Below are positions 1-36,475 of a stretch of 36,475 nt of DNA, piece after piece; the first letter of the stretch is position 1, and each line of letters begins with the position of its first letter. Origin of the DNA: Octopus sinensis. Lineage: Eukaryota. The notes beneath the pieces are model-generated. The model searched no databases, had not been told where the DNA came from, and saw only the letters and a program-made list of their open reading frames with translations. The DNA lies in assembly GCF_006345805.1 (NCBI RefSeq), contig NW_021824676.1, positions 1 through 36,475 on the forward strand, read 5' to 3'. Both the position numbers and the translations under genes were made by a program.

Positions 1-689
1 TTTCCATGCAAGCTCACTGCAATCTTTTCATCGATTTCACCTCACGGAGTTTGATCATGGGTGTGTGTGTGCGTGTGTGTACGTATGTGTGTTTGTGTGT
101 GTGTATGTATGCATATATGTATGTATGTTCTACATTATCAAATACAAATTTTGTTCTTTATTTGTAAACAGGTAACATATTGTATATATTACAAACACCT
201 GAACCGGATGAGTTAAGAACTGCGAAAACGGAGTCGAGAGGAATGAACTGATATCAGAACTATGCAAGGTGGTAGCTAAATGCTGTTACATATGCAGAAT
301 TGAAATTCATACAAATTTTGGCACGTATATATATATATATATATACACATACATACCTAGTAAGAAAAACACATGAATACATGTATCTGTTTATCTCTAT
401 CAGACGCGCATAATCTAAAGAAGGGCAATGCGACAATGTCCATCTTCCCCTATCTCTGTCTCTACATATATGTAGGTGTATATATGTGCATACAAATGTA
501 TATGTATGTAATATATTAGTATTATGTATGATTATGTAAGTATATAAGTGTGTGCATGTATATATATAAATATAAGTATGTATATATCTATTATATATAT
601 ATATGTTTATATATAAAGATATATATACATATACATATATATGTACACAGATATATGTACACTTCTGTATGTATGTGTATGTATGTATC

Positions 690-745
<56 letters not shown>

Positions 746-1373
746 TCCACATAGATACCTGGGTAACTTATTTCGTATTCATAGAGTAGTAATCCATAGT
801 GTATATTGAAATTGTTTTCGTTTCTTTGAGCTTTTTTTAGCAGTTGCTTTTTTTTCATACTATATTTTTCAATATTCGATTTATTTATTTATTTTTCTTT
901 TATTTATTTTATTTTATTATTTATTTCCCCTCGCTATAACCAAGCATTTCAACGAGAAAGAAAAAAAAAATGCTAAAATAACATTGAAACTTCACAGAAC
1001 GGCTTTTACAATGTTCCAGTGTCTGACAATCGACTTTGAAAATTGTCGAAATAAGTTTCGATTCTCTTTTTTTTTTATCAGTTTTGGGGAGTTTTTTTTT
1101 TCAGACTAGTGTTTGAATTGTTTAGTTTAGTTTTTGTCTTTGTGTTTTCTTTAATTTTTTTTTATCTAAAATTTTTTTTCTGCATTTACTTCGTTATTTT
1201 TATTCTGCAGTCGTTTTTGTTTTGCTATATGTGTGTGTGTGTCTGTGAGTTGACATACACAGGCACATAGATATACATATGTATAAGCATATATACGTAT
1301 TCATGTATGCATGCACACACATACACATATATATATATACCATACATAGTAAAATATAGAATAATATATGTGT

Positions 1374-1408
<35 letters not shown>

Positions 1409-1750
1409 GTAAAATATAATGTACCATATATATATATATATATACATATATAATACAATACAAAATATATATATATGTATATATATATAGGTATATATAT
1501 ATTTACGTATATATATGCATATATGTATGTATATGTATGTATGATTATCCGAACTGCTTACATATATATATATGTGTGTGTGTGTTCGTGTGTGTGTGTG
1601 TGTGCGTGTGTGTGTGTGTGTGTGTGTATAACAACATATATTCATAAATATACATATATATATACAATACGTTTGTGTATACATGTATGCATACATACAC
1701 ACGCATACACGTATATCATATGAATTATATATACATTATATGTGTGTGTA

Positions 1751-1885
1751 TAGAAGAAGAAGAAGAGAAAAGAAGAAGAAGAAGAGAAGAAGAAGAAGAA
1801 GAAGAAGAGAAGAAGAAGAAGAAGAAGAGAAGAAGAAGAAGAAGAAGAAGAAGAAGAAGAAGAAGAGAAAAGAAGAAGAAGAAAA
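1751..1885. repeat. (GAA)n purine microsatellite
   Basis: Near-pure AGA/GAA run; source of the poly-E/K/R pseudo-ORFs. Confidence 0.97.
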
Positions 1886-2509
1886 AATATACAATAAAAA
1901 ATTAATGTCGTATATATATATAATCTAAATCCATATATAAGATATATAACAAATGATATACTGCATATACTTTTACGTTATTTATATATTATATATATAT
2001 ATTATATATATAATATAGATATATATTATATATATATACACAAATATATATATTTATAATATATATACAAATGATATATTTACGTCAATAATATATGTGC
2101 GTGTGTGTGCGTATGTGTGTCATCATAGGCCACGGATATAATTATAAATATTTATATGTACGTATGTGTGTATCTATGTATATATATATATGTGTGTGTG
2201 TGTGTCTGCGTGTGTATGTATGAATATATTATATATATAAATATATATATATATTAGACAACAGAGAATAAAGAAGAAAACTTCGAAAAAATTATGTATA
2301 GAAGAACGACGTTTATCCGAGCGTTTGTCACAAGAGTTTTTTTGGCAATCAACTCTTTCTCAGACTATGATAGATAATATTCTTTGCTTTTCTTTTCCTG
2401 TCTGTTATTGAATGCATTGGACAGAATTTAAGCGACAACTAAAGTTAATGCATCTTGGCAGACAATTATTGGTAATCAGTTTCATATTAAACCCTATTTT
2501 TGCCTATCT

Positions 2510-2568
2510 TATTATCATTATTATTATTATTATCATCATAATCTTCATTATTATTATTATTATTATTA

Positions 2569-2610
<42 letters not shown>

Positions 2611-2635
2611 TTATTATTATTATTATCGTCATTAA
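2510..2635. repeat. (ATT)n microsatellite
   Basis: Direct reading. Confidence 0.95.
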
Positions 2636-3226
2636 TTGAGGGTTGCTGTTATCGTTTTTGTTCTTGCTTTTTGCTCGTTGGCTTGATACAGCTTGGGGGT
2701 GATTGTCTTATCTGTCGGCGGTTCGTACGCGTTTAAAATCGTAGCTGACCCTCGATATTCGTAGCTGACCCTCGATATAAGGTACGTAAATGGGAATTGA
2801 TGGCTTAGTCGCTGTTGTTTCTGTTAGTTGGGGAGGGTTTCTCCTGCTACTGCAGCAGCTGTTGGTGGTAGTGGTGGTGATGGTGGTGGTGTTGCTGTTT
2901 TGTTAATCTCTGATCGAGAACACCTATGGCTGTCAGTGTTCCAGATGTAATCATTTGGTCTTTATTTCCCTTTCCGTTTTTTTTGTTTTTTTTTCGCTGC
3001 CTTTTCTAACTCAATAGGCTTCAATATGAAACATTTCGCTGCAACTCCAATGTGAAATACGTAAGATATTCATATTTTTTCTCAGTCTCTAAACGCTTTG
3101 ACAGTATTTCTAGGGGCATTAGCTTTTGAAGCCTTTTAGGGGCTGTTATAGATTCATGAACCAATGCGAACTTCATGACTGCGTGCTAACGAAAACATTT
3201 CAAACATTTCTTATATGATTCTCCGC

Positions 3227-3412
3227 AAGGCGGCGAGGTAGCAGAATCATTACCGCACCGGGCAAAATGCCTTGTGATATTTCGTCCATCTTTATGTTCT
3301 GACATCAAATTCCGCCAAGGTCGATAAAACAAGTACCAGTTGAGCACTTAGATCGATGTAATCGATTTTTGCCCCTCCCCCGAAGTTGCTGGCTTTATTC
3401 CAAAATTGGAAA
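3227..3412 (+). mobile_element. tRNA-derived SINE, family B (diverged, internally deleted)
   Basis: Head AAGGCGGCGAGGTAGCAGAATC (A-box-like), CATCAAATTCC (B-box-like), GGTCGATAAAACAAGTACCAGT core; aligns by eye to the copy at 10757-10960. Confidence 0.85.
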
Positions 3413-3496
3413 CTATTATACGATTCTTCTGTTGATAGCAGTGTGACACACTACCCAGCTTAGTATACATATTTTCATCGAAAGGAGAAGCTTAAT

Positions 3497-3700
3497 TATT
3501 TTTACTCTAGGTACAAGGCCTGAAATTTTGGGGGAGGAGGCCAGTCGATTAGATTGACCCCAGTACACTACTGGTACTTAATTTATCGACCCCGAAATTA
3601 TGAAAGGCAAAGTCGTCCTCGGCGCTATTTGATCTCAGAACGTAATGACAGGATATACTGCAAACCATTTCGCCCGGAGTGCTAACGTTTCTGTCAAGCT
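3497..3700 (-). mobile_element. tRNA-derived SINE, family B
   Basis: TACTCTAGGTACAAGGCC...CTGGTACTTAATTTATCGACCCC...GCTAACGTTTCTG; matches copies at 17614-18012, 20277 and 32155. Confidence 0.92.
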
Positions 3701-4068
3701 TAGTTGAACATCTTATAATATACTTTTACGAAGCATTTACTCTCTGATTTACCATGCTGGTTAAAGGTATTCTTCTTCAAGCGACTGCAACTAGAATGTC
3801 TCCCATTACCATTGGAATAAATTCTCTTTCTTGTGTATCTCTGGTAGTAGCAGCAATGTCGTAGAGTAGTCTTTGTCTTTTAACAGAGTGCAGAGGTCAC
3901 GAAAATGTTATAACTAATATGGTCTGTTGTCCAGTATGATAGCAGTTGCCACCAATGTCGATCCAGCATTGCACAAAAATAGTACACGTGGGTGGATTGT
4001 GTTCATACATCTGTTCGTCGGTCTTGTGTTCATGTGATGAGAAACCTATTATATATATATACATATGA

Positions 4069-4420
4069 CCGCGGGCCATACGTCCCCTGCCCAATTCAGG
4101 ATCACAACATATAGATACACTGCGATATAGTTTCTTTTCCTCAACAGGCCCTGCTCTGTTTAACATTATCTCTAAACAGATCGAAGAGGAAAAGGATCAC
4201 ATAACCTTTAAACGGTGTCTGGGGAAATTTCTTCAAGGAATACCGGATAAGCCACCGATACCTGGATACAACTCACTCAACAAGAACTCAGTACTTGAAT
4301 GGAACACGATACCACAAAACTTGACTTTAAAAGGATTTAGATAATCCTATCAGGTGGCGCTATTAAGTTAGACAGGACCTGGACCAATCTTTGGTCGAAA
4401 CATATCTAAGTTTTTAAGTT
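4069..4420 (+). mobile_element. 3' end of a CR1/L2-group LINE (ORF2 C-terminus plus 3' UTR)
   Basis: Frame 4069-4344, no ATG, reads PRAIRPLPNSGSQHIDTLRYSFFSSTGPALFNII...TFKRCLGKFLQGIPDKPPIPGYNSLNKNSVLEW...*. This fits the 'F...GP.LFN..P......FK..LD.FL..IPD.P..PGY....NS' terminus of invertebrate CR1/L2-type RT ORFs. Confidence 0.8.
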
Positions 4421-4442
4421 TCATATATATATGTAAATGTCG

Positions 4443-4628
4443 CTATGATAGATCGTTAGCCACTACACACATTTTTTCTCTCCTTGTTTTTTCTGTGTCC
4501 CTTTCAGTAGAAGAGCGTAGGCTCGAAACGTAAAATACTTTTTTCTGTTCCTGGGCGTTATGCTAATACATCTGTTTGTTTTGTACACCACCTGTCTTCG
4601 TCTTTGGTTTTTTTCGTAAACTCTCCCT
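4443..4628 (+). mobile_element. Short Penelope-terminus-like repeat with a degenerate minimal hammerhead
   Basis: CTTT-CAGTAGA-A-GAGC GTAG GCTC-GAAAC-GTA-AAAT at 4501-4536; shares GATCGTT(A/G)GC and CTAATAC motifs with the element at 9015-9210; flanked by (TA)n. Confidence 0.55.
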
Positions 4629-4656
4629 GTATATATATATATATATATATATATAG

Positions 4657-4712
<56 letters not shown>

Positions 4713-4862
4713 AATTAAGGACTGAACACGAAAAGCGGACAGTCAACATGCTAGATATAGACGTCAAATCGCCATTCTCCACAAAAAGTCTATGTTCTCA
4801 GATCAAACTCAACAAAACCAAAGCAATAAACAAGTGAAAAATATACGAAAATAAATATTTAC

Positions 4863-4928
4863 CCATGTACTAAATTTAGTTTCGGTTGTTATTTTCCGCA
4901 AGGAAAAGTGCAACCATCATCAGCATGG
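4863..4928 (-). ncRNA. Type I hammerhead ribozyme (copy 1)
   Basis: Minus strand: CCATG-CTGATGA-T-GGTTG[CACTTTTCCTTGCGGAAAATAA]CAACC-GAA-ACTA[AATT]TAGT-A^CATGG. Stem I 5 bp, stem II 5 bp, stem III 4 bp, full core, GUA cleavage triplet (cut between 4868 and 4867). Confidence 0.92.
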
Positions 4929-5375
4929 TCCCATATAAAATGCAATTTGCTATACTAAATGCCAATACGATACCGAAATATCGCGTGCATGGAGTACGGC
5001 CTATTACATTTGAAATATATATTTCAAATGTCTCTACTTTTGGCGCGATGAGACCCGAGAAAACTAGCCTGCAGCTAATAGTTAGTAGCAGTTAATTTAT
5101 CGGTTAGAGCACAAATATTTATATAAAATTAAATTTAGGGTAAAAATTGATATTTATCAATTAGAACCAGTGGTCTAGCATATTAAAGAAAGAATCCGAA
5201 GATTAAAATATTTATATATACCAATTAAGGACTGAACACGAAAAGTGGACAGTCAACATGCTAGATAGACGTCAATCGCCATTCTCCATCTCCTCAAAAA
5301 GTCTATGTTCTCAGATCAAACTCAACACAAAACCAAAGCAATAAACAAGTGAAAAATATACGAAATAATATTTAC

Positions 5376-5440
5376 CCATGTACTAAATTAGTTTCGGTTG
5401 TTATTTTCCGCAAGGAAAAGTGCAACCATCATCAGCATGG
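5376..5440 (-). ncRNA. Type I hammerhead ribozyme (copy 2)
   Basis: Same as copy 1 except the stem III loop is 3 nt (ACTA-ATT-TAGT); cut between 5381 and 5380. Confidence 0.9.
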
Positions 5441-5900
5441 TCCCATATAAAATGCAATTTGATATACTACATGCCAACACGATATCGAAATATCGCGTGC
5501 ATGGAGTACTGCTATTACATTTGAAATATATATTTCAAATGTCTCTACTTTTGGCGCGATGAGACCCGAGAAAACTAGCCTGCAGCTAATAGTTAGCAGC
5601 AGTTATTTATCGGTTAGAGAACAATATTTTATATAAATTAAGTTTAGGGTAAAAATTGATATTTATCAATTAGAACCAGTGGTCTAGCATATTAAAGAAA
5701 GAATCCGAAGATTAAAATATTTATATATACCAATTAAGGACGAACACGAAAAGTGGACAGTCAACATGCTAGATATAGACGTCAGATCGCCATTCTCCAC
5801 AAAAAGTCTCTGTTCTCAGATCAAACTCAACAAACAAACCAAAGCAATAAACAAGTGAAAAATATACGAAATAAATATTTACCCATAATTATATATATAT

Positions 5901-5962
<62 letters not shown>

Positions 5963-6106
5963 GGGTGGTTGTGATATGTTTGTGTTTGTGTGTGTGTTAT
6001 ATCTCGTTTAGGCATCGCATCTTATAGCAGAAACAGCTGTGTAAGTAATGAAATTCTTAAGATAATATTCATTTCTTTGACCAGCTCTCTTTCGTATATA
6101 TATATA

Positions 6107-6411
6107 CTAGCAGTATCGCCCGGCGTTGCTCGGGTTTGTAAGGGAAATAACTATATAAGCATTTTAGAGAGTTACTTCCCTTATATAGCCCGAGCAAAAA
6201 TCATTAAAAATGCGGAAAAATGATGGTAATTTTTTTTTAATCGTAGACTCATCGTAGACGCGCGCTAATACCCAGAGGGGCTCGATATGAATGACGACTA
6301 TAAGATACCCGCTTTTGGTTAAACTGCACCGCAAAATGTGGGAGTAGTTAGGAATCTAAATCGGAGGGAGACAGAGTCTCACACACACAACTTCAAATTT
6401 ATATATAAAGA
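6107..6411 (-). mobile_element. Non-autonomous Helitron
   Basis: Minus strand A|TC...hairpin CCCG-AGCAACGC-CGGG...CTAG|T; short (CA)n near the 5' end; 3' end shared with 7671-8054. Confidence 0.8.
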
Positions 6412-6586
6412 TATAATTTTTGCCCTATTTTCATAACTCGTTCTGGTTTAAATTGAACTGATTACGTTCATTTCAAATACACGTTGTCGCTTCCATGCCG
6501 GTCGATTCTTGCTTCAATGTTCTTTATATTAGTTGCTTTTATTTATTTATTTTTAATCAATTTGCATTACTCTTTTACCCTTTACT

Positions 6587-6985
6587 ATTTTACTTGTTTC
6601 AGTCATTTGACTGCGGCCATGCTGGAGCACCGCCTTTAGTCGAGCAAATCGACCCCAGGACTTATCATTTGTAAGCCTAGTACTTATTCTATCGGTCTCT
6701 TTTGCCGAACCGCTAAGTTACGGGGGACGTAAACACACCAGCATCGGTAGTCACGCGATGTTGGGGGGACAAACAGACACACAAACACACACACACACAC
6801 ATATATATATACATATATACGACGGCTTTCTTTCAGTTTCCGTCTACCAAATCCACTCACAAGGCTTTGATTGGCCCGAGGCTATAGTAGAGGACACTTG
6901 GCCAAGGTGCCACGCAGTGGGACTGAACCCGGAACCATGTGGTTGGTAAGCAAGCTACTTACCACACAGCCATTCCTGCGCCTAT
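6587..6985 (-). mobile_element. tRNA-derived SINE, family A (full length)
   Basis: Minus head ATAGGCGCAGGAATGGCTGTGTGG (A box)...GGTTCAGTCC (B box), CACCTTGGCCAAG core, internal (CA)/(TA) tract, tail GGCCGCAGTCAAATGACTGAAACAAG; several copies in window. Confidence 0.95.
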
Positions 6986-7220
6986 GCTGTAACATTTATC
7001 TGAACTTCTTTGTATCTTATATCTTTTTTATTGTGTATATTCCTAGTTCTGATATCTTTGTGGCTTCAAGACAAATCTTCCTAAGTTAGCAAGTCTGTTG
7101 ATACTCGAAGTTACTTCGATATCAGATTTACTCCTACATTGTCGTGCAGTTACTGTTTTTTACCTCGTTTAGAGGTTTATTATTGCTTGCAGACAGTTTT
7201 TCGAAATCAATGATGAAAAG

Positions 7221-7451
7221 TTACAGAAAAAACGATAAAAGTATTTGCATTGGGACATCCTTCATCGAAAACCGGTGATTGTCGTACGCCGATGACAGGT
7301 CAATACCTAGAAACTGCAGTCCGTGCGTATCACTTAAGTTGACGAGGGAGGGATGACCTCCCTTTGCAAATACCATAAGGACACAGAAAGTTTGCCTAAA
7401 GCCAGCTGGAGACGATGTTCTCCTGGGGCTACAAGCTACAGTAACACCCAC
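7221..7451 (-). pseudogene. Decayed non-LTR reverse transcriptase fragment (domains 2-3)
   Basis: ORF contains SPAGFRQ, then 31 residues to LGIDLSSAYD; matches the Q.GFR...F.D...A(F/Y)D spacing of LINE RTs. Confidence 0.55.
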
Positions 7452-7670
7452 CCTTAGTGGTTAGTCATATTGAGATGGCAAGTATACCTTACATTGTCCT
7501 ACAAATCATTTAAACGAAATATTGTAGGGGTTTCGATTTTGAGTAGTGTGGCTTTATATATGCATGCAGTTTAGAAACAAATTCCTCTCGTGTACATTTA
7601 TCGTTTGTTTGTCGTTGATTTTATTTTGCAAGACAAGATGAATAATATCTGACTCAGTTTTATATTACAC

Positions 7671-8054
7671 CTAGCAGCATCGCCCGGCGTGCTCGGGTTT
7701 GTAAGGGAAATAACTATAAAGCATTTTTAGAGAGTTATAGCCAAAAATAGCAAAAAAATTGAAAAAAAATTATGGTAAATTTTTTTTTTTTGAGAGTTAA
7801 AAAAGGTCGAGTTGCGTCCCCTAGACAGTCTGTGGTTTGCGTTTCTGATTCTCGACCCCATGTCGAATTTATCGATTTTTTTCAGAACTGGGGAACTTTT
7901 CAAAATTTTCGCTGCGTTAGTTTTGAATTATGACATTTGGCTATGTGTGTGTCAAGTTTCATCATCAGAATCGGTTGAAAGCCGTGGTCAGGGTGAGGGT
8001 ACAACCTAACAGACACACAGACACGCAGACAGACAAACTGCCGTTTTATATAGA
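7671..8054 (-). mobile_element. Non-autonomous Helitron
   Basis: A|TC start, (CTGT)n near the 5' end, hairpin CCCG-AGCACGC-CGGG, CTAG end. Confidence 0.8.
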
Positions 8055-8055
8055 T

Positions 8056-8107
<52 letters not shown>

Positions 8108-8225
8108 TATATTATATAATATATAGATATATATGTACGTATGTATGTATGTATGTATGTATGTATGTATGATTTTCACGTTTTATTTACAATCTTGTAA
8201 TAATATATATAAATATAATATAAAT

Positions 8226-8424
8226 AATGAAATGATAGAATACAAAATGTCCATTCTGATTTAACTCCTACTTTTATCCATTAGAGTATGCAATCTTCAG
8301 GTTCACGTTTTACAATTTACAACTGTCTATATACCACTACTATATGAACCTGAAGATTGCATACTTTAATGTATGAAAGTACTAGTTCAATCAGAATAGA
8401 CATTTAATATTCTATCATTTCATT
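8226..8424. mobile_element. Foldback/MITE-like element, ~80-bp imperfect inverted arms
   Basis: AATGAAATGATAGAAT...GAGTATGCAATCTTCAGGTTCA (8226-8305) vs TGAACCTGAAGATTGCATACT...ATTCTATCATTTCATT (8345-8424). Confidence 0.75.
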
Positions 8425-8524
8425 ATATCGTATTATATCATATTATTATAAGACTGTAAATAAAACGTGAAGATCAAAGTTGGAATTTATTTGAGTAATA
8501 TTTTCTTCTATACACAATCATACA

Positions 8525-8645
8525 AACCCAAGGCGATTTTGAAATCCCTTCATCGCCCAGGTTTAAGCTCCATAGATAAGAATAAATGCACTCTACACAT
8601 ACTGCTCTGACCTTTTGAAACTTGCTACAGACACTCCATTCCATT
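8525..8645 (-). pseudogene. RTE-type LINE ORF relic (post-RT region)
   Basis: With one frameshift reads CVECI..ILIYGA*TWAMKGFQNRLG, resembling RTE 'CVESILLYG.ETW'. Confidence 0.6.
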
Positions 8646-8687
8646 TTTATTAGTATAAGCAAGTCTTCCTAACAATCAGTGATGTAG

Positions 8688-8773
8688 TGCCGTATGTGTT
8701 GGAGGTCATTGTCTTCTTTGACGTGTGCGTCACTATATACATACATATATATATGTGTGTGTGTGTGTGTGGT

Positions 8774-8808
<35 letters not shown>

Positions 8809-8859
8809 ATATAGTGACGCACAAGTCAAAGAAGCCAATGACCTCCAACACCTAAGGCA
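8688..8859. mobile_element. MITE with ~57-bp TIRs around a (TG)n core
   Basis: 8688-8744 is the reverse complement of 8803-8859 with about 4 mismatches. Confidence 0.8.
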
Positions 8860-9014
8860 TATATAAATATAAAATATGAATTAGAGATAAAACCACTATT
8901 ATGCAATGCAAACAGTCATAGACCTCAAAAAGTATAAAAATGAATGGTCAATATATAATAAGTAATAATATATATAGTATATAATATATATATATATATG
9001 TATATATAATCAAA

Positions 9015-9210
9015 ACACAAAAACGAAGAAAAACACACAAGAAAAGCAACAAAGCGTAGGCGTGGTACATGTAAAGTATTAGCAGACGCTCATGGAAGGA
9101 AAGAAAGGTAGTTTTACGTTTCGAGGAAAGCTCTTCTTCAGAAACATGAGACAAGGGAAAGTCCAAGAGAAAAGGAAGACGGAGGAAAAAAATCGCCAAC
9201 GATCCACATT
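9015..9210 (-). mobile_element. Short Penelope-terminus-like repeat carrying a minimal hammerhead
   Basis: Contains the HHR at 9111-9145; related to 4443-4628; abuts (TA)n. Confidence 0.55.
9111..9145 (-). ncRNA. Minimal type I hammerhead ribozyme
   Basis: GTTT-CTGAAGA-A-GAG[CTTTC]CTC-GAA-ACGT-A^AAAC: intact core, loopless palindromic stem III (ACGT), 4-bp stem I, GUA site. Confidence 0.75.
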
Positions 9211-9310
9211 TAGTTAGATTTATATGTATAGAAAAAGCATACAAGCTTCATGTAAAGCACAGACTGTTCAACCAGTGTTTCAAACAACAGCAGGAAACCT
9301 TCAAGTTTAC

Positions 9311-9554
9311 ATTCTAGCTCCTTTTCTCCTTGTAGTTGTAGTGGATTACGTCTTTATGCAAAATCATCAACCCCTCTAAGACAAAGACCTCACCATCAAA
9401 TAGATATAATCAAGATATGAACAGGGTGTATATCTTTCTAACCATGACCATGCCGATGATCTTGCTTCTACAGCTCATCATGTGTGATGTTCAAGTCTTA
9501 TTAACATCCCTTCAAAATGCAGCAACCAAATTTGGTCTGTTTCTCAAAGCATAA
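9311..9554 (+). pseudogene. RTE-type LINE reverse transcriptase relic (domains 4-5)
   Basis: Single frame with stops: ILAPFLLVVVVDYVFMQ...LSNHDHADDLASTAHHVCDVQVLLTSLQNAATKFGLFLKA*. HADD replaces YADD. Confidence 0.8.
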
Positions 9555-9639
9555 CGTCTGAATGCAATGGCTACCAAGGAATATGACAGCCATTTGCCCA
9601 TTAAAGGTGTACATGATAGTTAACGAAATAAAAGGCTGC

Positions 9640-9798
9640 ATCAGCACCCGGCTGGGGTTAACGATAGTGAATAGACTGACAAAACGTAAAATGAACTGCT
9701 TTTCCGTGGACAGCATACACGACTCGTCCAGGAATTGAACCCATAACCTTTTGATTATAAGCCGAACACCCAAATCACTAGTCGAAGCGCCTTCACAA
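9640..9798 (-). mobile_element. Old tRNA-derived SINE (family D-like)
   Basis: Minus head GAAGGCGCTTCGACTAGTG...GGGTTCAATTCC; degenerate. Confidence 0.55.
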
Positions 9799-10756
9799 GT
9801 TATCACATGGTTTATCTAGCCTGAAATGTTGCTATTGTATAATTCTTATCTCCAGATCAAAGACGTTCTAGTTGTGATCATCCCGTCGATTTTTCTTAAG
9901 CAGGTTTACATTTTCTAGTGTCTTCCTTTTTTTTTAAAGATTGTAAGTTAGGGTTAGGATTAGGGCTCATTTGAAGTAATTCGACCCATGATCATAGATG
10001 CATGGTTAGATTTTCATTCTACAAAACACAATGTGTCTCGGATCCCATTATCTAATGTGTCCTATCATTTATTTAAAACGCCCAACCGTTACTAGAATGA
10101 GATTTGACTGTTATTTCTGGCAGGCTAAGTGACTGCATAGAAGCTCTTTTTTTTTTCTTCATGCATAGGTTTTTGACTGAATGGACTTGATATATAAGCT
10201 GAAACAACGTATTGTGACTATAAAATTTATTTTACACAAGAAACAGAGTAAAGATCTGAATATTTTTATAGAGATCTTATCTAGCTTTTATCGATTATCT
10301 CTACAACTGAATGGGTTAAAAAGCAATTTACGCATGAAATTTTTGTGATAACCCAATGTTCTTTCAAATCTAGACACGTATGAGAGCTTAGGTTGGAGAC
10401 CATACGCACAAAGATAATTAGGGGAAATAGTAAAACAGATTTGTTTGAAGCAGGTGTATACTTCGTTAGCTTAGAGCAAAATACCAAGAAATATATTTAC
10501 AAAGATGCATCGTAGTTAAAATTTACAAGATGTAATTATGATGTAGTTATAGCATTATTCAATTAGACGCCCACATCAAAATATTATAATGATGAATCTG
10601 AGTAAGAAATCACGGCAAAATAAATATCACGTGTTTACTTATGACGGTTTATGATCCATTTAAATCCATTCTTTTTGTGGCTGGATTAACTCTGCAGTTA
10701 ATTCCGCTATTGCTTGATGAAATTTATAAGTACTAGTAATATTACAAGGGTCTGAT

Positions 10757-10960
10757 GTGGCGAGCTGGCAGAATCGTTAGTACGCTGGGCAAAATACTTA
10801 CCGACATCTCGTCCGTCTTCGCGTTCTGAGCTCAAATTCCACCGCGGTCGACGTTGCCTTTCATTCTACGAGTTCGACGAAATAAGTTCCAGTTGAGTAC
10901 TGGAGTCGATGTAATTGACTTACCCCTCCCCCTAAATTGCTGGCCTTGTGCCAAAATCTG
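10757..10960 (+). mobile_element. tRNA-derived SINE, family B
   Basis: TGGCGAGCTGGCAGAATCGTTAG...GAGCTCAAATTCC...GCCTTTCATTC...CCCTAAATTGCTGGCCTTGTGCC. Confidence 0.9.
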
Positions 10961-11095
10961 AAATGGATATTACAAGAGCTGATTTATTCGACTATTCTAT
11001 TCTTTGCTAATACTGTTAGAAATAGCAAATAAATCTTCATTAAATCACAAAATCTTCTGGAATCACTTCACTATCTTAATCCACTGCCTCTCGAA

Positions 11096-11587
11096 GAAGG
11101 GTCACCAAACTTTTTCACGGCCTTATAACCATTTTGTTCAATACAATGCAGGGAATAAACAAAAAAATAAAGACAACCAACATATTTATTTACCAAAAAG
11201 TTATTAAAGAAGGCGATGTTAGAAATATGTTATATCACACCCACTGCGCACATATCCGAATCTCACAAACTAAGCATTAAAAATGGTTAGTGAGATTTGT
11301 GAAACTGGTGTTTAGCTTTTAAGATTTCATCAATATTTGCTTTGGAATTGCTGCATATAACCAAGGATTTGCTTTCAGTCAACCTGTTTCGATGTGCTGG
11401 CTTCACATCCTTCATTTTTGAAAATGTTTGCTCACAGACATAAGTTGTTCCAAATACTGATGCCATACTAGAGGCAAATAAACTCTCATTGCAGGTGCTT
11501 ACACAAAAGGTACAGTGCAGTGGCGGACCGAATTAACTGACCGTGCAGGCCGGATCCGGTCCGCGGGCAGTAGTTCGGTGACCCCTG
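11096..11587 (-). mobile_element. hAT (Charlie-group) deletion derivative
   Basis: TIRs GAAGGGTCACCAAACT / AGTTCGGTGACCCCTG; 8-bp TSD CTCTCGAA (11088-95) vs CTCTAGAA (11588-95), fitting the Charlie NTCTAGAN target; transposase C-terminus inside. Confidence 0.92.
11287..11520 (-). pseudogene. hAT transposase C-terminal dimerisation-domain remnant
   Basis: Open frame ...SMASVFGTTYVCEQTFSKMKDVKPAHRNRLTESKSLVICSNSKANIDEILKAKHQFHKSH*; matches the FGSTY.CEQ.FS.MK..K...R.RLT motif of Charlie/SPIN/GTF2IRD2-type transposases. Confidence 0.9.
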
Positions 11588-12070
11588 CTCTAGAATAAGG
11601 ATTTTAAAATCCACTTTATAACAGTTTTTTTTTTTATTTGTTTAGAAAATAATCGCCACACTCCTTCTTAAAATGCTTCACAAAATTGAGGCTAAGTTTG
11701 GGTTAGGACAAAGGATATGGACAAAGGTTAGGACAAAGGATATGGCTGAAACATACTATCGACCATGAATTCTGATAAATATTGATTTTTATAAAGGTGA
11801 AAATACGAACAAAAATGTTTAACCTTGAGTGGCCACTGTAAAACCAGTTCCCTAAGTTTTGGCAGTAAAAAACATTCTCCTCCTTAGCCCCGCCATCACT
11901 TAAGGGCTCTAAGAGGAGAAAGCTGTTTCAGTGCGCCTTCCACCCTGTTGGATGAAGAAGGGGCATTTTGAATAAGGAATTTGTTATGGCCATAAAATAG
12001 CGATATGGTCAAGGCTTCTTTCCACCCTTGACCGCATCGCTCCGTTAGGGATAACCTGGGCTAGAATATT

Positions 12071-12330
12071 CAGGTATCATTGCATTACGGCCGTTTCAAG
12101 CGGCTCCATTTAATCGATCAAAATTATAGTAGGTTTTAGGGATTTTTCCTTAAATTCATTCTGCTACAATAACAGCATAACGAAGTAATGTATTTTAAGG
12201 AGTATCCTGTATGTTAGAAATCTATATGGTCATTTCACCCGAGGAGAGCGGTTTGCTTCAAATTGATGTAATGTTTGCATTGGTCGATTAAATGGAGCCA
12301 CTTGAAACTACCATAATGCAATGCTACCTG
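12071..12330. mobile_element. MITE with 51-bp TIRs
   Basis: 12071-12121 vs 12280-12330 are reverse-complementary with about 6 mismatches; no clear TSD. Confidence 0.85.
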
Positions 12331-12384
12331 GACAAACATGTTATTTATTTATTTGCTTTATATATATGTGTGGGGGGTGATGTT

Positions 12385-12580
12385 GTATCTTATCCCCGAC
12401 GACCACTTCACAACTGGTACTGGTTTCTTTACACCTCCATTACCTAGCGGTTCGGCAAAAGTAAATGATAGAATAAGCACCAGCCTTTCAAAAAAGTTAA
12501 GTTCTAGGGTTACTTTTCTCGACTAACCTCTCGAAGGTGGTGTCCCAAGATGACTCCCAATCCAATGACAGAAACAAGTA
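12385..12580 (+). mobile_element. Diverged family A SINE 3' half
   Basis: TAGCGGTTCGGCAAAA...GATAGAATAAGCAC...AATGACAGAAACAAGTA. Confidence 0.7.
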
Positions 12581-13151
12581 TGAAAAAAAATTAAATTCAA
12601 TGGTTTTCTTCACTTAAAAGACAGGAAATACAGCCAAAGTATATATAAATGACCGTTTCCCAAGAACTGCCGTCCATACCGTAACACGAAAGGACAATAC
12701 TATAATATGAAAATATGTACCAGTCATGGGCCGGTTAATTTAACTGCTATTTGTGGGGAGATGGGGTGGTTAAGCAAATATAAGTAAATTGGAAGCAAAA
12801 ATCGGATGAGTGTCGAAAAATTATTCTGTTGGCGGTGTTAAATTAGATTTATTTATATTTTGAATTGAAATCCCGTCGTGGTCTGGTTTTTCTTTCATCC
12901 GCTGCGGGAATCGAAGACTAAATACTTGGAACAAATACAGTAATTGATTACCGAATCGAATCTAACCTAATCGAAACATACGTTCCATCTCTGCCTCTGA
13001 TGTAATAAATCACTTTTATGCTAATGACTGAAATCGATGAAACGTAAGAAATCAATATTGTAGCACTCTTAGTTAATACTTAAGCATTTTGTGTATTACG
13101 GGTATATGTGTGTGTATATATACGGGTATATGTGCGTAAGTGTATAGATGG

Positions 13152-13152
13152 C

Positions 13153-13225
<73 letters not shown>

Positions 13226-13262
13226 GGATGGATGGATGGATGGATGGATGGATGGATGGATG

Positions 13263-13301
<39 letters not shown>

Positions 13302-13311
13302 TGATTGATAG

Positions 13312-13345
<34 letters not shown>
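13152..13345. repeat. Compound (GATA)n(GGAT)n(GATA)n(GA)n microsatellite
   Basis: Direct reading. Confidence 0.97.
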
Positions 13346-13512
13346 AGTAAAAGGACGCACATATATAAACATATATATATTTATATATATATGTAAATGG
13401 ATGTATGCATGCGTGTATGTATTTATATATATAAGTGTGTATATATGTGTATATATAATATATACACATACACGCATAAACACAAATATATATACATATG
13501 TGTACATATATT

Positions 13513-13945
<433 letters not shown>

Positions 13946-14360
13946 AAGACAAATGACGAGACATATATACAAATATATGTACACACACACACACACACAA
14001 TGGACTAAATCAAAAGTATAGCTGAGTAGTTAAAATGTTCGGTGCGCAATAATGTGATCGAAGGTTCAATCCAGAGCTGGATACGTATCGTTTATCGTTA
14101 CCTCGGGTTGTCACAAATTTGAGAGTGAAATTCCGATTGGATAAACAGATGTAGAGTGCAAGTCCACTTGGAATTCATTGCGGAAAAGTCATTTTACTAT
14201 TACGTTAAATCTAGACGTGCCTGAGGAATACTCGGCCATTTATAGTATAATTATACGACTCAGTAGTTCACTGCATCGAACAAGTGAAACGCTTGTAATA
14301 GAAATAGCCGGAGAATCAATTGATATAACGTTCATATGTGTGTATGGTGGGGTGCCTGTG

Positions 14361-14408
<48 letters not shown>

Positions 14409-15520
14409 TATATATAGATAAGTTTTTATAAATATATGCTTTTATTTATATATATATATATGAATATATATAAGCATATATGTGTATATGCATATATATA
14501 TGTATGTTTGTGTGTATATATATACATATACATACATACATCCATACATATATTCATACACATAAATATACTTACATATATATATATATATTATATTTAT
14601 ACACGTATATACATATATATATATGTGTGTGTGTGTATGCATATATGTATAAATGTATATACGTATATGCATTCATTCATATACATACATATGTATACAT
14701 GTACATGTTTATTAATTATTATATACCTATATATATGTAGATGTGTGGGTTGTAGAACAAAGGTCTATGTATATATATTTATATACATAAATATGCATGC
14801 ATGTATGTGTGTGTGTATGTATGTATGTATGTATGTATGTATGTATGTATGTATGTATGTATGTATGAATGTTAACGGTGGGGTGACAGAGGTCAGACCA
14901 GCGTTTCCTCGAACTTCTGTGTGATTACGATTATCGTTATTAATTCATTACACAGTGCAGAACCGATACCAAATTTAAAATCAATAAACCTATCGAAAAG
15001 TTTTGAGTTCAAAAGAATACTGATAATATTTATTGATGTGCTGCAAAGCTTGTGTACAAATTAAATAAGTTTAGATATGTTGACCGGACACATAACGCAT
15101 TATTACATGAAGACGGATGAGAATATAAAAAAAAAAAAACGATGTGTTTGGGGTGTTTCAACTTTCCACTATACATATATGAACAATGTTACTAATTATT
15201 TAATACAAGACTTAAAAAGAGTTCCAATGCGAAATTAAAATCACTGGTACACTGATTGGCTTTGTATGAGGTTATTGTCGCTTCTTTATTTTAAAACTTG
15301 TTGTTTGAATACATATAAAACTTCTTTGAATTTATATTTGTGTTGTGAGAAAATGAGTATATATATATGTATGTGTGAGTATATATCTATATATATATAT
15401 AATATATATGTATATGTTCTATGTATCCATGTATGTGTGTATATACTATATAGATATATATATATATATATATGTGTGTATATACATATATATATATATA
15501 CTCTTATTACTCTTATATAA

Positions 15521-15555
<35 letters not shown>

Positions 15556-15649
15556 GATATTATATATATATTATATATATATCCCTTTTTATATATATGT
15601 ATATAAATATATATATAATATATATATAAATATTATATATATATTATCT

Positions 15650-16044
15650 CTTTTACTTGTTTCGGTAATTTGACTGCGGTCATGCTGGAGCACCGACTTT
15701 AGTCGAACAAATCGACCCCAGGACTTACTCTTTGTAAGCCTAGTACTTATTCTATCAGACTCTTTTGCCGAACCGTTAAGTTATGGGGACGTAAACACAC
15801 CAGCGTCGGTTGTCAAGTGATGGCGAGGAAACAAACACACCCACCCAGATTAATACTTATAATATATATATTTATATACCACAGGCTTCTTTCAGTTTCC
15901 ATCTGCCAAACCCATTCACAAGGCTTTGGTCGGTCCGAGGGTATAGTAGAAGACACTTGCCTTAGGTGCCACGTAGTGAGACTGAAACTGGGAACATGTG
16001 GTTGGGAGGTAAGCTACTTACCACACAGCCACGCCTGCACCTAT
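15650..16044 (-). mobile_element. Family A SINE (full length)
   Basis: Colinear with 6587-6985. Confidence 0.95.
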
Positions 16045-16097
16045 TAGAATATATAATATTATATATATATATATATACATACATTCTTTTATATTCT

Positions 16098-16145
16098 ATT
16101 ACTTGTTTCAGTTATTTGACTGCGGCCATGCTGGAGCATCGCCTT
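16098..16145 (-). mobile_element. Family A SINE tail fragment
   Basis: ACTTGTTTCAGTTATTTGACTGCGGCCATGCTGGAGCATCGCCTT, broken off at a fold-back junction. Confidence 0.85.
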
Positions 16146-16241
16146 ATGATGGATATGTATAGTGATTAACACTATACATTAATCACTATACATATTCATC
16201 ATTTTCTGTTAAAATGTCTTATTGACGACTTTCATTTCTTC

Positions 16242-16316
16242 ACTTCCCTGAAGAGAAGATTACATTGGTTTACACCGGTTTATACCTGTGATATCTTCGA
16301 AACATGTCTCGGAAGT
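16242..16316 (+). ncRNA. Type I hammerhead relic with a 2-nt insertion at the cleavage site
   Basis: ACTTCC-CTGAAGA-GAAGAT[...]ATCTTC-GAA-ACATGT-C-[TC]-GGAAGT: 6-bp stems I and II, palindromic stem III, GUC. Confidence 0.7.
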
Positions 16317-17401
16317 AAAAGAATTAGAATAACACCTGCGTTAAACTCCATTTATTTATTTATATATATTATACAAAAAATTTCACGTAAACTCACGTTA
16401 CAACCTTTTTACTTGTGTGATTTTTTGCTAGCCTGATTTTATCTATTTTTTCCGTGTTAATTGCTAACAAGGGAAAAATACACACATCTATTTAAATATT
16501 ATATATATATATATATAGTAAACAAAGAAATGGATATCTCAAATTATTACTACATGCGTTTCGCTAGCGTGGTTATTTATTGTAAAGGGGAAATATATTA
16601 CATAACATTAATAAAATCCTCGTTTTTATACAACCACCCCATTTCTGTGTGTGATATTCAGCTTCCGTTCATATATAATGTGTTTTGGTATTTAAGAAGG
16701 GTTTCTTTTTTTTATTCCTGAGTTCAGAACACGTGAAGGCCAATTTTGCTTTTCGTCCCTCCGGGCTTGATAAAATAAATATCCTAGTATCAATTAAACC
16801 CCTTTCCATAAATATCAGATTTTGTGCTTATATTAGAAACAATTATTATTTAAATTATTGCTGCAGTTGTCGAGTGTGATTTTAGAGTGCAGACATACTC
16901 TCCAAAATTTAGGAAACATCGATAAGTGATATTGAATGGAAATGTTTCTTGTGTCGGGTTATTTTTCGAACAGTGAACATCAGATCATCAGCACATCTCC
17001 CTCAGTACTGGAATATTAAGGAAGCTGTATCAACAGAAGGTTGTTTGTAGACGTATTTATTTCATTTATTATAATTCTTTTGTGTTTGCAATAATTTTCA
17101 ATATAGTTTTCTCTGCCAGAGGAGCTATAAGAGAGTTAGTGGCATGAAAGGAACAGCTTTGAATACAACCATTTAGGAAATAACAATATATCAAACTTTT
17201 GACATACAAAAGCGAATTAAAAAAAAGATAAACAAAAATGGAATTTTAAAAATAAATACAGAGACATTGTCAATGAAATAAACAATACACTTGCAAATAG
17301 TCAAATTTGATGTCTAGACATGCAAATTTGCCCAGTATAAACAAAAACATCAACGTGCACAAATACATGTAGTTATTGTCAAATTGGTTTCATATTTTGG
17401 C

Positions 17402-18012
17402 ATAAGGCCAGCAATTTTGGCGAGAGGAGCTAGTCTCTTAACTCGATCCCAGTGCTCAATTGGTACATATTTTTTTTCAACCACAAAAGGATGAAAGGCA
17501 AAAATCAACCTCGGTGGAATACGAACTCAGAACGTAAAGACGGACGACATGCCGCAAAGCAGTTTTCCTTGATGTGCTAACGATTCGGCCAGGTCACTGC
17601 CTTGACAGTTATTCTTTTCTACTCTAGGCACAAAGCCCGAAATTTTGGGGGAAGGGGACCAGTCGATTAGATCGACCCCAGTACGCAACTGGTACTTAAT
17701 TTATTGACCCCAAAAGGATGAAAGGCAAAATCAACCTTGGTGGAATTTGAACTCAGAACGTAAAGACGGACGAAATACCTATTTCTTTATTACCCTCAAG
17801 GGGCTAAACATAGAAGGGACAAACAATGACAGACATAGGTATTAAGTCGATTACATCGACCCCAGTGCGTAACTGGTACTTAATTTATCGACCCCGAAAG
17901 GATGAAAGGCAAAATCAACCTTGGTGGAATTTGAACTCAGAACGTAAAGACGGACGAAATACCGCTAAGCGGTTTTCCTCGATGCGCTAACGATTCAGCC
18001 AGGCCTCTGCCT
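17402..18012 (-). mobile_element. Tandem cluster of three family B SINE segments
   Basis: Core CTGGTACTTAATTTATCGACCCC...ACTCAGAACGTAAAGACGGACGA is repeated three times; GACAGTTATT occurs at 17604-13 and 18014-23. Confidence 0.9.
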
Positions 18013-18741
18013 TGACAGTTATTAACAAATTCTGAAAATTATGAAGGTTTTAGCTTTTCTCATGCTGTCATAAACAAGCAAGTAACTGACAAACAAAACC
18101 TTGTAACAAAGAAAGGCCCGTCTTTGCCGGAGTACAATATTCAAGAGAGAAGAGATGAAGTCACCGATCCAATATTATCAATATCAGAATAGGATTTCTC
18201 ATTGACTCAGAAAAGCAATTAGAGATGGCACTGGTGAATGTAGACATATATCCTTGTATGTGCGTATGTGTTGTATGTGTTATATGTATGTATGTAAGTA
18301 CGTATGGCTGTTTGTAAGCATAGCTTATAAATATTTAATAAATACATTCACTCTCTGTAACATACTGAATACGTTCCTTTAGATGTGATTCTCTACGTTT
18401 TTATAAACGAGAACATCAACAATTTTTCATATACACACAAACAGATTCTGGTGTCAGATTTGCAAGATAAATAATGTTTTATGCGGTTCAAACTTTATCT
18501 AATATAGAACACAAAACACTGAGTTGTGTGGATAGATATGTGCATTATATCTAAAAAGTCGATGAACAGTTTCAAACCATGCTAGATTGCTTTAACACTT
18601 AATTCATCTTTTGCAACGTTGTTGTGAAGGTGTGCGCGGTAGTGAGAGCTTTATATGTGTGTGTATATATATATATAATAAACACAGAGAGATGGGGAGA
18701 TAACTATACATATATACTATAATTGCGTGAACACACATAAT

Positions 18742-19022
18742 CCCTTTCGCCCCTTGTGGAGCATAGGGCCGGTTTTCCGGTTTCCTTGGGGTATAGGTTC
18801 CCCACCTGGACAGGACGCCAGTCCGCCACAGGTGAGCTGCAAAATGCAGGAGGAAAGAGTGAGAGAAACTTGTGACGAAAGAGTCAGCAGAAGTTAGCCA
18901 TTACCTTCTGCCGGTATTGTAGCCGCGTGGAGCTTAGGTGTTTCGCTCATAAACACACACATCGCCCTGTCTGAGATTCGAACCCGCGATCCCTCTGCTC
19001 TAACCACTAAGCCATGCGCCTC
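18742..19022 (-). mobile_element. tRNA-derived SINE, family C
   Basis: Minus head GAGGCGCATGGCTTAGTGG (A box)...GGTTCGAATCTC (B box); colinear with 28156-28455. Confidence 0.85.
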
Positions 19023-19042
19023 ACACACACACACACACACAC

Positions 19043-19080
<38 letters not shown>

Positions 19081-19176
19081 ATAACAAGGGGTAAAATTAA
19101 TTAATAAGAAGTAATCAGTAATTTCACCAAGCAGAATTCGGCATAAAAAAGACCATTTCATGGTAAGCTTAAGTAA

Positions 19177-19271
19177 TACTTTATAATTAGGGTTCAGCAA
19201 AGATTTTTTGACTGCTATTCTAAACTTCGGTATGTGGCGAAGCAAATCTTTGCTGAACCCTAATTATAAAG

Positions 19272-19273
<2 letters not shown>
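19177..19273. mobile_element. Tiny TA-flanked MITE with perfect inverted arms
   Basis: 19176-19206 is the exact reverse complement of 19244-19274; TA|CTTTATAATTAGGG...CCCTAATTATAAAG|TA. Confidence 0.8.
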
Positions 19274-19302
<29 letters not shown>

Positions 19303-19703
19303 AGATATATATATATATATATAACATACGTATACGTATATACGTATATATACATATATGTATATATATCTGTATCTGTGTTTGGTGTGTGTGTGTGTGG
19401 TACGAAATACTTATCAAAGGTGTTTCCACCACAATCACTGTAAAAAAAACTTATTCACACAGTCCTGCAATGTTTGTGCCATAAACGCTAGAACGAACGA
19501 ACGGACGAACAAACGAAATTTTTCAGATAAAGGTTTAAAAAGAATGAACAGTAATAGGTAATAGACGAAAGCACAAAAAAAATACACAAAAACAATATTA
19601 AATCGATTATTTACAACAATGAACAAGTATATCGGAAGAAATCACTTCTGTCTTTGACGATGTAATCGATTTTTTTTTGTTGGGACATTTTGCGATTTTC
19701 CAT

Positions 19704-19735
<32 letters not shown>

Positions 19736-19750
19736 ATCACGTGAAGAAAC

Positions 19751-20120
19751 GTTGCCATAGTGGCTGAGTGGTAAGTAGCTTGCTTCCCGACCACATAGCT
19801 CCGGGTTCAGTCCCCCTGCGTGGCACCTTGGTCAAGTGTCTTCTACTACAGCCTCGGGCCGATTAAAGCCTTGTCAGTGGATTTGGTAGTCGGAAACTGA
19901 AAGAAGCCCGTCGTATATATATATTTTTGCATGTCTGTATTTGTCCCCTACCATCGCTTCACAACCATTGTTGGTGTGTTTACGTCCCCGTAACTTAGCG
20001 GTTCGGCAAAAAGAGACCGATAGAAAAAGTAATAAGCTTTACAAAGAATAAATCCTAGGGTCGATTTGTTCGACTAAAGGCGGTACTCCAGCATGGCCGC
20101 AGTCAAATGACTGAAACAAA
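19751..20120 (+). mobile_element. Family A SINE (full length, sense)
   Basis: TGGCTGAGTGG A box, GGTTCAGTCC B box, tail GCATGGCCGCAGTCAAATGACTGAAACAA. Confidence 0.95.
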
Positions 20121-20276
20121 CATGAGAAAAAATATGTTGATGGCAGCTTTTAGATGATGGTCCACTTGTTGTAATCGATGCTTTATGAATAAGATTATTA
20201 TCATTATAATTATCATTATCCACTTTTCACTTGAGAAGGAAATTGAGAAGGAAATGCAGTCCAGGACTGAGTTGGG

Positions 20277-20454
20277 TTTTTTTTCTACTCTGGGCACAAG
20301 GCCCGAAATTTTGGTGGGAGAGAACCAGTCGATTAGATCGACCCCAGTACGCAACTGGTACTTAATTTATCAACTCTGAAAGGATGAAAGGCAAAGTCAA
20401 CCTCGACGGAATTTGAACTCAGGACGTAAAGACAGCCGAAATACCGCTAAGCAT
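20277..20454 (-). mobile_element. Family B SINE (head-truncated)
   Basis: Matches 3497-3700. Confidence 0.9.
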
Positions 20455-20473
20455 GTCGTTGTTTTTATTAGTA

Positions 20474-20525
<52 letters not shown>

Positions 20526-21160
20526 CATTATTATTATTATCATTATTATTATTATTACATCATCATCACCATCTTCATCATCATCATTATTATTATCATT
20601 AATGAATTTCGCTATCGTAATATGAAGAGGTCCTTTGGATTTTCTTTTCAAAACATGCTTTATTCAAATGAAATTTTCTTTGGAGTACTTGTGAAAAGAA
20701 CTATAATTGCCTAAGGAAGGCTTGCACTCGATGCCAGCGGATAGACAGAAGGAAAAAATGTCCTCTTCACAAACTTTCAAAAATTTTATTTACACACTCT
20801 ACGTTTTCTCTTCCAAAATGGCTGCTATCACACGGAATTATATTTTACCACAAAACACTATACTGGCGAAAAACTGCAACACCAAATCGAAACGCACAAC
20901 CAAATGTTCTTGACGTTACTGCAATTGTCTTCTAAGTTACTTACTTGAGTATTTGGAACATAAGAGTGGTGCTTATTCTATCGTTCTTTTTAGCCGAACT
21001 GCTAGTTACGGGAATACAAACACACCAACACTGATTATCAAGTAATGGTCAGAGAAAACAGAACGCACGTACACACGCGCGCGCGTACGCACAAATACAC
21101 ATACATACACACGTGTACACTCACACACACTCCATATATATATATATGTATATATACATA

Positions 21161-21440
21161 CAGTGTTGCACAAAATAATGGAAACACCTCGTATCATAGC
21201 ATCTTAATTTTGAAATATCTATAAAACCGTCAAAAGCTTGTTTGTTTTCATGTCTTTTGATTTATTAGTGTTGCTTAATATGTTTCCTAAAATTGCTGTT
21301 TCTTTTCAGATATCATCAGAAAAGCAGGTAATTAAAATTCATTAAAATGACAGATCTATCGAACTTTCAAATTCTTGGTGCTCGTAATGGCAGCGCTAGC
21401 GTAACTAAAACAGCTAAATGTTTGATGTATCAAGAAGTGC
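21161..21440 (+). mobile_element. Tc1/mariner 5' fragment (left TIR plus transposase N-terminus)
   Basis: TA|CAGTGTTGCACAAAATAATGGAAACACC TIR. ATG at 21347 gives MTDLSNFQILGARNGSASVTKTAKCL, like the Tc1 'M.DLS.F(ERGQ)I.GAR..GASVTKTA' HTH start; cut off by (TA)n. Confidence 0.85.
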
Positions 21441-21477
21441 ATATAAATGTATATGTATATATATATATTATAACATA

Positions 21478-21508
<31 letters not shown>

Positions 21509-21509
21509 G

Positions 21510-21542
<33 letters not shown>

Positions 21543-21566
21543 ATATATTATAAAATAATAATAATA

Positions 21567-21599
<33 letters not shown>

Positions 21600-21602
<3 letters not shown>

Positions 21603-21775
21603 TATTAAGGTAACAAAGACGAAAACAGTCTATCTGCTTGAAGTGTCGAAACCTTCCCAAAACTACCAAAAACTCCAGATAAATATACGCATGGCTGAAA
21701 GCGAGCTAGTGAAATAATATTAAAAAGATTTTACATTAATTATGAATTGGTTCCAATTTCTGGATTAAAGCCATA
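21600..21775 (+). repeat. Partial diverged copy of the 22001-22511 foldback family
   Basis: GTGTCGAAACCTTCC...CTCCAGATAAATATACGCATGGCTGAAAG matches 22163-22280. Confidence 0.75.
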
Positions 21776-22000
21776 AACAAGATTTCTTCCTTCGTCAACA
21801 CAACACACGGAAATATAAATCCAAATAATTGTACATACCGTACAAAGCAGGTTCGCACGTCTACATACAAATATTTGCACGTATACATCCAAGATAAGTC
21901 AATTTTAGATCCTCTCACGACATCCACGTATATATTATAAGAATAGCCAAGCAGTAAATGCTATTCTCGTCAGGAGTAAAAATAATTAAATTATTTTACT

Positions 22001-22511
22001 TTATTTATTAATTCATACTAGAATATAAGGATAAAAATCACGTTAATGATTTTTATCAGGCAGTCAGCATGCTATAAAAATTCATAGGCAATTTATACAT
22101 TAAATTAATAATGATATACATATGTATATAATTATATTAAGGGAGCGAGGGCGAAAACGACAGTGCCGAAACCTTCCAAAAGCTCCAGATAAATATACAC
22201 ATGGCTGAAAGAGGGCGAGAGAAAAAATATTTTTAAAAAACCTCATGTTATTTGTGAATTAGTTCCAAATTCTAGACATATGTATATTTATCTGGTGTTT
22301 TTTTTTTTGTAGTTTTTGAATTCTCGGCACTTCAAGCATGCGAGAGATATGTCGTTTTCACCCTTGCTCCTTTAATATAATTATATACATATGTACATTA
22401 TTATTAATTTAATATATAAATTGCCTATAAATTTGTATAGCATGATGACTACCTGATAAAAGTCATTAACGTGATTTTTATCCTTATATTCTATTATGAA
22501 TTAATAAATAA
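22001..22511. mobile_element. Foldback element with ~160-bp inverted arms
   Basis: 22001-22162 is reverse-complementary to 22350-22511 (imperfect); no TSD seen. Confidence 0.8.
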
Positions 22512-22529
22512 GATATATATATATGTGTA

Positions 22530-22853
22530 TATATAAATATATTATATATATATATATATATTATGTGTGTATATATAAATATATTATATTTATATATACG
22601 TTTTGTAACTTATTCGTATAATACGTGTATATAGATATGTATATATACATTATATATGTATATATAAATATATTATTTATATATATATCTTATATATGTA
22701 TATATATCTATACGTTTTGTAACTTATTCGTATAATACGTGTATATAGATATGTATATATACATTAGTATATGTTATATAAATATATTATTTATATATAT
22801 ATCTTATATATGTATATATATATATACGTTTTGTAACTTATTCGTATAATACT

Positions 22854-22894
<41 letters not shown>

Positions 22895-23003
22895 TATATA
22901 TGTTATATATTATAAATATAAATATATATATATATATATTATATATATATATATATTTATATATACACGTTTTGTAACTTATTCGTATAATACGTGTATA
23001 TAT
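22530..23003. repeat. ~114-bp AT-rich minisatellite
   Basis: Marker CGTTTTGTAACTTATTCGTATAATAC at 22599, 22713, 22827 and 22968. Confidence 0.9.
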
Positions 23004-23031
23004 GGCTCCACGTAGCCAATAAAGAATGGGT

Positions 23032-23183
23032 TAGTAGTAGTAGTAGTAGTAGTAGTAGTGTAGTAGTAGTAACCCACGGTGACAGTGTCTAACTTGATGA
23101 GAATGGTGGTGTCGGAGGGGTAGTTATGGTGATTGCATTTGTGTGGTGATGGTAGTGGTGGGGTTGGTATTGATCAGCATGTG
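23032..23183. repeat. (TAG)n-anchored ~150-bp repeat, copy 1
   Basis: Aligns with 24795-24961. Confidence 0.8.
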
Positions 23184-23389
23184 ATGATAGTTTTTATTGA
23201 TTTTCAAAAACTTAACTTTTATTTTTATTTTCTGGCTCGCTTTTCTGGGGATTTTTTCAAATTTTCATTATTTTTCAAATATTCTATTATTTGGATTATT
23301 ATTACTGCCGTTTGCGTGTTGGTGACACTCTAAAAATCAATTACGTTTCATTTTTTGCCTGACATTGCGATCGATCGATTGATCGATCG

Positions 23390-23620
<231 letters not shown>

Positions 23621-24144
23621 GATTCCTTGCTGTCCACAATAAAGACAGGCAGCATACAGGCAGACGTGCAGATGGCCAGGTAGGTAGGTAGGTAGGTAGG
23701 TAGGTAGGCAGGTAGAAAGGTAGGCAGGTAGGTTGGTAAGTAGGTGGGTGGGTGGGTAGGTAGATAGATAGAGAGAGGGGGCGAGAGAGAGAAGAACGAC
23801 GTCGTTATAGCATTGCTGCCGAGTCAATAGACACAATGGAGAGCCCATTAGAGAATTTGTAAACCTGACAAACGAAAGAACACACGTTCAATCTAAAGAG
23901 GTCTCATTCGCCTTCAGTGCGATGAAAATTACGCATGGTTTATATCTGACAACATGCAGAATGTATCATCTTGTGGATTAGGTTTCATAATTTATCAAAC
24001 TGTGTAACTGGTTTCTTTTGGAAATTATTATTCAGCACACCGTACAGTGAGTGAAATTAAAGTACGTGAATTAAAATGTATAGCAGACGCAGGTTTTGCA
24101 GTGTGGCTAAGAAGTTCGCTTTGCATCTACGTGATACCAAACTA

Positions 24145-24374
24145 GAAGTTAAGATCACCAAACATAGATTGGCATATTTCGGTCATATTATGCGGAGAAA
24201 ATCTCTGAAGAAGGAAGAGGCCGTCCAAGAACCCGTTGGCTTGACACCATGAAGAGTGATACCGGAATGGACATAGCCAGTCTGAAAGAAAGGGCCGGGA
24301 TAGAACTGACTGGAGGACACTGATCCAACGAGTGACCGAGAGTCGACTTCAACTGAGCGGATAGATAGATAGAT
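24145..24374 (+). mobile_element. RTE/BovB-like LINE 3' fragment with (GATA)n tail
   Basis: LEVKITKHRLAYFGHIMRRKSL..GRGRPRTRWLDTMK...DRTDWRTLIQRVTESR; probable TSD GATACCAAACTA (24133-44) / GATATCAAACTA (24372-83); splits an old SINE head. Confidence 0.9.
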
Positions 24375-24498
24375 ATCAAACTATATCACAGCACGGTGTC
24401 TTGAACGTGTAGCTTTACTGTAACCTCGTTTAGATTAAGCCTTGTGATTAGAATTTTGTAGAGTGAATACTATGAGGAAACACGCTGCATATATATGT

Positions 24499-24536
<38 letters not shown>

Positions 24537-24590
24537 ACGGTCATTTTTTGTTTTGCTAAATAACCACACACACACACACACACACTTATC

Positions 24591-24794
24591 CTTTTACTTG
24601 TTTCAGTTATTTGACTGCGGCCATGCTGGAGCAACGCCTTTAGCCGAACAAATCGACCCCGGGACTTATTCTCTGTTCTATCGTTCTCTTTTTGCCGATC
24701 CGCTAGTTGAAGGGGACGTAAACACACCAGCATCGGCTGTCAAGTGATGGTTGGGGGGACAAACACAGACAAATAACAAACACATACATATATA

Positions 24795-24850
<56 letters not shown>

Positions 24851-25120
24851 ACCACGGTGATAGTTTCTAACTTGGTGAGAATGGTGGTATCGGCGGGGTA
24901 GTTATGGTGATGGCATTAGTGTGGTGATGGTCGTGGTAAGATTGGTATTGATTACCATGTGCTTCTTTCAGTTTCCGTCTACCAAATCCACTCACAAGGC
25001 TTTGGTCGGTCCGAGGCTATAGTAGAAGTCACTTGCCCAAGATGCCACGCAGTCGAACTGAACCCGGAACAATGTTGTTGGGAAGCAAGATTCTTACCAC
25101 ACAATCACTCTTGCCCTTAT
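24591..25120 (-). mobile_element. Family A SINE interrupted by a (TAG)n-anchored repeat (24795-24961)
   Basis: Tail 24591-24790 and head half 24962-25120 are colinear with 6587-6985. Confidence 0.9.
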
Positions 25121-25228
25121 AGTACTTAATTTATCGACCCTGAAAGGATGAAAGGTAAAATCGACCTCGGCGGAATTTGAACTCATAACGCCCGACGTAC
25201 TAACGATTCAGTCAGCTCGCCGCCGTAT
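25121..25228 (-). mobile_element. Family B SINE fragment
   Basis: GTACTTAATTTATCGACCC...GGAATTTGAACTC...CAGCTCGCCGCC with an internal deletion. Confidence 0.85.
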
Positions 25229-25258
25229 ATTCGTTATTCACTTCAAAGACAATAAATG

Positions 25259-25327
<69 letters not shown>

Positions 25328-25558
25328 TATTATTATTGTCTTTGCACAGCTTCTAACGCTGGAGATGTACTACGGTGTCAGCTGTTCACTACCAGTGAAC
25401 TAAGGTAACACCTCTTATTTTTCGAGCACCTTCCGGAGTATTCGAGCGGTTCCTAGCAGTGCTATTTTCTGAAAGTGCTCCACCCTTATTGCAGCCCCTA
25501 TTTGTTCCGTGTAATTGTCGAGGTTTTTGCTCACGGTTCCCAGGACTCCGACAATTAT
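25328..25558 (-). mobile_element. R4/Dong-clade LINE 3' end (REL-endonuclease C-terminus plus 3' UTR)
   Basis: 25558-25415 reads IIVGVLGTVSKNLDNYTEQIGAAIRVEHFQKIALLGTARILRKVLEK*, the 'V.GALG...QK.ALLGT.RILRKVL' terminus of R4/Dong ORFs; flanked by (AAT)n on both sides. Confidence 0.88.
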
Positions 25559-25597
25559 TACTATTATTATTATTATTATTATTATATTATTATTATT

Positions 25598-25646
<49 letters not shown>

Positions 25647-25750
25647 TATCATCATCATCATTATTATTATCATTATTATCATTATTATTATTATTATTAT
25701 CATTATTATTATTATTATTATTATCATTATTATTATTATTATTATTATTG

Positions 25751-26300
25751 AGTGAGAGAGCAGTTCATGCCATCAAAGTGACACTGGGGTAAAATATACG
25801 AAGCCCAATATACCCATCATGACTACCCGTCTGATAAAGGTACACCAGGCACATGCATCACAACCATATGTGCGCGACATGGTGATATCATATCAAGATA
25901 AACAGCACATGACCTTGCAGTGGGGCCCAGTTAGAATTTTCTTCAGGTTGAGTAGCCCATCCTGCTCAAAAGGTCCCTGAATAAGGGTTGCTTTAGGATG
26001 TTGAACGAAACAACTATGTTTCCAGAGGTGAATTATAAAACCCCAAAGAATCCCTCTAAACACATGGCTATGATGCTCCCCCACTACTTCTGCTCGTGAT
26101 CAGAGATGCACATATCGTCAGCCACTAAGGGACATGCTCAACTGGTTAAGGCCAAACAACTGACAAGCAAATCTGTGGTATTGAGCAGAATATTTGCTGT
26201 AGCCCATCTTTTATACCAAGACAAAACAATGTACATATAAACTTCCAATCAGTTAAGATCAGAAGCCATGAGAGCACTGCCTGGTACTGCATCATGGCAT
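25751..26300. repeat. Probable interspersed repeat lodged in (ATT)n
   Basis: More GC-rich block bounded by ATT tracts; resembles a recalled octopus repeat. No second copy in the window and no recognisable ORF. Confidence 0.4.
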
Positions 26301-26789
26301 TATTATTATTATTTTATTATTATTATTATTAATTATTATTATTATTATTATTATTATTTTAGTGTCCTTTGTATATAGTGCGTGTGGTTATTTGGCAAAA
26401 AAAATGGCCATCGACTGATATAACAATATTTGCTTCAACACACGATTTCACATCAGGAATCTTGCAAAACGAATGCATAAACGTGTGTGTGTGTGTACGC
26501 GCACACGTGTATGTATCCGCACGCGCATAACCGTTATATATATATATATATATTATATATATATATGTTATATATATATATATTATGTGTGTTTGTTTGT
26601 GTATTTCTTTGTTTTGGCATACGTGCGGACGCTCGTATCAATGCAGACATGGAATGAGCGCGTCCACAGACCTACATATAGAACTATGTACTTGCGCATA
26701 CCACCCCTTCCTACCTCCCCCAATAACCTAAGCATACATACATACATGCATACGTACATAAGTACATAGACATGCATAATGGCATGTAT

Positions 26790-26878
26790 ACATACATACA
26801 TACGTACATACATACATACATACATACATACATACATACATACATACATACATACATACATACATACATACATACATT
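26790..26878. repeat. (CATA)n microsatellite
   Basis: Direct reading. Confidence 0.97.
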
Positions 26879-27994
26879 CGACATGCATGCATACATGTCC
26901 AGTGAAGGAGCGTTGGATCTAGGTTAGAAACCAGCTCTATCTCTATTGGCAGGATATCTTGAAATAAATTTGAATAATGCCATACATACGTACATGCATC
27001 CATATGTGTATGCGTTTATAAAACCTATTGAATATTTGGCTTACATTAATTTCAAAGCTTAACTTAGCTGTTCAACAAACTGTGTGGATAAAATAATTAC
27101 CAAACCGGAATAAATGCTGGTCTCGATATGCATGATTGGCCGAAACGCCTTACAGCCTATGGTCAACGAGTTCAAAAAATTTTAAACCATTCCTGATTAT
27201 TTGTATAAAGATAATTTCTAGATTAAATTTGATTGAAATTAATTTAAATAAATTAATTATGTTTCAAAATTGAGTAATTATACATTTAAGGGTGCTTATC
27301 TTTATGAAACAGCTGTAGAGCACAATTAAACTATGAACTATAAGTGAAATTTTGGTCTTCTGTCTTTATACTTAATGTGGTTAATTATACAAAAAAAAAG
27401 CACATCAAAATTGCTTCAGAACAAGACTAGAAACATATTCTTATATAAAATTAATTATATTTTTTGGTGTCTTTATGAAGTTTTTCTTGCAGATTAATGG
27501 AGAAATCTATACAACCAAATGAATAATTCAAGATATTTAACAAATTTGGCAAAATTCGAAAATGTTCCGAATAAATTTGGTCGTTTGTTTTTGTTTTGTT
27601 TTTTCTTCTTTGAAAAGAACAAAGTTACTGTTTAATACAACACACAGCAAATTGTTTGTATGTTCAAATTTCCTCTGTGTGTGTGTGTGTGTGGTGTGTG
27701 TGTGTGTGTGTGTGCGTGGTGTGGCGTGTGTGTCTGTGTGTGTGTGTGTGTGTACGTGCGTGTGTGCGTGTGTATCTGTGATGTGTGTTTGCTTTGCTTT
27801 GTATTTTATGAAGTTGTTTACTTACCCTTGTTCACAAAACATCAACTCCTATCAATGTCACTGGTGTTTGAGGTTCTAACGAAATCATGGGCGCAATTCT
27901 ATCTTCCTGAGTAAACCATTAAAACGGATGTGTTTGAGAGATTTACTTCTCTTCATTTACACCTTACTCAAATATTTCTAAGACGTAATTCTTT

Positions 27995-28155
27995 GCCAAG
28001 ATATTTCATCTGAGACGAGACTATGAATCTGTAACAAGAATTTCTTTAGCCAATTAAGAAACGCACAAAAGTGTTGTATTCAATTTTCATTTATTACTTA
28101 ATGTTACTGTCTATTATGAGGTGTCGTAAAATTTCGTCGCACTTCTGTGACCTAT
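27995..28155 (-). mobile_element. Diverged copy of the 34651-34861 family, cut by a family C SINE
   Basis: ATCTGAGA, AGCCA(A/T)TTAAGAAAC(G/A)CACAAAAG and TTTCGTCGC...(T/C)GACCT are shared in order with 34680-34830. Confidence 0.55.
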
Positions 28156-28455
28156 AATAAATAAATGGGCCCTTTTCAAGCTTAACCAGGCTCATGGGCC
28201 CGGTTTCCCGGTTTCTATGGCGTAGGCGTTCCCCCCAGCTGGGCGGCACGCCAGTCCATCGCAGCGTTACCCAAGAAGCAGGAAGAAAGAGAGAGAGAAA
28301 GAGTACAGCAGGGGTCGCAACCACCCCCTGCCGGAGCCTCGTGGAGCTTTAGGTGTTTTCGCTCAATAAACACACACAACGCCCGGTCTGGGAATCGAAA
28401 CCGCGATCCTCCGACCGCGAATCTGCTGCCCTAACCACTGGGCCATTGCGCCTCC
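28156..28455 (-). mobile_element. tRNA-derived SINE, family C (full length)
   Basis: GGAGGCGCAATGGCCCAGTGGTTAGGGC...GGTTTCGATTCC head; tail GAAACCGGGAAACCGGGCCCATGAGCC. Confidence 0.9.
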
Positions 28456-28959
28456 ACCAAAGCTACAGATATTGCAGCCAAATCTTCCTTGTGTCACATG
28501 TTATTATCTTTTAAAAAATCTGACATAAGCTTTTGTTTTCTTCGATATGCTGTGTCAGAAAAAAAGTATGATAACAGTTTGAATGTCTTTTTACTCTTAG
28601 CTCTGCAAACTCAGTGATGTCCAGACATGAAACAATAAACAACATATAAAAAAAGTTTTTTAAAAAACGCATACATGCGCATACGTGCACACACACATAA
28701 AACACACACACTCGAACACATAAATGAACAAACACACACAAATACATACACACGCACGAGCCTATACAAACACAAAGACACATATACATTTACGCATAAA
28801 GCAGGAAATTATCAGGAAATTTTATAATAATGCGTGACATTTGCTAAGTGTTTAATTAGCGTTCAAAAGAAAATTGAAGACGATTCAATTTGGATGAAAC
28901 CGTTCACTTCCGGTTTTCTTCATCGAGAGCTAAAATATCATTTTTCAGTAACGTGAAGC

Positions 28960-29745
28960 GGAGACCTGGCAGAATTGTTATAGCATCGGACAAAAATGCT
29001 TAGTACCATTTTTCCGGCTCTTTATGTTTTAAATTCAAATGCCAATCCGCTCTCGGTCGAGGAAATAAAGTACCAATCAAATACTAGGCTCAATGCAATT
29101 GTCTAACTTCTTCCCTTCAAAATTGCTGGCCCAGTACAAAGATTAGAAAGAATTATTAAAGTGGCGGGCTGACAGAATCATTGGCGCATGGTATTTTTTC
29201 CGGATTTTTACGCTCTGCATTCAAATGCCCTCAAGGTCAACATTGCCTAACATCACCTCGAGGTTGATAAAATTAAGTACCAGTCAATTACTGGGGTATA
29301 AGTTATCGACTAACTTACCTTCCCTCAAAATTACTGTGACAAAAATTAGAACAGTTATGTGCGAATAACGAAATATTCGGCAGAGATGGGCACTGACTGG
29401 GATTTCCCGATACGACCTGAACAGACACCAACAAATGGTGGACGCACCGACGCACTGCGACTGCGACTGCGTCTGCACCTACACCGGATCTGACCTGAGT
29501 AACGTGAGACGACGAATTAGAAGAATCGTTAGCTGGCCGGAATAAACGTTTTACCGTTTTACGGTATTTCTTCGGACACAAAAGTTCAAACCTCAGGAAG
29601 TTAGAATTATGCGTTGAAATCACGCTGGAGTCAACTTTGCCATTCATCCTACTGTGGACGATAAAATTAAGTACCAGTCATGTATAGAGGTCGTTGGCAT
29701 CGACCGATAATCTCCTCTCAAAATGGCTGGCTCTGTGCCTTATTA
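28960..29745 (+). mobile_element. Three old family B SINEs (~28960-29150, 29158-29345, 29510-29745)
   Basis: GCAGAAT heads and GATAAAATTAAGTACCAGTC cores. Confidence 0.75.
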
Positions 29746-30169
29746 AAAATTTATTCTTTATTTTACAGTTATCTAATTTTACTCGCTACTCCCCTGTTGG
29801 AAATGTGTTCAACTTTTCCCATTTATTTCAGACCCAACGATGAGTAATGTTGACTAAGGTCAAGCGAACGAAATCTTTTGCGTATAAATAAATAATCGAT
29901 TGGCCAAAATACAATTATATGTGTTTGCGTGCATGTGTGTATTTTTCATTGTCCGTTTGTGAACATAAGTGTGTGTGTGTGTGAAAGAGAGAGAGAGAGA
30001 AAGAGAGAAAGTGAGTGTGTGTCTGTGTGTGTGCGTGTGTTTTTGAGTGTCTGTGTGTGTATGTGTGTGTGTTATTGTGTGTGTGTGTTTGCGTGCGTGT
30101 CGCAAGTGAAAACACTAAATGGGAAACTAAAATTAGCGACGAAGAGAAGACTCAACTTTAAATATGTGC

Positions 30170-30216
<47 letters not shown>

Positions 30217-30735
30217 CATACATACACACGCGCGCACCGGCAGATACAGACAGGGACACACACACACATGCACGTATCTGTTCATGAAAGTAACAAAATA
30301 TTTGTATTGCAATGTCTATTGTATGTGCGTGTGTATGTGTATATATACAAATATATGTATATATATATATATATATTATATATATGCATGTAAGCATATA
30401 TATATGTGTGTGTATATACAAATATACAAATATAACATATATATATACATACATATATATATACATATATATATATACATATATATACATATATATATAC
30501 ATATATATATATTCATATACATATACAAACATATATATATATACATATGCATATATATATATGAAGCACTATACTGTATTTATATCCCAAAAGAGGTGTT
30601 TATACTTGCATAAAAGTACGAATGTGTAATTAATATATGTATATATCACAAAAAAAACAATATCTAAGAACAGGCTACATAAATATATATTCATACATAC
30701 AACAGACATATATATAGACTATATATATATATATA

Positions 30736-30768
<33 letters not shown>

Positions 30769-31134
30769 CTATACAGATGCATGTATTTATATATTGTTTT
30801 ATATGATAATATGATGACACACTGATACTGACACACACACTCACACACACACATATTTCTATACACATACATTCATATGTATATATGTATACATACATAT
30901 CACATCACTGATGTTGTCGCACATCTGTACTTTTCCAGGGGTTGGAAAGCAAGATCAATGGCTTTTAGTTGCGAAGTATTGAGAGAAAATGGTAGAACAC
31001 CACCCCCACTAACACAACAACAACAACGACAACGACAACAGCAAGAACAGTTAAATATTGATAACAAATAGACCCCCCCTCCTCCATCTACCATCACGAC
31101 CCAACAATAGTAAAATGTCAGAATCAATAACCGA

Positions 31135-31271
31135 TAATAATGATAGCAGCGAGAACGACACGACGACGACGACGACGACGATGATGATGATGATGATGAA
31201 GACGGTAGTGTTAGTGATAGTGATGGTGTTGGTGGTGGTTTTGGCGGCAAGTATGATAATAATAAAATAGC

Positions 31272-31310
<39 letters not shown>

Positions 31311-31324
31311 AATAATAATAATAA

Positions 31325-31356
<32 letters not shown>

Positions 31357-31471
31357 TGATGATGATGATGATGATAATAATAATAATAATAATAATGATG
31401 ATGATGATGATGATGATGATGATAATAATAATAATGATGATGATGATGATGATGATGATGTGATGATGATG

Positions 31472-31538
<67 letters not shown>

Positions 31539-31580
31539 TGATGATGATGATGATGATGATGATAATGATGATGATAATAA
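31135..31580. repeat. Compound trinucleotide microsatellite (GAC/GAT/CAA/AAT)
   Basis: Direct reading; source of the poly-I/S/M/C pseudo-ORFs. Confidence 0.97.
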
Positions 31581-31811
31581 TCGAAACCTTTTTATTACTA
31601 GTGCGACCTCTAAGTGAGATATTTGATACTGCCTTGGGCATGAAAGATATGGTGATACGTAGTCATGTAGATATTGCTATCTTCGACATTATTTCATTGC
31701 CTGTCCATTTCCGCTCTAGCTAATGGACGTTGTTGGGTAGTAAAGAGCCGCCATTACAAATGGCCATTATCTTTAATACATTCCATACAGGAGAGCACTG
31801 TATTACCTTTT

Positions 31812-32109
31812 ACTTTTATTTGTTTCAGTCATTAGACTGCAGCCATGCTGGGGCACCGCCTTGAAGAATTTTTAGTCGAATGAATTGACCCCAGTACGTT
31901 TTTTTTATTAAGCCTGGTATTTATTCTCACGATCTCTCTTGCCGAACTGCTAAGTACAAGGACATAAACACAATACTGACTGATAAGCGGTAGTAAGGAA
32001 CAAACTCATTTTTAAAACTCACTTTTAAAATTCAGTATTAAACGACACACAATCGCATAGACGTATATACATACATATACACACATACAGACACAAACAC
32101 ACACACACA

Positions 32110-32149
<40 letters not shown>

Positions 32150-32515
32150 CTATACCTTACACCCAAGGGGCTAAACACAGAGGGGACAAACAACGACAAA
32201 GTCGATTACATCGACCCCAGTGCGTAACTGGTACTTAATTTATCGACCCCGAAAGGATGAAAGGCAAAGTCGACCTCGGCGGAATTTGAACACGGAACGT
32301 AACGACAGACGAAATACGGCTACGCATTTCGCCCGGCGTGCTAACGTTTCTGCCATATATACGACGGGCTTCTTTCAGTTACCATCTACCGAATCCACAC
32401 ACAAGGCTTTGGAAAGCCCGAGGCTATAGTAGATGACACTTGCCCAAGTTGACAAGCAGTGGGACTGAATCCGGAACCGTATGATTGGGAAGCATGGTTC
32501 TTACCATCCAGCCAT
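31812..32515 (-). mobile_element. Family A SINE with a nested family B variant (32155-32355)
   Basis: A tail 31812-31990, microsatellite, B-variant SINE, then A head half from 32362. Confidence 0.88.
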
Positions 32516-33199
32516 GAAGAATCGGTAGAATTTTGCATGACAAGCCATTATCGTGTTTAATTCTGGTTTCGACTACTGAGATTCATTTGTTTTTACTGTA
32601 CTTTTTTCATTTCATTTTTATTTTCATTTTTTAGTTTTAGTTTTATCGCTCCTTTGATTTTATGAATGATCATTCGTGTACTGGAGTTTATATATCCGTT
32701 AGGTCTTCCGGAATTCGAATATCTCGTCGCCAATAATGTCATGACGATGATGGGGTGTGCACAAGGGTGTAGGAATATTATACAAATATATATTTGGATA
32801 TGATTGGCTAGAATAACCTTTTGCAGAATTAATATGTTCTCACAGAACGTGCTCCATTCTACGCCAAACGTAGAACGATAATAAACTAACACGGTAATCC
32901 AATGCGAACGATCAACGCTGTCATCTGCCCCTTCTTTATTTTATTGAAATGCGTTAGTCCACTTTTGGTCACGTGGGGGTGGTCAGGATCCTTCCACAAC
33001 AATGCTCCCATTCTTGCAGCATTTCTGGTGGCAGACAACTGCGTTTACGTTAAAAATTGTTTGATGCGGAAAGAGGTGGAGGATGATACTCTCGCGTAGT
33101 TAACCGGCGGTCTACATGCTTCCTATGACGCCCATTACATTTCAATCTAAGCACTTCAGAAAAAAAATCTAGTACAAATAAATAAACTACTAGTAACAT

Positions 33200-33359
33200 T
33201 TTTTTACATTATTTACATTTGACGGATATTTGTCATCATCTTCTTTGTTGTTAGCACAACGCTTCGGCTGATACACCCTCCAGCCTTCTTCAGGTGTCTT
33301 GGGGAAATGTCGAACCTGGGTTCTCATTTTAGGTATTCGATATATTATATTATTATTAG

Positions 33360-33392
<33 letters not shown>

Positions 33393-33586
33393 GTTATTGT
33401 TCAGGTCACTGCTTGGAATCGAACTCGGAATCATGGGGTTAGCAGCCCGCGCTCTTAACAACTAAGCCATATGCCCACGGGCATATGGCGTAGTGGTTAA
33501 CAGCAAACAAGATGAGGACAAATATCCATCGAATGTAAATAATGTAAATAATATACATAATTCCTCATCTCTTAAATATAGAACTG
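33200..33586. mobile_element. Head-to-head pair of tRNA-headed SINEs (family E) bounded by a 12-bp direct repeat
   Basis: Minus copy 33476-33200: GGGCATATGGCTTAGTTGTT A box, GAGTTCGATTCC B box, HHR-like tail. Plus copy 33479-33586 is internally deleted. TACTAGTAACAT occurs at 33188-99 and 33587-98. Confidence 0.85.
33253..33298 (-). ncRNA. Damaged minimal hammerhead inside family E SINE
   Basis: GACAC-CTGAAGA-A-GGCTG[GAGGGTGTAT]CAGCC-GAAG-CGT-T-GTGCT; A15.1 is G in this copy. Confidence 0.6.
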
Positions 33587-33664
33587 TACTAGTAACATAT
33601 TCTCTATGTACAAACAGTTATGTGTATGGGCACGTATGTGTATGTATATATATATATATATATT

Positions 33665-33946
33665 CTTTTATTTGTTTCAGTCATTTGACTGCTGCTATGC
33701 TGGAGCACCGCCTTTAGTCGAACAAATCGACCCCAGAACTTATTCTTCGTAAGCCTAGTACATTTGCCGAATCGGGCGACGCGTTGAGTTCTTGAGCAAA
33801 ACACTTCATTTCACCTTCCTTCAATCCACTCAGCTGGCAAAATTGAGCAACCATGCGATGAACGGCCCTTCCGTCCCGATCCGGAATATATACGCCAATG
33901 AAACCGGAAAACTGGCCCTCATGAGACTGGCATGGCTCGGGGAGTA
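33665..33946. mobile_element. Family A tail (minus) fused to a 5'-truncated family D SINE (plus)
   Basis: A tail to ~33770, then CGGGCGACGCGTTG..CTTGAGCAAAACAC...CCACTCAGCTGGCAAAA...GAAACCGGAAAACTGGCCC. Confidence 0.75.
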
Positions 33947-33985
33947 CACACACACACACACACACATGTATAATAGTGTGTTGTG

Positions 33986-34046
<61 letters not shown>

Positions 34047-34650
34047 AGAGGTCCCTTCATCCCACTATATAAAAGAATTTTAATTTAATTTAATACTTGC
34101 TACTCATTGTTATTTGTACTATAGTTTTTATTCGAAAATATTTATTTCTCATTGCTTTCATTTTTATTCGAAAATATTTATTTGTCATTGCTTTCATTAT
34201 TATATCATCACAAGTATATATTTTATTTTTATCCCTACATATTATTAATTTTATATGAATGTTTACAGATATAAGTTACGTGAGAATTTAGTTTTTGTAC
34301 ATCTTTAGTTTTTTTATTTTTATTTGTATTCTTTCTTTTTTTTTTAAAGTTTATTTGAATTAAATTATGGCTTGCACAGTAAGGTCCGGATAACATATTT
34401 ACACATACTTACATGTTAAAATTAAAATATAGTATTTGGTATCTAACTATGATAAAGTTTAAAGTTATTTAGAGGCCTGATTATTGGGGTTACATTTTAA
34501 GAAAGGTTCCTGTAAAACACTGCGTGCTCAAGGAGCCGTAAAAGAACCTCAAGAAACACGTGTAGCTGAGAAATGAGTATTAAGTATTATTTGAACCCCT
34601 GTGATGTCGGAAATTTTATTCCCTAATAAATAAAATAATATATATATATA

Positions 34651-34861
34651 TTACGGAGATGTACTCGCATAGCAAGTAATTTGATCTGAGATCGTGTGCT
34701 TAAACGAAAACAATTACAGCGTGGAAGGTGTTTGTAAGCCATTTAAGAAACACACAAAAGCCGTTCGATTCACTTCAACATTTAAGTTTAATTTGTCAAA
34801 ATATATTTTCGTCGCTAAAATCCGCGACCTGTTCACTGACAAAAATCCGTGCTGCATGGTT
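34651..34861 (-). mobile_element. Short repeat between (TA)n tracts carrying a variant hammerhead
   Basis: Contains 34792-34843; related copy at 27995-28155. Confidence 0.65.
34792..34843 (-). ncRNA. Type I hammerhead with G3:C8 swapped core
   Basis: TTTGTCA-GTGAACA-G-GTCGC[GGATTTTA]GCGAC-GAA-AATATATT-T^TGACAAA: 7-bp stem I, 5-bp stem II, palindromic stem III. Confidence 0.7.
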
Positions 34862-34879
34862 AATATACATATATATATA

Positions 34880-34926
<47 letters not shown>

Positions 34927-35282
34927 ATATATATTATATATATATATATATATAGGTAACAAGAATAAAAATGGTGAAAACCATATCTTTATTGGTAATT
35001 GCACCATACATTAGCAACGAACCCTTCCTGATCGTCGGTGATGTAGAGTGTAATAAATCAAAGATGTGATTCTCTCCATTCTTATTCTTGCATTATACTT
35101 CGAATTTCTTGGAATTCTTCTTGGTGACATTTGGATTTATTTGTCATACATGAGGAATTACCTTAGATGTTTATTCATCTTCCATTCGTTGGAATCTAAT
35201 TGTCAGATGTAGTTAACCAAATTTATATAACAGTGAGTGCTTTATAGATATCTGCCTGGAGTTATTGATCCCTAATAACTTA

Positions 35283-35723
35283 TATATATATATAACAGAA
35301 AGAGAGGAAATTGGATTATCCTCACGAAGTGAGTTATAATATATATAAGAAATTAAAGAAGGAAAATTAACACAATTTATATATATATATAAATATATAT
35401 ATGTGTGTATATATATATATATAAGTGTGTGTGTGTATGTATTATAGATGTGTGTGTGTGTGTGTGTGTGTGTTATGTATGTATATCTATATATTATATA
35501 TATAATGTATATATATATGATATATATATTATATATATATATATATATATAATATAATATATATATATATAGATAGAGAGAGAGATAGGATAGAGAGATA
35601 TATAGAGGAGATATATACAGAGAGAGATACATATATATGTATTCCTTCTTAATTCCTTACATATACATTACAACTCACTACGTGGGGATAATCGAATTTC
35701 CTTCCCTTCTGTTATATATATAA
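35283..35723. mobile_element. MITE-like element: ~80-bp inverted arms around a microsatellite core
   Basis: 35283-35364 vs 35642-35723 are reverse-complementary (imperfect). Confidence 0.75.
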
Positions 35724-35825
35724 AGATAAAACTTACTTGAAGAGGATGCGTGGCTTTCAGTCATATATAAAATAAATAATATAATATATGCATATATACA
35801 TAAGTATATGACATACATCTAAACG

Positions 35826-35877
<52 letters not shown>

Positions 35878-36475
35878 GCATATATGAGAACAGGACGTCA
35901 TGAAAAGTGTACAACAAAAAAATAAGAAGTACGAGTACATGGAATATGAACTATTTTTTCGAACAACGAAATGGAAAGTACAAATGGAAAACAAGACAAA
36001 CAACTTAAAGAGCGATCCTTCATCAGTTGTTGGCTGTTTTTCTACTCTCGTATTTCGAGCATTTAACAACAATATACACTTTCGATAAAATAGTTGCTCC
36101 CGCAAAGCAAGTTAAATAAAATTTGGGATTTTGGGGAGGGTCAAAATCGGTAACACAAATAGCACAGCGAAAACAAACAAGAAGGGCTGCTAAGCCTAAA
36201 CGAGGTTGTGGTGGCGAACGCGTAAATCAAGCTTGGACAGGAGACAGATAAGAGTACGTCTTCCTTGTTTCAGCTACAACAGAGAGAAAGAAAGAAACGC
36301 AAGTTAGGAGAAGAAAGAAAGATAGCCGATAGTCACGTGGGAGTCATGTCAGCAAGGGAGGAGGAGGAGTGAGGGAGAGGGAGTGACAGAGTAATAGGAT
36401 AGAAAAGTGGGAGAAGAAGAGGTAAAAATACGAGAGAGAAAGAGAGAGAACGAAGGAGTAAAAAGATCGTATAGA

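What the first reader, a model, noticed from the sequence alone, without database searches (positions are those of the whole stretch)
4711..5886. Retrozyme-like system: 510-bp tandem repeat with a complete hammerhead in every full unit
Seen: 2.3 tandem units. Each full unit carries on the minus strand a textbook type I HHR (CUGAUGA core, extra U after A9, GGUUG/CAACC stem II with a branched loop, GAAAC, 4-bp stem III, GUA site, CCAUG/CAUGG stem I). No coding capacity is recognisable. Established: animal non-LTR retrozymes are non-coding tandem repeats whose transcripts self-cleave into monomers that circularise and are retrotransposed in trans. The monomers I recall are mostly shorter than 510 nt. 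Inference: this is a cephalopod retrozyme family producing a ~510-nt (cut-to-cut 513 nt) linear or circular RNA. I cannot confirm whether it has been described.
Basis: partly seen in the sequence, partly recalled or inferred. Interest (0 to 1): 0.92.

Follow-up and report, generated by a model that had tools for sequence, protein, structure and literature searches.

The report
Hammerhead-ribozyme tandem retroelement in a TA microsatellite
A 1.2-kb array of 2.3 copies of a 510-bp non-coding repeat carries a complete self-cleaving hammerhead ribozyme motif in each full copy and sits inside a (TA)n microsatellite, so it is best read as one more "retrozyme" (a ribozyme-bearing parasitic retroelement known in many animals), not as a new kind of system.

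Summary
Positions 4711-5886 are 2.3 head-to-tail units (510, 509 and 157 bp; 94-95% identical). Each full unit has, on the minus strand, every conserved hammerhead core nucleotide, three helices and a GUA cleavage site. The two cut sites are 513 nt apart. A strict descriptor found only these two sites in the window and none in 400 simulated windows.

- The motif is not "textbook". No Rfam hammerhead model matches it, even at E<=10.
- It shows published traits of Penelope-like-element (PLE) hammerheads: an unpaired U between A9 and G10.1, a 5-bp helix I, a long helix II and a palindromic, marginally stable helix III.
- Loop 2 is not branched. It is an internal loop followed by a 6-bp hairpin.

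New findings:
- The array is embedded in a (TA)n microsatellite, a published PLE target.
- Its 5' end on the ribozyme strand lies 1 nt from the predicted scissile bond.
- Its 3' end lies in the unit's own UAUAUAUA tract.

This fits reverse transcription of a ribozyme-processed, possibly circular, RNA.

Not testable here: source organism, other genomic copies, transcription and cleavage. A 510-nt unit is within the published range (51-972 bp). Verdict: new member of a known kind, moderate interest.

The parts
4630..4710 (.). Left (TA)n microsatellite, about 41 repeats. It abuts the 3' end of the minus-strand element and is read as one half of the target microsatellite.
   Evidence: TRF row 4630-4710, period 2, 95% matches; sequence
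4711..5886 (-). Whole tandem array: 2.3 units of a ~510-bp non-coding repeat, GC 33.5%. The ribozyme sense is the minus strand.
4711..5220 (-). Unit 1 (510 bp), the 3'-most unit on the element strand. It ends in GGU + AUAUAUA, which merges with the left (TA)n.
5221..5729 (-). Unit 2 (509 bp), 94.2% identical to unit 1. Its private changes include a 6-nt insertion.
5730..5886 (-). Unit 3, a 157-bp 5'-truncated copy. Homology to the full units stops at ACCCAT|, 1 nt short of the predicted ribozyme cleavage site.
4863..4928 (-). Hammerhead copy 1 (66 nt): helix I CCAUG/CAUGG; core CUGAUGA with an unpaired U; helix II GGUUG/CAACC plus extension; GAA; helix III ACUA/UAGU with an AAUU loop; cleavage after GUA, between 4868 and 4867.
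5376..5440 (-). Hammerhead copy 2 (65 nt), identical to copy 1 except for a 1-nt deletion in loop 3. Cleavage falls between 5381 and 5380.
4842..4937 (-). Extended ribozyme domain of copy 1. The predicted distal helix I is 9 bp (UAUAUGGGA/UUUUCGUAUA with G-U pairs) and lies beyond a 12-nt bulge on the 3' strand.
   Evidence: constrained fold; centroid
4868..5380 (-). The only cut-to-cut monomer at this locus (513 nt, 5'-CAUGGG...UUUAGUA-3'). [quoted passage not shown]
5006..5031 (.). 26-bp perfect palindrome inside unit 1 (CATTTGAAATATATATTTCAAATG). The same palindrome occurs at 5517-5542 in unit 2. It contributes to the predicted self-pairing of the RNA.
   Evidence: inverted self-hit
5887..5962 (.). 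Right (TA)n microsatellite, about 37 repeats. It abuts the 5' end of the minus-strand element and is read as the other half of the target.
   Evidence: TRF row 5890-5962

Best explanation
This is a non-autonomous, non-coding retroelement of the retrozyme type, probably derived from and mobilised by a Penelope-like element (PLE). It is present here as one 2.3-unit tandem insertion inside a (TA)n microsatellite.

Proposed mechanism:
1. The minus strand is transcribed. This step is inferred and no promoter was identified.
2. The two hammerheads cut after GUA, at 5381|5380 and 4868|4867. Helix III is a marginally stable, perfectly palindromic 12-mer, so cutting probably works best when two ribozymes in a multimeric transcript pair as a double hammerhead.
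3. [quoted passage not shown]
4. A reverse transcriptase supplied in trans copies this RNA at a nicked (TA)n target. Priming occurs on the element's own UAUAUAUA tract, and synthesis passes the unit more than twice. The template is either a circle copied round and round or a multimeric RNA.
5. Synthesis ends at the ribozyme-generated 5' end.

Shown here: the repeat, the complete ribozyme motif, its energetic accessibility, and the positions of both junctions. Inferred: transcription, cleavage, circularisation, the identity of the reverse transcriptase, and present-day activity. The units differ by 5-6%, so the insertion is probably not recent.
For: 1. All conserved hammerhead positions are present in both copies: C3-A9, G12-A14, A15.1-U16.1, C15.2-G16.2, G10.1-C11.1 and H17=A. 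They sit in a type I topology.
2. The motif is unlikely by chance. It gave 0 hits in 400 simulated windows, and my estimate for this quality is about 1e-5 per window.
3. The ribozyme fold costs nothing relative to the MFE: -21.4 vs -21.4 kcal/mol for copy 1 and -19.5 vs -19.9 for copy 2. Helices I, II and III have ensemble probabilities of 0.44-0.67.
4. The only difference between the two core ribozymes (helices I-III and core) is a 1-nt indel in loop 3. Further indels lie in the predicted helix I bulge, not in any helix.
5. The array's 5' end on the ribozyme strand (ACCCAT|AATT at 5886/5887) is 1 nt from the scissile bond. The chance of falling within +-1 nt is about 3/510 = 0.6%.
6. The 3' end lies in the unit's only (UA)4 tract, and both flanks are (TA)n. 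(TA)n is a published preferred target of Naiad PLEs, with a similar microsatellite bias hypothesised for Neptune PLEs (PMC8557442).
7. [quoted passage not shown] As a hairpin, helix III has dG of 0 to +0.8 kcal/mol. As a palindromic duplex it has -10.8 kcal/mol.
8. The general features match the published non-LTR retrozyme definition: tandem, low GC, non-coding, no LTR/PBS/PPT (PMC7229834). The size is within 51-972 bp.
9. The unit has no ORF above 77 aa and no Pfam domain.
Against: - No Rfam hammerhead covariance model reports the motif, even at E<=10 on 101 nt. Recognition rests on a descriptor, and no independent model supports it.
- There are only two near-identical ribozyme copies, so no covariation test is possible.
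- No other copy exists in the window, and no relative was found in any searchable collection. Dispersal, which separates a mobile family from a single-locus minisatellite, is therefore untested.
- The predicted self-pairing of the 513-nt RNA (z = -2.6 to -4.6) is equal on both strands, and one control segment matches it. It does not discriminate.
- No reverse transcriptase or GIY-YIG ORF was found in 1-18 kb.
- Helix III has 4 bp, longer than in the 'minimal' PLE hammerheads.
- The units differ by 5-6%, so the copy may be old and silent.
Confidence: 0.75

Rival explanations
1. The array is a leftover of an autonomous Penelope-like element (a tandem of its pseudo-LTR with the ORF never included or later lost). 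It is not an independently propagating retrozyme family.
For: The ribozyme has PLE-type traits. PLEs insert as partial tandems with 5'-truncated upstream copies and target (TA)n. The 2026 preprint finds that retrozyme consensus sequences are sister to PLE pLTRs.
Against: The units join head to tail with no ORF remnant, and the array ends cleanly in (TA)n on both sides. No RT or GIY-YIG match was found in ORFs of 1-18 kb. PLE 'minimal' hammerheads usually lack a real helix III, whereas this one has 4 bp. This reading overlaps with the main one rather than excluding it.
Confidence: 0.15
2. One monomer, or a fragment, was inserted once. The 2.3-copy array then arose locally by replication slippage or unequal crossing-over, as in ordinary minisatellite birth. 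No rolling-circle reverse transcription or multimeric RNA was involved.
For: The units differ by 5-6%. Unit 2 carries private changes, and units 1 and 3 are closer to each other over their shared 157 bp. The 2026 preprint discusses satellite-type local amplification of retrozymes.
Against: The partial unit sits at the 5' end and stops at the cut site, while the 3' end sits in the TA tract. That is the layout expected from a single continuous cDNA. Local duplication does not predict it, though it does not forbid it either.
Confidence: 0.07
3. It is an ordinary minisatellite that contains a hammerhead-like string by chance, with no ribozyme function.
For: Rfam models do not recognise the motif. 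There is only one locus in the window. AT-rich helices I and III are easy to form by chance.
Against: The descriptor gave no hit in 400 simulated windows, and my estimate is about 1e-5 per window. The array boundary coincides with the predicted scissile bond (about 0.6% by chance). The only variation between the copies falls in loops. The (TA)n flanks fit a known retroelement target.
Confidence: 0.03

Closest known systems
Metazoan non-LTR retrozymes (Cervera & de la Pena 2020, NAR, PMC7229834), e.g. the Mytilus galloprovincialis 350-390-bp repeats and the Acropora millepora 220-240-bp repeats
   Same: Head-to-tail non-coding repeats of a few hundred bp with low GC (<45%). Each unit carries one type I hammerhead. 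There are no LTR, PBS or PPT features. Arrays range from dimers upward. Like the mussel ribozymes, this one lacks the archetypal loop1-loop2 contact nucleotides.
   Different: The unit is 510 bp. That is longer than the ~170-400 nt quoted for invertebrates, but inside the 51-972 bp range of the 2026 vertebrate survey. The ribozyme has an unpaired U after A9 and a long, interrupted helix II. Copy number, expression and circularity are unknown here.
Hammerheads of Penelope-like elements (Cervera & de la Pena 2014, PMC4209133; Lunse, Weinberg & Breaker 2017, not readable here)
   Same: [quoted passage not shown] The host element inserts as a partial tandem.
   Different: PLE 'minimal' hammerheads have no helix III, or only 1-2 bp. 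This one has 4 bp plus a tetraloop, closer to the Drosophila virilis-type variant. No RT/GIY-YIG ORF lies between or beside the repeats.
Amphibian satellite 2 / axolotl retrozymes (330-350 bp)
   Same: Tandem repeats transcribed into multimers. A weak, palindromic helix III means cleavage is efficient only as dimers.
   Different: The amphibian motifs keep the canonical loop-loop tertiary contacts and a 1-2-bp helix III. They are recognisable as classical type I hammerheads.
(TA)n-targeting PLE clades (Naiad, Neptune; Craig et al. 2021, PMC8557442)
   Same: The insertion lies inside a (TA)n microsatellite, so no target-site duplication can be read.
   Different: Naiads lack canonical hammerheads. 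No PLE protein is encoded at this locus, so the link is by target preference only.

Membership tests
Hammerhead ribozyme, type I | Conserved core C3 U4 G5 A6 N7 G8 A9 ... G12 A13 A14 | tested here: met
   CUGAUGA and GAA are present in both copies.
Hammerhead ribozyme, type I | Three helices around the core, with helices II and III closed by loops and helix I open; A15.1-U16.1 pair; cleavage after a non-G residue 17 | tested here: met
   Helix I has 5 bp, helix II has 5 bp plus a 6-bp extension, and helix III has 4 bp. The pairs are A15.1-U16.1 and C15.2-G16.2, and the site is GUA|C.
Hammerhead ribozyme, type I | Recognition by the curated Rfam hammerhead covariance models | tested here: not met
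   No hammerhead hit at gathering score or at E<=10 on 1.4 kb and on 101 nt. The likely causes are the extra U, the 22-nt helix II extension and the atypical helices; this is inference.
Hammerhead ribozyme, type I | Helices supported by covariation among homologues | not testable with these tools
   Only two copies exist, and they differ by loop and bulge indels only. No homologues were retrievable.
Hammerhead ribozyme, type I | Loop-loop tertiary contacts between helices I and II | tested here: inconclusive
   A 12-nt bulge in helix I and a 3x3 internal loop in helix II both lie 5 bp from the core. No recognisable canonical contact nucleotides were identified.
Hammerhead ribozyme, type I | Mg2+-dependent self-cleavage | not testable with these tools
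   This needs an experiment. Indirect support: the array boundary lies 1 nt from the predicted cut.
Metazoan non-LTR retrozyme | Type I hammerhead inside head-to-tail repeats of about 150-1000 bp | tested here: met
   Units of 510, 509 and 157 bp, with one hammerhead per full unit. Size range.
Metazoan non-LTR retrozyme | Low GC (<45%), non-coding, no LTR/PBS/PPT | tested here: met
   GC is 33.5%. ORFs are <=77 aa with no Pfam hit. The flanks are plain (TA)n.
Metazoan non-LTR retrozyme | Many copies dispersed in the genome | not testable with these tools
   No other copy in the 36-kb window. No eukaryotic genome collection is available. Protein-level proxies came back empty.
Metazoan non-LTR retrozyme | Expressed as self-cleaved linear and circular RNA | not testable with these tools
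   No transcript data are available.
Metazoan non-LTR retrozyme | Highly self-paired predicted circRNA | tested here: inconclusive
   Circular MFE is -121.4 kcal/mol with 64% of bases paired. z is -2.6 to -4.6, but it is the same on the other strand and one control segment is similar.
PLE-associated hammerhead / PLE-derived element | Unpaired nucleotide between 9 and 10.1, G10.1-C11.1 pair, short helix I, enlarged helix II | tested here: met
   A U lies after A9. Helix I has 5 bp. Helix II has 5 bp, an internal loop and 6 more bp. Criteria from PMC4209133.
PLE-associated hammerhead / PLE-derived element | Palindromic helix III/loop 3 that allows a dimeric ribozyme | tested here: met
   ACUAAAUUUAGU is a perfect 12-nt palindrome. 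The hairpin has dG 0.0 kcal/mol and the homodimer -10.8 kcal/mol.
PLE-associated hammerhead / PLE-derived element | Minimal helix III (absent or 1-2 bp) | tested here: not met
   Helix III has 4 bp plus a 3-4-nt loop.
PLE-associated hammerhead / PLE-derived element | Repeats flank, or are homologous to the termini of, an RT + GIY-YIG ORF | tested here: not met
   No RVT or GIY-YIG match in 100 ORF segments from 1-18 kb. Segments from 18-36 kb were not scanned. Homology to PLE termini elsewhere in the genome is not testable.
PLE-associated hammerhead / PLE-derived element | Insertion bias for microsatellites such as (TA)n | tested here: met
   (TA)41 lies on the left and (TA)37 on the right. 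Bias described in PMC8557442. This is a single locus only.

The most novel reading that the evidence does not exclude
The two junctions of this single insertion record how an animal retrozyme was integrated. The cDNA was primed on a nicked (TA)n microsatellite through the element's own UAUAUAUA tract. It was extended more than twice around a ~513-nt circular RNA. It ran off exactly at the hammerhead scissile bond when the circle opened.

If this pattern recurs at other loci of the family, it would be sequence-level evidence for rolling-circle reverse transcription of ribozyme circRNAs. It would also tie non-LTR retrozymes to (TA)n-targeting GIY-YIG (PLE) endonucleases. The 2020 review states that no motif in the repeats points to their mobiliser (PMC7761336).
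Probability: 0.25. Interest if true: 0.55.

Novelty: new member of a known kind. Interest (0 to 1): 0.35.

Why it matters
Ribozyme-bearing tandem retroelements are already documented from cnidarians to amphibians, including a mollusc. Their link to Penelope-like elements has been argued since 2014 and again in 2026. Another family is therefore expected, not surprising.

Three modest points of value remain:
- If the window is from a cephalopod, which is unverified, no paper in the searchable library links hammerheads or retrozymes to cephalopods. Recent octopus and coleoid repeat annotations do not mention ribozymes. Such units are probably filed there as unknown, satellite or Penelope fragments.
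- The ribozyme is intermediate between the 'canonical' retrozyme type and the 'minimal' PLE type. That fits the idea that one derives from the other.
- The junction anatomy (cut site at the 5' end, UA tract at the 3' end, (TA)n target) is a concrete prediction about the integration mechanism. It can be tested genome-wide.

Tried and rejected
- Rfam (three searches): no hammerhead at gathering score or at E<=10. The only hits were low-complexity miRNA-like matches in the TA repeats.
- TRF: cannot report the array because its period limit is 500.
- Pattern scan of viral contigs with the ribozyme core: nothing.
- The same scan of metagenome contigs: four identical freshwater contigs that share the 23 specified bases but have no helix III, helix I or cleavage site. 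I rejected these as a chance match.
- Spurious ORFs of the repeat used as a proxy for DNA homology: exact look-up and homologue search were both empty.
- Organism identification through a 110-aa ORF look-up, a LINE-like C-terminal fragment (4069-4341) and an RTE-like fragment (~24.0-24.25 kb): all empty.
- Strand-specific RNA structure. An apparent excess on the minus strand disappeared once each strand was compared with its own shuffles and with control segments. I dropped it as evidence.
- tRNA-like or Pol III promoter search: ARAGORN found nothing. An A/B-box-like string seen by eye (GACCACTGGTTCTAAT, minus strand) has the wrong spacing and was dropped. TATA-like strings occur in the unit but are uninformative in a 34% GC genome.
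- Pfam on 100 ORF segments from 1-18 kb: only sub-threshold noise.

Full report
**1. What is in the sequence**

Positions 4711-5886 are a head-to-tail array of a ~510-bp unit. BLAST of the first unit against the whole window returns 4711-5220, 5221-5729 (94.2% identity with several small indels) and 5730-5886 (95.0% over 157 bp). It returns nothing else in the 36.5 kb apart from a 26-bp internal palindrome (repeat families; alignment). Tandem Repeats Finder did not list the array because its longest period is 500. The array has 33.5% GC and the window 33.9%. ORFs in the array reach at most 77 aa and have no Pfam match.

**2. The ribozyme motif**

On the minus strand each full unit reads 5'-CCAUG CUGAUGA U GGUUG [CAC UUUUCC UUGC GGAAAA UAA] CAACC GAA ACUA AAUU UAGU A | CAUGG-3'. 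Copy 1 runs 4928->4863 and copy 2 runs 5440->5376.

- Every position that defines a hammerhead is present: C3-A9, G12-A14, the A15.1-U16.1 and C15.2-G16.2 pairs, G10.1-C11.1, and a non-G residue 17.
- The topology is type I. Helices II and III are closed by loops and helix I is open.
- The predicted cuts fall between 4868|4867 and 5381|5380, which are 513 nt apart.
Loop 2 is not branched. It is a 3x3 internal loop followed by a 6-bp helix and a UUGC tetraloop.

**3. Is it more than chance?**

I wrote a type I descriptor requiring the core with an optional inserted base, G10.1-C11.1, helix II >=4 bp, helix III >=3 bp starting A-U, H17, and helix I >=4 bp.

- It finds only these two sites on either strand of the window.
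- It finds none in 400 first-order-Markov windows of the same length and composition, about 29 Mb counting both strands.
- My analytic estimate from base frequencies is about 2e-4 hits per window for that descriptor. For helices as long as those observed it is about 1e-5, which is roughly one chance hit per few-gigabase genome.

The motif alone is therefore good but not overwhelming evidence at whole-genome scale. Its position inside a tandem repeat and the junction evidence in section 6 make chance very unlikely.

**4. Energetics**

- Forcing the hammerhead fold on a 111-nt context gives -21.4 kcal/mol, equal to the unconstrained minimum. For copy 2 the values are -19.5 and -19.9 kcal/mol.
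- In the ensemble, helices I, II and III have pair probabilities of 0.44-0.67.
- The constrained fold extends helix I by a 9-bp distal helix beyond a 12-nt bulge. That bulge and the helix II internal loop both lie 5 bp from the core. This is the geometry in which helix I-helix II tertiary contacts occur in other hammerheads, but I could not test such contacts.
- Helix III is marginal as a hairpin (0.0 and +0.8 kcal/mol). In copy 1 it is a perfect 12-nt palindrome (ACUAAAUUUAGU) that would form a -10.8 kcal/mol duplex with a second copy. That is the arrangement of the classical double hammerhead.

**5. Why Rfam is silent, and what kind of hammerhead this is**

No Rfam hammerhead model reports the motif at gathering score, or at E<=10 on 1.4 kb or on 101 nt. 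'Textbook' is therefore too strong.

Cervera and de la Pena (2014) list recurrent traits of the hammerheads of metazoan Penelope-like elements (PLEs), which they found with descriptors rather than covariance models. [quoted passage not shown] The present motif has all of these. It differs from the 'minimal' PLE form in having a real 4-bp helix III.

An extra residue after A9 is known in active natural hammerheads, and GUA is a known natural cleavage triplet (PMC1636495). I infer, without a direct test, that the inserted U, the 22-nt helix II extension and the unusual helix lengths together push the Rfam scores below the reporting threshold.

**6. The junctions**

This is the new observation. 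Both sides of the array are (TA)n: about 41 repeats at 4630-4710 and about 37 at 5890-5962.

- **5' end on the ribozyme strand (right edge on the plus strand).** Full units read ...TATTTACCCATG|TACTAAAT... The truncated third unit reads ...TATTTACCCAT|AATTATATA.... Homology therefore stops 1 nt short of the scissile bond. The chance that a boundary falls within +-1 nt of that bond is about 3/510, or 0.6%.
- **3' end on the ribozyme strand (left edge on the plus strand).** The last unit ends ...CCUUAAUUGGU followed by AUAUAUA, which runs into the microsatellite. At internal unit junctions the same GGUAUAUAUA is followed by AAUAUUUUAAUC. The 3' boundary therefore lies in the unit's only (UA)4 tract.

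Read on the ribozyme strand, the insertion is one 5'-truncated copy that starts at the cut site, followed by two full copies that end in a UA tract, all inside a (TA)n repeat.

**7. How this fits published models**

- PLEs insert as partial tandems with a 5'-truncated upstream copy.
- Naiad PLEs insert preferentially into (TA)n, and a similar microsatellite bias has been hypothesised for Neptune PLEs, so target-site duplications cannot be read (PMC8557442).
- The retrozyme model proposes that a target-primed reverse transcriptase copies a circular ribozyme RNA into tandem cDNA (PMC7229834).
- A 2026 preprint argues from co-occurrence and phylogeny that non-LTR retrozymes derive from PLE terminal repeats.

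The locus fits these models. The (TA)n target was nicked. cDNA synthesis was primed by pairing of target TA repeats with the RNA's UAUAUAUA tract. Synthesis passed the unit more than twice, on a circle or on a multimeric RNA. It ended at a 5' end made by the ribozyme.

One weaker alternative for the 5' end is that the reverse transcriptase stalled at the base of the folded ribozyme without any cleavage. The 1-nt precision and the weak helix III argue against this but do not exclude it.

**8. What I could not establish**

- **Source organism.** Exact look-ups and homologue searches with window ORFs, a LINE-like C-terminal fragment just upstream (4069-4341) and an RTE-like fragment returned nothing. 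The window is dense in microsatellites and in at least two SINE-like dispersed families. That is compatible with published descriptions of SINE-rich octopus genomes (PMC13282606) but is not diagnostic.
- **Dispersal of the family.** There is no second copy in the window. No eukaryotic genome collection was available. Core-pattern scans of viral and metagenome contigs gave nothing or an unrelated chance match.
- **RNA structure as evidence.** The 513-nt circle folds to -121.4 kcal/mol with 64% of bases paired. However, the z-scores are the same for both strands, and one control segment equals them. I do not count this as evidence.
- **Transcription, cleavage and circularisation.** All remain inferences.
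- **Present-day activity.** The 5-6% divergence between units suggests the insertion is not recent.

**9. Comparison and verdict**

The element works like, and meets the testable structural criteria of, a metazoan non-LTR retrozyme. Its ribozyme is closest to the PLE-associated variant.

- Membership in the retrozyme class is incomplete, because dispersal and circRNA expression are untested.
- Membership in Rfam's hammerhead families fails the model test but passes every sequence-defined catalytic requirement.
- The 510-nt size is within published ranges: 51-972 bp for retrozyme consensus sequences and circRNAs from 150 to >1000 nt.
- No paper in the searchable library connects hammerheads or retrozymes with cephalopods. 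That is a gap in annotation, not in understanding.

I rate it a new member of a known kind, with interest 0.35. The most novel reading still open is that the junction pattern generalises and reveals the integration mechanism and the PLE partner. I give that a probability of about 0.25.

Noticed in passing
window 5881-5966: The right-hand (TA)n is itself a near-perfect palindrome, bracketed by ACCCAT (the element's terminal 6 nt) and its inverted complement ATGGGT at 5961-5966 (inverted repeat I13: 43-nt arms, 88% complementary, no spacer). Apart from the TA repeat, the match is GGGT, about 0.1-0.4% by chance. It could be a snap-back or inverted micro-duplication at the element's 5' end (PLEs often carry an inverted 5'-truncated copy upstream), or it could be coincidence.
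   Followed up: partly
window 4069-4341 (+): A 91-aa open frame (…SFFSSTGPALFNIISKQ…FKRCLGKFLQGIPDKPP…) recalls, from memory, the C-terminal tail of LINE ORF2 proteins. It ends about 290 bp before the left (TA)n, so the target microsatellite may be the 3' tail region of an older LINE copy. It has no Pfam or homologue hit.
   Followed up: partly
window 6585-6985, 13373-13945, 15606-16145, 19759-20135, 24586-25120, 32354-32515, 33641-33765 and others: A dispersed SINE-like family of up to ~400 bp is present in at least 8 copies, on both strands, at 70-92% identity. ARAGORN finds no tRNA-like fold anywhere in the window.
   Followed up: partly
window 3495-3699, 10762-10963, 17388-18023, 20278-20458, 29190-29332, 32145-32355: A second dispersed repeat family of ~160-220 bp is present in at least 8 copies at 72-96% identity. 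Three of the copies are adjacent at 17.4-18.0 kb.
   Followed up: no
window ~24000-24250 (+): A frameshifted fragment (…HRLAYFGHIMRR… / …GRGRPRTRWLDTMKSD…) recalls, from memory, the C-terminus of RTE-type LINE reverse transcriptases. The homologue search was empty.
   Followed up: partly
window 11290-11532 (-): An 81-aa frame has a sub-threshold match to the hAT transposase C-terminal dimerisation domain (PF05699, E=0.005, 17 bits against a cut-off of 21.4). It is probably a decayed hAT DNA transposon.
   Followed up: partly
window 10983-11204 (+): A 74-aa frame has a weak match to the TANGO6 N-terminal domain (PF25267, 15.3 bits against a cut-off of 27; E=5e-4 alone, about 0.05 after 100 tests). 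It may be noise or a small exon. If it is an exon, the array would lie in or near a plus-strand gene.
   Followed up: partly
window 22516-22939: A separate AT-rich tandem repeat has a 114-bp period and 3.7 copies (88% matches) inside a long (AT)n tract. It is unrelated in sequence to the 510-bp unit.
   Followed up: no
loci L001-L004 (metagenome contigs Ga0181347/49/51/65): Four freshwater metagenome contigs share an identical stretch that contains CTGATGATGGTTG...CAACCGAAAC. It has no helix I or III and no cleavage site. I judged it a chance match to the 23 specified bases.
   Followed up: yes
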